The notes beneath the pieces are model-generated. The model did not search any database. It was not told the origin of the DNA and saw nothing but the letters and a program-made list of their open reading frames with translations. Positions 1 through 64,000 of a DNA stretch of 64,000 bases are shown here, piece after piece (the stretch's first letter is position 1; every line of letters begins with the position of its first letter). This DNA comes from Alloascoidea hylecoeti. Lineage: Eukaryota. The position numbers and the translations under genes were made by a program. The stretch is from contig BCKZ01000005.1 of assembly GCA_001600815.1 (NCBI GenBank), forward strand, positions 1,117,794 to 1,181,793. The letters are read 5' to 3'.

Positions 1-268
1 TTATCTTGAATTTTGGATTTAACATTATCGATTGTGTCAGAAGATTCAACCTATAAAATAACATAAAAGTTAGTTAAAATGTTCATAAATGCTATAGTTT
101 CTAATATTTGATAGTGTCTCTGGATGGGGACTCATCTTCCAACATAATTAATTGGTTGACGGTTATCGGATGATAATGACGCCACCCTATCTACACAAGA
201 AGATCATAAACAGAACATACCTCTAAAGTGATGGTTTTACCGGTTAAAGTCTTGACAAAAATTTGCAT
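1..268 (-). CDS. Ubiquitin gene (ubiquitin-ribosomal fusion or polyubiquitin), 5' part, runs off window edge; exons 268-221, 50-<1
   Basis: [16 protein letters not shown], then intron 220-51 (GTATGT...AACTAAC...TAG), then [16 protein letters not shown]. The fusion partner is outside the window. Confidence 0.95.
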
Positions 269-1785
269 GATTCTTAATTAATGATAATAATAGCTTTTTG
301 TTCTGTTATAGCAGTTGCAAAAGCAGATGTGATAAGGAGAAAAGAGGAAAAGGGGGAACTTGCTTACTTTTATGTTCTCTAATCGGGTTAGATCACGTGG
401 GTCACTTATAAGCAATTATTATTAAACATAAACAGATGATGCAACCTCGAGGCTCTTCTTGACAGAATAGGGGCACTAACAATGACCAGCCCAATGCAAG
501 TGCCGACAAACGTCAAACGTTGCTCCATATAATTATAACCCATAATTATAAAATCTTTCAGCACTAACACAAACAAGGGAAGGACTTAGTACAACGCTTT
601 ATTTCTACAACAAGCATATGTAAAGGCAGTACAAATAAAATTCATGATCAGATAAGTTGCACACCACAAATTTTGGATCAACTCCATTCACCATTTATTA
701 TCTGATTTTAACTATTCCAACCACAGTTCGTAGTACGAATTTCGCGGATTTCAATCCTTCAAACGGAATCTTCATTTTCTTCCATTCTTTGGTCACATCT
801 TCCTGGGCTTCTCTCACTTATACCTCTCCGAACTTCGGTAAGACCTTCTGAGTGTCAAAAGACCCGATTCCAGCCGTTACTAAGCTTAAACGATTATTTC
901 TTGGGGTCACAGCCTTAGCGCTTGCCTTCTGGTATATCTTAAGGAAGAGGTTGATAAAGAAGCTTCTCTTCATTATCTTTTTTTAATCTCTTTTTTCGTG
1001 GACCAAAGCACGAAACAGGCATAGTATGCATATTTGGTAACTTCCCCATACTATACCTAGTTGTTGTTTTTTGTATTCAAAACTAGAGAATATGAGCAAG
1101 TTATCGATCGTGTTCCCTCCCATTATTTAGAGTCCTTGAAGGTGCGATTTGAATTTCTGGTGGTTGTAAAAAGAAGAACTTTTGAGTTGCAGTAATTGGG
1201 AACTTCGTGATCAGGCAAAAATTAAAGACCTCCTCAATTCTCACTCACTAGCTATGATACAAATCCTAAGAAGAGATGTGGACTATTCTATGATACTTTC
1301 CAACTAATCCTGAGATGATGAAAATTTACATTAAGTAGTTGCAACTACATAGAAACCTCAACTCATAACAAGAATTATAAAAGGAAATATCAAACAGATC
1401 TAGTTAAGAATATGGGGAGCCCATTTTTGAGATCAGTAATTTATTGGGGCCTACATAAAAAGCGATTAGTTTGACTACATAGTTTTTGATGTAAGGTTTA
1501 GAATTCGAAGATTATCTAAAGTTAGATCTATAGCTTGAAAACAAATTTAAATGTGAATAATTATTATGTTAATCAGTACCTAATAAGTATTAATTTTATC
1601 ATAAGAGTATAAGATCTTATACGTAAATATTTATATTTCAAATGTGGTAATTAATTAGTGGAAAAAAAGCAAATGTAAACTGTAAAGTTTACCAATATCA
1701 GTTAAATAACTAGATTAAAAATGTAAAAAAAATAACTTAAATTTTGAATGAAGACAATAATGCTGGAAAAGAAGTAATTAATTAA

Positions 1786-3211
1786 TTAAATATTATTATT
1801 AGTAATTGAAAGTGAAGAGGATTCAATACTTCGAAAAGGATTATTGGAACCAATAACTGTATCATGTCGAGTTACATTCGAATTTATATTGAGTACATTT
1901 GGTGATTGTCCTTCTGCATCTTTCAATAAATCAGGATTAGAAGTAGTTGTATGTAAAGTAAGGATTTTGTGGGGTGAATGTGAACGCGCATAGCTCACAT
2001 TAACACTTGCACTTCTACGGGGAGATTTATTCCGTTGTAAGGTTGATGATTGTTTTTGATAAGAAGGTTGCGCCAATGAAAAAGTTGATTTGAATTTAGT
2101 ATCAGTTGTTCCGCTTTGTGGTTCTGTATTGGGGGATGAAGGAACCGAATTTGCACGAGTGTTAAACGTTTTGCCTATCATGCCTCTATAATCACCAATA
2201 TCATCCACAAAATTATCAAAATCAACAATGGCCTCCGGTTCTTCTTCAATTACACTTTCAAGATTCGGTCCAACTCCTAAGTTTGGTCTGGGTGATTCGA
2301 AACTACGTGCTCTGCGATCGAAGAAATCTTGTTTTGAAGAACCAAGTGATTCTTTATCCTCTATGATATTTGACACATCATTAATATTGGAACTATTAAA
2401 ACCATCATCATTTGGATCATAATAGGACCGTCGAATATGATTGGATTTATCATCAATAAGACCTGGCTTAGATAGTTGATTTCGAAGACTATGAAAACGT
2501 TCTCGTTCTTTATCAAGCGTTGATTTATCTTGTACTAATTTTGTGATTTTCTTAGCTCTATCACGAACTATTAAAAAATAGAAAATAAAAATGTTAAACA
2601 TCTGCAGATAATAATTATAGTCAAAAAATGTAGAAATTAATGATCACATACTTTGTGATCCTTGATCGATTCCGTTCTTATCAATATAAACAAACTTTTG
2701 TAAAGGAGTAACCAAATAATCATCAACTGTAATCCATTCAAGAAAATCACCAGAAGCAGCGAATAAACAGTAATGCATTATCGAAAGTGCTTTAACTATA
2801 TGACGCCAATTTCTTCCCTTATCTGTTAATCGATGATATAAAATATTTATAATAAATTTCATTTGTTTTCTGTAATTTAATAAATGTTAGATTTACTTAT
2901 TGATTGATAGAATTTGATTTATTTCAGGAGATTCATATATATTAATACTTTTTGAATGTTAATAAAGCAATTTCGTGCATTTGGGCGGTTGAAGGACCCC
3001 AAGGGTCATTAGAAGTAGCTGAATAAAGTTGTTTTATTAATATCATCCACAAAAAAATCAAGATCCAGAAGATGGGACACAAAAAAAAGGTTTTTCAAAA
3101 AAAAGGAGATTTAAAAATAATAATAAAAAACATACCGTTTCGGACTTTTATCTCTGTTCCGGAGTAACCGTTGGTTATATTCTTCAACGATCTTATTAAA
3201 TGTTTGGACAT
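1786..3211 (-). CDS. ENTH-domain epsin-like protein; exons 3211-3136, 3018-2949, 2869-2652, 2567-1786
   Basis: Spliced product MSKHLIRSLKNITNGYSGTEIKVRNATSNDPWGPS...DKGRNWRHIVKAL...IRDRAK is a canonical ENTH domain, with an NPF motif near the C-terminus. All three introns are GT-AG and in phase. ENT1/2 versus ENT4 not resolved. Confidence 0.9.
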
Positions 3212-3365
3212 TTTACGAGGAAGCTGCAGAGAAATAGATATTTGGCTTTGATACAAGTTTAAAAAGAAGTTGATACTTACATATGTGTGTCTGGGTGTTT
3301 GACTCAGGTACTCCAAATCTTTCTTCTCTCTTTACATTTTATTCTTCCACAACGTGTCGCGAGAA

Positions 3366-5378
3366 ATGATGAACTCCAATAGGCACATTCCTTCCGATGG
3401 CTCGTTTGTTAGTTCTGTGGATTCATTTGAAACTGCAACTGAGACTAGTTCTGCCGAGAGTAGTGTGCTTCATTCGAAAAAGGATCATGAAATGTCTATG
3501 CCACAACATCCGCAAAGTGGTTGTTGTATAATCATTAATGGGTATTTCAAAAAAATTATAAAAATTAATTCAATATCATATTACATTAAATCCCTTACTA
3601 ACTTATAAAACAGTCTATTACCGATTGACGATCAGTATATCATTCAAGTTATTTGTCATGTTTTCATGAAGGTATATCATCCCCTATTATAACATAACAC
3701 CATGTAGACTTCATTTCATCCCTTATTAATATACCTTCAATTATTTAATTTAGTTGTGTCAAATTACATCAATTCGAATAACACGTCATGAATCTTCAAA
3801 TATGCCATATGTTTTCATTCAATATATTTCAGAAAACGTTAATCAAGTTATTGATCAATTAAATGGTTTGATTTTGGATCAAAGGGCAGGTACATTATGT
3901 ATCAAAAAAGCAGGTACTACGAAAACCCTTGTTATTTCAAGATTAAATCAGAAATCTGTTGATGAAAAGGTGTGATATCCTAATTCTTTTTTGAAAATAG
4001 ATACCGATTTTTACTAATTGAAGCTTTATAGACTTTAATGCAATCAATATCTAAATATGGAAAAGTTAAAGAAGTGATACCTGCAAAGTACAAAGGCTTT
4101 AAAGGAAATGGATGGTTTGTTGAGATGGGAAATCATGATGAAACAATTACGGCTTACTCCGTGAGTAAATAGTAGTCAATATAACGCATGATATCAACTT
4201 ATTAACATTATTAATGATAGCATTTAATATCAGGAGGTGTGAGTAATTTTTTAATTGGAATGACATCAGATAAACAATGTCAAGAAAATACTATTTGGGT
4301 GTGATCTATTAACTTATTTTTCACTGGTAGGAATGGGATGTTACTTGGACGGACATTGAAGATTCCAATACAACACCAAGAAGAGAAAATACACCTACCA
4401 CTCCTATTGACAATGATACCAATGGAGTTCATTCAATATATATTGGACAAGTTTCACCCGAAGTTACAGAACAGATTTTATATGAAAAATTCAGAAAACA
4501 TGGAAATTTATTAAATATAGTTTTGAAAAAGAATGGTATGAAATTCTTTTTATATATAAAGATACATTTTTCAATCACCAATATGAAATTTCATGAATGA
4601 TTATTAATACAACTTATTATTCTATCAAGCATCAAGAAATTCTATGAATTACGCTTTTATTGATTATGATACTAAAAAATCTGCAGAAACTGCGGTTCAA
4701 GAGGAAGTAAGCTTTTTTAATAAACCTTTATACTCCAAACCACTATTTTTTAATACCAATGAATAACCAATTAAACTGATATTTTCATTTTATAGAATTA
4801 TTCGACTTTAATGGGAAACACCATAGTTGTTCAATACCAAGCAGATTCAAGTAGAAAATCATCTTTTAGAGCAGGAGGAAATTCTCATAGATTTTCAAAA
4901 TCTGATTCTATTGGTAATTCAGCGTCTCATAATCATCCATCATGGCAACATAGAGAAGCGAATGTTTATAACGAATATCTACATGGGCAATCACCTATGT
5001 ATAATAATAATTTTAGAAGATCGAACTCTGGTTCTGGAATATTTATGTTTGATAATGATCCAGGAAAACATGAGGATGAAAAACAATACCCAAGATCTAA
5101 TCCTTCAAGATATGTAAGCAATAATTACAACCAGTATTATCATTTATATAATACAACCTTTAAAACGAAATACTAACTAATGAGTTACATTTTAGACTAG
5201 TAATAAGAATGATACCAATAGCAATCAATATACAGCAAAGAATAATATATTCCCTCACAATAATGAATATTCTTCAAGAATGATGTATAATTTACCTGAA
5301 GATATGATGATCCCCAGGCATATTCCACAGCATGAGTTTTATTCGACTCAAAACATACATAAAACTAATAATGGTTGA
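3366..5378 (+). CDS. RIM4: Multi-RRM RNA-binding protein, Rim4/Msa1-like; exons 3366-3541, 3614-3671, 3754-3969, 4032-4160, 4221-4238, 4331-4535, 4630-4706, 4796-5113, 5196-5378
   Basis: Spliced frame stays open and gives MPYVFIQY, GWFVEM...ITAY, WDVTW, SIYIGQVSPEVTEQILYEKFRKHG, YAFIDYDT...AVQEENYSTLMGNTIVVQY. This is the motif order I recall for Rim4 (PYAFVQY, SWFVQF, WIIEW, SIFVGQL, FAFIKY, ENH..L.KTMHVQY). Asn-rich tail. Confidence 0.75.
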
Positions 5379-6469
5379 TATTTTTGTTCTTCATGAAACG
5401 AGATGTTGGTTTTATGATTCTAAATAATGAAAATATTCATCTAATACAAGGGGGATGGTTGATAAAAGAAAATATCCCTATAGCTAATTCATAATCTTGC
5501 ATTTGTTTTAAGTTTTGCTAACCTAGCTAATTATATATTATTGGAAATAATTTTGAATGTTGATTGTCGCATGATGTAAAATTATTATTAATAGTGTATT
5601 AGAAAATTACTTTTTGTAGATATAAAATGTTTAATCCGTCAAATTAATTGGTTGTAAAAGGCACCCTTGGTAAATAATGGTCCATGAGCTTTCCAACACA
5701 CGATTTAATATGAAGAGACAAATTCATCAAACTAGACAATATAAGATAACACTGTTCAAACAAACAACAAGAGCCAATTAATCAATATTGATAAATATGA
5801 ATTTCGTTACGTTAGTCAAGTTTATTTAGCCAATCGAGATAAATACATTTAATCCCTTATTGAAACTCCTAAAGATAAGAATTATACTTACAAACAGAGT
5901 TACAAATATATTTATAAAGTTAGTATGATTTCAGAACAATAATCGACAACTGATGAAATATGAACAAGAGAAAATGAAAATCACCAGTGATCATTAAAAA
6001 CTCAGATATAAGTAGAATAAAATTAATTCCACATGTATCTTGTTAATACGTTGAACAAAGTATTTTTTTTATTTTTTTTCCAGTTGATTGAGTTAATTAA
6101 GATTTCATCGTTAACTGATTCTTTCAGAGGATATCATATCTAGCTCTGTGCCTCTGGATGGTGCCTCCACAAGTAAAATAGACTAAACTAATCGATTGAA
6201 CAATTCATATGGTGATAACAGTTTGGGAGGCAGGCACTCTTGACTACTTGATAGAATGCCAGCCTTTGGCTTTAATAAAGTGGGGGTTGAATTCGCAACC
6301 CTTTTTTTGAACACGAAAAGTATAAAGCTTAATAATATCAAACTTGTTACCTAGTTAGAGGTAAAAGGAAACTATATATTCCATAAAAATGACTTGTAGA
6401 ATTCTGTAAGCGAGACTTCACGGAATTGTAAGTCCAAAAGGAATTTGTAAGTTCAAAAGGAATTTGCAA

Positions 6470-7390
6470 CCAACTAAGCATTGAAATATATGAATTGAGC
6501 AATCATGGCTTCTCAATTGCTGAAAAATAGGCGGAAGGCTTAATATTTCAACAATTCTTCTGGTGTAACACCTCAAATCCAAATGCATACAGAGCTTATT
6601 AAAATAGCGGTAAATCAGATTTTGAGGACTATAAAACCTCCCCCTTGAATACGTTTGAGGAGGTGGGATCAAAGTTTAACATTAGCATATCACCTAAGAG
6701 TCCTTCTCTAAACACGAATATGGAATATTTTCTTATTGAGAATAACTGAGGAAATAGAATTATACAATCTTAAAATATATTAGAGACTTTAGAGTAGTAT
6801 CAGCACGTTTGGGATGGTATAGTTAGTGAAGAAAGTTCGGCCACTACTGAATCTGCATCTGGAAATGTGTAGCCTATATACTCGACGACAGTCAGGTCAT
6901 TAAACCTCAGCATATTTGTAATATAAGGAAGTCTGGATCTGTAAGACTTATAATGGCCATGGTGTGGTTAGGGATATGGATGCTTATAGTAGAGGCACTG
7001 TATACTCTTGTATAAGAGGTCATTGATGAAATTCCTGAGGATCTCATATTATACTAGCAAAACACACTTGTTTATAAAACTGGAATAACTAAGGTTACAA
7101 TTGCAAGGAGATAGACGTGCTATGGTCGCTTTTTTCACTCGACCTAAAATCTTATTGAGCACATGTGGAATAAAGGAGTTGATCACAAGGCAGGATTATG
7201 ATTATGACCCTTCTACTTGGTGTATAAGTAAAGAAAGATTTATTTTTGAGTCTCTTCCAAAATATTATAATTGAGACTTTATGGATCACTATATCAATGA
7301 TATCCTGATCATTGACTCTATGGTTCGTAGGGTTGGAGCCATTTATAGGGTTAAGGTGCTAAGTTGGTAACACTAGCTAAATACTAGATT
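6470..7390 (+). mobile_element. Degenerate Tc1/mariner (DD34E-type) transposase relic
   Basis: Across stops and frameshifts: HTH-like GFSIAE/IGGRLNIS (~6500), WDGIVSEES (6810; W..ifSDES), EVWIC..YNGHG (6928; MVWGC), IDVLWS.FS.DL/LIEHMW (7110-7168; WP..SPDLNPIEHLW), IDSMVRRVGAI (7311; IDSMPRR.AAV). Confidence 0.8.
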
Positions 7391-8572
7391 AAATTTTCAT
7401 TTTATATACCCTAATATAATCCCTAGTACATACAGAACATTATGAATTATTTTAAGAACAGATTAAAGCCTTGTGGACAATGTGGAGTATTCAATGGCTG
7501 GTTATAATATTGCCCTGCTTTTTAGAGTGGTATGCAAAAAAAGTCTTGCAACATTAATCCAGAACTGGCTACATAATAAGTCCGTCATTAATTAAGCGGG
7601 CCTAGCTATACCAACAATCAAGAGTCCATACTGGCCATTTTGTGGGTAGAAATTGGGTAAATACGGGTTTGAAGGGAAATTCGAACATCACCTTAAATAG
7701 AACTAAATGTATAGGTCCTATATGTTTCTCAGTAGTAACAAAGGTCATTGAAAGATGTTCAAAGCTCTAGGTGCCTTAACCCCCAAAATCATTGCCAACC
7801 AGAGTTCATTCGCAATTCTGAAAAAATTAAATGGGGGTTTGGCCAAGTGAGGCAGCGGATAGTTGGTACTGGGGTTTTTTTTCTGCCTATATAGAGGAGC
7901 CTATTAGTCCTCAATTCGGTAGAAAATGACGTTCCATATGAACAAAAAATCCTCCATGCAACCCTCACACCAAGAATCATCACCGGCTGGAAAATAGAGT
8001 TTTATACCGGCGATGGTCTATGCAAGGTACAAAAATGTACTTCTTCTGTCATCATCTAGGGTTCGGGAAGGGTGATGTTTGGCTCGTTTGATCCGAGTAT
8101 GTCGGTGAAGTCTGTTTCTATGGAGACACCACGAAGATAACTTATTTAAGCTCGATGCATATGAAGAACATGCATGATGATTTTCAAATGAAGATGGAAA
8201 ACAAGACCTTTTGGAGTCCGGAATGGCTGAAAACAAACAATTTGATGGATGGAGAATCTTCGAGGAGCGATCTACAAATAGTTCAATTTCCACAATCAAA
8301 CATCCGGAGCCTTTTTAAAAAAATAAAACAACTAAGTAAGGGTAGGAGCGGTAAGGCAAAAATGTTTAGTGGAAATTTACTGATAGTGACATATTTTTTG
8401 TGATGCTGGTGGATGTTTTATATATTAATAAACACATGTTTTTGGATCATAAACGCTGGACTGTTTGTATATTCTCCTACTACAAATAGTCTATGATTCC
8501 CAAAAATTTATACTTTCATTTTTATCTGCAACCAAACTTTAATTCACAATATTGCAATTTACAATCTTAGAA

Positions 8573-9340
8573 ATGTCAACAGCTACTGTCTATTTTATTT
8601 CAGGGGGAAATAGAGGAATTGGGTTTTCCTTTGTTAAACAATTATCAACAAACCCTCAAAATCTAGTTATTGTTTCTGCAAGAAATCCAGAGAACGCCAC
8701 GGAGTTACAAGAATGGTCCAAGGAGCATGATAATACTAAGATTGTCAAACTAGATGTTTCAAACAAGGATAGCATTGCAAGTTTACCTGATCAAGTTTCT
8801 AAATTTACTGATGAAATTGATGTTCTAATCTCAAATGCTGGGATCGGTGACGGGAGAGTTAAACCATTACTAGAAAGTCCAGGTTCTGAACTTAGCAGAT
8901 ACTTTGAAGTCAATTCAATTGGCCCGGTTTTACTTGTTGGGGCACTTGAGCCATTTTTATCAAAGAAACAATCCTCTAAAATTGTCTTTATTTCTAGTCT
9001 TGGTGGATCTGTTGCTGAAACTCATCATGATGTGCATACTGCTTACGGAGCATCTAAAGTAGTACTCAACTACTATATGAAGGTATTGTCCATACACTTC
9101 AAGAAAGTTGGCACTGTTGTTGTTTCTTTTCACCCAGGATTCGTAGAGACCGATATGACTAGGGATATGATTGGAAGATTTAATCTGAAAGTGGGTGATC
9201 AAGTTGATTTTAATGACAGAAAGATTACCATTATTACCCCAGAAGAATCTGTCTCTTCTATGCTTAAAGTTTTGAAAGATCTTACTATCGAAAATTCAGG
9301 TTCATTTTTAAATTATGATGGGGAACCATTGCTATTTTAA
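8573..9340 (+). CDS. Short-chain dehydrogenase/reductase (C-factor/YKL071W-like), intronless
   Basis: ISGGNRGIG Rossmann motif, SNAG, catalytic S and YGASK, SFHPGFVETDM, SGSFLNYDG. Confidence 0.92.
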   Translation: MSTATVYFISGGNRGIGFSFVKQLSTNPQNLVIVSARNPENATELQEWSKEHDNTKIVKLDVSNKDSIASLPDQVSKFTDEIDVLISNAGIGDGRVKPLLESPGSELSRYFEVNSIGPVLLVGALEPFLSKKQSSKIVFISSLGGSVAETHHDVHTAYGASKVVLNYYMKVLSIHFKKVGTVVVSFHPGFVETDMTRDMIGRFNLKVGDQVDFNDRKITIITPEESVSSMLKVLKDLTIENSGSFLNYDGEPLLF

Positions 9341-9729
9341 GTGTATTTTATATATTTAGTTCTAAGCTCTAACATATGTTATAAGTTATAAAAGTTGTAT
9401 AAGATTATGTATTGTAATGTGGTTAATAATATCGAATCGGTTACATGATGAACCGAGTGGACTAAATTAAGTGGAAACATTGTGAGGCCTTATACCACTG
9501 TAGTCGATTTACAATAATCTACAGAACACTTTTATACATCATAGTTATGTTGTTGAATTATTGATCACTTAACAATTGTAATAGTTATATTATATATAAG
9601 AACAAAAACGTTTAGTTTTAAGACAAAAAAAAGAAGCCAGAGTTCGAAGAAATTTTTAATTAACTTGATCAAAGCAGAAGAGATCAAATTTTATCACATA
9701 TTTGTTGTTGTATTGTGTTATTTTGATCT

Positions 9730-12645
9730 TTATTTAGGCTTCTTCCAAAAATATTGTTTATGAACTTTTCTACATGACCTTAATCCACCTCTACCTCTCA
9801 TTTGACTTGCTAACAATTTTCTATCTTCATCAGAGTCGTTTTCGGGTAAATAATAATATTCAGACTCTAATGGTTTACCAGCAGCATCTTTCCCACTTCT
9901 TTCAATAATTCCAATACATTCAACATTTTCTAATATGGTTCTTAAATGTTTCTTTGGTAATTTTGAAAGTTGTAAACTACAATCAAGTAGTGTTGTCAAT
10001 GGTGTTGAAGCAAGTCTTGAATATGCTAAATGATTTGTTAAAATACCAATAAAATTATGATAATCAGGTAATGTTTCTTCTAATTCTTCAATTGATAAAT
10101 CTGGTATTTCCGTTTCTGGTTCAGTTGATTTACTTTTTGGTGGTCTCCCTCTATGTGCATGATGATGATGCTCTTCATTATCATCGTCATTTTCTTCCAC
10201 TTCATTATTATCAGGAGTATAAGAAATACTTGATTCTCGTGAAACAGTTCTTTTATGGTGTTTGTGTTTATGTGTATCACTGGATGAAATTTTAGAATCC
10301 TCATGGACAGATGACTCATATTCTATTTCACTTAAACTTCTTTTCAATCCTGATTCTAAAACTGTAGTTGTTCCAATAACAATAGAATCATCTGGTTTAT
10401 CTTCAGATTCAACCTCAAATTTAATCTTTTCAGTTTGTTTGAGCTCCTGTTGTGGCTCTACACTTTGCTTTTTCTTGTGGTAGTCACCGTTATCATCTAC
10501 CATTATAGATGTTGCGGATTTAGCACTGGATTTACTATTTGAATCAATCTTCATGATAGTTGAATGATCATTAAATGCACTGTGAATACTTGAAGAAATG
10601 GAAGTAGTATGATGTTTTTTATTTCCATGATTTAAGGAATCAGTAGACGAACTTTTTGTCTTAACTTTCTTTACTTTAAAAACATTAGAAGGTGTTTGGT
10701 GATAACCAGGATGTTTATTAAATATTGAATTTGAAGAAGAAATAGAAGATGATAGATGTTTTCTATCTGAAAATAATTGCTTAGTTACTTTAGTGGTCGG
10801 AGTTACTGAAACTGGCTTTATATCTTTATTTAAAGTCTGTTTAGCTGGTAATGATGATACCAATGATAATGATGATGTTGTTGTTATTGTCTTGATTAGT
10901 TTAGAATTATCTTTTGTAAAAGATTCTTTAATTGATGTATTAGTTTGTTCATTTATAAGGGCTGTTGATTTTTGAGAACCAATATTATTATTTTTTGGGT
11001 TTGTTACTTTGAACGACGCTTCAAGATCCTTGATTGATTTTATTGAATCTGAGGATTCTTTAGATTTGTCCGTTTGATTAACTGCAACAAACGACTCATT
11101 TCCCTTCTGGTTATTTGAATTTATTCTTGATGTGGTATCCATGGAATCTGTTGATATATATTTATCCTCACTACCAATCACTGGACTCTTCTTATCAGTA
11201 GATAATTCTGTTGTTAAAGAATCCTTAGAAGGTGCTTTAGACACTTTGGAAAGTGTAGCAGTTAATTCACGGTGGTCATTATTGATATCATTTTCATCGT
11301 CAGTCTGGTCATCTAATTCCTTTGAATATAAATAGTAAACAAAATCTTCATAAAATTCCTCATCATATTCATTTTCAATATTATTAACATTTGATGATGA
11401 TAAGTCAAGTAAGACTTTCTCACCACGTATATCGATAACAATCCCTTTATTAACAGGGATTTTTAGAATTTCGCCTTTCATTATGAAAAAATCAGTAATA
11501 TTACCGTAATTTTCAAATCTATTAATTAATGTTGTACCATTTTCAATTTGAGCCTTAAAATCTTCAGTTGTTGGATTTTTTTCTAAGCCATCACCAGTAG
11601 AACTTTGTTCAGATTTGGATTTAGGTTTCAAATTAACTTTAGAATCATCGGAAGCAACAAAGTCAGATTGTTTTGATTTATATTCTAAACTTAATTTAGC
11701 TGGTACTGTGACTGTAACTCCATTCCATCCAACACATTCAATATTTAAAAAATCATTTGAATTATCATTATTGCTATTTGATATACGGTTGATTTTCACA
11801 TGAACTCTTGAAATTCGTTTATTTCTAAATGACAAAGCATATTGACAAGATTTCGAAGATCTCCCGATATTAATTACCTTATCATTAGATTTTGGTATTT
11901 TAACGATTGTTGAATCTAAAAAATGTACACTAATATTTGTAGATGAACAAGTTGTTAAGGTGGTTGCTGCTGGTTCCCCTGTCGATCTTATTGTCGCAGA
12001 ATGAGAATTAAAGCATGTATCTGAGTTTGAAGTTGAAGGTGCTCGTAATGGTGAAGTAATAATTTTACCACTTTTCAAAGAAGACAAGGAAGTCGAAGGT
12101 TGTTGCATAACTTTAAAAGTTCCAATAGGGATAGAGGATAAAGGAAATAATTCTTCCCTGCCATTATTATCATCGTCATTATTGACTGTAAATTGTCCTG
12201 GAGAAGATGGTAATAGTACAGGAGAGGAGATACCTAAGGAACTACTAGGATCTGGAGTTGGATAAAATTGATCATTTGCAATTGATCTCCCAGTATTTAA
12301 AGGTAAGCTAGTAGAAGTGGATGATGAATTCCCAAGAGATGGGACATTATGACCATGATCGGTTGAGAAAGGCGGTGAATCCTCCAATGCTCTCTTATTA
12401 CGTCGGTGAGAGAGATACGCGTCATTTTCTTTATCAAGTGAGCCAACCTTCTGATATTTCTTCAGATTTTCTTTTGACACCATCGTCTTTGATTGAATTT
12501 CTTTATTTAAGGCATTCTCGAGACCTTCTGTAAAATTGGAATTTACACTCTGGTTGTTTTTTATTAGAGCCGATAAGTTTGATGCCTCGGGGGGTGAAGA
12601 TGGCGGGAATTGAGCACGGGAACCGGCGGCCGAGTATTCTTTCAT
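9730..12645 (-). CDS. TOS4: FHA-domain G1/S transcription regulator Tos4/Plm2
   Basis: FHA core IGRSS...ISRVH...GWNG; conserved C-terminus NHLAYSRLASTP...GKDAAGKPLESEYYY...LRSCRKVHKQYFWKKP; divergent from RPL37. Confidence 0.92.
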   Translation of the reverse strand: MKEYSAAGSRAQFPPSSPPEASNLSALIKNNQSVNSNFTEGLENALNKEIQSKTMVSKENLKKYQKVGSLDKENDAYLSHRRNKRALEDSPPFSTDHGHNVPSLGNSSSTSTSLPLNTGRSIANDQFYPTPDPSSSLGISSPVLLPSSPGQFTVNNDDDNNGREELFPLSSIPIGTFKVMQQPSTSLSSLKSGKIITSPLRAPSTSNSDTCFNSHSATIRSTGEPAATTLTTCSSTNISVHFLDSTIVKIPKSNDKVINIGRSSKSCQYALSFRNKRISRVHVKINRISNSNNDNSNDFLNIECVGWNGVTVTVPAKLSLEYKSKQSDFVASDDSKVNLKPKSKSEQSSTGDGLEKNPTTEDFKAQIENGTTLINRFENYGNITDFFIMKGEILKIPVNKGIVIDIRGEKVLLDLSSSNVNNIENEYDEEFYEDFVYYLYSKELDDQTDDENDINNDHRELTATLSKVSKAPSKDSLTTELSTDKKSPVIGSEDKYISTDSMDTTSRINSNNQKGNESFVAVNQTDKSKESSDSIKSIKDLEASFKVTNPKNNNIGSQKSTALINEQTNTSIKESFTKDNSKLIKTITTTSSLSLVSSLPAKQTLNKDIKPVSVTPTTKVTKQLFSDRKHLSSSISSSNSIFNKHPGYHQTPSNVFKVKKVKTKSSSTDSLNHGNKKHHTTSISSSIHSAFNDHSTIMKIDSNSKSSAKSATSIMVDDNGDYHKKKQSVEPQQELKQTEKIKFEVESEDKPDDSIVIGTTTVLESGLKRSLSEIEYESSVHEDSKISSSDTHKHKHHKRTVSRESSISYTPDNNEVEENDDDNEEHHHHAHRGRPPKSKSTEPETEIPDLSIEELEETLPDYHNFIGILTNHLAYSRLASTPLTTLLDCSLQLSKLPKKHLRTILENVECIGIIERSGKDAAGKPLESEYYYLPENDSDEDRKLLASQMRGRGGLRSCRKVHKQYFWKKPK

Positions 12646-12765
12646 TTCTTACTATTCAAACACAATATAATAGAAGAAAAGACTAAAAGGTCAATATATT
12701 GTTAGTTCCTATCAAAATTATTAAGAGATGATTCATATTCATATTCATATTGTGGATAATATATC

Positions 12766-12981
12766 ACGCGTTGGTTGTGGGTAAATATGGTAGTATGAAG
12801 TTACTGTGAACTCACCTCAAGTTTTTGAACTATTATTAATTGATAAGATGAGATAGATTCAAAATTTCAACTTCTTGTTTCCAGGTAAAGTCAAAAGAAT
12901 TAAAAGAATTAAAAGAATTAAAAGAATTAAAAGAAAAAAACCAAGAAGAAACAGAAAGATTTCAGATTAAGTCATTTCGCG
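12766..12981. promoter_or_regulatory. MCB (ACGCGT, 12766-12771) and SCB/MCB-like (TTTCGCG, 12975-12981) sites upstream of TOS4
   Basis: CG-rich motifs in a very AT-rich promoter. TOS4 orthologues are known SBF/MBF targets. Confidence 0.55.
12893..12934 (+). repeat. 9-bp tandem repeat (AAAAGAATT)x4
   Basis: Read directly from the sequence. Confidence 0.9.
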
Positions 12982-13016
12982 TCCAAATAAAGTTACATCT
13001 GCTTATGTAATATTTG

Positions 13017-13043
13017 CACGTGGTGTACTATTTGGTGTGACTG
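13017..13043 (+). promoter_or_regulatory. CACGTG (13017-13022) and Homol-D box TGTGACTG (13036-13043) upstream of RPL37
   Basis: Exact motif matches ~150 bp upstream of a ribosomal-protein ATG. Confidence 0.55.
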
Positions 13044-13184
13044 TCATATCTGTATTTGGAAGGATACGGTCAGTAATATACTCGCATATCATGCTGAAAT
13101 ATTCGCTGCGATTTTTGACAATTGGAGAAGACTTGGGTGTTCAAGAAGACGTTCGTTCAAATATATCAACAAATTTAATAAAAC

Positions 13185-13819
13185 ATGACCAGTACGTATT
13201 TATCTTACGCTATTTCCTTTTTGTTTGAAGGATTATATTTATGTTGAAGGATGGCTTGCTATGATTATTACGATATATTGGATTATAAGATGGAAAACCG
13301 GATAAAAGAAAGATCAAGAATGGAGTGTCTACAATGAAATAAAATACCAATTGCAGCTGAAGAATCATGATATAAATCAACAATAAAACGATAAAATAAT
13401 AAAAGATATTCTACAAATATGATAAAAGATCAGACTGAGTCCAAATCCATTTGAGTTGATTTGAAATAGCTTCGAGCGCGACAATTAGTAACAGCAAATC
13501 ATCTTCAACAATGAATTACCAAATTATTTCCGGTACAAATTACTAACATTTATAAATAGAGGGTACTTCCAGTTTCGGTAAACGTCATAACAAATCACAC
13601 ACACTCTGTAACAGATGTGGTCGTCGATCTTTTAATACACAAACCAAAGTCTGTTCCTCATGTGGTTATCCATCTGCCAAAATCAGAAGTTATAACTGGG
13701 CTACCAAAGCTAAAAGAAGAAGAACTACTGGCACTGGTCGTTTAAGACATTTGAAGCACGTTGACAGAAAATTCAAGAATGGTTTCCAAAGCGGTGTTGC
13801 TAAACCACAGTCGGCTTAG
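13185..13819 (+). CDS. RPL37: 60S ribosomal protein eL37; exons 13185-13191, 13560-13819 (missed by the ORF track)
   Basis: ATGACCA|GTACGT...TACTAAC...TAG|AG gives [27 protein letters not shown]...[30 protein letters not shown]. Confidence 0.97.
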
Positions 13820-14401
13820 ATCTAAATAATTATTTTAATAGAAATGAATGAAGGCTGTAATAAAAAATCGAAATCATTGTTTCCTTTCTATGGTCGTGTG
13901 CATAATTACTTTTACATCGTGTCACAGCGTAGGTCTAACTCAGAAAATAACCTTTACAGATGGTATATGGTAAATTCATTGTATACGCCTATATTGTACG
14001 ATAAACTAAAGTTTTAATCATTGTTTAATATTAAAGAAACTCGAGTTATACCTACGTATATATAATAATTACAAGTATGGTAGTGAAAAAACAAAAAACA
14101 AATAAACGTACAAATATATACACTCGAATATAACTAATTATAAAATAAATAATTTATATAAGCTGATATCATGGATAGAAATAAAAGAATAAAATAGAAA
14201 AATCCATTTTATATATTAAATCAATAACCATATCCATTTGAATTTGGCCTTTGAACTTTTATTCTATTCTATTTTGAAATTCTTATATCCTTATACCAAT
14301 ATTTTCATTAATATTAAATTTCCACCTTTTAAATGCCACTAACTTTTAAATTAACCCCTTAATATATATATATTATCTTCACTTCAGTAATTTTATGATT
14401 A

Positions 14402-15814
14402 TTAATCATTCATGGTTAGGCAGTCGGTAAGATTTCCTGTAATTAGTTCCTGATTAACCAGATAATTATTCAATCTTTTCATGAGATTGATTTGATCTTC
14501 AACAGTTAGGTTTAAAATCGCCAATTGTAAAACATTAGATACTGACATATGTTTATTAACAGCAACAAATGTTTCGTAGTATAAGTATGCAAATGATCCC
14601 ATAATAAATTGGCAATCCATTCGATCTGTTATACCTCCATGTCCAGGTATTGTGTCACCAAAATCTTTAACTTTAAATGCTCTTTTTAATCCAGACGCAA
14701 AGAAACCACCGAATGGTGCAATCAAAGAGGCAAATGTCCCTAATAATACAACATGTAAATGAACAGGTGCAATTATTACTGATTTTTTATCTGTTATAAA
14801 ACTTGCAAATTCAGGTAAGAAGAATTCTTGAGGTGTAAAAGCCGGATTTGGAACACAATCAACACTTGAATAAACAGATTGGAAAAATATATTATCCTCA
14901 TTCATAGGACAAATTAAATAATTAAATCTTGCGAGAACAGCGCTCAAGAAAAAAGCGGCAATCATTGTACAAATCCAACCACCGATGAAGCCTTCAACTG
15001 TTTTCTTTGGAGAAATCGAAATTAGTTGTGTTCTACCCATTGTTATACCACATAAATAGGCAAATATATCATTTGAAATCACCAAAGAAGCAGGTATAAA
15101 GAACCAAAAAATACCATTGAAAACATTTGAAATCATTGCATGTGCCTGAAATACAACAAATATAATTGTCATATGAGTGGTGCAAAATTGGGCAAATTGG
15201 AATTTATAATGACCCTTTTTCAAAGATGACACAAACATGACAAACCCCATTATATACATACAATAACAATTAAACCGATGATGTGTTACTAATGTTAAGA
15301 AAAATTTATTGAGAAAAGATGGTTTTAAATGAATCCCATCTAAATAATATATTGCTGTCACAAAGAAGTACCAATTCAAAAATCTTGTCAGCGGCAACTC
15401 TCTTTTTCTAGCAGGATGAGTAACCAAATTTGTGACTTCTTTAAAGACGAGTGTTTGAAGAACCAAAATCAAAAGAATACACCAAATGGGGCCGGCGAAC
15501 AATATAATGAAGAATCCAGTAATCATTACAATTGTCCATATTGCTCGGGTAATAAATGATTGTTTCTTCCGTTCCTTTTCATTCTATATCAGATCAACCA
15601 AAACAGATTAGTTAGTTTATACATAGATGCGAAAAATATACCCTATCATCCTAAGATCACTTACAACTACAGGCTCGGAACCTGAGCTTGTGGAAATTTT
15701 TGCTTGGTTCAAAGGAGAAGAAGGAAGGAGTTTTTCATTCTGTTCATCCTGTAAGATTTGAGATTTACGTTTACTCGTTTTATTCCTATTACTCTTTTGA
15801 TTCTTGGAGGACAT
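14402..15814 (-). CDS. CDS1: Phosphatidate cytidylyltransferase (CDP-DAG synthase); exons 15814-15665, 15583-14402
   Basis: SPKKTVEGFIGG and FFASGLKRAFKVKDFGDTIPGHGGITDRMDCQ; GTAAGT...ACTAAC...TAG intron in phase 0. Confidence 0.96.
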
Positions 15815-16155
15815 TTTTCTTTTCCTTCCAGTTGTTCCGATGTGGTATATTAAGTGAGTTAAGAAAAGAAAAAAGAAAAAGAAATATTCTCAATATTTAT
15901 ATAATCTAAACCTTCAAAAATATAATTGTGCAGCTCAACAAATATTGTGTGATGCACATGCAAATAAATTATTTAAATGGGTTTTTTTAGAGGATCAACC
16001 TAGCTAACATGCATATAATATATTGTGGAGGAAATATCGGGAATATTTCACAGGCAGTGAAAAAAGAATCATTTTAAAACCTTACACATGTATAATTAAT
16101 TATAAGAATATCTATTAAAACTACATTTCTTCAAACATATCATAAACTAATATAC

Positions 16156-17129
16156 TTATAAGTTCTTGCTTGAGTAGTTGCTATAGACATCTAAAGGAGA
16201 TGGAACAATTGGAGTTGGTTTCCAGAGATTTGGTGTCAAGAAACCATATGTGTTACCAATAGCAGCAAAGGTAGCTTTGACTGTGTTTTCTAAAGTTCTT
16301 GTGGAACCAGAAGATGATGTATAAGCATCTTCAACACCACCGAATTCCAAAAGTTTTTTAACAGCTGGTGAAGCAACGACACCAGTACCTCTTGGAGCTG
16401 GAATAAGTCTGACGACAACTGAACCACATTTACCAGTGGTCTTGTTGGCCAAAGAATGTGGTTGACCTAAATTAGTACCCCAGTATCCTCTTCTGACTGG
16501 AATAACAGATAACTTGGCGATAATGATAGCGGCTCTGATGGCAGTAGCAACTTCCTTAGCACTCTTGATTCCAAGACCAACGTGACCGTTAGAGTCACCA
16601 ACAAGGACAACAGCCTTAAATCTGGTTCTCTGTCCAGCACGTGTTTGTTTTTGAACAGGTTTGATCTAAAAAGAAAATAGTTAATAAATGTCCATATTCC
16701 ATGAAAGTAATTTCATTTGATGAGATCCCCAGAGCTCCCTATCGTAATCAATATCGTTCTTATCCCAAAGGCAAAAGTATATTCTACATGCCTCGAAAAA
16801 AGTTTGGGTTTGATTGCGATGGATAGAGAGAGCCATTCCTTAAGATCAATTAAATAAAAAATTTAATCATCGTTTCAGCATACCTTCATAACTTGATCCT
16901 TCAAAGTTGGTAAGAATTGATCAATGATTTGATACTCTTTGATTGGGAGAGCATGTAAATAGATCTCTTCTAAACTGGTAATTTTACCAGCTTTGACAAG
17001 TCTACCAAGCTTTGTAACTGGTTGCCATCCTTTTTCTTCTGGTCTTCCACCTCTTCTGTTTCCACGGCCTCTGTTACGGCCTCCGAATCCTCCTCTTTTA
17101 GCTTGGGCAGCTGGTGCTTCTGATGACAT
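16156..17129 (-). CDS. RPS2: 40S ribosomal protein uS5; exons 17129-16884, 16665-16156
   Basis: RGG-rich N-terminus, [48 protein letters not shown]. Confidence 0.97.
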
Positions 17130-17849
17130 TGTGTTGAATTAAATGTTTGGTGGATAGTTGGTTTTGTCGTAAGAAATTTGATGTTATCACACTTTCCAGA
17201 ATTCCATAATGTTAGTGCTGATATATACGCTTTTAGATGTAATAAGGGGTCACATTTCTAATCATGTGTGGTCTGGCCCTAATAAGCATCACGTGTATTT
17301 AATATTATGTAAGCGAACATTGCAATTCATGTGATGCGATTTTAAATTACTGGCGTAAACAAATCTGCTCGGTCTTGCAATTTCTGAGTGGTGTATGTGT
17401 GATTTATCATCATACGAAAACGCATCTCTTCCCGGAAGCCATTCGCTGTGACTACTGTGTGGAGGATAAACTGATCTTTGATTGATATCACTGTAAGTTA
17501 TGCTAAAAGTTAATTGGACTATTGGAAGTTTCGGACTCAAAGTTAGGAGCATTGTGTTTTGAGCAGGTGCAAGCTGGTATTTCTCACATTAGTGTCCCAG
17601 CAATCTTCCAACAAACAAAAAAATCAAACGTCTCATTTTGTTTTATACAATGATATGAGATAGTTGCATAGAGGGATATACCATCTTTTTCCACTCTCGG
17701 ACGAGGTGTAGTTATACCGTCAACCGCAAAGAATTGGAATGAGTTAGCGTACTGGGCTGCCGCCCACAACATTGCTATGCATTACAAATCAGCAACAAGT
17801 ATTATTATGAATACTATCACTAAAATCTACTTAATTTCATAATTCTCAT

Positions 17850-18560
17850 AATATATGTTTAATATCTTTTTTTTTTGTAATCTGCTCTGTGATGTTATAA
17901 GTTTTCTAAATTTTAGCGCCTTGTGTAGGATATCCATTATAAAACGCAACTTTTCATGATCCCATAACTCGTTGGAATCTATCATATTAATGTCATATGA
18001 TGCCTCCAATATCAATAATAGTGTAGATGTTTTATTAAAGCAGTTATGGTAGTGTGGCGTGAGAATTTTAGAAGATCTGTAAACTTTGGACGACCACCCT
18101 AAAATATGAAAAAGTTCCTAATTAATCACCTCCGCTCAAAAGTTCTATTTTTCAAATAATCACTATAGACAGTACTGACTAATAAGTCCCCACCAGAATT
18201 TAAAATGGTATGTACAAGGATTCTATTGAATCAGAATAATCATGAGAACAAGCTCATACACTCTGCTGTTGAATATAAGAGACATTTCATCTCATGTGAA
18301 AGTTTTCAACAAATTTGGTATCTCAAAACCGACTCTTCAACTTCCATGGTAGATCATCAAACAAGATTTCCCACCAAAATCAAAGACTTTTTCATACTTA
18401 TGAGGAACAAGAGCTCATTTGATGATCTTTAATTTTATGTAAAAATGGTTGCTTGATAGAATATCCGTCTCAAATTTTACCAATCAGGAAAGCGATAACA
18501 ATTTGTTATTGTTCCGCAAAGTATCATATACTAGTCATTGAAAGGCACTCGAACTCTACA
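17850..18560 (-). mobile_element. Second, more decayed Tc1/mariner transposase relic
   Basis: LVPHKYEKVFDFGGKSCLMI (18364-18410; FGGGS.MVW), FNSRVYELVL (MNS..Y..IL), HILGWSSK/TDL (18075-18105), NELWD...RKLITSQSRLQ. The motifs are in the correct order, interrupted by stops and frameshifts. Confidence 0.55.
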
Positions 18561-19121
18561 CTTCTCTATAAAAGAATCAGATTTTAAGTGAGGATCCAAA
18601 GCATCTTCGCGAATGGTATTGTATAAGCTTGAGATTATCTAGTCTTTATGACCTATAATATCGTGTCTAGTGCATAGTACGTATTACACTAGTTTAGTAT
18701 CCAGTTAATTTGTAAAATATATCGATATCTAACTCTACTCTATATTAATAGGTATTTACTAGATTTCATCACAAAAGGAATACATATGATGTTTATTTGG
18801 GGATAATACTTTATACCTAGATCTATGCGTAGCAATCATATACCCTAGTGCCTAGTGCCTACTTCAACGCCAGTAATATCATGGTCATACCAATTACAAC
18901 CAGATCCCCAGTCATAACAGGAAAAAAGGAACAAAAAAAGAGTCGTATAATAACCATTTATTTAGTAATTATTATTGCTGAAATATCGATAATAACTAAC
19001 ATCATAGATTTCAGCATTTTCTTTATAATTAATTATGAATGACATCCTTATAACGGAAATTTTACCTATTATCAGGGATAAGTGCTAATTAGACTACGTG
19101 ACTAGGGGTAATTTTAGAGAT

Positions 19122-19129
19122 TTACCCGG
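19122..19129 (+). promoter_or_regulatory. Reb1-type site TTACCCGG (also CCGGGTAA at 48911-48918 and TTACCCGG at 63812-63819)
   Basis: Exact 8-mers, each 55-240 bp upstream of an ATG (PHO4, INA17, last gene). Confidence 0.45.
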
Positions 19130-19358
19130 CCCTTATCTTTCTATCTTGTGAGCATTTGCCATTTTCGGCTGTGTGCCTCTCACAAAAATTAATTTTAAAG
19201 TTGCAAATTGCAATTGTCTTCTCCACCCAAAAGTAAAATTTCCGTTAGAGAAGGGCGTTTGCTGTCATCCAAAAGTTATTCCACTAAGAAGAAATTAGTT
19301 ATAGTGTAGTTATACTAATATAATCTTCGAGTTGTCTTTTGGAAGTTAAAGATCTGCG

Positions 19359-21737
19359 ATGGGGAGTAAAGCCTGGTCAAATCCGGAGAACCCTATATCT
19401 TTTCAAGATGGTCAAGATGTGAATATGGACTTTGACTTGAATAATATGCCAAATGGTGCCTCAAATGATATCAATTTTGATTTCATAGATCAGTATTCTA
19501 ATGAGATTTTAAGTGGTATACGGAATATGATTGATGTTGGAGAGAGTATTAATCATGGGGCTGGGGAGTCACACGACCCTCCAACAAATATAGATACGGA
19601 CCTAAATCCAGTTGAACATTTTAAAACAGCACCAGAAAATATGAAGAGAAACTGTGGGACGTTTCATAAATCAAGTCGGCCGAATATGATAACAGGTACG
19701 GCTGACGCCTACGAGGTTCAATTTGATTTTAATGTTGATAAAGATATTGATGTTGATGAAGTTGACAGTTTTTCTCAACCAGAATATACACCATTGATGA
19801 CACCTTCGATGGATCCAGGATCTGAGACCTGTTCTCCCGCTCAGATGTCTAATAAACCTTATCAATCACCATATACATCACATTTGCAAGATAATTTAAG
19901 CCCTTCATCATCACCACGCCGGAAAGTCGTTCACGATCACGATCGTAGTTCCAATACCCTTCACAAGAAATCATTTGCGATTGGTGTTTATGAAGAACAA
20001 AAATCTAGATCTCCACTACTATCCCCAACTAATGTCACAACTTTCAACCAACTAAACACCATGCATGGTAACTCGAATGAGTCCGCCTCACCATCAAAAA
20101 GATATCGACATTCTTCTCAACTACAAGTTTCCAACACCACCCCTGTTCTTGCTGCAAATGTACGAAGAACTTCAAACGGTAGCTATTCACCGAGCTTGAA
20201 GTATGTAAATAACGGCAGATCTCATTCTCATCGTTATTCAAATCCACCAGTTTCTTCCCCATTAGCTACTGATAACCATGCTTACCTGCGTAGAACGATA
20301 TCGTCTGTTCGACTACCCGAAGCGGCTATAACAACATCTTCATACAATTATAATGCAAGTACCCCAAGTACCTGCAGTAGTGAACGTGTATCATCAATAT
20401 CGTCAAGTACAACCTTATCTTCAATTGCAAACTCAAACTATTCTTTTAATAACTCCCGGTCTCGATCAATTGTGTCTCAACCATCATCTACAAATATTTC
20501 TAATGGGTCCGTATCACCTGGTAGCGTATCGTGCATGAATGGTGATGTGGAGATAGATATGAATATCGGTTCATCGGCTATTCCTATTGGTTCTAATTTG
20601 GATACATCTGGATCACAGTTTCAATTGCAATCAGAAATTGCTTCATTTGAAGAATCTCAAATTCAAAGGGCTACTCCTTCTAGTTTGATGAATATTAAGG
20701 CTAGGCACCCTAGTTTGGCTATTCAGCAACAAATTGATCAACAAATTCAACTCTTGGCACATACTCCAATGTTATCTCCCACTTCATCTTCTTCGCCAAC
20801 GTTACAACAGCAAATACACCCGGTTAATTCAAACGATACTGACGAATTTAAAGCTCCTATTCATAAACAACGCTCATCTATTTCTTTCCCTAATAGAAAA
20901 CCTTCAGGACATTCTATAAATCTTGCATCTATGCCTATAGTCCCTAAACCATCACCATTAATGAAACCGAATCAAAGAACTCCCTATACCAAGGCGGCAT
21001 CCCAAAAATCAATATCAGCATCTCCTCTACTCTTACCTAAACCATCCGTCCATCCTACAAATTCTTTTGCAACCACCCCAATTCAAGTCCCAGTATCTAG
21101 TGAAGATTACTTAGCTATGCTTACAATGAAATCCAATTATCAAAATATCTTAGAAGGTAATCATGAACAATTAGGATTACGATATACAACAGATATCAAT
21201 TCTTCAATAACATCACGTAAAATGACACATAAATTGGCAGAACAAGAACGAAGGAATAGATTAAATTTAGGATTAAATGAATTGGCTAAAATTTTACCTA
21301 AAAAACCTCTTAAATCAAAATCACAAACTGGACCTGATGTTAAAACTAATGGAAAACAATCAAAAGAAAAAGCTCAAAATAGTTCTAATCAAAAGGGAAA
21401 TGATAAGAAAGGGAATAATGATGATAATGAAAAGAAACTTAATAATGAAAAGAAACTTAATAATAAAAAGAAGGAAATAATTCCCCAAAATGCATTAGAG
21501 ATGATTTCTTTGGGATCAAATCCTTCAAAAATGGAAATTGTTGAAGGTGCAATTAGATATATAAATTTTTTACATTTAGCGTTAAAGCAAGCACAAGGAG
21601 AACACAAGAAATCACAAAATAAGGAAGGTGGTGAAGATAAACTTTATAAAGAATCTCATTGCTTATCCGAAAATAAAAATAATAAAGTTGAACAAGGTGA
21701 GAATCAAATTAAAATGGAAGTTGAAAAAGGTAAATAA
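19359..21737 (+). CDS. PHO4: bHLH phosphate-response transcription factor Pho4/NUC-1/PalcA family
   Basis: KSNYQNILEG..LGL.Y...SRKMTHKLAEQERRNRLN...SKMEIVEGAIRYI, upstream FTPL-like EYTPLMTP and ATPSSLM motifs, many SP sites, long loop containing an 18-bp tandem duplication. Confidence 0.88.
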   Translation: MGSKAWSNPENPISFQDGQDVNMDFDLNNMPNGASNDINFDFIDQYSNEILSGIRNMIDVGESINHGAGESHDPPTNIDTDLNPVEHFKTAPENMKRNCGTFHKSSRPNMITGTADAYEVQFDFNVDKDIDVDEVDSFSQPEYTPLMTPSMDPGSETCSPAQMSNKPYQSPYTSHLQDNLSPSSSPRRKVVHDHDRSSNTLHKKSFAIGVYEEQKSRSPLLSPTNVTTFNQLNTMHGNSNESASPSKRYRHSSQLQVSNTTPVLAANVRRTSNGSYSPSLKYVNNGRSHSHRYSNPPVSSPLATDNHAYLRRTISSVRLPEAAITTSSYNYNASTPSTCSSERVSSISSSTTLSSIANSNYSFNNSRSRSIVSQPSSTNISNGSVSPGSVSCMNGDVEIDMNIGSSAIPIGSNLDTSGSQFQLQSEIASFEESQIQRATPSSLMNIKARHPSLAIQQQIDQQIQLLAHTPMLSPTSSSSPTLQQQIHPVNSNDTDEFKAPIHKQRSSISFPNRKPSGHSINLASMPIVPKPSPLMKPNQRTPYTKAASQKSISASPLLLPKPSVHPTNSFATTPIQVPVSSEDYLAMLTMKSNYQNILEGNHEQLGLRYTTDINSSITSRKMTHKLAEQERRNRLNLGLNELAKILPKKPLKSKSQTGPDVKTNGKQSKEKAQNSSNQKGNDKKGNNDDNEKKLNNEKKLNNKKKEIIPQNALEMISLGSNPSKMEIVEGAIRYINFLHLALKQAQGEHKKSQNKEGGEDKLYKESHCLSENKNNKVEQGENQIKMEVEKGK

Positions 21738-22454
21738 AAATTAGAAGCTATAAACAGTTGCACTAGCCCATATTTTAAAATACATATTACCAACAGCTGG
21801 CTCTAATGAATTCCCGATTTCCCACTACTATAGCTAAAATTATTATAGTTTATTTCAAGACCCTATTTTCTCTTTTATTCTTCTCATGTCTTCTTCCCAT
21901 TCAAGTTTTTTCTTTGTTTCTTTTTTACTTCCCTTTGAAAATCGCTTATTATTGGGGTAATATTATTTTGTTATGCATATGTAAGCTTATAGTTTCAAAT
22001 TTTGCTGTTAATGCTGATATATATATATATATTTGTTCATAATAATGAATATTGCTTTTAACTTGCAATTAAATAATATACAATCCAAACTGTAAAAATG
22101 TATAGGCCTACATGATTTCAAATACCTTATAAGTTAATTAATTCTTTCTGTTGGCTGCTCAGTTATCTGGTCGAAAAGAGGAAAACAGAAAATTTAAGTT
22201 AAGTTGAATAAATAACAACATAAAGACCTTGTGAAGTAGATATCTATGTCTATACCAGCCTATAAGGTTATACCCGTGCCTTAACAGTTATAAACTATAT
22301 AGCTACTATTGAATATATAAGCTTATATGTGTAGTATTGCGTTACTAAGTTCATATCAATAATATTCCTGATGTTCATCAGCTTGATTTTAGATGTGAAC
22401 TTGGACCAAAAATAGCAGAACAGGAAATGACTCAAGAGTATTAGCTGCTTCAGA

Positions 22455-23265
22455 GTAGATAATGTGCATCTAAATATCTCTGATACTCATTATTTCTATG
22501 CTGCTGATATAGAAGTAGGACTTACGCATTCGGTGAGTAGTTTAAAGATGATATAACTATTGCTGGCCAGACACTTAAAGGTCATTCCTTGAAATTAGCA
22601 GCTAGACCCACTATGTCATATAGACTTATGAGTCTTTCGTATGATATTCTTGGCGGTTTAGGAAGCATTCATTGTTACCGTACTTATCAACATGCTTTAG
22701 TTGACTCTAGAGAATAACACAATTTTCTGCATTATCTCTTTTTGTGAACTCAACAAATTCATCTTCAGGAAGTCTTATATTTGGCGGAGTTAATAGGAAT
22801 TTATATACTGGATAATTATACTATCCCGTTTCTTGGATTTTAAAATTTAGCTGCCATATTAGACAGTATTACTTTTACTTTTGAAGGAAATACAGTTCCA
22901 GTTAAAACATTAACTCTTTTCGATACTGGTACTAATCCTATTTACCTGCCCAATTGCATTTTGTCGTCAATATTAAAATCTTTTGGAATAAAATCTAATG
23001 GAGGTTATATCACATCAAACTGCACTTTTCCATCTAATCAACTATCGTGCGAATTATTGATTTTAAACTCGGATGTGTAACTAAAATCAAACTTTCAGAC
23101 CTCGTACAGTCACCGCATACTTACTCACAATGCTATTTTGGATTACAGGATAGTGACTTTGCCCGATAAAACATTTATATTAAGTAATATCTTTTTGTCA
23201 AGTGCTTACTTTGTTTTTGATATGGACAGTGTTCAGGTTTCAATTGCTCAGACCAATAGTTCAGC
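22455..23265 (+). pseudogene. Yapsin/Sap/Bar1-type aspartic protease pseudogene
   Basis: YFYAADIEVG (22491), SGSLIFGGVNRNLYTG*LY, LFDTGTNPIYLP (22922), ILSNIFLSSAYFVFDMDSVQVSIAQ. Stops and frameshifts present; the first catalytic DTG segment was not found. Confidence 0.85.
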
Positions 23266-23544
23266 ACTAGCCTTGATTTTAAGCTTCAAGCTATCCCAAA
23301 GGAACAAGTGTAGTTCCTGGAGCCAAGAGATGTTCTTTGTAGTTCTTCATTTAATTTTTGATCATTTAGATTTATAGCTAATAGAAGAATATAATATGAC
23401 TGTAATATTTTTCAGTAGTCCACATATTGTAAGCTTATATTGTTCATAATCATACATGTAAATATAACCTATTTATTTGTTCTCAATCGTTATTGGAAAA
23501 TTAAAGAATAAACCATCAGTGTAGGTAAAGACAATTGAAACATG

Positions 23545-24115
23545 TGCTTACACAAAAATCTTGAGAATACAATAGATTTTGTTTTGTATCTTCCTTATGA
23601 AATATGAGATATAGTATTTTCAGATTTGCAACCGACGACCTTATTCATTTGTAGAGGAGTTTCTAAACCATGGGAACAAATAATTGAATAAAATTATGAT
23701 ATGGAGATCAAAGTTTCAAGATCAAAAATATTAGAAATATTATAATGAAGATTCAGACACTGATACATGGTATGAATTGCACAAAGAACGTAATCTCTTA
23801 GAATTAGATTAGACAAATGGTAAATATACACGGCATAAATTAAGTGGTCATTCTGCCTAAATATATCGTGTTAAATTTTATAAAAGCTAGATTATAATTG
23901 GTTCACCAGATCATACAATAAGAATTTGGGATCGTGAAATTTTTCAATGTTTAAGTGAACCGAATCTGGAGATTTTAAAACAATATTGAAATTTTAAGAG
24001 AAAATCAAGCAGCGATAGAACTATTTAAGTTAACAAAAGACCCCAATATCATATTTCATTTAGGTAGTTTTAGTTGTATGGATATTAATGATCAATAGCT
24101 GGTTTCTGGTTCATG
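23545..24115 (+). pseudogene. F-box/WD40 pseudogene, copy A (3'-truncated)
   Basis: DFVLYLPYEI*DIVFSDL..TLFICRGVSKPW (F-box), IWRSKFQDQKY, LSGHS, IIIGSPDHTIRIWD, DINDQ*LVSGS. Aligns at nucleotide level with 38380-38945 (-). Confidence 0.85.
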
Positions 24116-24974
24116 GGTGCAAGCATTTAGCTCAAAAGGTCCTTGAATGCGTGGCGGATAATTATTCATCAAACTTGCCGATTGTATACTACATCAGATC
24201 GACGACAATGTTCAGAAAGTGGTCGAAATTAATTGGAAATACTGTGCGGCACATCGACAATTTGACACCCTAGGTCCCTAACTCCGTCATAGTCTAATAG
24301 AACAATTACAAGCTCAGGAAGTTCAATTATAATTAAAACGTTTAATGTGCTGTCTTTTGTAGATCATAAATAAAAATCACACAATCATGGCTAGCACAGC
24401 GGGGATTATACTGTACATGTATACCGGTATCGCCTACATATAAGATAAATATATAATATAGAATTAATTCGAAAACAAACATACTAGTAAAGCTTGCAAC
24501 TATGATGAAGTTTAGAAAGATAAAAAACATATAATATAGCGATCATGATTCATGATCCAGATCAATGATTGTATTACAACAGCTTTATGTATGACTCTTG
24601 ATTGGATTTCTATCCAGATCTGTATTTAAATTTCTCCGACTTGGAAGGTTTCAATTAATATATCAAACCTGAATCATGAATAACTTCATAAAATATATCT
24701 TCCTGTAATAATTAATTATGGCTATTATGAGCTTATATGAAGACCCTATAATTTGTTCAATACAATTGAGTCAATGATATCATAACTATTAACGTATGTA
24801 AATCTCTAATCTTAGACGTCTAACACGATTATAATTGTTTGGGGTAAACAGAAATATTCTTTGATCTTCAGATTCTTCACTGTAATTATAGAGTCAAACA
24901 TCCTTAAACCCATACTATCATTTTTTCAGAAAACTCACTTCTTTATTTTATTAAGACACAAGTTATCAAAGAAA

Positions 24975-25942
24975 ATGGCATCGGAATTAAAAGATTACCA
25001 AGAACAACTCCAATCAATAAATGAAGTTTTAGAACTTGAGCCTACAAATGAGGAATTTATTGGATTAAAAAATGAACTCGAAGAACTTATATCATTATTG
25101 TTGGAAGTTGAAGAGTCTGGAGAAACTAGCCTGGAGCAAACCAAAGCTCCGGTTTCAGCATCAAATGTCCCAATGTCTGCACCTGTGTTGAATACGCAAG
25201 AGAAAATAATGAATAATGACGATGATAAAAATTCAATAGTGCATGGTTCGTCATTGCCACCTTCGATACCCACTTTACCATCAGTGGCAGCACCTCCACC
25301 ACCTCCTCCACCAAAATCTCACATTTCTAAAGCACCTCCACCAGGACCTCCTCCATCTACAGATTATTCCAAACATGTTGGATTTAAAGTAGGTGACAAA
25401 CTAATGGCACGATGCTTAACGGGCGATAAGAAATTCCACCCAGCTTTTATTAGAAGTATAACAGGATCTTTTGATAGGCCAATGTATACCGTCAAATTCT
25501 CTGATTTGAAAACTATTGAGACGGTTAGTAAAGAATGCATTCGAGTGTTATCACCCTCTAACTATCATTCACATAGTAATAATGTTTCTTCTAATGTGAA
25601 CAGTCCTCCTTTAAAAGCTAAGGAGAATAAGATTGTCAAGAAGAAAAAGAAGCCATCAGCAACACAAAAGTGGCAACAGTTCAACTCAAAAGGTATGTCT
25701 CTTTTTTTAAAAAAATAAAAAAGAATTAATAAAATAACTAAGAATTATCGATATTTTTATTATTATCTAGCCAAGAAGAGTTATATCAACTCTTCATCTA
25801 TCTTCAAAAGTTCAGATGCAGCTGATGTCAAAGGTAATTTATTATTTTACTTATTCTATTTAAATTTGTGAATTAATGAAACTAACAGATGAATATATTT
25901 TAAATAGTCGGTGTTAACAGAAACTTAACGAAGCTTGGATGA
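24975..25942 (+). CDS. SPF30: Tudor-domain splicing factor Spf30/SMNDC1; exons 24975-25692, 25771-25833, 25908-25942
   Basis: ELKDYQEQLQSINEVLELEPTNEEFIGLKNELEELI, Tudor FKVGDKLMARC..GDKKFHPAFIRSITG, KWQQFNSK, SIFKS...KVGV. Confidence 0.88.
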
Positions 25943-27063
25943 TAAATTTCGGAGAGTATATTTCTATGTGATATCAAGAAAAGCAACAAGTTCTAAACCT
26001 CTTTTTTTCCGATTATTCTAGATTTAAAATCCCATCCCGATAACAATTATTGACGCAGTTGTTAAATAAGTGCTCAACTTATAATATATCTGGCTCATTT
26101 TTTCTTCTTCATGGCTGATTGTTTATAATTTAAAGGGTGAACTCCACTGAATGGTATGGAAGACATATTTGCTATCTACTACTATTAATGCCAATTTCCT
26201 TTAAATTAGAAATTAGATTTAATCACATACTGTTAAATTCAATTATTTAAAATCTAAACTAGTGAATAAAATAAATATATGATATTGCTATATATAGCTA
26301 TCGAATGAAAAACCGAATTATAAGATATTTTTTTTTCTTCCTTTATTCATTAACGTTTAAAAAACCCGTAACAATAAATCATCTTTAATCTTTAAACCGT
26401 ACCAATAACATTATCGATTATATAATAGCTTAATATCGTCATTAAAAATGAAATATTAATTTAATAAAAATAAAACGAGTGTGAGTGAAATATTTACCTT
26501 CTAGTAATCAACATTATTATATGGTAATTTTATCTTCAAATCAAATTTTAGAATTTAAAAACTAAAATCATAAGGAAAACAAAAGCAGAGACAAAAACAA
26601 AAACAAAAACAAAAACAGATAAAACGAGATAAGATAAATTAAAAGAAAATAAGTCATGAAGTGAAGTGCAATGAATATGATATAAATTGTAAAGTTAATA
26701 TAATCTAATAAATATTAATGAATTGAAAGTGCAAAAGTATGAACATTGTAATAAATTGTTATTGTATGTAATGTAAAATGTAATTTTAATTATGAATGAG
26801 AAATAAGAACAAAAACGGTGAATAAAAAGAATAACCGATTATGGAAAACAAACAATATTAATAAAAGATGATAATTTTTCTAGAAAATAAAAACCTTGTA
26901 ATTGAGGGAATAAATAAAAACATGATAAGAAAGAATTTTTTTTGAAATTTAAGAATGTGATGTTTGAAGAATATATTAACCAAATAAATGATGCTGATGA
27001 TGATGATAGTTAATTTCTTAATTAAATATTTTTTTTTTGTTTAGTTTTGTGTTATTATTTGCT

Positions 27064-29013
27064 TTACTTTTTAATTTTTAATTTCCCTGATAAAGATCCC
27101 CATGATCTTTTAATATCAGAAATATGTAAAGCTTCATTTGATCTAGTTCTAACACGATTAACACTACTATCAGTTGAACGTTTTCTAAGATGTAATCTTC
27201 TTTCATGAATCTCAATATTATTAGTAAGATTTTTCTCCGATGTTATAATATTATCCTCACTAGTAGTACTTGTTGAATTTGATGAACTATTATTATCTAA
27301 TCTTATTGTATCATTTGAAGTATTTTGTTCTTGTATAGTTGATTCAATACTATACAATGAAAGTGATCGTGGGATTGATGACATTGATGAATTTTTATGA
27401 AATGTGGTGAATGGTGACTTTGGTTTTGGTATAGGATGTTCGTTAATATCAGTAATTGTATATTCATTAAATTTTTTATCTTTAGATTCACTAGCGCTAA
27501 GAATGGTTGGTAAACTGTTAATATGAGAAGGTACATCAATGATCGTTGTTTTTAAACTACTACTCGAAGTACTTTTATGAGTGCTGTTTGACCATCCATA
27601 GGATTTTCTTGATGATAATGAGGATGATGATAATGGACTTTTTAATAGCTTTTTCCAACTTGTATGATGCTCTTTATTCGCACTAGAACTAGGCGTTTCG
27701 GATGGAAGGCCACTAGAAATCCCAAATGAAGAAGAGGATGTACTAGTACAACTGTCGATGCTCTGTTCTTGTCGTATAGAAGGGCGGTGTTCTACAATTG
27801 CATCACAAGTTGAGATTCTAGGTAAATTCGGTCTCGAATTTTTATGACCAATTTCATGACTTAAATGTTTTGTTTTCGCTTTATTGACTATTGTTGCAGA
27901 GTCTCGATAAGGCAATGAACTAATTGAAGTCATTGAAGTTGAATTTGTATTTGATATTAGACCTGAGGTAGCAGACATAATTGGAGATTCAGAATCACTT
28001 GTATAACAAAAGAAGGGACAAATTTTATCCATACTATTTGCTTGAGATCTTTCATGACACATTACAGGTAAACTTTGTGGTCTAACACCACAAGAAGTTT
28101 GTACAGTTTGATTAAATTGTAATAATGAATTCGAATTTAAGGTTGAAAATGATTCAGTTGCTGTTGTTGAATGTTCTAATGGAATAAAATCTAAATTTAT
28201 TGATTTGTTTAAAAATGATGGTATTGGTGTTAAATCTATTGCTGATTCCATTTCGGACATCCGCATTGGAGTTGGAGGATCTGATTCTTTTCGAGAATTT
28301 CTTGTTTTATGGGTTTGTGAACTTGTTGAAATCGTAAGTCTTCTTTTATTCAATTTTGAATTTGGAGCAACCGTATCATCATTTGAATTTGATTGCAATT
28401 CGTTGTCGATTTTTTCTTGTCGAGCTAAAAAAGTCATAAAACAACTTTCTTTTAATAATTCTATTGTATAATTATAAGCTTCTTCTAATATTTGAGGTGA
28501 AGGGGCATTTGAAATATCATAAAATTGTTTGGAATTTTCTTTATTTCGTCTTTTTGTCGATAAGAATCTTGTTATTGAAGAAGTATGATTATTAATTGGC
28601 TTTGGAGTATCAACAGTAGTTATTTGTTGATGATGTTCTGCAAACTCGTGGCCATAAGCAATAATTTGATCACGGAGTTCCCAAGGAAGGTTTAATTCAA
28701 ATGGTGAAGATTCTTCGATATAAGTATTTAAGATATTTCTCCATAATTGTTGAAGTTTATTAATTAAATCATTATTTTTCGAAATTATTGATTTGTCCTT
28801 TAAATTTGAATTTGTGTTTGAATTATTTAAAGCTGAGCATTCGGTATATTGTTTTCTATAACTTCTAACTTTCAGTACAAAATTTAAATTTTCAATAGAA
28901 TGCGTCTCCAATAAATATACTTGTAAATCCCTTAAAGAATATGGTGAAGGAGATTTATTATCAAGAATATCACTAAAAGAAATATTTGGTGAATGATTTT
29001 TGTTGTTATTCAT
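27064..29013 (-). CDS. RGS-domain protein (Rgs2-like) with long Ser-rich tail
   Basis: PSPYSL..L..YL.ETHSIENLNF, W..IL.TYI...SPFELNLP..LRD, P.ILEEAY.....LKESCF..FL. Confidence 0.85.
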   Translation of the reverse strand: MNNNKNHSPNISFSDILDNKSPSPYSLRDLQVYLLETHSIENLNFVLKVRSYRKQYTECSALNNSNTNSNLKDKSIISKNNDLINKLQQLWRNILNTYIEESSPFELNLPWELRDQIIAYGHEFAEHHQQITTVDTPKPINNHTSSITRFLSTKRRNKENSKQFYDISNAPSPQILEEAYNYTIELLKESCFMTFLARQEKIDNELQSNSNDDTVAPNSKLNKRRLTISTSSQTHKTRNSRKESDPPTPMRMSEMESAIDLTPIPSFLNKSINLDFIPLEHSTTATESFSTLNSNSLLQFNQTVQTSCGVRPQSLPVMCHERSQANSMDKICPFFCYTSDSESPIMSATSGLISNTNSTSMTSISSLPYRDSATIVNKAKTKHLSHEIGHKNSRPNLPRISTCDAIVEHRPSIRQEQSIDSCTSTSSSSFGISSGLPSETPSSSANKEHHTSWKKLLKSPLSSSSLSSRKSYGWSNSTHKSTSSSSLKTTIIDVPSHINSLPTILSASESKDKKFNEYTITDINEHPIPKPKSPFTTFHKNSSMSSIPRSLSLYSIESTIQEQNTSNDTIRLDNNSSSNSTSTTSEDNIITSEKNLTNNIEIHERRLHLRKRSTDSSVNRVRTRSNEALHISDIKRSWGSLSGKLKIKK

Positions 29014-30287
29014 TATGGGAAATAATATTAATAACCTGAACCTTCTAAATCTTTTATATATATTTATAATTAAATTTTCAGCGTCACGCGTAAAATATAT
29101 ATAAAAATGTCGCAGGATAGAATATTATTTGAGTTTTGTACAACAACTGTAAATTTTGTGCTTTTGAAGAATAAAAATTAAAGAAAGATGGAGGTTTTGG
29201 CTTTATCACAAACAGGTTCGCAAGAATGAATAAGTGGATGAACAAAAAAATAAGAAGAAAGAAATCCAAAACTTAAGGAGAGAAAATAACCATTATAAAA
29301 ATTAAATAAATCTAGAAAATGTGAAAAAAAGAAAGATTTATTTATCTTTTTCCCAAATTCACTCAGACAAAAAGATTAAAAATTATTTAATATTGCTTTT
29401 AGACCGTTAAAAATTGACAGGGTTTTCTGCAGAAATATAATATTACAGGAACGCCTCTTGTAACCTCCCAACCGGCCCTAAGTCGGACCCCAGCCGAACT
29501 GAGTTTTCTCCCTCCTCCGTGATGGCGGATATTGTTATTCATGGTCATCGATGTGTCACTAACATACACTATTATATATGCTTCCGCCTGGAATTTGCAA
29601 TTGGATTTTAAGAAAGTTTTGAAGTCCTCATACATAACGATCTATCATCGGGATGTTTGTGTGATGGAAAACTGAGATCTAGAACATGACTATAAAACAA
29701 AATTATATTCAACATCGCAATTAAGGAATATTGCCTTCGTCATTATAATTAATGATACATTGGTGTTAAACGCCCCTAACGATGTTCTCTTAACGTTCTC
29801 TTGCCTATAAATTAATGTTATCTATTACTTTATTATAATACTCATTGATCAATATATAAGCAGCCAATATCAAGATCTTTAAATTAACTTCTCTTGCTAT
29901 AACATTGATAATGTAATAATTAAGATTGTGATTAATGATTCTGTGAATTGTGAATATTTGTTCCTTGAAATTTCATTAATACATCTATATGTACAAGATG
30001 TATTATCATGAAGTTCATTCCTCAAGCTCCTCATGTAAATTGTATACAACTGTTTATAACTATTAATTTTTCTTTGTACTTTTCCATTTATAAAGGAAAT
30101 CACTGGCTGAAAACTAAATTCATGTGGAACATCAATAATATGAAACACTTATTAGTAATATACTATAAATACACCTTTAGTTATAACTCTGTACGGAACT
30201 TCCTCCGACGACTCCACTATCAGTTTCTATAGGAAAGGCGGTTAACAATTGCAATTGAGGGTTAAACCCACGTGCCCCACTTATGCC

Positions 30288-30325
30288 GTTTTAATTGTTT
30301 TAATTGTTTTAATTGTTTTAATTGT
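30288..30325 (+). repeat. 9-bp tandem repeat (GTTTTAATT)x4
   Basis: Read directly from the sequence. Confidence 0.9.
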
Positions 30326-30895
30326 ACACTCTATAGTTAGTTTGACGGAAGTTTATACAAATAACGTCCGTCTTCGGTATCATTTTCTTGATCATTATAT
30401 TAATATTTTTTATAATATAAATAAATGATGCACATATCATGACTAATACTTTTATGATGACACAAACATGACTGTTCTATTATATAAATTAGCCTGCATA
30501 ACATTTATAACATCTATAATCTGTAATAAACTATTTTTGACTGAAGAACATTGCATTTCATATAAAAATATATGGATTTCTTTGCATATAAAGATAAAGA
30601 GTTTTAACTACTTCTAGGATTATAAATATAAAGCGAAAGTATCTTAATTTCTTATTTATAAATCTTATATATTTACGTAAATTTAGTTAATTTTCTCTAC
30701 ACTATTCAAATTAATTTCATGCAATATATATCCTCATGATTAATTGCAGATAGCGTTTAAATTATAAATTTGTAAAACTCTTCCAAAATCAATTTAAAAA
30801 ACATTCTTTAAAATTCGATACAGATTATTCATCAATTATAATTATATTTCTTCTTCGATAACGATATTACAATCTGGAGATTATGAAATAAACCT

Positions 30896-32992
30896 TTAAG
30901 GTTTAATAATACCATCATTAGCTTCAACTTTAATCTTAAAATCATTTTCTGTTAATTCTTCTTTTAGTTTTGTCGTAATACAAGTATCTGATTTAATAGA
31001 TGATTCTTGTTTATCTTTAATGCTATACAAGGTTGATAACCCAACTTTAATTTTCTTATTAATTTCGTGACTTATAGTATCTTTTGAAATAGAAAATAAG
31101 GGGACATCTAGAACATTCGGCATTGCATTTAAACCTAGTTTTCTAGAATTCGATATAGATTTACCTGATTTTAATTTCAAACTTGAAGATTTTGGTGATG
31201 ATTTAAATGAACTTAATTTTAATGGATATTCATTACTTGATTCAATTTTAAAGATTTCAGTTGGCTTACCAGTTGAATTATCAGAAATCTTTAAAACTTC
31301 CTCATTTGAATTATCTGATGACATTACATAAATTGAATTGATAACTTTTGATAAAAATGTTTTAACACTTGTTGATTTCCCAGTTGAATTAAATTCCGAA
31401 ATGATATTATATTGAATAGGATCTTTCTCCTCTTCATCTGTACTTATCAAAGTAATATTAAAATTTGAAACAAAATTAGATGATATATCAGTCTTTACAA
31501 TTTCATTTAATCGAGTTGCTCCAATTGGTGCTGGCGGTAAAGTTAGAACAACACTACTACTTTTAGTTGAATTTTCAAAACTAATTATTTCACCAATTGA
31601 TTCAGTACCATTAATATATTCACTTGACCATGTTAAGAAATTACCTGAAATACTCCACTTATCAGATTTAATAACTTTATCTCCTTTTGGTGGATCAACA
31701 GGATGAGGTAAAGTTTCTGGATTAGGGGGTGATCCAGGAACAGAGCTAGGTATAGCTGTCTTAATAGGTGAAGTCACTTCAATTGTAACTTTGATAGAAT
31801 TAGACCATAATAACGGTAATAAAACAGTTAAATCAACATCATATTGTAAAAGATCAAAAGAAGATAAACTAACAATAGGATAAAACATTTTATGAGTATC
31901 TGTAGAATCATCATTAACAATTGTAAAACCTTCATTTGAAATAAAAGGTAAGGGAGAAATTGAACTATAAAATCTATTATCAACATAAATATTGATTATT
32001 CTTAATGGACCACCTCCAACTAAATCTGGTAATGATGGGAATAATGATACTGAACTATCTAAAACATGAGAAAACCATTCTTTTTCTTCATCAGATGAAG
32101 AAGCAAAAAGACTCATCATTGCTTTTGTAACATTACCTGGAATTGGTCCAATTTCAAAGCTTGAACTTCCTGCTGAAACATCTATAGATAATGGTTGAAC
32201 TAAATCAGCAGGACCTGAAGGTGTTAAAATATCCTTTAATTTTAATGGTTTGGTAAGAGTCATTGAGACATCTTCATCTTCATCGATTGAACTTGCAATC
32301 GCTGTATCGTTAAATAAAGTGAGTTCCAAAGTAAACTCATAAACAGTTGAAGCATCTTCAAAATCCCCATATAAACTAAAGTCTAACGAAATTTCTTTAT
32401 CTTCAGTAAATAGTGATAAATACTCAGTGACATTTTTCACAAATGAGGAATTGATTGTACCATTAATTGAATTAGCAGTTGATGTTTTCCAAACTTGAGA
32501 ATCTCCAACCAATAAATCACCAATATGAATACTAGTTAAATCAGTTGTTGAATTGATAGTAGTATTTAAAGTGAATAATGCATTTGTAAAATTAAAAATA
32601 TCTGGAGCAGTATAGGAACCTTCAAGTTTACCATCTGAACCAATTATATCACTGAAAATAACCTGAGAAACAGAATAGGCTGTAATAGGAATTGTAACTG
32701 GTGTTGAAATTTGAAATACTGTAACTGGTGCTGTTGTAGCTGGACCAGCAGTACAATAATCATCAACATCAATTTTATAATTAGAATTAGAATCAATAAT
32801 AATTAAGGAACCAGGACCAAATGAACGAAGTGTTAGAAAAGTGAAAACAATTCCACTAAGAATAATTAAAAACAATCTCTCGATCCATCTCGAGAACCAT
32901 TTTGATTTAGTACTTAATGATTTATTTTTCAAGTCATCTCTGAGATCATATACATATGTATCGTCAATAAATTGTTGTTTCTCTTGATCCAT
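30896..32992 (-). CDS. Type II membrane peptide:N-glycanase A (PNGase A/Png2)-like protein
   Basis: N-terminal TM, WKTSTA, KNVTEYLSLF, EKEWFSHV, GGGPLRIINIYVD, PIVSLSSFDL.QYDVDLT.LLPLL, WSISGN; many N-glycosylation sequons. Confidence 0.8.
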   Translation of the reverse strand: MDQEKQQFIDDTYVYDLRDDLKNKSLSTKSKWFSRWIERLFLIILSGIVFTFLTLRSFGPGSLIIIDSNSNYKIDVDDYCTAGPATTAPVTVFQISTPVTIPITAYSVSQVIFSDIIGSDGKLEGSYTAPDIFNFTNALFTLNTTINSTTDLTSIHIGDLLVGDSQVWKTSTANSINGTINSSFVKNVTEYLSLFTEDKEISLDFSLYGDFEDASTVYEFTLELTLFNDTAIASSIDEDEDVSMTLTKPLKLKDILTPSGPADLVQPLSIDVSAGSSSFEIGPIPGNVTKAMMSLFASSSDEEKEWFSHVLDSSVSLFPSLPDLVGGGPLRIINIYVDNRFYSSISPLPFISNEGFTIVNDDSTDTHKMFYPIVSLSSFDLLQYDVDLTVLLPLLWSNSIKVTIEVTSPIKTAIPSSVPGSPPNPETLPHPVDPPKGDKVIKSDKWSISGNFLTWSSEYINGTESIGEIISFENSTKSSSVVLTLPPAPIGATRLNEIVKTDISSNFVSNFNITLISTDEEEKDPIQYNIISEFNSTGKSTSVKTFLSKVINSIYVMSSDNSNEEVLKISDNSTGKPTEIFKIESSNEYPLKLSSFKSSPKSSSLKLKSGKSISNSRKLGLNAMPNVLDVPLFSISKDTISHEINKKIKVGLSTLYSIKDKQESSIKSDTCITTKLKEELTENDFKIKVEANDGIIKP

Positions 32993-34812
32993 ATTAAATT
33001 TGAATATATCTCTTACTTTAATTCAAAAGTAAAAAAGACTGTACAATGTTATTTATTTATATCTTCATCCCAATGAATTTGTTGCATATCATGATATCAT
33101 TAGCTTATTTGTATTCAATGAAATATGCAGGAGCACTAGTTCCTTGTGGGGTCTAAATCCGCGGCCCATTCATAAACTCATCATCTTATCTTGCATGAAT
33201 GAATTTTAAACGTCTCGATCTTCTAATGATCACGAGACTCAGATAAGGAATTCAAGTTTACAAAGAGATGGTGTAAGTAGACCACTCCATGAACATAATT
33301 AAAAAAATAAGGTTTGAATATTCACCAACCAATGTTTTGTATCATCATCTTGGAGAAATAAATGGGTATAAACAACCGTAATGCATTATCAGTTACATAA
33401 ATGTACACTTATAGTTATGCATATGATATGATTTGTTATAACTATTAATTTCAAATGTGATTGTGAATATATTGTAATAACACATTAGCTGATTTTATAT
33501 AAATAAATACCAAGATGCAGTATAATATGGTAGCTTCTGGAATATTGCGAGTGAAAATTACCTAAAGCAGTAATTCTAGAAAATGTTGATATGTCCCATA
33601 GCTTATTAAGTTTATGGCCCGCACCTGGGGTTGCTTGAGCCTTATCAAGTTATTGTTAACCAAAACACAATATTAATATTTATTTTTATTTGAAAAGTTT
33701 TAAAAAGACACAACTAAAAAAAAACATCTCTTTTAAATTTCTTCTCACGGCCAATCGCGAATAGCTGTACGGCCGTATTTGAATTCTACCTCGGCCTGAT
33801 TCTGTTATTTTTCAATCCCTCCACTCCACTTCTCTTCTACAGAAATACAGAAAGCGTTGGCACATATAAACCTATTATCAGCTGCAATTGATACTGGCGA
33901 AACATCAAGCTCTTGTCTCGAACTCCATAGCTAATAGATATGTATGCTTATAGCTAATTATACTTACACAATGAGGTATAGCTATAGTGCAGTAATGCAG
34001 TTCGTTAACAAGACTGGGGCATTCAATACTAACGGAGCATTTCAATTGCAATTGGATAACAAAAGAGAAATGGTTTACTATATTTAGCATTCTATTGTAA
34101 TTTGACCTAGGTTCTGATCAAAGAATAAACTATAGTAACTTGTTATAATCCTTTACTATCAGCCGTTGATAAGCTTAAGTACCATGTTAATGTGTGAAAC
34201 TACTTATACATGTAGTAGATTACTATCCATCTTTCATTCAAAAATAAGATAATATGTATAAAAACTGGTTCTACAGCATTTATTGGGGTCGTCAGTCCGT
34301 ATGATTAGTTAATACTTGATATTTCGGATAATGCATCAATATAATGATTAGAATGCATGAAAGTTCTCGGCCATTTTTTTATTGTCTAGAAAAACGTTGG
34401 TAAAACCGAAAAAAGTAGTTTTGAGGTACAATAAACGGTTACTCCTTGGTCACTAGAACTCAATTGAAGATGCTATACAAGTAGATATAAGAGAATAGAA
34501 GAGCTTCATCGATGGGTTGTTGAAATAGATGAGAACTAAACCTGACTAGAGAAAATATATCTAGATTTTAAATATAATTACCGGTGAGTTATACACGTAC
34601 AATAAATTCATCAAATTAATAGTATGTGAAATAAATGATAACATATAGAATCTATAAGCCTTAGAGGCGCGAATCCATTGTTATATTTTTTGGTTCGCAA
34701 TAACCAAATTTAGCTGCTAATTTCAATACCCTAATTGTAAGCACTGACGTTTGGCGATATGAATTACTATCTAAAATTAGGTTATGTCAATTATTGTATA
34801 ACAATGTAATTA

Positions 34813-35005
34813 CACCTAATTTAGTCCATGTTGATTACTAATTATTGGCTATATCCACAATTAAAATTTCAGCTGTATTATCACCGGTATGACCCGTTAA
34901 TATGCAAGGATATGGAACAGCGTTGCTTGCCAAACCGGGCCGGAAATTACTTATTGGATGGCCAATAATTAACTAGCGCGGCTTAAATTAAGTGGAACAG
35001 CTGTA
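34813..35005. mobile_element. Possible ~200-bp MITE with Tc1-like TIR (TA-CAGCTGTTCCACTTAATTTA)
   Basis: TAAATTAAGTGGAACAGCTG-TA at 34984-35005; degenerate inverse CACCTAATTTAGTCCA at 34813; related TGGACTAAATTAAGTGGAA at 9458-9476. Confidence 0.4.
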
Positions 35006-35381
35006 TAATCTTGAAGTCCACATTGAAATTAGTGTTATCTTTTTCTAGTCTGGGGATTAAAGACTAATCGTACTGATACTAGTTTTTTTTTATATTATAA
35101 TATCACTTTCGTGGAACTACAATTTAACATCTTACACAAGTAGTTCAGATCATAAAGCTTAAGGTTATAATCCCATTTATGATCGCACGAACTAATTGAT
35201 TTTATGAAATTAACAAAATATAAAAATTCCAAATTAAACTAGCCAGCTAATTATATAATTTGGAGGAAAACTGCTAATAGAAAACGATAAAATTTCCACC
35301 AACAGAATCACACGAAAAAGGAACAAATTTATTCAAACACAAATGAGTAATGTCTGCACACTTACTGAATTATTATCGTGA

Positions 35382-36197
35382 TCAGAAGAGGTAACTAATC
35401 CAACTAGGCATTTCCATAGCACCAGAACTTTGAGCTGAGGTATAGTTAGGATCAGATCCATTGTAAGATGAATATGAAAGTTCAGTTGAAGTTGAAGCTG
35501 ATGGCGACAAAGATGAATAAATAAGAGAGCTAGAAGAAGGTGTATTCGACAAAGTGCTATTGGATTTAGAAGTAACAATGGCAGTACTATATTTAACAGT
35601 TGCAGTAGTAGTAACATCAACGGTCATATCAACGGTACTTGTTTCTGTAATTGTTGTTGTTTCAGTAACATCCAAACCTTTGGCTACAGCACTTGGTGTC
35701 AAGTCATCAGAAGAAGCAATACTAGTGGGGACAATTGTTACAGTATAGTACTCCACTAAGGTAGTGTAAACAATATTAGTCTGGACTAAAGAATTTGAAT
35801 CAGTAGATACAACTGTTGAAGCTATGACAGATGTAGCGGGTGAAACAGAAATGCTAGCGCTTGCAGATAAATGTGAACTTCCCTCATAAGCAAATGCGTA
35901 AGATGAATTGTCGTTTTGTTTATCAGCAATAGTACTCTGTTCAGGGATAGCAGTCATAGAAGATGAGCTTAAGCTAGAAACTGAACTAGTAGCGTTTTTG
36001 AAATTTTCATTTAGAACACATTGACTATAATATGGATTATCTGAGTTTGTTTGGCAAGAACTACCACTTGGGCAACATGTTGGGCCAGTCCAGTTGATAC
36101 CACCGCATTGACCATAGAGTTCTGCACATTCTAAAGCAAATACTTTGGTGAAAAGTAGGGAGGAGCCAAAAACCAGGGCGAAAGAATTGAAAAACAT
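35382..36197 (-). CDS. Secreted/cell-surface protein: signal peptide + CBM1 cellulose-binding module + Ser/Thr-rich stalk, no catalytic domain
   Basis: CAELYGQCGGINWTGPTCCPSGSSC...NPYYSQC (36128-36015) fits the CBM1 consensus with all three binding aromatics; hydrophobic N-terminus; S/T-rich remainder. Confidence 0.92.
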   Translation of the reverse strand: MFFNSFALVFGSSLLFTKVFALECAELYGQCGGINWTGPTCCPSGSSCQTNSDNPYYSQCVLNENFKNATSSVSSLSSSSMTAIPEQSTIADKQNDNSSYAFAYEGSSHLSASASISVSPATSVIASTVVSTDSNSLVQTNIVYTTLVEYYTVTIVPTSIASSDDLTPSAVAKGLDVTETTTITETSTVDMTVDVTTTATVKYSTAIVTSKSNSTLSNTPSSSSLIYSSLSPSASTSTELSYSSYNGSDPNYTSAQSSGAMEMPSWISYLF

Positions 36198-37762
36198 TTT
36201 TAGATAGTTGTTATGAAGGAATAACCTGTAAAGAGTGACTTGGGTAAGAGAGAGATGTAATCTTGGGGGAGAAAATTTTAAGTAAAGGAGGTATTTACTG
36301 ATTTTATATAAACTTCATGAAATATTAATTATAATATTGTATTACAATGTTAATGTAATACACATTCATACACAATTATTTGTTACCAAACTTTTAAATA
36401 TCAGGGCATCCCAATTTTGCATATACGATATAGAGCCAGTTATCTCAAAAATGTTGCAGGATCCCTTTCGAGTGCTCTGAAGTTAAGTGCACATCCAACA
36501 TTAGTTATTCAGTTTAATATAAAAATATATAATATGATCATCTCAGCTGTCAGCTACAATATTTGATTCACTAGCCTATCTACCCATAAACTTACTTACG
36601 CTTAGTATATCGATAATTCAAATATCTAACTTGACACACATATAATAACGCTAAATATTTAAAAGATAAGCGCTTGAGTATATGTATTATGTATGAAGTT
36701 GTAGGGCTCGTGGATTTGAATAAGTCACTTAACATTGAAATTCCAAGGTTATAACCTTAGCATTAATTAAGTGTTTCAATTGTAAATCTGATGTTTCAGA
36801 ATAGTATGCTGTCGTATGTTTGTAGCCATAACTACATAGTATAACCAATAGCTCGCCTTATTATAATCATACACGAGCATAAATTATGCCTGTACTTGCA
36901 ATTGTGATGAAAAATAAACTTGGGTCACATCACCGAAGGTTAGAAAGTCAAAATGCCTGATAATTTCCCCTCATTTCAGCCAATTGCTGATATTAATGAT
37001 CAATGAAAATCATGAATCTTTATTTAATGGGTTTAACAAAACAATTCGTCGTTAATGGGCTGAAAATTAGTACCATATACGACTGAATGTTGCGCTACAA
37101 CTTTGTTTCACTCAAAACACGTAAACTTTATTTTAAAATTATTTGGAAGAGCAAATTAAGCTTCTAACTTATGTGGTCAAGTTCAAACTTAGGGTAGCCT
37201 TTATCTCAGATTGAACAAAATGTTCACTTTTCTTAAGTAAAATGAACATTTTGCGACACAAACCTAAAATATAACTAAATCAGGCAGTTACCTAAAACAG
37301 ATGGAATAAGAAATATATTTAAAATTATCCAAAATTGAAACTAACAATTTATCAAATATAAGAACAAAGATTGGCAAGCTCCAAGTTTAATTTAAATATT
37401 TTTCCAAGCTTGTGGTAATACGTGCCGATTTTTATATTGAAATACAGCACTGGGCATTATGAACTACTTGTGAAGCATCAGTTTGATAAAACATATCGCG
37501 TATTAAGCCTGGTGAAAAAATTCCCACCCACAATACTTCCCCAGTATTCACCTTTGTACTGGTACACTATCAGGTTATGAGCCCTGGCAGCGGAATAAGA
37601 GAGAGAGAGCGCGTTTTCAACTCCGTGGGAAGGACAAACTTAAACAGCTGATAGAATATATATTTATAATTAAGCAACGATGTTTATTTTCAATTATAAA
37701 TAAACTATATATATTTTAAATAATTTTTCCTTAAATCTTTAGTATAATCATAAATAAAAAGA

Positions 37763-39000
37763 TCACCTTCTAAAATAAAAGCAGCCATTTTTTTTGGAAT
37801 CAGCTTCAATTGAAGAATAATAATTCAAATGTAAGATTCGACGATCTAAATTCCAAATCCTGAGAGTAAAATTATAATCAACAGAAATGATTTTATTATC
37901 AACTATAGATAATCCGAGTACTTCTTCAAAAAATCCTTCATCAGTTGGTATAGTATTTATTAATTTATTTGATTGTAAATCCCGAATTGTTATTCGACTG
38001 TAGTTAGTAACAAATAAGTATTGATCATTTATTGTCATGGCCCCTAGTTGATTATATTGAAATTGTTGGATCATTTGATGAGTTTTAATATTCCAGGATC
38101 TTACTATAGCTATAAATTCCCTACCATATATAATATCATTATGAATGCAAATATTGCACCAATATTTTCCTTTTAAACTGTACTGTAATTTAAAATGTTG
38201 TTGAATTTTTAAATTAACGAGACTTGGTTTCCAAACCCGTAAATATTAAGCATTACAACATACAATAAAATCATTGTATAAAGCGACACCATCTATGAAT
38301 GATTGAGAATCATTTTGTGACATTTTCAGACGTTCTATTGCTTTAAAATCAGGTAATTGCCAAATTATACAAAACCCATCCAACGAACCAGAAACCAAAT
38401 ATTTATCATTAATATCAATACTTTTAACACCATCCAAATGAAATTTGATATCGAACTTTTTTGTTAATTCCAATATTTCGATTATTGGTAGATTATCTCT
38501 TAAAATCTCAAGGTCTGGTACATCTAATTGTTTTAAAATCTCAAGATCTGGTTCACCTATAACTCTTAAACATTGAAAAGTTTCACTATCCCAAATTCTT
38601 GTTTGTACAATCTTCTGAACCAGTTAAAATCCAGTTTTTATAAAATTTAACACATTCTGTTTCGCCAGAATGACCACTTAATATACGCTGTGTAAATTTA
38701 CCAATTTTCCAATTTGATTCTAAAAGATAACGCTCTTTATATATTTCATATCATGAATCCGTTTCCGAATCATTATAGTATTTCCAATATTTTTGATCTT
38801 GAAACTTTGATCTCTATATATTATCATTTTCAAACTATTTTTTTCCATGATTTAGATACGCTTCTACAATTAAGTAAAGTTAGTAGTCGTAAGTCTGAGA
38901 AGATCATTTCAGATATTTCAATGGGGAGATAGGAGACAAAATTGAATGTGGAATGAATATTCTTAAGAACATCTTGAAATTGTTTAAATGGTTTGTCAAT
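37763..39000 (-). pseudogene. F-box/WD40 pseudogene, copy B (near full length)
   Basis: FVSYLPIEISEMIFSDL..TLLNCRSVSKSWKKI (F-box), LSGHSGETECVKFYKNWILTGSEDC/RIWD, DINDKYLVSGSLDGFCIIW, DNKIISVDYNFTLRIWNL; several stops and frameshifts, no introns evident. Confidence 0.88.
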
Positions 39001-39168
39001 AAAAAGTTAAGAACAATTTGAGAAGAAAATAAAGGGTCACGAACTATACTGCCGGAATTTTGGGAAATTAATGCAATACGAATTTACTTGTTTGTGTGGA
39101 CGGTTAATCTCTACATGAATTTACAGTCTATACAGGTTTAGTTTCGGCTTACTATATTAAAGACTAAC

Positions 39169-39933
39169 TATGGTCGAATTATTTCATGGCGTGGCCGAAA
39201 ATTTTGTTTCAAAGTGTTGCCGAATAATTTGTGCATAATGAGTCTAATATTAAATGTGTCATTAAGCCGAATTATTAAGTTGAGCTGTGGGCGAATATAT
39301 AGTCATATGCGGGCGAATAATAGGCCAACGGTATTGAGCACACTGTAGACATGTAAACCCGGGATAAATATACCAAACTTACGGATTACATAGATTATAT
39401 AAATTGGATTGGAAGATCTTACATTTAGGAGTTTACTACTTTTTTAAGAAAGAAATCAGATTAGCAAGTATTTTATCTTCACAAGTGGATTTTTTGATCT
39501 TAACAAGTTATCGTTTGAACCGAAAAATAGACAAGTCGTGATAGTAGACAAGTTTCAGACAGTTCATCATTATAAGTTACAGATCATTGAGTTTTTGACT
39601 ATAGAGACATTCTTGTGAGAGTTTATGTTTTCTTTTTGATATTTGTTGTATCTTTTTATCTTTTATAACAACTTTTGCGTCATATATATTGTAACTAGAC
39701 ATTATTAATATTCATCTTAGCAAGAATGTTTGTAAATTTTAGATAATCCTCAGTCAAACCAATCTGCTATTTAGGTGATAACCGGATATAATTAGCTGGA
39801 AAATTAGTTTCAAATTCCTCAGATATAATGGATAAATTTAAACACAGTTGAGAAATTACCTCTTTATGTCGATTTCACTTCGTCATTTCGGCGACTTTAC
39901 TCAGTATATCTATAGATAATGCCATTCGCCATA
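39169..39933. repeat. Possible non-autonomous DNA element with GCCGAA/GGCGAAT subterminal motifs; contains a dispersed repeat (39375-39680)
   Basis: About six G(G/C/T)CGAA motifs at 39170-39320; inverse TTTCGGC/ATTCGCC at 39886-39930; ends TATGGTCGAAT / ATTCGCCATA. The interior matches 54531-54805 on the minus strand. Confidence 0.45.
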
Positions 39934-40175
39934 ACCGCGAACTTAAGGTTAAGCAATTGGTCCCACGTGACCTATATGATATTTATAAACAAAGTAAACC
40001 TCCAAAACAAAATAAAGATTTAAATTTAATCTAGAACTCATCATTTGTTTCAAATTTAAGACAATTATATATTAATATATACCAATTCTATAAGACCAAT
40101 TATTGCAAAAAAGAAAACATTCAAAGATTTTCAGATCACTTCTTGTTTATTTACTGTAAATGGGTTCATTCCAAA

Positions 40176-42443
40176 ATGTCAAATTCAGATCATTTAAATC
40201 AATCAAATATAAACAACGAAGAAACAAATCTTGAAACTACTCTTCAAAATTTATCCCTTAATGATAACAAATCATCTTCATCGTCAAATGATGACCATGA
40301 ATCTGGCTATTCAACCCCTATTTCGAAAAATTACAATAATAATAATAATAATCTTCAATTGCAAACACCACCATTAGATGAAGATCATGATTTGAATATC
40401 AAAAAAGAAGTTCAATTAGATCCAATTAATCTTTCAGAATTTCATAAATGTTTTCAAAATTTTAAAGATAAATATTCACATAAAGAATCATTTCATATTA
40501 AATGCGAATCAAAAGATCAAACAACAATTATTTTATCCCCTTTATCTTATCTTCATGAATTTTCTCGTGATTGGGTAACGAAGAAATATTTAAGTACAAT
40601 TGTTGAAAGACCACAAAGATTAATGGCTTGTACTATGGGTATTAGCGCTGCATTAAGTATGTTCCCATCTTTTTTTAATATTATTTCTTCTGATAAACAC
40701 ACTTCTTTGAATTCTCCTTCAGTTGTGAAAATTCATGGTAAAGAATGGCCAAAACAATTAGATGAGTTATGTGAACAAGCAGAATCAAAATTGAAAGATA
40801 AGAAAATTGAAGTACCTGATGATTGGAACTCGGGTGATATTTATTTAGCTAAAGGTACAGTTAAAGCATTAGAAGGTGTTATTGGATCTGTTGAAACAGG
40901 TGTTGATACAATTTTTAGTGAAAAAGATTTATCAAAAAGAACATTTGTTGCTGTTAGACCACCAGGTCATCATGCTCATCCATCATCACCTTCTGGATTT
41001 TGTTTAATTAATAATGTTCATGTTTCAATTCAATATGCTTATGATAATTATGATGTAACACATGCTGTTATACTTGATTTTGATTTACATCATGGAGATG
41101 GTAGTCAAAATATTTGTTGGAAATTAGCTGGTTTTCAACCAGATTATGATGATAATCAACCAAATGAAAAAGAAATTGAATTAATTAAAAAAAATACCCC
41201 GAAAATAGGTTATTTTTCATTACATGATATAAATTCATTTCCATGTGAATTAGGTTATGCAATTCCACAAAATTTAAAAAATGCTTCAACTTGTATAATG
41301 GCTCATGATTTAAATATTTGGAATATTCATTTACAAAAATGGGAAAATGAAAATGAATTTTATGAAATTTATAATTCAAATTATAGAACTTTATTAAATA
41401 AAGCTCATGAATTTTTCAAATCAGCAAAATTAGAAAATCAAAAATTATATAATTCATTATTTATTGATAACACAAGGAAAATAAAAGATTCAGAATTATT
41501 AAGAAAAAATTTTAAACCTTTCAAAGGTATGATTGTTATATCTGCTGGATTTGATGCATCTGAATATGAAGATCAATCAATGCAAAGACATGGTGTTAAT
41601 GTTCCAACATCTTTTTATAATAAATTTACTCTTGATACTTTAAAATTAGCACAAGAACATACAGAAGGAAGAGTTCTTAGTGTTATGGAAGGTGGTTATT
41701 CAGATGGTGCTATATCATCCGGTGTATTTTCACATCTTGTTGGTTTACAAGGACAGAAATGGAATAATGAATGGAGTGATAATAAAGTTATAAAAGAATT
41801 TGTTAAAGGTTGTAAATATAAATGGCATCCTGCTAAGAAATTAACACCTTTAACATCATGGACTTCAGAAGTTATTACTTTAGGTAGATCAATGTGGCCA
41901 TCGGATATTCTAAATCAAAGTAAAGAAGCTAATAATTCAAAGAATAATACAAGGAAATCAAGTCCTCGTGAATTAAGAGATTTAGCTAATTATAATATTG
42001 GTGGATCAAGTGATTCAAATTCAGATGAATCTCACAGACGTTATTTCTTAAGAGATCGAAAAAGTATACATTCTCCTGATTATTATGAACCTGAAGTTGA
42101 TGCACATAATCATATAAAGAAAGAAAAATCACAAAGCCCAACTCCATCTTCAATTCCGAATGGAGATGCAATTCCAAAGTCTCAACCTCTGGATACCGAT
42201 ATCAGGGATAATAATGTCACTATTTCCAACTATAATGCTAACCCAAGATTGACTCAAATTGCTATTAAGCCTGCACATGAAAATGAATTACCAAAGAATT
42301 CTTTCAACGGTAAACAATTGCAATCCCCAACCTCCGATACAAGCTCTGATACAAGCTCCAGAACAACTCCAATAGAAACCACAGCTTCAGATCTTAAACA
42401 TCGATTTGTTAAAGTTGATGGTCAATGGAGACTTATTAATTAA
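40176..42443 (+). CDS. HOS3: Histone deacetylase Hos3
   Basis: STIVERPQRL, RPPGHHAH..PSGFCLINNVHV, DFDLHHGDGSQ, YFSLHDINSFPCE, SAGFDASEYE...MQRHGVNVP, MEGGYSD. Confidence 0.96.
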   Translation: MSNSDHLNQSNINNEETNLETTLQNLSLNDNKSSSSSNDDHESGYSTPISKNYNNNNNNLQLQTPPLDEDHDLNIKKEVQLDPINLSEFHKCFQNFKDKYSHKESFHIKCESKDQTTIILSPLSYLHEFSRDWVTKKYLSTIVERPQRLMACTMGISAALSMFPSFFNIISSDKHTSLNSPSVVKIHGKEWPKQLDELCEQAESKLKDKKIEVPDDWNSGDIYLAKGTVKALEGVIGSVETGVDTIFSEKDLSKRTFVAVRPPGHHAHPSSPSGFCLINNVHVSIQYAYDNYDVTHAVILDFDLHHGDGSQNICWKLAGFQPDYDDNQPNEKEIELIKKNTPKIGYFSLHDINSFPCELGYAIPQNLKNASTCIMAHDLNIWNIHLQKWENENEFYEIYNSNYRTLLNKAHEFFKSAKLENQKLYNSLFIDNTRKIKDSELLRKNFKPFKGMIVISAGFDASEYEDQSMQRHGVNVPTSFYNKFTLDTLKLAQEHTEGRVLSVMEGGYSDGAISSGVFSHLVGLQGQKWNNEWSDNKVIKEFVKGCKYKWHPAKKLTPLTSWTSEVITLGRSMWPSDILNQSKEANNSKNNTRKSSPRELRDLANYNIGGSSDSNSDESHRRYFLRDRKSIHSPDYYEPEVDAHNHIKKEKSQSPTPSSIPNGDAIPKSQPLDTDIRDNNVTISNYNANPRLTQIAIKPAHENELPKNSFNGKQLQSPTSDTSSDTSSRTTPIETTASDLKHRFVKVDGQWRLIN

Positions 42444-42875
42444 TAAGCCTTACTTGCTACACGTGCACGTGTTTACTATTTACATACTGTTTTATAATAA
42501 TCCTTCTTTTTTTACTTTCTTGATTTAGACTTTTGGTATTGTTTCCGTTATGATGTTTTCTATATAGATAGAATTGTTTTTGTTTTAATAATATAACTGA
42601 TATTACAGTTAATTGAGATAATTATTCCATTAACACTATGAATTTTATTTAAACAAAAATATATATATACTTCGATACACTCTTCAGTTTGTCTTCCTTG
42701 AAACACAGAACAGCTAACCCGAAGGTGTCATTCATACTAATGTTTGACAATCAAGGTAACTTTACATACACGTATTGTGAGTATATATTTAAATAATTTT
42801 TATTGTGTATGTTAATTATTTATTTCCAAGCAATTGAAAGTTGTATAAATATATCATATTAAGTGGATAGTTGGT

Positions 42876-43838
42876 TTATCGTCTTCTTCCACCTGCTTTT
42901 GTGGCTTCTCTCATTTTAATCCCATTTGCCAAACTTTTGGCGTTTCCTACTTTTCTTTTTCTTCTTAATTTTGTTCCGGATCCTGTTGCCTCTTCACCAT
43001 TTGTATTATCATCATTTGATGATCCTAAAACATTACCACTTTCTGAAGATTTTGGTTTTATTTCTGGAACGAAAGCTTCCCAATACCAATTTTTATTTAT
43101 ATTTCCAACAGTTAAATTCCAAAAGAATTTAGGAATCTTAAAAAGAATAGTTGATCTCCAAGCAGCTTCTGCAACATCATCTGAATTAATTGGATGTTTT
43201 TGGTTATCTTCTTCCATCATAAAAACTGAACCATCAAAAGTAACTAAAAATTTATTACCATTACCCAATTCAACAGTTCTTGAGGATAAATCACCAGGAG
43301 TTATACCATTTGGCCAAGCGGCATTTTGAATCTGAGTAATATAATTGGCAATTCTTTTTTTATCTTGAGAAACTTGCAATGATAATAATAAATAATGAGA
43401 AACAGAACCAAATAGATATAAAAACACTAAAACACCAATTAAACCAGGTCTAAATTTTGAATAATAATAACCAGTTCCTTTCCATTTAGGGAATCCTTTA
43501 TCTAAAAAATAATCATATCGTTCTTTTGGAGGACCACGTAAGATATTTCCAACAACTCCTAACCTTGCAAATCTTTCATTGGCAGCTTTTTTCACTTTTG
43601 AGGATCCTCTTATTTTATCAGGATGTAAACGACGACTCAATTTTCTATAAGCTTTATTAATTTCTTCGTATGATGATTTTGGACCTTTTGGTAGATTTAA
43701 CCAAGAATAAAAAGTAGTTTCTTGTCCCAAGTCATTTTTAACCGCCTCATTGATCTGGAAAATCTCATGGTCTTGATTTGACCAGGCAAAAGTTAATGTG
43801 AAAATGAAAAAAAGAGAAAAGAGAAATGTTGGTTTCAT
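42876..43838 (-). CDS. ERJ5: ER J-domain co-chaperone Erj5
   Basis: Signal peptide, WSNQDHEIF, YRKLSRRLHPDK, RYDYFLDKGFPKWKGTGYYYSKFRPG, single TM. Confidence 0.94.
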   Translation of the reverse strand: MKPTFLFSLFFIFTLTFAWSNQDHEIFQINEAVKNDLGQETTFYSWLNLPKGPKSSYEEINKAYRKLSRRLHPDKIRGSSKVKKAANERFARLGVVGNILRGPPKERYDYFLDKGFPKWKGTGYYYSKFRPGLIGVLVFLYLFGSVSHYLLLSLQVSQDKKRIANYITQIQNAAWPNGITPGDLSSRTVELGNGNKFLVTFDGSVFMMEEDNQKHPINSDDVAEAAWRSTILFKIPKFFWNLTVGNINKNWYWEAFVPEIKPKSSESGNVLGSSNDDNTNGEEATGSGTKLRRKRKVGNAKSLANGIKMREATKAGGRRR

Positions 43839-44024
43839 TTTTTAATTCTTTTTTCAGGATCAAATATAAATATTTTTATTTGTGGATATTTATATTTTTC
43901 TGTGTGATTTTAAAAGAGGTGGGAAAATTATTAAATGCAACGTTAAATTTTTGAAATTTCAACCTCTTTTGTCCAGCATCAACAATATTTCAACCTCTTT
44001 TTTTTGCCATCACCACACACAAAA

Positions 44025-44693
44025 ATGAGCACCGCATCTGGAAATGCAGATAAACAAACACAGAAGGCTCTCCTGAAAGCTCGTCGTATTCGTAATTACC
44101 TCGGTCTTTATAACACAGTTTCAGCAATAACTTGGGGATGTCTGTTAGTCAGAATTGCTGTTTTACTTCCCTTAATAGGAACCAGATTTTTACCGGAAGC
44201 TGTGGCAGACTTCGCAGCTGGAATCCAAACATTCGCTTTATTAGATATACTTCATAGTGGGTTTAAAATTACCAGGTCTAATCTTAAATTAACTGTTTTA
44301 ACAATATGGATACGTTTATTCACAGTATGGGGGGTTGTTGACGTATTTAAAAGAGTATCATGGCACCCAACCTATTCAACAATGCTAATAACCTGGTCCA
44401 TTTCAGGAATTATAAATTATAGTTATAATGCATTAACGATTAGGAATCGTGGCTTTTCATCAAGATGGTTTGTCTTTTTAAGATATTCTCATTTTTATTT
44501 ATCATTACCGATATCAACAATTTGTGAAATGTCATTGGTTTTTTTAAGTTTAAAATATTCAAAAGAGTGGAGTATTAATTATACAATTTTATTAAGGATT
44601 TGGTTGGTTTTGTATATTCCATTATTTTATTATTTATTTGATTATTATCATACGCAAAGACAGAGAATTTTATACAGGAATTTAAATCATTAA
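44025..44693 (+). CDS. KEG1: Keg1-like ER membrane protein of the PTPLA/Phs1 fold
   Basis: LLVRIAVLLPLIGTRFLP resembles Keg1 (LLIRWLILMPLVGSRFLP, recalled); divergent from ERJ5 as in S. cerevisiae; PTPLA-like YL.LYN, IQTFALLDILHS and LRY motifs. Confidence 0.78.
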   Translation: MSTASGNADKQTQKALLKARRIRNYLGLYNTVSAITWGCLLVRIAVLLPLIGTRFLPEAVADFAAGIQTFALLDILHSGFKITRSNLKLTVLTIWIRLFTVWGVVDVFKRVSWHPTYSTMLITWSISGIINYSYNALTIRNRGFSSRWFVFLRYSHFYLSLPISTICEMSLVFLSLKYSKEWSINYTILLRIWLVLYIPLFYYLFDYYHTQRQRILYRNLNH

Positions 44694-44889
44694 ACATTAA
44701 TCATGTTGTAAGTTTTAACTAGAGCAAAAGTAAGTTTTGGCATGTATCTAAATAACCTTTTTAGCTTCGTTGCTTTGTGTGTAAACTAATAAAATTAACA
44801 CTTTTTGATATTTCACAATTAATAATTCCTCAATTAAATATTTTGCATTAATAATGATAACCTCAGCAAATCCGAGTAAAAAAACAAGC

Positions 44890-47854
44890 ATGCCCAATAC
44901 TAATGAAAGTACTAGTTTAGCTTTCAACCTTCAACAGGTAAGTACGGCTTTATTATGATGTAGTGTTCTGTCGACGAACGATAATGCGTGTAATCCATAT
45001 ATTAATGTCCTTCTCAATTATATAGTTATTGTTTTTCGATTCTGAATCGATAAATGTTAATTCTCATACTTCTGATGAATATTTAGAACAATTAGCTCCG
45101 GTGATTAAAGAATCCATTGAAAATGGAACCCTTCAGGATTTATTGGAGAAACTTAACGCTAGTGAGATTGAACAACAAGATGTAATTGAACAATTGCTGG
45201 TAAATTCAAAAAGTGTAAGTTACAATTATTTCATTTTTAATTGAAAATATAACTAATATTCTCTTAACTATTAATAGACAATATTAAATTCATCAAATCA
45301 ATTAAACGATATTTCTCATAAATCAAAATCAATATCTCAACAAACACTTGATATAAATTCAAAATTTCAAATATCAACAAATGATTATTTAATTCAAAGA
45401 AAAAAATTATTAGAATATAATATAATATCAAATAAAATATTAAAAACTAAAAAATCATTAAAATCATGTTTAAAAATTTTTGAATTAACAAATAAAATTC
45501 ATAATTTAATTTTAAAAAAAAATTATTATCTTGCTTTAAAATCATTAAATGAATTAAAAATTATAAAAATTAATAAACATTTATATGAACATGAAAATGA
45601 TGATGAAGATAATGAAAATGATAATGAAATTATAAATAAAATATTAAATTCAATACCAATGTTAGAAAAGATGATTAAAGAATTATCTTTTAATGATATT
45701 AAAAGATGGATGAATCAAATTGAAAATACAATTATTGATATTGGTATATCATCATCAAAAAATGTAATTCAATTATATCAAAATTGGTTTTTTTATTGTT
45801 TTAAAGATAATGATTCATTAAAAGAATTTGATTTCAATTCACCAATTGAAATAAGTTTAAGAGATGTTTATTTAAATGAAAATTCAAGCGCAAAAGTTAA
45901 TGATTATGATGTTTTTAATAATGATGATGTAACAGTTGATTTAAATCCAATTTATGATACAATATTGATTTATGAAACATTAAATGAAATGGATTTATTA
46001 GTTAAATTATTTAATATTGAATGGGAAAAAAGAAAAACAAGATTATTTTATTCATTAATTATTACTGCAAAGGCAAGTAAAAACGATAGTGGGTATAGAG
46101 GAAGTTTTGAATCATCAAGATCTTTAACAGAGGTAAATAAAAGATCAACAATTACTTCAAATAAACATAATAGTCATCGTGGAAGTGCAATGATTACAAC
46201 ATTAGATGGTTTTGCACAATTATTATATAAATTGTCTGGTTTTTTAATAACTGATTATTGTTTATCTATAAAAACACAAAATAAATTAAGAACACCAGAA
46301 GATGTATCAAAATCTTGGGAATCATTATCATTACAATTATATCTTATGATTAAATCATTTGTTTCATTTCAAAGTTTACAAGAAACTATTTGTTTTTTAA
46401 CAAAAACAATCTTTTTATTTTTATATACAATTGAAAATTATAAATTTAAAATTGATGATGATTTATTTAACAAAGTTCCAATTTTAATTTTTACTCAATT
46501 ATCACAAATTTTAAAAAATGATTTTCAAAAAGAATTTGATGAATTAATAATTGAAGATGATTTACTACCAATGGTTATAAGTAATGAAAACTTATTCAAA
46601 AAGACTTCAGCTATTAGTTGGTATAAACCAATACATGATGATCATAGTGAATATCCAAGAACTTTACCATTTTCACAATTATATCCAATAAGTTGTGCAC
46701 ATCTTAGAGCTTTTCTTTCAAAACATCAAAGTTTAATCCTGAATAAACAACTTAATTATGTTAATGAACAATCATTAAGCTTTACAGAATTTCGATATCC
46801 AAAATATAAAGAATCATTTAATCGAATATTAATTGAATCAGTTGATGAAATTTTAACAAATATTGTTTGTAATACATTAATATCAAGATTAGAAGATGCA
46901 TCAAGAGAACAAATTGTACAACATTTAATTAATATTGATTTTTTTTTAAATGCATCAATTGAAATTGAAAAACATTTAACAAGTTTTTCATTGAAATTAA
47001 AAATAATTAAAAATCAAGAAGAAATTAGAAATGAAAATGAAATTGGAAATTTATTAAATTCAATTGATCATTTTAAAAATGCAAAAAATCAAGCAGAGTT
47101 AAAAGTATTTAAAATGGTTCACTCAAATCTTGAAGATTTATTAGAAATTTCAGATTGGAATTGGTCAACAAATTTAAAAAATAATAATAAAAATATATCA
47201 CTATTTATTATTGATATGGTTAATTTTTTAACAATGTTAATTAATCAAACTTTTTCAAATATACCATATTTAATTAAAAAAAAATTATATTTTGAAATTT
47301 TTAAATATTTATCATCATTATTATTAAATTCAATGATTTTTCAAAGTCCAAATTATATTTCAAAAGAAGGTTTAATTAATTTTGGTATTGATATTAAATA
47401 TTTGGAAGATTTCGTTTTAAAAATTAATATTGATGATAATAGTAATGTTAATGTTAACGAAGGTGAAAAATTAATATCCACTTTTACTGAATTAAGACAA
47501 ACAATTGATTTAGGATTAGATAATGATGATGATGATGATGATGATGACGATGATGATGACGACGATTCTAAATATACTATGAACGACACAATTAAATATA
47601 ACAAAGTGTCTTCAATAAATGCAAAGATATTAATTGAAAAGTATGTACCATACATTTTATAAGCTTTTATGTTTTCTTCTTTTATATAAAACTAACAATT
47701 TTGTTCTGATTATAGACTTTCTGGAAAGACAATAACAACACTTCCAAATAACAAAGCAGATGTGTCTAGTTCCTCTGGTTCTTTATCAAAATTCTCAAAA
47801 TTCTCCCGGTTTGCGCGGAAAATATCGAAAAATAATGTCAATGACCATGTATAA
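44890..47854 (+). CDS. SEC15: Exocyst subunit Sec15; exons 44890-44937, 45026-45214, 45278-47640, 47716-47854
   Basis: LQQLL...DEYLEQLAPVIK, YYLALKSLNEL, EDDLLPM, LPFSQLYP, SREQIVQHLIN, TFTELRQTIDL. All three introns are in phase; poly-Asp (GAT/GAC)n at 47525-47566. Confidence 0.92.
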
Positions 47855-47992
47855 GATTACTCGTATCATTATTATTGTAGTCTTTGATAGTTACAATTAT
47901 AGCATTATTTTTGTATATAATATTAACAAGTGAATCAGTAAGTTGATTCTCTCCTAACTATGTGAGTAATTTATATATTTCGTTTACCTCCT

Positions 47993-48359
47993 CTAGAGAG
48001 TGTTCACCATTTCTTGCATTGACCTGTTGCTCACATCCATAGTCTTTTGGAACAGCAGGTAAACAAAAGGACCTAGATCCTTCCAACCGCTCTTGTTATA
48101 CGGAGGGTTTGTTTCCAACCAAGGGACTATCACCACTAATTTCCTGTTTCACTTTCATCAATGAATCATCTGATAAAGGGGTGGGAGATGAATGTTTGAT
48201 TTTACCACTGAAGAGGATACACCTGAAGGATGGTAACCTCTGTAAGGTCTTACATGAAAGTGTAGAGCTCTGTAGATTAGGATTTTAATTCAAGAGGTCT
48301 AAGTTTCTTTTCCTTATTGTCAATTCTAGGAGTTGTGAGGTGGGGAAATGCTTACAGAT
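47993..48359 (+). ncRNA. Probable large box H/ACA snoRNA (~370 nt; tentatively snR37-like)
   Basis: GC-richer non-coding island with stems (ACCTGTTG/CAGCAGGT; AGAGT..CAC/GTG..GCTCT), H box AGATTA 48274-48279, and a 3' hairpin AAG...CTT followed by ACA 48354-48356. Guide target not established. Confidence 0.45.
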
Positions 48360-48410
48360 AGAAATATTGAGATGAAGAGATAACATTGATTATTTTATTC
48401 ATATACATTT

Positions 48411-48856
48411 TCAAGTTGTAGACCAAAACCAAGTTCGTTTCTTTTTACTATCATCTATATTTATATTTCCATCATCTGTGTGCAAGTTAATTTTTTTCAA
48501 TTTTGCATCTTCAATTAATTTCTTTATCTCTGTCTCTAATTCATTCACTTTGGTCTCCATTTCAATTTTTGTTTCATCACTATCTAACTTCCACCAAATA
48601 TAATGCATTGATAAATATACGAAGGAAGCTATTAGAAAAGTACGAATTAACGGAACTTTGAAATGAGAGACACGAACTTGAGGATGACGCTAGATAGATA
48701 GGTTAGATCCAAATTGTAAGGTTAAATGATAATACATCATACTTTATGTTTTATAGATAGGCACCTTCCAAAATTTAAAGATGATCCTATATTGACTATC
48801 TGTTGGGTAGACGCTAGTCTATTACCGAAGCTAAATGGTCGTAATTGTCTCCACAT
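48411..48856 (-). CDS. INA17: Mitochondrial inner-membrane assembly complex subunit Ina17-like; exons 48856-48743, 48689-48411
   Basis: Arg-rich presequence MWRQLRPFSF, then FKVPLIRTFLIASFVYLSMHYIWWKL + coiled coil + KKRTWFW; GTATGA...TAG phase-0 intron. Confidence 0.78.
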
Positions 48857-49400
48857 TTTTAAATTATATTTTAATTGGTGAAGCAGACAAAGGAGGTTAG
48901 TTTTTCAAGTCCGGGTAAAACCCGAATATACAAATTTGTAGGCGGGATATTAGGAAATGGGCACATTCTGTGTGAATTTCTAGCATTGTTTGTTAAGTTA
49001 AAGCCTGAAAATTGATTATCTATTTTTTCCATTTTGTTTATTTTTCCGTTTTATCCTTCTTTCCATTTTATCCCAGTAAAACAACTGATGAAAATGAAGA
49101 TGGAGAAGGAGATGCGCGATGGAGATGGAGATGGAGATGTATGGGTGTTTGTCCTGCACTAAAAAATTTATTTGTTCTATATAATAAGTCCCTTCCTTTT
49201 TTTCATATAAACTGATAAAAATCATTCCTGATATATATATTTCCTGTCAACTCTCTGGTTTTTGTTTCTGCATGTATTGTCTTCCTTCATATCTTTCAAT
49301 TGGGACTATATTAAATTCATACATAAAATTTTACTCTTTTCCATTTTAAAAATACTTCATTCTAAATAATATTTCACTAGTTACTCATTATCACAAAATA

Positions 49401-50435
49401 ATGTCTTTTGATGGGAATTTAAACTTGGCTTCTTTACTGGATATTGATGAAAATGACCCTTTACTAAATCACTTTGATGGTAACGAAACGAAAGAATCTT
49501 GGCATTCCAATCTATCTCCAAATAATAATATTAATACTGATGAGATGCACCAAGAAAATATCAATTATCAAGAAGTCAATCCTCCCCTAGACCTTGGATT
49601 TTTTAAAGGTAGTGATGAAGAAATGGAAAAGGCAATGAATGAATTAGATAAATTATTGGATAACATTGGAAATCAGGAGGATAATTCCTCTTCAATAATA
49701 CAAAATACAGTTAAAAATGAGGAAATACCTTCCTTCCCATTCACTTTGGATGCCGATAGGAATGCAATAAATAATACACAAACGTACGAAATGCAATATC
49801 CTGAACCATCTGATGTTCCTCATATTTTAGAAAAACAACCTTCGATTAAAAGAAAATCTACATCTGCAAGACATAACTCAATGTTTATTCCTCAAAAGTC
49901 TAGAAAGAAGTTAAATACAATACGTGACAATATAGCTAATAGTTCTTTTAAAACCGATTCGGATGCTCCTTTTTCCATAGCGGAATTAACTCCTGAACAA
50001 TCTCAATCTCCAGAATCGGTCATTTCCACCATTTCAGACTCAAATATCAATACAAGCACAAATATTATAAATAATACATCCGAAGAAAAAAAACATACCA
50101 CTCAACCCTCAAACTCACAATCTACATCTACTGTTAATTCTACTACTAATCACAGAAATATTAACCTTGAATCAATAACATCAGCAGCTGTCAAAGAAAT
50201 GAAAGAAAGAATCATCTCTTCTCATTCTTTAATTACAACCTACACAGCTTTAAAAAACGCCTATGTCAATGTTTGTTCACAAGTAAAAGAAACAAATTTA
50301 ATCTTAGAAAAAACTGAAATTAATAATAATAAACTAAAAATTGAAAATCTTAAATTGAAACAAGAAAATAAACAACTAAAATTGAAATTTCAAGAAATAT
50401 CAAAAAAATTAATCATAAAAGAAACAACTTCTTAG
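49401..50435 (+). CDS. Low-complexity protein with C-terminal coiled coil, Atc1/Lic4-like
   Basis: 344-aa ORF; VKEMKERIISSHSLI..Y..LKNAY..VC..VK resembles the Atc1 C-terminal motif as recalled. Confidence 0.6.
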   Translation: MSFDGNLNLASLLDIDENDPLLNHFDGNETKESWHSNLSPNNNINTDEMHQENINYQEVNPPLDLGFFKGSDEEMEKAMNELDKLLDNIGNQEDNSSSIIQNTVKNEEIPSFPFTLDADRNAINNTQTYEMQYPEPSDVPHILEKQPSIKRKSTSARHNSMFIPQKSRKKLNTIRDNIANSSFKTDSDAPFSIAELTPEQSQSPESVISTISDSNINTSTNIINNTSEEKKHTTQPSNSQSTSTVNSTTNHRNINLESITSAAVKEMKERIISSHSLITTYTALKNAYVNVCSQVKETNLILEKTEINNNKLKIENLKLKQENKQLKLKFQEISKKLIIKETTS

Positions 50436-53388
50436 TATACCATATGTTTTAACATATCTCTTAAATATATTACCAATGTTCCATAGCTGCATTTCATAAT
50501 AAATTCATTCCATTTGTTCCATTTATTTCATTTGGTATCTTAATGTTTTGTACACAAATTTGTTTATAAACCTTCTATTCATATTAATATTAATATTAAA
50601 TCGCCTTTTTAAATCTTATACATAACATAAATAAATCATGAACATTTCTGTACTTTTCTTCTCTGTAATTGCAATTGCAATTTCATCTGAACTTCGAATT
50701 CTTTAACTATATACGGATATAAGCTATAATATATATATTTATAATAGCAGCAATTATTGTAGAGATAAAACAATCAAATTCCATTACAAATAAATGTATC
50801 TATTCCAACGGCAATGCATATGGAAAGCCATCTGCGGCTCCGTATTAAGTTCTTATAATTTATATGTCATTTCATAATATAAAATAACTATAATGTTATA
50901 ACTACATATATTATAATTAATATTACTACAATCCTAAGGTTTGATCTGTAATTAACATAAAAAAACTGCCAAATATAGAACCATATAATTATTAACACAA
51001 ATTAATATCAATTGCTACTTGTATCAATCACTTTATTTAATAGGAAACATAAACGTTAACGTTAATAGTTAAAGCCACGGGTTTATAATTTCTAAATATT
51101 TCAACAGTAAATCTATATTAGGTATATATATTTCAATAAATCATGAATATAATTCTTTGTAAAAGAATTGTGGGGAGTTTCTAATATTTAACGCCTTCAT
51201 AACTATATGGTATGTTATAAAATATATAATACAAATGAACGATGTTTCTTAATTTTTTTCTATAGTTAATAATAAGTTTCATATACCAGTGAAGTGAATT
51301 ATATAGCCATAACTATTAAAACTCTTTAAAGTGACTTTTACCGTTTTTGATTTATAATTAATTAATATTCTGACAGATAACAGACTTAAATAACTCATCA
51401 GGAGTTATCGATCATTTATAAATTTAAATCATCCATTGTACCGGTATATACATATCAGACTAAACTTGATGATTAATTTATTATCCTTTGCAATTGTAAC
51501 TCTAAGTTCAAATTTTAGAAAAACTTGAGTGCAAGATACTTCTAACTATAGCTAACTTACCTTAACACTTCTCTATATAATTAATAATATAATATCAATG
51601 ATCATGAAACTTATTTCAACAGCGTTTTAATTGAAGTCAAACTAATCTTAATATAATTAATTATACTATCATAGCGTACACATATACCATAGCTATTTTT
51701 CTTATAATTATGATTATTCCATCAATTACAAAAAAATCGATATAATACATGCATATATAAACGTGTATACGGTTAATCATAACGCTCTTGTCTTAAATTT
51801 ATTCAAACATAGGTATATTATTTAATTTGTAGCTATAGTTATAGGCTAGGCAACAACGAAATGTTGTATTTATAAAATGTATTTGCATTTGACCATATAG
51901 ATTGCAATGCATGTATAGCTTACACATATGTATAGTAATGACACAATATTAATATATTAATATCAGATGTATATCGCAGTATATAGTAAACTTTGCCAAA
52001 AAAAAACACCCGAATATATGTATTTCTATAGTCATCAAAGCCAAAATATATAAGTTTCACCAAATTTATATTATGCATGTATGGACGCCGTGTTTACCCT
52101 TTGTGGTAATTATTCTTATCCGTAAATTCTAAATGAACTTCTAGCCAAGTCTGCATATGCATTAATATTCAATTGAAATTTCTAGTAACTTACACTCATT
52201 TAAATGACTACTTATAGATCTATATGAAATTACAGTAGGATATATTATAGTTTATAGGTATGTGAGTGGAGTGTTGATGAAAAAGGTTATATGGGGTTAA
52301 ACGTGGCATTCATTGATCTAGGCTGTCATTATCATCTTTTGACAATGTGAAACCCCAATGATGACTGTAGTGTCCAAGGTTTATTATATGAAGGAAATCT
52401 ACGGATCCAGGATCTCTCTGATTAATTCAGTGTTATGTGTGAGCTTAATGATTTTGTGAAGATCTTTTGTTTTTGTAGAGTGTGGATAGGCTGATACATT
52501 TCACATCTGTTAACGTTTTAATACAGTGTCATAACCTCTTCATAACCGTTCTATGGGATTCGGACAAGTTGAAAGCATACCATAAAAAAATGGTAATCTC
52601 ATAAGTATTCCAAGCTTCTTTCATAACATTTATTTTGGAGAATATCCTCCATGTGAATCGCGAACTCTCTGAGACTAAATAGAATATCCAGGATGAATAG
52701 ATCACTTCAAAGTGTTCTCTCTGGTTTAGGCAGCCAAACCCACTTCGTGTAATTAGCCGCTGAGATGTCTCTAATGATATACGCGGAAAGTTTCGAGTTA
52801 ACTTTTATCCAGACTTTTTTTTGTAACTTATCATTATAAATTATCCTAAATTATACTAATATACAAGAGGATAAAATGAATCGAGGAAGATTGTTTTTTT
52901 TTCTTTTTTTTACCTAACCATTTTATTTGAATAGTTTTATATAATAACGGTTTAAATACCTGTACCGTAAAACCTAGTCTGAGATCATATCTAAAGTGAT
53001 CACCTACTTAATTTGAATTTCTGAATTCGTTTTTCCATATTCACCAATTTGATAATTAATGAGGACTCCATTATTAAATCAATAGAACTAAAGCGTCTAA
53101 GGACTCGTATTTGCCATATTACCTCCACACTAAGGCTTATGTGTTTTATAAACTGAAAATCTTCCAAGGATGGACAAATCAAATCATTCAAGCATAGATA
53201 TTTTCCAAGAATTAAATATTACAGTTCTGTTTCAGTACCGTTTTGTAAGCATAGGATAAATTTGTTTAATGTACCCACTGCCCGAGAATGAAGGGGCCAA
53301 TGATAACTGTACTGTCTGAGATTAAAACGATGTAAAAAATCCACGGACCAGGTTTATATAAATAAACGGAATTTTGAAAAAAGAAATC

Positions 53389-53460
53389 GGGCCGAGCTGG
53401 GAATTGAACCCAGGGCCACTCGCACCCAAAGCGAGTATCATACCACTAGACCACACGGCC
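53389..53460 (-). tRNA. tRNA-Pro(UGG), intronless
   Basis: GGCCGTGTGGTCTAGTGGTATGATACTCGCTTTGGGTGCGAGTGGCCCTGGGTTCAATTCCCAGCTCGGCCC; anticodon arm CTCGC-TT TGG GT-GCGAG; T-run terminator follows. Confidence 0.97.
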
Positions 53461-53519
53461 GAACTTTTTCCAATTAGAATTTGAGGTTATCTAGGATGAA
53501 TCTATGAAAGGTTAATAAG

Positions 53520-53834
53520 TAGAGCTAAGGAAAAATATTAGATTTGCAGGGACACCACCACAAATATTAAATGAGATTGATTGGGGGATTCTAAAATCTA
53601 AAAACTTGAAAAAGTAAATATATCTAAAAAAAAAATAAAAAAAATTACTTTTAAGGTGGTCTAGGTTCATAAGAAGAGAAGAAAGAAGAGTGTCAAGAAT
53701 ACACAAAAATAAGAAGAATAGAAAAAGAGGTTTTTATTTCACTATATATATAGTAGAGATTTCCTCAGAATTTACATAGTTTCTAGTTATATAATTTAAT
53801 TGGAAAATATATGAAAAGTTAAAAAAAAAAAAAA
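53520..53834 (+). mobile_element. Poly(A)-tailed repeat copy 1 (left arm of inverted repeat); probable 5'-truncated LINE 3' end
   Basis: Nearly identical to the reverse complement of 54859-55177; ends in A14. Confidence 0.7.
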
Positions 53835-54530
53835 GGAACACCCTGAAGAGACACGATGGATACATTTGCCCACCTTGGGATATGTTACTCACATGCTACA
53901 TCATAATAAAGAAGCAAAACAATTGTGGTAAAAATCTGATATTTGTAGTTTATGTTAACAAGGTAAAGACGACATATTTCAGAACCAATTTTATCCATTT
54001 TTGGAATTAGACAAATTACAGGGATATTTCTTTAATTTTCAAAAGCGTATTACATTATTCATCTTTTAAAGCATTCCTTAAAAATGAGATGCCCAAACTC
54101 TTTAAACTATCAATACTTAAAACAGTATTAATTGTACCCAGATCACTCTTTCTGCATACAATAGGCCTTGTAAAGTTATAAAAGGATGATTCAACTGTTT
54201 TTTAACTTTAAATTGTTTTTAACTTTACAGGTCAGTTAGAAATCCTATTCACGGGCGAAGCCTTACATTACAACAGTGTGGAGACTCAATCCTTCTGGAA
54301 AAATCCGGGACCCCGGGCAATACCCACTAAAAACTCCCAGATGCTTTCACCGTAAGCACTCTAGTGATGGCTTCTCAGCCAATATGACAAACGTTTAATA
54401 GTCTTTATATGGGTGTGCTAATTCCCAAACCTTTTGTCGCGCATCAGAATCGAACTTAGGTCGCTAGAACGATTAAGAGTTGTTACTAATCAGTATGCAC
54501 CACTTTGCATAGAGGGCATCGGCTTACTGG

Positions 54531-54805
54531 GCGTGAAAGTTTACTCTAAAGATAAAAGGAAACAAAACTACCAAAAGAAAACTCAGACTGCCACACAATT
54601 ATGTCTTGGTAGTCGAAAACTCAATAATCAATAATATAACCAAAAATGATGAACTGTCTGAAACTTGTCACGACTTATCACTTTTTCAGTTCAATCAATA
54701 ACCTGTTAATATCAAAGAATCCACTCTTGAAGATCAAAAACTCGAACTAGCTAAAAATATAAACTACTACTTCAAACTATATAATCTATGTAATCCGTAA
54801 GTTTT
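54531..54805 (-). repeat. Dispersed repeat, homologous to 39375-39680
   Basis: Shared blocks AAACTTACGGATTACATAGATTATATA, AAGTCGTGA, GACAAGTTTCAGACAGTTCATCATT, ATTGAGTTTT in the same order. Confidence 0.85.
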
Positions 54806-54858
54806 GTAGATTTCTTCTGGAATTGTGTTTCCCACACGTCATTACCTGTTGCGCCAAA

Positions 54859-55440
54859 TTTTTTATTTTTTAACTTTTCATATATTTTCCAATTAAATTA
54901 TATAACTAGAAACTATGTAAATTCTGAGGAAATCTCTACTATATATATAGTGAAATAAAAACCTCTTTTTCTATTCTTCTTATTTTTGTGTATTCTTGAC
55001 ACTCTTCTTTCTTCTCTTCTTATGAACCTAGACCACCTTAAAAGTAATTATTTTTTTTAATTTTTTTTTTATTAGATATTTTTTACTTTTTCAAGTTTTT
55101 AGATATTAGAATCCCCCAATCAATCTCATTTAATATTTGTGGTGTCCCTGCAAATCTAATATTTTTTCTTAGCTCTAGTGCCTTTTTGATAAAAGCCCCA
55201 TTTTTCTATATTGTTTTCTTTTGTATTTATGATCAATAATTTGATCCCAATTCTTTCTCTCCCTGACATCATCTTCTTTAGTATTTTTATTGTTGAGCAA
55301 TCTTCAAATAGATGTAATTGTTCAATAAATGATGAAGTTGTCCCACCTATAGAAATAATATATAATCAATTTAAAAGATTAATAATTGATACAGTCGCAA
55401 TCAGCTAATCATAGGAATATGCATTTTTAAAAGTCAGGGA
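54859..55440 (-). mobile_element. Poly(A)-tailed repeat copy 2 (right arm 54859-55177 plus 5' extension); probable L1/Zorro-like 3' fragment
   Basis: Minus strand reads ...EQLHLFEDC (55297-55314; HLF..C of the L1 ORF2 zinc knuckle), then LRKNIRF, then UTR and A-rich tail. The 5' boundary is approximate. Confidence 0.6.
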
Positions 55441-55488
55441 ATCAAGTAGCGATTCATCAATTGAAGACTACAAACCGACAGTCTCTTA

Positions 55489-55550
55489 AATTACGAGCAC
55501 AACAAGAATTCACTTTAATTACGAGCACAACAAGAATTCACTTTAATTAC
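55489..55550 (+). repeat. 28-bp perfect tandem duplication in the RPS31 3' region
   Basis: AATTACGAGCACAACAAGAATTCACTTT x2 + AATTAC. Confidence 0.92.
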
Positions 55551-55626
55551 AACAAAGAAATTTGAAAGATGTTAATGTTAGAATACATTATAATAGTTAC
55601 AAAGATTCATTAATCGTGTTCATTAT

Positions 55627-56112
<486 letters not shown>

Positions 56113-56164
56113 TTATTAAGCAATACTTCGCGATACATCCATGCACCAATGAAAAATATCGAAA

Positions 56165-56206
56165 TGTGACTGGCTTTCTTTATTGAGATATCGTATGTTA
56201 GGGCTA
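56165..56206 (+). promoter_or_regulatory. Homol-D (TGTGACTG 56165-56172) and Tbf1-type TTAGGGCTA (56198-56206) in the RPS31/PUS5 divergent promoter
   Basis: Exact motif matches within a 237-bp intergenic region. Confidence 0.6.
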
Positions 56207-56316
56207 AACCACAGAGAGAGTCCGGTAGTTGAAAAGCACAACTTACTGGAACACAAATTGAGTTTCATAATATAAAATGAAAAATGAGCAGTACAAAACA
56301 TTAAAGAATATAAATA

Positions 56317-57248
56317 ATGTACAAAATACATCCAAGAATCCCAAGAATTCAAATATTACTGGAATCAAAACATCATTTAGTTATTAATAAACCTCCTCTA
56401 ATATATTCACAACCTCCTTCTTACAATACATATACAGGACATGAATCTGTGATTCCAACACTTATTAAACAATATCCAGATTTATCGAATCTTTTCCCTG
56501 TTCAACGATTAGATTATGGAGTATCTGGTGCTATGGTAATTGCCAAATCATCACAGGCTGCTCAAAAGTTTGCCAAAAATTTAGCCAAAGGTGGTAACGT
56601 TGGATATATATTACGAAAAACTGTAAGTCATCTCCTCCTAGATCACAAACGAAAAAAAAAATATAATATTAATAATAGTTATCATTCTTTTAGTACATCG
56701 CAATTCTACATGATATTCAATTGAATATTCCACAATTACAAACAATATCAAATAATAGACTGAAAATGAAAGATGAAAATACTGGATCTATTATTATGCC
56801 ATTATTAAAAGCAATATCACCATCCCCAAAATTTGATCACAAATCTGAAGAAGTTAAACAAACTGCAATAACACATTTTAAAATATTACCAAATATATTA
56901 CCAAAATCTGGATCTAAATTACGAAGATTAGCAATTGTTAGTATTGAGACTGGTCGTAAACATCAAATTCGTCGCCATTTTGCTGAAGGATTAGGTATAC
57001 CAATATTTAATGATATAAAATATTATCCAAGTACTGAAATTGAATTAGAACCAACTTTGGGTACTTTTGATACAAAACAGATTGGATTACATTGCATTAA
57101 AGTTGATACAAAAACAGGCATTGAAGAGATTAAATCAACAATAGCTCCTATTTTATATGGTTCTGGGGATATCTGGGATGGTTTTCTTGATGAAAATAAC
57201 TCTTTACCTAAAGAAGTATTTCAGTCTATAACTAAATATAACTTATAG
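56317..57248 (+). CDS. PUS5: RluA-family pseudouridine synthase Pus5; exons 56317-56622, 56694-57248
   Basis: INKPP..YSQ, VQRLDYGVSG (catalytic Asp), RKT|YIA, ETGRKHQIRRH, PIFNDIKY, IGLH. A GTAAGT...TAG intron joins the two ORFs of the track. Confidence 0.9.
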
Positions 57249-57791
57249 TCGGCGCTGAATTTGAATCAATAAAATGAACAATACGAATAAGACTAGGAAT
57301 AGGTCTTGTATAAATTCTATGTCTAGTTTTAATACTGTTTATATATTGATCCGAAATTGAGCAATTAAATCACAATAAATATACAATGCAAATCAATTAA
57401 TTATTATCTTTACCTTTTATTCAAATCTCAATACTAATATATATAGAATTTTTAACTAAATATTAGGAATAATAATTAACCACTGAAAAACGGTTCAAAA
57501 CAACGTGAGTAATAATCAATTAAGCTAAACGAAGTATTAAAATGAACAAAAAGAAAACAATCATATATGTATAATTATATCATCTTTAATTTTATCCCAA
57601 TTGTATTCTTCTCCTATATATGAATTTGAAATCAAAAATGAATAAACAAGCAAACAAACTAAATGAACTAAACATACTTTTAACCCCAATAATAATTTTT
57701 GAATGAATAAAAAGAGAAATAAAATTTTAAAAAAACAAACTGTTTCGTTTTGAAGGTTGAAATTTGATTTTAAAGATTTAGGAGATGTTAA

Positions 57792-60215
57792 TTATAATCC
57801 CATCCTTAACCAATCCCATTGTGAAATATCAATCTTTTTCTCGCTTCCTTCGACGGAATTATCATTATCATCACTACCTGATTTATTTTGGTTTAATTTT
57901 TGATCTTGTCTTACATCGTCTTTCTCGTTTGAATTTCCACTAGAATTTGGGCTATTATTATCGCTGCTGTTTTCATTTGGATCACTATATGTACCCAAAT
58001 TATCTTCTTCAATCATATGAAATTCAGAAGCTGTAAACATAAATGATTGATTTAAATTATTAAGATTTAGACTCAAATTTGGTAATGAATGGGGTGAATT
58101 GATATCTTGATTTGTATTTCTATTTTCATTTGTTATTGTCGAATGAAAATGATTATCAAAATTTGAGTGATGATTTGATAATTGTGACCGATTATGTTGA
58201 AAATAATAAGGACTTGTTGAATTTTTATTAATATTTGAATTGATATTCGTTATATCATTTGAACCGTGATTGGAAGATGGATATGATGAATAGGAATATG
58301 ATGGTAACGAAGTTGGACTTTCAAAGTCACAATTATTCATTGCTTCATCAAGAGCTTGTGATGGAGTTGAAATATCACTTCTGGAACGTTGATGTAACGA
58401 TGATGGCATTGAAATAGGTGAAGTTGAAGAATTTAATGAAGATGAAGTACCATTATTAAATGATTTTGGTAAAATTGGAACAGGAGCTTTGACTCTCTGT
58501 GGAACAGAGGAACTAGTTATAGCGCTAATTGTTGTAGCTTGCTGTCTTTGATAAAAATTATGATTCATTTGATTAATATTCATAGAAATTTGTGGAGGAT
58601 GAGGATACACATTGTTTTCATTCATATGACCCATAGGTATAGGATATCCTTGAGCATATTGTTGTGGGGTAAATTGTCCAGAGCTATGTAATGATTGATT
58701 ACTATTAGAAGCATTATTTAATGATAAAGTTAATAATGAAACTTTTTGTCCAGATCCATTATAATTATAATTATAACTATTATTGTTATTATCATCATTA
58801 TTATAAGTGAAATTTGTTCCAAAATAAATACTATTTGAAATATTCTGTGCTGATGATTTTCTTGTGTTTCTCTTTTTGATTATGTCTGTTTTTAAAGACA
58901 ATGGTCTTGAAACACCATGAAGTTTTTGAAATAAACCACAAGCATTACAAAGAGGTGAACCTTGTGGATCTCTTCTCCATAAAGGTGTTGTTTTTGTATG
59001 ACAATTTGTACACTCAGTTGGTTTTGAATTTATTGATGATGTAGACGGCTGCTCTTTTTTTGCAGAAGATGATGTAGGTGAAGAAGACATTTCAGACATT
59101 GTGGTAGCGGTAATACCAATAACAGATGAAGAACGTCCCTTTTGATGATTAAATGCATTATTATTAATATTTATTATTCCGCGCTTTATATTTGTTTCGC
59201 GGATAAGCGACTTTGATAGGCTTTGGGCGTCATTTTTGGCAATAGCCGTTAATGATCTCGAGGGTTTCAAACTAGAATTTCTTCTTTTGAATTTAGAATT
59301 GCCGTTAAAGCTTGAAAAATTTGTAGTTGAGTGTTCTTTTGAAGAAATGTTTAAATTGTAATCAGTATTTGGACTATTTCTTGAATTTATGTAATTAGAA
59401 CTTAAACTTGAATCTGAATTTAAAGGACTTAATCCAGATGTTTTTGATGGCGAAGAAGATTGTTCCATTTCATTATTTTGATGGTTATTAATATCATGAT
59501 CAACGGGTATATTCATTTTAAAGTTTGGATTAAAAACAAGTTGTTCATCAAATTTATCATCATCATCATTATTTCCCATTTCAATATCATTATCTTCATC
59601 ATTATTTTTCAGATCAGATTTTATATTTGGTTTTGTTGTTGAAAAAATATTAACATGATCATTAAGTTTATCGATATTGCAATTAGCAGTTGTGTCTATT
59701 GTTGTTGGAGAACAAGAATCTCCATATGCATGATTGATATCATTAATATCATAATCAAAATATTTTGCTAAATCATTAGGTAGTTCAACTGGAGAAGCTG
59801 AAGTAATATCTTCTAGATCTGTAGATGGTTGGAATTCTAAAGGAGAATGGGAATGAGAAGCCATAGGGGTTGATATAGTAGTTAATATTTGGTCATCAGA
59901 TGAAGTAAATAAATCCATAGCGTTGTAGTTAGTGTTGTTTTGTTCGTTATCTATAGGTATGAGGTCAGACTTTTTATCACTTTTCTTTGAAGATTCTTTC
60001 ATATTTTCTTTGATATTGTCAACAAAGTTATGACTACCAGTGGCTGACATTGATATTGTATCTGCAGTCGGTGGAGATAATAGACCAAACTTAGTTGAAG
60101 GTTTACTTGATGTATTAATATTAGTACAATGAACTCTCCACGTTCTATTTTCTATCCGAGGTTGAAACGCTAAAGTTTGCTTTGCCTGAGAATAAATCTG
60201 TAAAATATCGGACAT
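57792..60215 (-). CDS. Nitrogen-regulatory GATA factor, AreA/Gat1/Gln3 family
   Basis: N-terminal RIENRTWR (DUF1752), [50 protein letters not shown]-terminal WDWLRMGL. Confidence 0.93.
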
Positions 60216-63030
60216 TTTATTTCATTTGAGGGTTGTTTAAAAATGAAGAGTTTTGAAGGTTAGATATTTGATTTTGTCGAAATGAAGTTTGTTATATAAC
60301 TACGCTACATATAAAAAATGTATATTGTTCGGTCGCCGCCGGCGCTCTTTACATTATGCTGCTGGAATGCTTTCACATCGGCTGGTCAGCGATGCAAATG
60401 CAAATGCACATATACGTACACTTTTCTGCATTGTGATGAAAAATACTTCTTTTAACTGCAACTGACCAGTGTGTGTTAATTGGTGATTATTATTGATCAT
60501 GAAAATTTTGAAAAAGTTTTTTCCTTAGGTTATACTGATTATTAATTTCTTAATTTTAACGGATGAATGTCTCACGCTTTTATTGTGAAAACTTTCACAT
60601 CATACTAAAATTTTTCGATGATCTCCTCTAAATTAAACAAATACATCAATATCAATTATAAATATTCCGGGGTTAATTTCCTTTAGTATACATGTAATTA
60701 CACAAAACCAGCTTCATGATAATAAATTGTTCAATCGTTAATTAGCATTAGTTACCTATAACATTTAAAGGCATGTGATCGTGGAAGCTATATCAAAAAT
60801 TTATTGCAACCATTACCATCAAATCATAGTATCAAATTGTATCATGTCTATACTACTTGACGTAATATCTAGATTTATCGAAAGGATTGATTTCTAGATT
60901 CAATGTTTAATTAATGCAACATTTATCTTACAGGACGCTTGTGCTTCATCGGGATAGTCATAAATAATCATTATATTCGTCCATTTTAGTTGTTGTCATC
61001 AACCTTTCAGGTCAAACCATACATTTTATATACCTATTTTATACTGAATTTTTTGTTTTATAGCTTAGAAGACAAGCTTAAACACTTTTATAGCTATATA
61101 AATATACTGGTACCATATATATGACATTATATGTGCATTTCATTTATACATTAATATTGTCTCATGATAAAAATACATGTATTCATGGAAACCGCCGTTT
61201 ACTCCAGGTCCCAAAACTTCTAAAAGACCCCACTTATAAGGTCGATCAGGTAAATCGCAAAACTTTAAACTATTAATTGAGTTAAATAAATTTAAGGCTT
61301 TTTAAAGCCAATTGGAATTTTAAAACAGACAATTTTAATTAAAAATAACTAATTCTATACAGCTAGTTCACTTTCAGACCTTTTTGAATTGGCTACCATT
61401 GATAATAATATTTAAAAGGATTCGAATTCGAAGACTAAAGGAATGAAAAAAGAATAAATTCAAACCCATCTTTTGTAATAATTCTAATTAAACTTTCTCC
61501 TTCAATAATTAGTTCAAGACCATAATTATAAGCTTATTTGTACACGGCTTCAGCGTTTGAATTTATTTTTTAAGCTTATTTCCGTTAAATTCACAAAAAT
61601 GGATACCAACAATTATAACTGAAAATAAATCACAATTGCAACTTTTAAGATCCTATATGGTTATAATATCGTAATTAATTAGTTTTCCATAGGACATCCA
61701 TTTTGAATAATAGACCTATATGGATATTTTTCATTTGATATTAACCCGTTTTTTGGTATATAAAGTTATTTATTTGATTTTAAGTCAAAAGGATATCCAA
61801 ATTAATTGCCAGATATCCGAGTAATTAGAAAACCTATTACACTTATCCATTGTAGTATGATCGTACAATATATTAATATATAGATATAGTATTGTATAAA
61901 ACAACTGGACCCTAAATAAGCTTAAATCTAGATCCACTTGTATATTTAAGCTTACAAACATACGGTTAATATTAATATTATCATATAACTTAAGCTATGT
62001 AAACATATAAGCTTATATGAAGAGTAAATAATAAATGTTCATTGCAAATTTAAACAATTAATTCCATTTTCATGTTCTGACATATCCGTCTTCCTTAACC
62101 TTATAAGAAAATCACGTTATAAGATAATTATGAATAAATCTTAACGGCCGCGGGCAGTCTAATTGCAACAGCCTTATCGATCACGAGTAAAGTAATTTTA
62201 CGATCAGAACAAATCCTTAAATTTGATCATCAACTTATAAGTGAAAAGTTATGCATATATAATTAAAATCTAATATTATTATTGATTGAAAAACTTTTCT
62301 TAAAATCTAATGAAGACTTTGTTGTTCTTTTTTTGTAAAATTAATTATAAACTAAATACTACATCAATATTAATTAATATAATTTTTTTTTAATATATAA
62401 TATTATTGTTATACGATCGATTCAAAAATAGGTATGTATCGATCTAGATATAAACTTAAAAAAGAAAAACTTTTCAATTGCAACTTCGATATCATTATTC
62501 TTAAATCTTATACGATATCATTATACAATTGAATATGATACAAAAGATCCGGAACTTATATAAACAAATATCTATAAAAATCTATCCATGTGTGCAATAT
62601 AGGGCCTTATGATATTAATATTAATTATTATATATCCTTTTACCTATATCTACTTTAGATCTCATAATCAGCTATCGCCCGATGTAGAATTTATAACTGA
62701 TAAAAGCTTACACTTACAATTTCAATTAACAACTTACCGTTAGTACTAGTATAAACATATAGGGGCCTATATATATAATTGATTACCGTTTTAATTCATG
62801 TGTTACCCAAAAATTTATTAGTTTTCACAACTTTTCAATATATTCAGGATCTTTTTCCACATGTTTATAAATTTCATGCAATAGTATAGGGATATAATCG
62901 GGCGAATCATCCGATATGGCAATTAATTTAATACCGACTTACTATTATTTTTATTATAATAATTATAATATACTACATGCCATTGATGTTATGGATGATA
63001 TAAATGATATGTGATATCTATGTTTTGGAA

Positions 63031-63061
63031 ACATCCTTAACATCCTTAACATCCTTAACAT
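63031..63061 (+). repeat. 9-bp tandem repeat (ACATCCTTA)x3 with two further nearby copies
   Basis: Read directly from the sequence. Confidence 0.85.
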
Positions 63062-63888
63062 ATTTGCTCGTTCTTAAAAAGAAAAGAAAAAGACATCCTT
63101 AACTTTTTTTACACATCCTTATTCATATTCTTCTACTAAATCTGATTTTGAAATAAGATCTTTTACCTTCCTCATCCTGCTCAAATGACATTATAATTCG
63201 GATCAATAAGACCTTCACAATGTAGTCCAGCTTGTGTATGTATTGTTAGTTTCGAGTCCACTTTCAGTTCCTCTTAATCCTGTTTTTATTGTGGTATATT
63301 CTTTCACTAGCTTTGACTTTGATTGCTGGGCGTTTGTTACATTTTAAACCTAGTGTGGTCTTTATTATCAATATTGTGGATTAAACTTATACTTTCTTTA
63401 AACATGGATTAAAGTAGAAAGAGAAAAACATTCGATATATTAATTGTGTTTTATAAAATTTATCTAAAACAATAACTAAATTATATGTGTTCATTCTTTC
63501 ACCATTATTCTATTGCATTATAAATTTAAAGATGAATAAATGAGGTTCAAATGATCTTTTATGCTATGCATAACAATAAATATATCTTTAAAATTGGGGT
63601 TCAGTCTTCATAATAATCGAGGCCACTAGTTCTTACACAAATGATATAAAAAATGGAAGTGTGAATAAAGATATTCAGGTGATTATAAATATTATCTCTG
63701 TCATTGGCGATTATGTAGCCCACATAAATAGACTTCTACACTATTAAAGTTCAAGGTTGCATTGCATACCATTTAATTGCCTATTATGTACTCCTACTGA
63801 TAGTGTAAATGTTACCCGGAAGTGCCAGCTCAATGCCAACAACATCAATTTAATATTGTTGTCTCCACAAGTTTTCAACCTTCAAAAT

Positions 63889-64000
63889 ATGATTTTTATA
63901 AAAGTTTTAGCGGTTTTATTCCTGTTTGTCTCGAATTTTGCTTCTGCCCAACAGCAGCCACCTCCATCACATGGTGAATTCTATGATAAAACACCTGTTT
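63889..64000 (+). CDS. 5' end of a secreted/ER protein (possibly Mpd1-like PDI), runs off window
   Basis: MIFIKVLAVLFLFVSNFASAQQQPPPSHGEFYDKTPV: a clear signal peptide. Product guess rests only on the FY...P motif. Confidence 0.55.
   Translation, partial: MIFIKVLAVLFLFVSNFASAQQQPPPSHGEFYDKTPV

Follow-up and report, generated by a model that had tools for sequence, protein, structure and literature searches.

A 271-residue open reading frame (ORF) on the minus strand of the window, the 64-kb stretch of DNA that was analysed as a whole, is interpreted here as a real, lineage-restricted gene of a budding yeast that encodes a secretory glycoprotein without an enzyme. As a complete explanation this is offered tentatively, at somewhat less than an even chance. 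The protein would consist of a leader, a CBM1 at its tip, a glycosylated stalk and a former GPI-type anchor lost by a one-base frame change, with a module likely derived from the Mucorales; the combination of all these parts carries the same guarded expectation.

The host is a budding yeast. The best matches of the HOS3 gene are from budding yeasts (46–58% identity), and in a quick HOS3 tree the query lies on a long branch beside Saccharomycetaceae (SH-aLRT 97). CTG makes up 14 of 613 Leu-box codons, and at the single informative CTG site (HOS3 residue 672) Leu is present in 21 of 40 homologues, while the sites in Sec15 and SDR fall in gaps; this usage is consistent with the standard code. At the CBM1 locus, one CTG lies in the leader and another in the hidden tail described below. 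A search of the window with Rfam returned a tRNA-Pro only.

Organization of the gene

The gene and its surroundings contain the following features:

35382–36197, minus strand: whole ORF, 271 residues plus a TGA stop at 35382–35384, beginning at the first in-frame ATG after the upstream stop
36135–36197, minus strand: presumed signal peptide, residues 1–21 (MFFNSFALVFGSSLLFTKVFA), from the hydropathy profile, with cleavage guessed before LEC
36015–36128, minus strand: CBM1 module, residues 24–61, with six Cys (Pfam, match to PDB 1cbh, AlphaFold and Foldseek)
36039–36044, minus strand: two-residue insertion S52-D53 relative to the Cel7A CBM1, between core Cys 3 and 4 (HMMER alignment, 1cbh and 5x39)
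35385–36011, minus strand: Ser/Thr-rich stalk, residues 63–271, with a Val/Ile/Thr-rich middle (composition)
35362–35394, minus strand: out-of-frame LPLLITIIIQ and TAA, presumed displaced hydrophobic end of a GPI-type signal
36302–36310, minus strand: TATATAAAA, likely TATA element about 105 nt upstream of the ATG (role judged from its sequence)
35328–35333, minus strand: AATAAA, possible 3'-end signal about 50 nt past the stop (role suggested by the motif)

The C-terminus of the 271-residue product, encoded on the minus strand, is SSGAMEMPSWISYLF, directly followed by the stop. The hydrophobic 21-residue N-terminus probably functions as a signal peptide, and its end aligns with the leader end of a GH45 protein, P0199. 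The stalk comprises 209 residues, of which 40% are Ser or Thr, contains five of the six N-glycosylation sequons of the protein and has no Cys; it is probably both O- and N-glycosylated, and the protein secreted. The original prediction of a signal peptide, a CBM1 and a Ser/Thr stalk of about 200 residues with no enzyme domain agrees with this 271-residue ORF, its single Pfam family and its stalk composition, the leader being assigned from hydropathy. TRF detects no DNA tandem repeats in the ORF. The GC3 of the gene (0.246) falls inside the host range (0.08–0.27), so its composition bears no trace of transfer. There is no paralogue of the CBM1 gene within the 64-kb window; a second 271-residue ORF, at 1786–2601, is unrelated to it.

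Structure of the CBM1 module

Pfam CBM_1 (PF00734) matches residues 27–56 (E 6.6e-10, 39.1 bits, cutoff 20.6) and is the only Pfam family found at E ≤ 1 in the whole protein. A search of the PDB gives 1cbh with an E of 4.5e-10. The six Cys are residues 24, 31, 41, 42, 48 and 60; the query Cys align with those of 1cbh in HMMER, and in a 30-row alignment of a 46-residue CBM1 piece C11, C22, C28 and C40 are invariant. The AlphaFold2 model of the module, built with 30 sequences, has a pLDDT of 91.6, and with this model Foldseek retrieves 1cbh (TM 0.80) and 7yhf (TM 0.85, rmsd 0.9). Folding of the whole protein by AlphaFold2 without an alignment produced an unusable model (pLDDT 34.4), and a likeness to an EB module (best ESM Atlas score 0.76) was dropped, being under the level that counts as more than a lead.

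The residues that we take to form the binding face of 1cbh are kept in the Cel7A alignment: Tyr at Y5, Asn at N29, Tyr-Tyr at Y31–Y32 and Gln at Q34. According to PMC3247070, in the part available, the binding platform of CBM1s is made of three conserved aromatics. The module looks functional and is predicted to bind cellulose. It shares both its fold and its binding-face residues with the CBM1 of Trichoderma reesei Cel7A (PDB 1CBH, 2CBH and others), but carries in addition a third disulfide pair (Cys24 and Cys41) and two loop residues.

The stalk carries no enzyme and no adhesin domain

No catalytic domain is found by Pfam at E ≤ 1 in the whole protein, and tblastn of six GH45 proteins against the 64-kb window matches the CBM1 region only. 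A candidate GH45 relic in the stalk, where BLASTP pairs NDNSSYAFA with NDNLAYGFA (E 0.27), was ruled out by a profile-versus-shuffle test: the GH45 profile scores −1.2 bits on the stalk and 233 of 500 shuffles score as well. Pfam at E ≤ 1 recognises no adhesin ligand domain (Flo11, PA14/GLEYA or Als) either. Protein database searches, including one of 1.84 billion representative proteins, found no homologues of the stalk beyond composition, and there is no full-length orthologue among those 1.84 billion. With a stalk that has neither detectable relatives nor an adhesin domain, the idea that the CBM1 was grafted onto a yeast adhesin stalk is unsupported.

The sole match that aligns into the query stalk (query residues 5–206, 30% identity, E 4e-8) is P0271, a protein of 425 residues in which a leader and a CBM1 are followed by a stalk rich in Pro/Ser and in Val/Ile/Thr, by a hydrophobic span and by a charged tail. 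Its logic is that of the query, a CBM1 on a stalk at the cell surface, but the similarity past the CBM1 is largely compositional. The P0271 anchor, by inspection, consists of a hydrophobic span, a basic cluster and a C-terminal region of about 200 residues, and is not a GPI-type end.

Origin of the CBM1 module

Judging by shared sequence features, the CBM1 may derive, at about even odds, from the N-terminal module of a Mucorales-type GH45 by an old transfer, either direct or via a yeast GH45 gene. Three named Mucorales GH45 proteins contain four CBM1 domains between them, and all four combine the two-residue insertion with six Cys, a combination that no other named fungal protein shows. In a survey of 452 CBM1-like domains, 24 had a Cys3–Cys4 spacing of 11 and 15 had the full pattern; nine of these 15 come from seven unnamed proteins, one of which is P0199, a Mucorales-type GH45 whose catalytic domain is 75–76% identical to the named Mucorales enzymes. 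The N-terminus of P0199 is the best single-HSP match among 177 retrieved proteins, with 34 of 58 residues identical, flanks included, and a small score margin of 5 bits over a GH6-linked CBM1. The likeness covers both flanks, with EC before the module and DNP.YSQCV.NE followed by N[FY]K.A after it. The resemblance to Mucorales GH45 modules noted in the original prediction is borne out by the pattern in the four named domains and by the top rank of P0199.

The query protein shares with the GH45s of Mucor lusitanicus (P0003), Pilobolus umbonatus (P0018) and Helicostylum pulchrum (P0008) and with P0199 a leader that runs directly into a six-Cys CBM1 with the two-residue insertion, followed by a Ser/Thr linker. 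Unlike them, the query has no GH45 catalytic domain or remnant and belongs to a budding yeast, and its linker is about 200 residues long and ends in a displaced hydrophobic tail, compared with about 60–100 residues in the Mucorales enzymes. Enzymes of this group, rce1-3 of R. oryzae and MCE1/2 of M. circinelloides, are described in the available part of PMC3032700. A precedent is PpCel45A of Komagataella (Pichia pastoris), the GH45 module of which is close to Mucorales enzymes and for which the authors proposed horizontal transfer from Mucorales (PMC3247070, in part). Compared by its published description, PpCel45A resembles the query in placing CBM1 in a budding-yeast protein, but differs in its endoglucanase activity and its five CBM1s in tandem (same source); the query has one CBM1 and no enzyme.

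There is an even chance, on the other hand, that Mucorales were not the source and that the module is a fungal CBM1 of the ordinary six-Cys kind, passed down or shuffled within the Ascomycota, in which the two-residue loop arose independently; this alternative concerns the origin only and is independent of those that concern the anchor. A CBM1 tree of 73 rows and 36 columns, from which the insertion columns were removed, lacks resolution and places the query weakly (88/35) beside an unnamed protein, not with the Mucorales. By path, two unnamed proteins lie nearest to it, followed by Talaromyces, Orbilia and Xylariales, so that the nearest named rows are Ascomycota; no starred clade holds the query, and the four named Mucorales domains do not cluster in this tree. 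Over shared columns, some CBM1s with a spacing of 9 are more identical to the query (27/36) than the Mucorales ones (23–25/38), and six-Cys CBM1s with this spacing from many sources reach 69–75% identity. Unnamed proteins whose CBM1 is joined to expansin-like domains, or to no other domain, also have the insertion pattern, and the codon usage of the gene is host-like. Set against an origin within the Ascomycota are an insertion length and Cys pattern common to the named Mucorales domains and absent from named non-Mucorales proteins, the likeness to P0199 that reaches both flanks, the first place of that protein among all retrieved, and the Komagataella precedent in print (PMC3247070, in part). 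An AU test of a forced Mucorales grouping (p 0.241) neither shows nor rejects it. For the proposed horizontal acquisition of the CBM1, the indel shared with the named Mucorales domains counts in favour, although seven unnamed proteins carry it too; the 36-column tree, at its low resolution, gives no supported nesting in a donor clade.

The hidden hydrophobic tail

Yeast GPI wall proteins are built from a leader, a tip domain, a Ser/Thr stalk and a small-residue site. A GPI signal is defined here by small omega residues, a spacer and a hydrophobic end of at least about 10 residues. The in-frame end of the ORF already gives SSG, a spacer and WISYL, but as assembled the protein ends in WISYLF, which is six residues long and partly polar. 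The protein is built like a GPI-anchored yeast wall protein; because its GPI-type signal is out of frame as assembled, it is not filed as a GPI protein.

The alternative frame reads D, a stop, LPLLITIIIQ and a second stop at 35362–35364, and one base added between about 35386 and 35394 joins the two frames into an end of SYLLLITIIIQ followed by that stop. A base added at 35389 had been put forward as restoring a hydrophobic end, and the sequence reads as claimed; calling the result a textbook GPI signal was an overstatement, as the restored hydrophobic run is about 11–12 residues and ends in Q, which is at the short end for such signals. Stop-free seven-codon windows of equal hydrophobicity number only 322 of 127,958 in the 64-kb DNA (0.25%), which makes LPLLITIIIQ a probable displaced tail of GPI type. 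Of 21 ORFs that start with ATG and reach at least 100 residues, the CBM1 ORF alone has a hydrophobic extension in that frame.

Neither splicing nor recoding recovers the tail. The real introns of the window start with GTAAGT or GTATGC and end in AG (ttttag in two of three), and the sole GTAAGT nearby (35360–35365) lies past the in-frame stop. Programmed frameshifting was rejected by inspection: the site lacks a slippery heptamer, and slipping by +1 at the stop leads into a non-hydrophobic frame (SSDHDNNS...).

In the proposed mechanism, the protein would be attached by its C-terminus to wall glucan through a GPI-type signal made of the SSG small residues, a short spacer and the hydrophobic end. 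Standing on its stalk, the CBM1 would face away from the cell, where it could bind crystalline cellulose, for example of plant fibre or wood. The one-base frame change in the last four codons would trim the hydrophobic end to WISYLF, and the protein made from the assembled allele, having no anchor signal, would be released or loosely associated with the wall. The gene may be heading to loss.

A real frame change or an assembly error

The missing base could instead be an assembly or sequencing error, and the yeast would in life produce an uninterrupted GPI-anchored wall protein that exposes the CBM1 and attaches cells to cellulose. This is unlikely but carries appreciable weight. In its favour, the tail in the other frame is an unbroken, strongly hydrophobic run closed directly by a stop, as expected of a gene that is unbroken in vivo, and the leader, tip domain, Ser/Thr stalk and small-residue site all fit a yeast GPI wall protein. 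A stretch of eight codons can, however, survive unchanged long after a real mutation, and the intact tail is therefore explicable without an error. The site, CCTCTTCTGA, is not a homopolymer, its longest base run being 2. In the same window, 13 other ORFs of 222–971 residues (about 7,100 codons) are uninterrupted by frameshifts, and two apparent gene splits that were examined are GTAAGT introns. The protein database contains an identical 271-residue protein on a contig of 13,554 bases, which is shorter than the 64-kb window, so this copy comes from another assembly; the two assemblies may share the same reads. Three features of the context, namely the lack of a homopolymer at the site, the intact long ORFs and the identical product on this other contig, favour a real mutation over an assembly error, and the frame change appears genuine. 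Real gene decay is also present 1.5 kb away, in an F-box/WD40 gene with two frame changes and three in-frame stops.

It is distinctly improbable that the annotated stop is native and the hydrophobic run behind it coincidental, which would make the product a freely secreted glycosylated CBM1 protein that, for example, coats or competes for cellulose or binds the chitin or glucan of other fungi. AT-rich DNA does code for many Ile, Leu and Phe, some non-catalytic CBM1 matches end without an anchor (two yeast proteins with a Flo11 domain, P0159 and P0174, end right after their CBM1), and fewer than 30% of fungal CBM1 proteins lack an enzyme domain according to the available part of PMC3532174. A coincidence has to contend, however, with the rarity of equally hydrophobic windows in this DNA and with a run that begins exactly where the in-frame hydrophobic WISYL stops, and the SSG and spacer ahead of it would call for another coincidence.

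A chance or dead ORF with no functional gene is very improbable: the ORF is an orphan without full-length relatives, adjoins a pseudogene and has a disrupted C-terminus, but it stays open for 816 nt in DNA of 33% GC, keeps all six Cys and all binding-face residues, has a confidently predicted CBM1 fold and a proper hydrophobic leader, and is preceded by a TATA-like element at about −105.

Relation to other CBM1 proteins and implications

Budding yeasts are generally poor in cellulose-directed proteins. The statement that CBM1 is rare among them nevertheless needs qualifying: a review (PMC6308950, in the part available) lists a Flo11+CBM_1 architecture and gives the Flo11 domain as confined to Saccharomycetales, and two such proteins, P0159 and P0174, were matched here. 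Like the query, both are non-catalytic, Ser/Thr-rich, surface-type yeast proteins with CBM1. Unlike it, they have an N-terminal Flo11 adhesin domain and three to four C-terminal four-Cys CBM1s of standard spacing, and the CBM1 tree groups them away from the query. The function proposed for the query is that of CBEL from Phytophthora parasitica, a CBM1 protein without enzyme activity that has been linked to cell-wall integrity and to adhesion to cellulosic substrates (PMC3532174, in part). The resemblance is functional only and no membership is claimed: CBEL is an oomycete protein in which CBM1s are paired with PAN/Apple domains, and it has neither a Ser/Thr stalk nor a GPI-type tail. Among the papers that a literature search on CBM1 and GPI-anchored yeast cell-wall proteins retrieved, none has a title that announces a protein combining the two. 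PMC5428031 makes no mention of yeast CBM1s, and in PMC11542307 CBM1 is the code of a strain.

A further scenario, unlikely when all of its steps are taken together, is that a budding yeast took over just the leader–CBM1–linker head of a Mucorales GH45, whose linker then lengthened into a glycosylated, GPI-ended stalk, creating a natural surface-display cellulose adhesin, and that the strain sequenced was caught just after a one-base switch from an anchored to a released form. If true, the adhesin would match in design the surface-display proteins engineered for cellulosic yeasts.

No major concept is changed, as CBM1 proteins without catalytic activity and yeast surface proteins with a CBM1 have both been described before. 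A Mucorales origin, if true, would give yeasts a second example of parts taken from Mucorales-type cellulases, the first being the Komagataella GH45. The protein would also be a natural template for cellulose-targeted yeast surface display. A CBM1 displayed on the wall would let a non-cellulolytic yeast hold on to plant fibre, rotting wood or the substrates of insect galleries, and the frameshift between anchored and released forms, if polymorphic, would be a simple natural adhesion switch.

Layout of the CBM1 protein

To judge by its sequence, the CBM1 gene is most likely a genuine yeast gene whose product is a secreted and heavily glycosylated CBM1 protein with no enzyme domain.

35382..36197, minus strand: CBM1-protein ORF, 816 nt, 271 codons, C-terminal end ...SSGAMEMPSWISYLF followed by the stop

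The start codon is the first ATG downstream of a stop, and sequence inspection places TATATAAAA about 105 nt 5′ and AATAAA about 50 nt 3′ of the ORF, whose GC3 (0.246) lies inside the host-gene range (0.08–0.27). The protein consists of a hydrophobic, putatively leader-like segment (first 21 residues, from hydropathy), a CBM1 module with six cysteines (Cys24 to Val61) and a stalk of 209 residues, which is 40% Ser+Thr and has no cysteine. Six N-glycosylation sequons are found in the entire protein. CBM_1 is the single Pfam family (aa 27–56, E 6.6e-10, 39.1 bits, cutoff 20.6); the stalk matches no Pfam family, and the ORF contains no tandem repeats at the DNA level.

The search of solved structures matches the module to the cellulose-binding domain of Cel7A (PDB id: 1cbh, E 4.5e-10). 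In this alignment the binding-face Tyr, Tyr-Tyr, Asn and Gln are all kept, and the last loop has two additional residues, S52-D53. The AlphaFold2 model of aa 21–66 (30-row alignment) is confident (pLDDT 91.6), and the PDB entries that match it best are structures of CBM1 (1cbh, TM 0.80; 7yhf, TM 0.85, rmsd 0.9).

The absence of an enzyme domain, proposed in the original prediction, is borne out by Pfam, tblastn and a GH45 (endoglucanase family) profile. In a tblastn search of the whole window with six GH45 proteins the CBM1 alone was matched, and the stalk showed no trace of a catalytic domain, its GH45 profile score of -1.2 bits being equalled by 233 of 500 shuffles. Since that score is no better than shuffles, a brief match to a GH45 motif in BLASTP (E 0.27) is attributed to chance.

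Relatives of the protein and of its module

Neither the word-indexed nor the exhaustive search listed a full-length relative. The former gave 11 matches beyond the protein itself, each covering 13–22% of the query, and the latter, across 1.84 billion representatives, yielded 540 with E<=1e-3. For the 150 of these that were listed, the best stretches lie within aa 1–133 of the query with the sole exception of P0271, a 425-residue protein aligned over aa 5–206 with 30% identity. P0271 has the same leader–CBM1–stalk order and bears a hydrophobic span as well as a charged tail.

By sequence, the module is best matched by the N-termini of Mucorales-type GH45s. Whole-protein E-values favour Mucor GH45 but are inflated by tandem modules, so single domains were scored. 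Among 452 CBM1-like domains from 176 proteins, the Cys3–Cys4 spacing is 9 in 388 and 11 in 24, and the full query pattern (six cysteines, spacing 11) occurs in 15. Five of these are the query and all four domains of the named Mucorales GH45s (two from Mucor, one each from Pilobolus and Helicostylum); the pattern is absent from every named non-Mucorales protein of the survey. Nine others belong to seven proteins without a taxon label, including P0199, whose GH45 catalytic domain shares 75–76% identity with the three named enzymes of Mucorales and no more than 60% with nine others. P0199 shares 34 of 58 residues with the query (E 8e-19), including residues on both sides of the module, and tops a single-HSP ranking of 177 proteins at 76.6 bits.

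The Mucorales character claimed originally is thus supported by the indel, the cysteine pattern and the top match, but not by the close runner-up scores (an expansin-like protein, 73.6; a GH6 fragment, 71.6; Mucor, 70.9 bits) or the tree. The latter (73 domains, 36 columns, insertion columns left out) lacks resolution: the query pairs weakly (88/35) with a protein without a taxon label and falls in no starred clade, and the Mucorales domains do not cluster together. A tree constrained to unite the query with five Mucorales-type domains is worse by 15.9 log-likelihood units; the AU test does not reject it (p 0.241). Because the affinity rests on one indel, the cysteine pattern and flanking similarity, it is suggestive, short of proof, and the chances of a Mucorales-type origin appear evenly balanced.

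Host genome and neighbouring genes

The neighbouring genes are ordinary eukaryotic ones (HOS3, SEC15, PHS1, CDS1, RPS2, RPS31 and a PNGase-A-like protein). HOS3 matches budding-yeast proteins at 46–58% identity and forms a long branch next to Saccharomycetaceae in a quick tree (SH-aLRT 97). G+C makes up about 30% of the DNA. CTG is seldom used (14 of 613 Leu-box codons); its only informative site stands opposite Leu in 21 of 40 homologues. Three genes have internal introns.

56314..57245, plus strand: pseudouridine synthase, intron about 56623–56694, 5′ site GTAAGT
45026..47662, plus strand: SEC15, intron about 45217–45277, 5′ site GTAAGT
16159..17127, minus strand: RPS2, short intron, 5′ site GTATGC

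All three introns end in AG (ttttag in two), and the splits mimic frameshifts at first glance. SEC15, with a GC content of just 21%, encodes 14 consecutive Asp in its C-terminal region (47560..47620, plus strand). RPS31 (ubiquitin–S27a fusion; 55630..56112, minus strand) adjoins the pseudouridine synthase gene, a pairing that we take to be that of RPS31 and PUS5 in Saccharomyces cerevisiae and that hints at conserved microsynteny. The flanks of the CBM1 gene (33023..35332 and 36320..37760; 2.3 and 1.4 kb) run without genes for longer than is usual in a budding yeast and contain no ORF of at least 100 aa, Rfam match or GH45 remnant. Elsewhere, a 98-aa open stretch (23081..23374, plus strand) resembles the C-terminal end of a eukaryotic aspartyl protease below threshold (17.3 bits, cutoff 19.9) and may be another gene remnant.

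The out-of-frame C-terminal tail

With one base added, the 3′ end of the gene reads D*LPLLITIIIQ* (stop 35362–35364). Because a stop sits just upstream in the alternative frame, the frame change is confined to the final four codons (about 35386–35394), an interval that includes the base originally proposed at 35389. Equally hydrophobic, stop-free seven-codon windows make up 322 of 127,958 in this DNA (0.25%), and among 21 ATG ORFs of at least 100 aa only the CBM1 ORF is extended by such hydrophobicity in that frame. As the run is rare, prolongs the in-frame WISYL and follows SSG and a short spacer, we take LPLLITIIIQ to be the probable displaced terminus of a GPI-type signal. The hydrophobic tail of the original prediction therefore stands, but its description as textbook does not, since the restored run is only ~11–12 residues long.

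A real mutation is the probable cause of the displacement and is favoured over a sequence error because the site has no homopolymer, the other ORFs are unbroken, the database holds an identical protein and a gene next door has decayed. Thirteen further ORFs (222–971 aa, ~7,100 codons) are all unbroken, and the two apparent gene splits checked, in the pseudouridine synthase and SEC15 genes, are short GTAAGT introns with no frameshift. The identical 271-aa database product comes from a 13,554-base contig that cannot be the 64-kb stretch, though both assemblies may share reads. The decayed gene lies upstream of the CBM1 ORF, ~1.5 kb away.

37763..39006, minus strand: F-box/WD40 gene (Pfam F-box E 5.9e-8, weak WD40 match)

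Two frame changes, at about 38840 and 38600, and stops in frame at three points (after FENDNI, SETDS and CCNA) divide it into four pieces; by these marks it is a genuine pseudogene. Rescue of the tail by splicing or programmed frameshifting was rejected: host introns start with GTAAGT or GTATGC and the sole nearby GTAAGT comes after the in-frame stop, while a +1 slip leads into the other, polar frame.

Comparison with known proteins

The observation behind the original prediction is thus confirmed, and its interpretation in part. The protein would be built like a GPI-anchored wall protein holding a cellulose-binding tip outward, with the anchor signal displaced from frame by one base in the sequence as assembled. 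Non-catalytic CBM1 surface or secreted proteins are already known, and CBM1 in yeasts has precedents. PpCel45A of Pichia pastoris is described by Couturier et al. as a GH45 with five CBM1s, whose catalytic module clusters with Mucorales enzymes and for which a horizontal transfer from Mucorales to yeast was proposed (PMC3247070). Battaglia et al. report on the CBM1 at the N-terminus of GH45s from Rhizopus, Mucor and Phycomyces (PMC3032700). The Flo11+CBM_1 architecture appears in a review of adhesins in yeasts, which gives the Flo11 domain as restricted to Saccharomycetales (PMC6308950). Two such proteins, P0159 and P0174, are among the query's matches; they carry an N-terminal Flo11 adhesin domain, Ser/Thr/Pro-rich linkers and 3–4 CBM1 modules, and are apparently uncharacterised cellulose-directed adhesin-like proteins. 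Unlike the query's, their CBM1s have four cysteines, and they cluster apart from it. Enzymes are reported to make up >70% of fungal CBM1 proteins, and CBEL of Phytophthora is described as a non-enzymatic wall protein that bears CBM1 and is implicated in attachment to cellulosic substrates (PMC3532174). In predicted function, the nearest analogue of the Alloascoidea protein is CBEL. The Alloascoidea protein is of moderate interest for the ecology of yeasts and as a natural counterpart to engineered surface display.

Follow-up and report, generated by a model that had tools for sequence, protein, structure and literature searches.

In Table 1 of PMC5911963, non-LTR elements that target tRNA genes are listed only in dictyostelids, with the yeasts represented only by LTR elements, and PMC5006619 calls targeting by the TREs unique to dictyostelids and leaves its origin open. 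TRE5 of Dictyostelium is described as inserting 44-54 bp from tRNA genes, with the TRE5-A ORF1 protein contacting TBP, Brf1 and Bdp1 and a need for the B box, and TRE3 elements as lying downstream of tRNA genes and co-oriented with them (PMC5911963). At 5S genes, TRE5-A is reported to insert at a shorter distance than it does at tRNA genes (PMC5391098). Among the yeast LINEs, Zorro3 is said to target poly(A) tracts and Zorro1/2 to be subtelomeric (PMC7175516), and target site duplications (TSDs) are described as absent or hard to see for Zorro3 and Ylli (PMC3956500, PMC5014426); the excerpts on Ylli in the literature searched mention no tRNA preference. In the literature searched, which did not extend to most subscription journals or Repbase, we found no fungal LINE described as tRNA-targeting, and a prior description is possible.

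Here we describe a repeat family, family A, that is very probably an L1-clade LINE of an early-branching budding yeast, position-targeted about 60 bp upstream of tRNA genes. It shares orientation-specific insertion upstream of tRNA genes with TRE5-A/B/C of D. discoideum and NLTR-B of Polysphondylium pallidum, but differs from TRE5 in its fungal host, in its distance (about 60 rather than 44-54 bp), in an RT that falls outside the dictyostelid group and in that no intact copy was found. With Zorro3 of Candida albicans and Ylli of Yarrowia lipolytica it has in common the L1 clade (in the RT tree, by way of C. albicans and Metschnikowia proteins) and many 5'-truncated, A-tailed copies. The yeast LTR elements Ty1/Ty3, Tyl3/Tyl6 and Tca8 beta use Pol III genes as landing sites, as family A does, but they are integrase-based, whereas family A combines an L1 RT with A-tailed, 5'-truncated copies.

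LINE fragments around the tRNA-Pro gene of the window

The window, by which we mean the whole 64-kb stretch of DNA that was analysed, has a single tRNA gene according to both ARAGORN and Rfam, and the pieces that concern us lie on either side of it:

52894..53349, minus strand: 3' end of family C, a different L1-like family, 5'-truncated and A-tailed, in the orientation of tRNA-Pro and starting 39 bp downstream, a TRE3-like position
53389..53460, minus strand: tRNA-Pro(TGG), the target gene (ARAGORN and Rfam RF00005, 59 bits)
53520..53834, plus strand: family A copy 1, with the last ~15 ORF2 codons, a ~250-nt 3' UTR and a 14-A tail, head-to-head with tRNA-Pro
53833..53981, plus strand: older family A piece with ORF2 sequence as far as the zinc-finger Cys pair, directly behind the copy 1 tail
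54211..54527, strand not given: unclassified dispersed repeat
54548..54813, strand not given: second unclassified dispersed repeat, 71% like window 39366-39663, with multi-copy depth
54859..55317, minus strand: family A copy 2, with the ORF2 end, 3' UTR and A tail

An alignment of the two arms, 53520-53833(+) and 55177-54859(-), has 95.0% identity across 322 columns (E 7e-142), or 97.2% if only substitutions are counted, and both arms are terminated by A tracts that point inward, as the initial annotation had observed; its estimate of 60 bp between copy 1 and the 5' end of tRNA-Pro agrees with the 59 bases that we measure. It had also carried the longer copy 5' into a decayed frame, and LINE homology is indeed present there, but it ends at 55317 and not at 55440, and the motifs HLFEDC and LRKNIRF fall in different frames. 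Only one tRNA-linked copy had been recognised; the linkage of copy 1 stands, but the older family A piece at 53833-53981 and the family C tail at 53349-52894 had been overlooked. The family C piece is a repeat with relatives behind other tRNA genes, one of which, on C10, carries RT pieces and matches to L1 ORF2 C-termini, and the window piece itself matches P0037 (500-536) weakly (E 0.003). The dispersed repeat at 54211..54527 occurs at 16 other places, 15 of them with a tRNA gene within 1.5 kb and usually within 1 kb, among loci that were themselves enriched for tRNA genes. The 39366-39663 copy of the second repeat has no tRNA gene nearby.

When aligned to a longer family A copy on C3, copy 1 covers positions 825-1131, the older piece positions 539-688 and copy 2 positions 683-1131, resuming where the older piece ends. 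We think it likely that tRNA-Pro was hit twice upstream by family A and once downstream by family C, and that the inverted repeat is probably the product of a subsequent inversion, which turned round the 3' half of the older of the two upstream copies. An earlier, stacked insertion at the site of copy 1 would probably have left the older piece as its 5' half and copy 2 as its 3' half, the latter probably flipped by an inversion of about 1.3 kb (53982-55317). Inversion of one older insertion is the simplest reading, and it would explain both why the older piece has no tail and why copy 2 has no tRNA gene: in the 5' flank of copy 2 we found no tRNA, no 5S-like sequence and no B box (best Rfam E 4-5). 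Copy 2 is probably not an independent insertion; none of 52 other family A 5' ends lies within 6 nt of its start point, and five lie within 100 nt. The left junction of the proposed inversion, which is the right junction of the older piece, is bridged by contigs of all four DNA runs examined. Counting against the inversion, the mean identity to 12 other copies is 90.5% for the older piece, with a baseline of 94.2%, and copy 2 is at its baseline (95.5% vs 95.4%), so that the older piece is the more diverged of the two; subfamily markers are not diagnostic. Twin-priming inversion was rejected for this pair because the two halves are separated by some 880 bp of other DNA. It should be noted that we do not take as evidence either that no joint across the copy 1 site appeared among the 15 of 25 joints listed for the contigs of the four runs, or that contig cover is absent at 55336-55449 in three of these runs.

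Elsewhere in the window, 55393-55469(-) is arranged like a box C/D snoRNA, with a terminal stem, a C box and a D box; its Rfam match (E 5) does not reach significance. At 55489-55550, downstream of a ubiquitin-fusion ORF at 55627-56079, a 28-nt unit is repeated in tandem about 2.5 times. A further pair of inverted repeats, 23554-24117 and 38380-38964, lies 14 kb apart and shows 75% identity over 560 bp.

Identity and genomic placement of family A

The 301-nt arm has at least 47 matches in the genome (best 40 of 124 candidates scored), and a 19-mer from the family A 3' UTR has 54 exact hits against none for the reversed control. Across these 54 hits the 3' end is fixed and carries A tails and the 5' ends are scattered, with aligned lengths of 71-1121 nt. 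The longest copy, of 1.94 kb, has three stops within its RT stretch, and longer copies contain a 262-aa open C-terminal ORF2 stretch with a Cys/His finger; this stretch matches the full-length L1-like proteins P0034 (E 1.6e-7) and P0036 (E 1.1e-5). The RT scores 39.9 bits with Pfam RVT_1 (cut-off 29.6) and has human L1 ORF2p as its best solved match (E 2e-13; R2, E 6e-5), which, together with its grouping with yeast L1s in the tree described below, supports at the level of sequence homology the assignment of family A to the L1 clade of non-LTR retrotransposons that the initial annotation had proposed. Of the APE-RT-CCHC ORF2 that it had proposed to look for in the longest copy, the RT is present; the finger has the Cys-x2-Cys and His-x4-Cys motifs but falls under the zf-RVT cut-off (E 0.028), and no family A copy extends far enough to include an APE or ORF1.

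No intact, endonuclease-bearing or ORF1-bearing family A copy was found in an RT family search (at least 59 matches), a DNA search with the RT part (at least five) or a search with a full-length L1 protein (at least 31), and the sole endonuclease-region match among those listed for the last query belongs to family B; the targeting protein is thus unseen. These searches scored the best candidates only and do not prove that full-length family A is absent. Thirty family A copies average 94.4% identity, with nearest neighbours at 93.2-99.0% and no identical pair. These figures are those of a past burst, all copies seen are dead, and the description of the family as 'recently active' goes further than they support. 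The host genome is AT-rich and 24.8 Mb in size, and for one protein of the window the best named relatives come from Trichomonascus and Sugiyamaella (57-58%), consistent with placement of the host as an early-branching budding yeast.

Among the first 30 family A loci, 27 had a head-to-head tRNA gene within 1.5 kb on the 5' side of the element (tRNA introns allowed). For an element-centred count, the 54 exact 19-mer hits, picked by LINE sequence alone, were treated as 52 same-strand arrays, each measured from its tRNA-proximal member. Thirty-nine of the 52 begin within 110 bp upstream of a head-to-head tRNA gene, with a median of 61 bp and 33 of them at 50-76 bp; eight more are 218-366 bp from a tRNA gene, and five have no tRNA gene on the 5' side within the flanking DNA examined. 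Chance would place 0.06 of 52 arrays within 110 bp, even with a generous 500 tRNA genes. In a wider set of 82 arrays, which includes loci chosen for reasons other than family A, 54 are within 110 bp of a tRNA gene (quartiles 54-66 bp).

The tRNA-centred census used 60 tRNA genes with both flanks available, picked regardless of LINEs from the best-scoring 63 of an Rfam search, which are not all the genes. Family A lies within 110 bp upstream and in opposite orientation at 27 of the 60, and at none of them in each of the other three positions (Fisher p 3e-10); within 1 kb, it is upstream and opposite at 37. For comparison with these 27/60 sampled genes, 61% of Dictyostelium tRNA genes are reported to carry some TRE (PMC5006619). 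As a control, twenty 10-kb stretches (200 kb) were taken at round coordinates; they contained a single tRNA gene and a single family A-like hit. This hit is itself head-to-head with a decayed 5S gene and lies 111 bp upstream of it; the decayed gene has an Rfam E of 0.36 and aligns to the 5S of this genome with a score of 123.5, the shuffle maximum being 44.5. Orientation-specific placement of family A about 60 bp upstream of tRNA genes (median 59.5-61 bp across these counts) is well supported genome-wide, in the one genome tested; the counts support the targeting of Pol III genes and show the peak at 50-100 bp upstream that had been predicted.

The 54 near arrays lie at tRNA genes of 26 anticodon types. 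Information in their 5' flanks does not exceed 0.07 bit at any of 20 positions, the composition of these flanks is that of the background, and the distance to the tRNA gene is independent of array length (rho -0.07, n=54). Moreover, family A cuts a ~385-bp LTR-like repeat near either of its ends, about 57-75 bp from the tRNA gene. Since there is no site consensus, 26 anticodon types are used and other repeats are cut through at the same distance, it is position that decides. Sequence-specific L1/Tx1 elements have a conserved target sequence, and Dewa is a Tx1-clade element of tRNA arrays. Targeting of the sequence-specific L1/Tx1 type was ruled out for family A by the low information content per flank position, and poly(A) targeting of the Zorro3 type by the background composition of the 5' flanks of the 54 arrays.

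The initial annotation had seen no TSD, and long TSDs are indeed absent from all 54 family A hits. A short-repeat signal is weak, with a mean of 2.05 nt vs 1.69 nt in shuffled sequence (p 0.026, 40 copies), and is not significant at 4 nt or more; 14 of the 54 hits were dropped from this scoring for unscorable tails, and one junction (C3:1051117) was mis-set. Where family A cuts the LTR-like repeat at C8:802440 there is a 5-bp overlap, and at C1:1610097 about 57 bp of target DNA have been lost. Family A TSDs are short or absent.

Same-strand stacks of family A are common, with the newest copy at the tRNA-proximal 5' junction or inside an older copy. Other Pol III genes and repeats of the genome are:

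C20:145400-150980 (L050) and C4:1336450-1340630 (L057): Ty3/gypsy-like insertions that carry long RT frames, immediately upstream of tRNA-Ile and tRNA-Pro
L030:310-720 and some 25 further places, e.g. C17:140934-141310: ~385-bp solo-LTR-like repeat, upstream of tRNA genes at 9-19 bp in either orientation, a Ty3-like placement
C5:235267, C20:316871, C2:72885, C6:245108 and, with weaker matches, four more places: 5S rRNA genes, which are scattered over several contigs and in part decayed

Ty3-like elements, like the solo-LTR-like repeats, are also found 9-19 bp from tRNAs in this genome. In two distant family A cases a Ty3-like element lies between the LINE and the tRNA gene, the L050 and L057 insertions having pushed family A copies 4-5.6 kb away. 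As for the 5S genes, one of the eight matches is an intact gene with a family A tail starting 39 bp upstream, head-to-head, and the decayed control one fits as well; a 5S-linked copy at C15:378118 departs from the pattern, sharing the strand of the gene and having its tail beside it. Of the remaining matches, one has other LINE relics on both sides and four are without a LINE. A tRNA-less family A copy at C2:407241 has a weak 5S-like relic about 42 bp away (score 48.5, shuffle maximum 44.5). Separately, tRNA matches of 94-97 nt at C6:998733 and 999451 (L015), C10:615750, C4:1145903, C16:472936, C7:1092044 and C10:688162, which ARAGORN gave as Asn(att) or untyped, are probably intron-bearing tRNAs that were mis-called.

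Families B and C and the RT phylogeny

Family B, a second L1 family, has 35 matches, 25 of which were examined as loci. A co-oriented tRNA gene is found on the 5' side in all 26 of its arrays; among the 25 non-reference arrays, 20 start within 110 bp of the tRNA 3' end, three start at 211-420 bp, and two are near-full copies in which a broken ORF1-like and APE part fills the gap to the tRNA:

C7:733870-738389 (L060) and C5:472897-477100 (L067): near-full, broken family B copies with ORF1-like, APE and RT parts, right behind tRNA genes

In the census, family B is downstream and co-oriented at 10 of the 60 tRNA genes, and takes no other position within 110 bp. Family C has a co-oriented tRNA gene within 3 kb ahead in 20 of 21 arrays, from loci that were pre-enriched for tRNA genes and mostly behind other insertions. 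Families B and C are downstream, co-oriented users of tRNA genes, a placement that they have in common with TRE3-A-D (for family B, in the 20/25 arrays within 110 bp), but family B differs from TRE3 in an RT that belongs to the yeast L1 clade and in distances of mostly 23-97 bp vs 40-150 bp.

The C7 copy of family B has two short inserts within its ORF1-like part, which we take to resemble rRNA and which possibly reflect template switching. At C10:265762-268394 (L079), C26:114040 (L088) and C6:244556-245936 (L062) there are further diverged L1 relics, of at least one more family; they lie downstream of tRNA genes and flank a 5S gene on either side. A LINE-like RT at C38:101114-101920 (L052) is not of the L1 type, sits on a long branch and has no tRNA gene nearby. 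The small contigs C53, C63, C64, C65, C67, C72, C76, C80, C125 and C133 have many RT matches in which the interruptions are exclusively or mainly TGA, as would be expected for RTs of mitochondrial introns or plasmids.

In a careful RT tree of 30 rows, a hand-picked subset of 130-odd RT sequences, families A and B group with C. albicans and Metschnikowia L1 proteins and unnamed relatives (97/88), with three dictyostelid rows apart (100/98), and constraining family A to join the three dictyostelid rows is rejected (p-AU 0.00065). The two families are not sisters in this tree, the inner nodes of which are weak. A quick search with 56 rows from the same hand-picked pool returned the group at SH-aLRT 87. 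The dictyostelid and C. albicans rows are hypothetical proteins that we take to be TRE-like and Zorro, respectively. On this tree, the habit of family A would be convergent with that of the dictyostelid TREs and of independent origin, TRE5-like in placement and not of TRE descent. A metagenome scan with the family A RT gave 104 pattern hits, none of which was confirmed, and a scan with a yeast-L1 alignment kept 80 of 399 loci, none of the 80 with a tRNA gene and the eight inspected unlike yeast elements, a result that says nothing on other yeasts.

Mechanism, alternatives and significance

Our analysis suggests how such an arrangement could arise. Family A would be copied by target-primed reverse transcription from its poly(A) end, usually stopping early and leaving 5'-truncated tails. 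A protein of the element would contact the Pol III initiation complex (TFIIIB placed by TFIIIC), and the nick would fall just outside its upstream edge, as for TRE5-A. Repeated hits would build stacks with the newest copy nearest the tRNA gene, and later Ty3-like or LTR-like insertions nearer the gene would displace family A copies, as seen at several loci; families B and C would use a downstream cue, co-oriented. By analogy with TRE5-A, a tether to TFIIIB or the Pol III initiation complex appears to be the most likely guide, and it is the one to which we lean.

Such a tether might be dispensable if the nick simply fell where DNA is exposed, at the border of the zone that is bound by TFIIIB and free of nucleosomes, and all other insertions were removed by selection in a gene-dense genome. 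This passive targeting would fit the lack of a target consensus, a family A window (quartiles 54-66 bp) that is wider than the 44-54 bp of TRE5 (PMC5911963), and the gathering of several unrelated repeats at tRNA genes. However, polarity is strict, with 27 of 27 in one of four positions, and the sides are family-specific (A upstream; B downstream, 10/10). Open DNA alone would admit both orientations and families, so that an element-specific, asymmetric cue is needed, and we regard passive targeting as unlikely. The common stacks of family A could also be read as random insertion followed by selection, as co-duplication of blocks of tRNA gene plus LINE, or as insertion into the poly(A) tails of earlier copies, for which the clade relative Zorro3 with its poly(A) targets offers a precedent (PMC7175516). 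We hold these readings to be very improbable: the arrays involve 26 tRNA types, unrelated flanks and different truncation points, the 5' flanks are not A runs, the newest copy is not in the tail of the older one, the one hit in 200 kb of control DNA is itself beside a decayed 5S, and the census refutes these readings.

At the window locus itself, two near-identical, inverted arms about 1 kb apart resemble the terminal inverted repeats of a DNA transposon or MITE. The arms, however, are unequal in length and have A tails and L1 ORF2 sequence, no ORF of at least 100 aa lies between them, and genome-wide the copies are single or in same-strand stacks; the chance that they are terminal inverted repeats is close to nil. 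Inverted pairs around a transposase were an outcome that the initial annotation had named as a refutation of its reading; the abundance of genome matches to the arm and to the 19-mer, the latter with none for its reversed control, shows that the arms are not such a pair.

With position-targeting of family A as the very probable reading, what is new here is a budding yeast with both the upstream and the downstream tRNA habit in L1 families of fungal stock, accompanied by genome-wide statistics. It would represent an independent origin of position-specific LINE insertion, in a second kingdom; it supports the safe-harbour idea for compact genomes, and it points to a lineage where an intact element could meet the best-studied Pol III machinery. 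More speculatively, Pol III-gene targeting may be a widespread, overlooked and switchable trait of fungal L1s, with lineages of one yeast L1 clade docking at tRNA and 5S genes either upstream, on the TFIIIB side, or downstream, on the TFIIIC/terminator side, and independently repeating the TRE5/TRE3 split of the social amoebae. If this tentative idea is true, intact relatives in other yeasts would let the LINE targeting module be dissected by yeast Pol III genetics.
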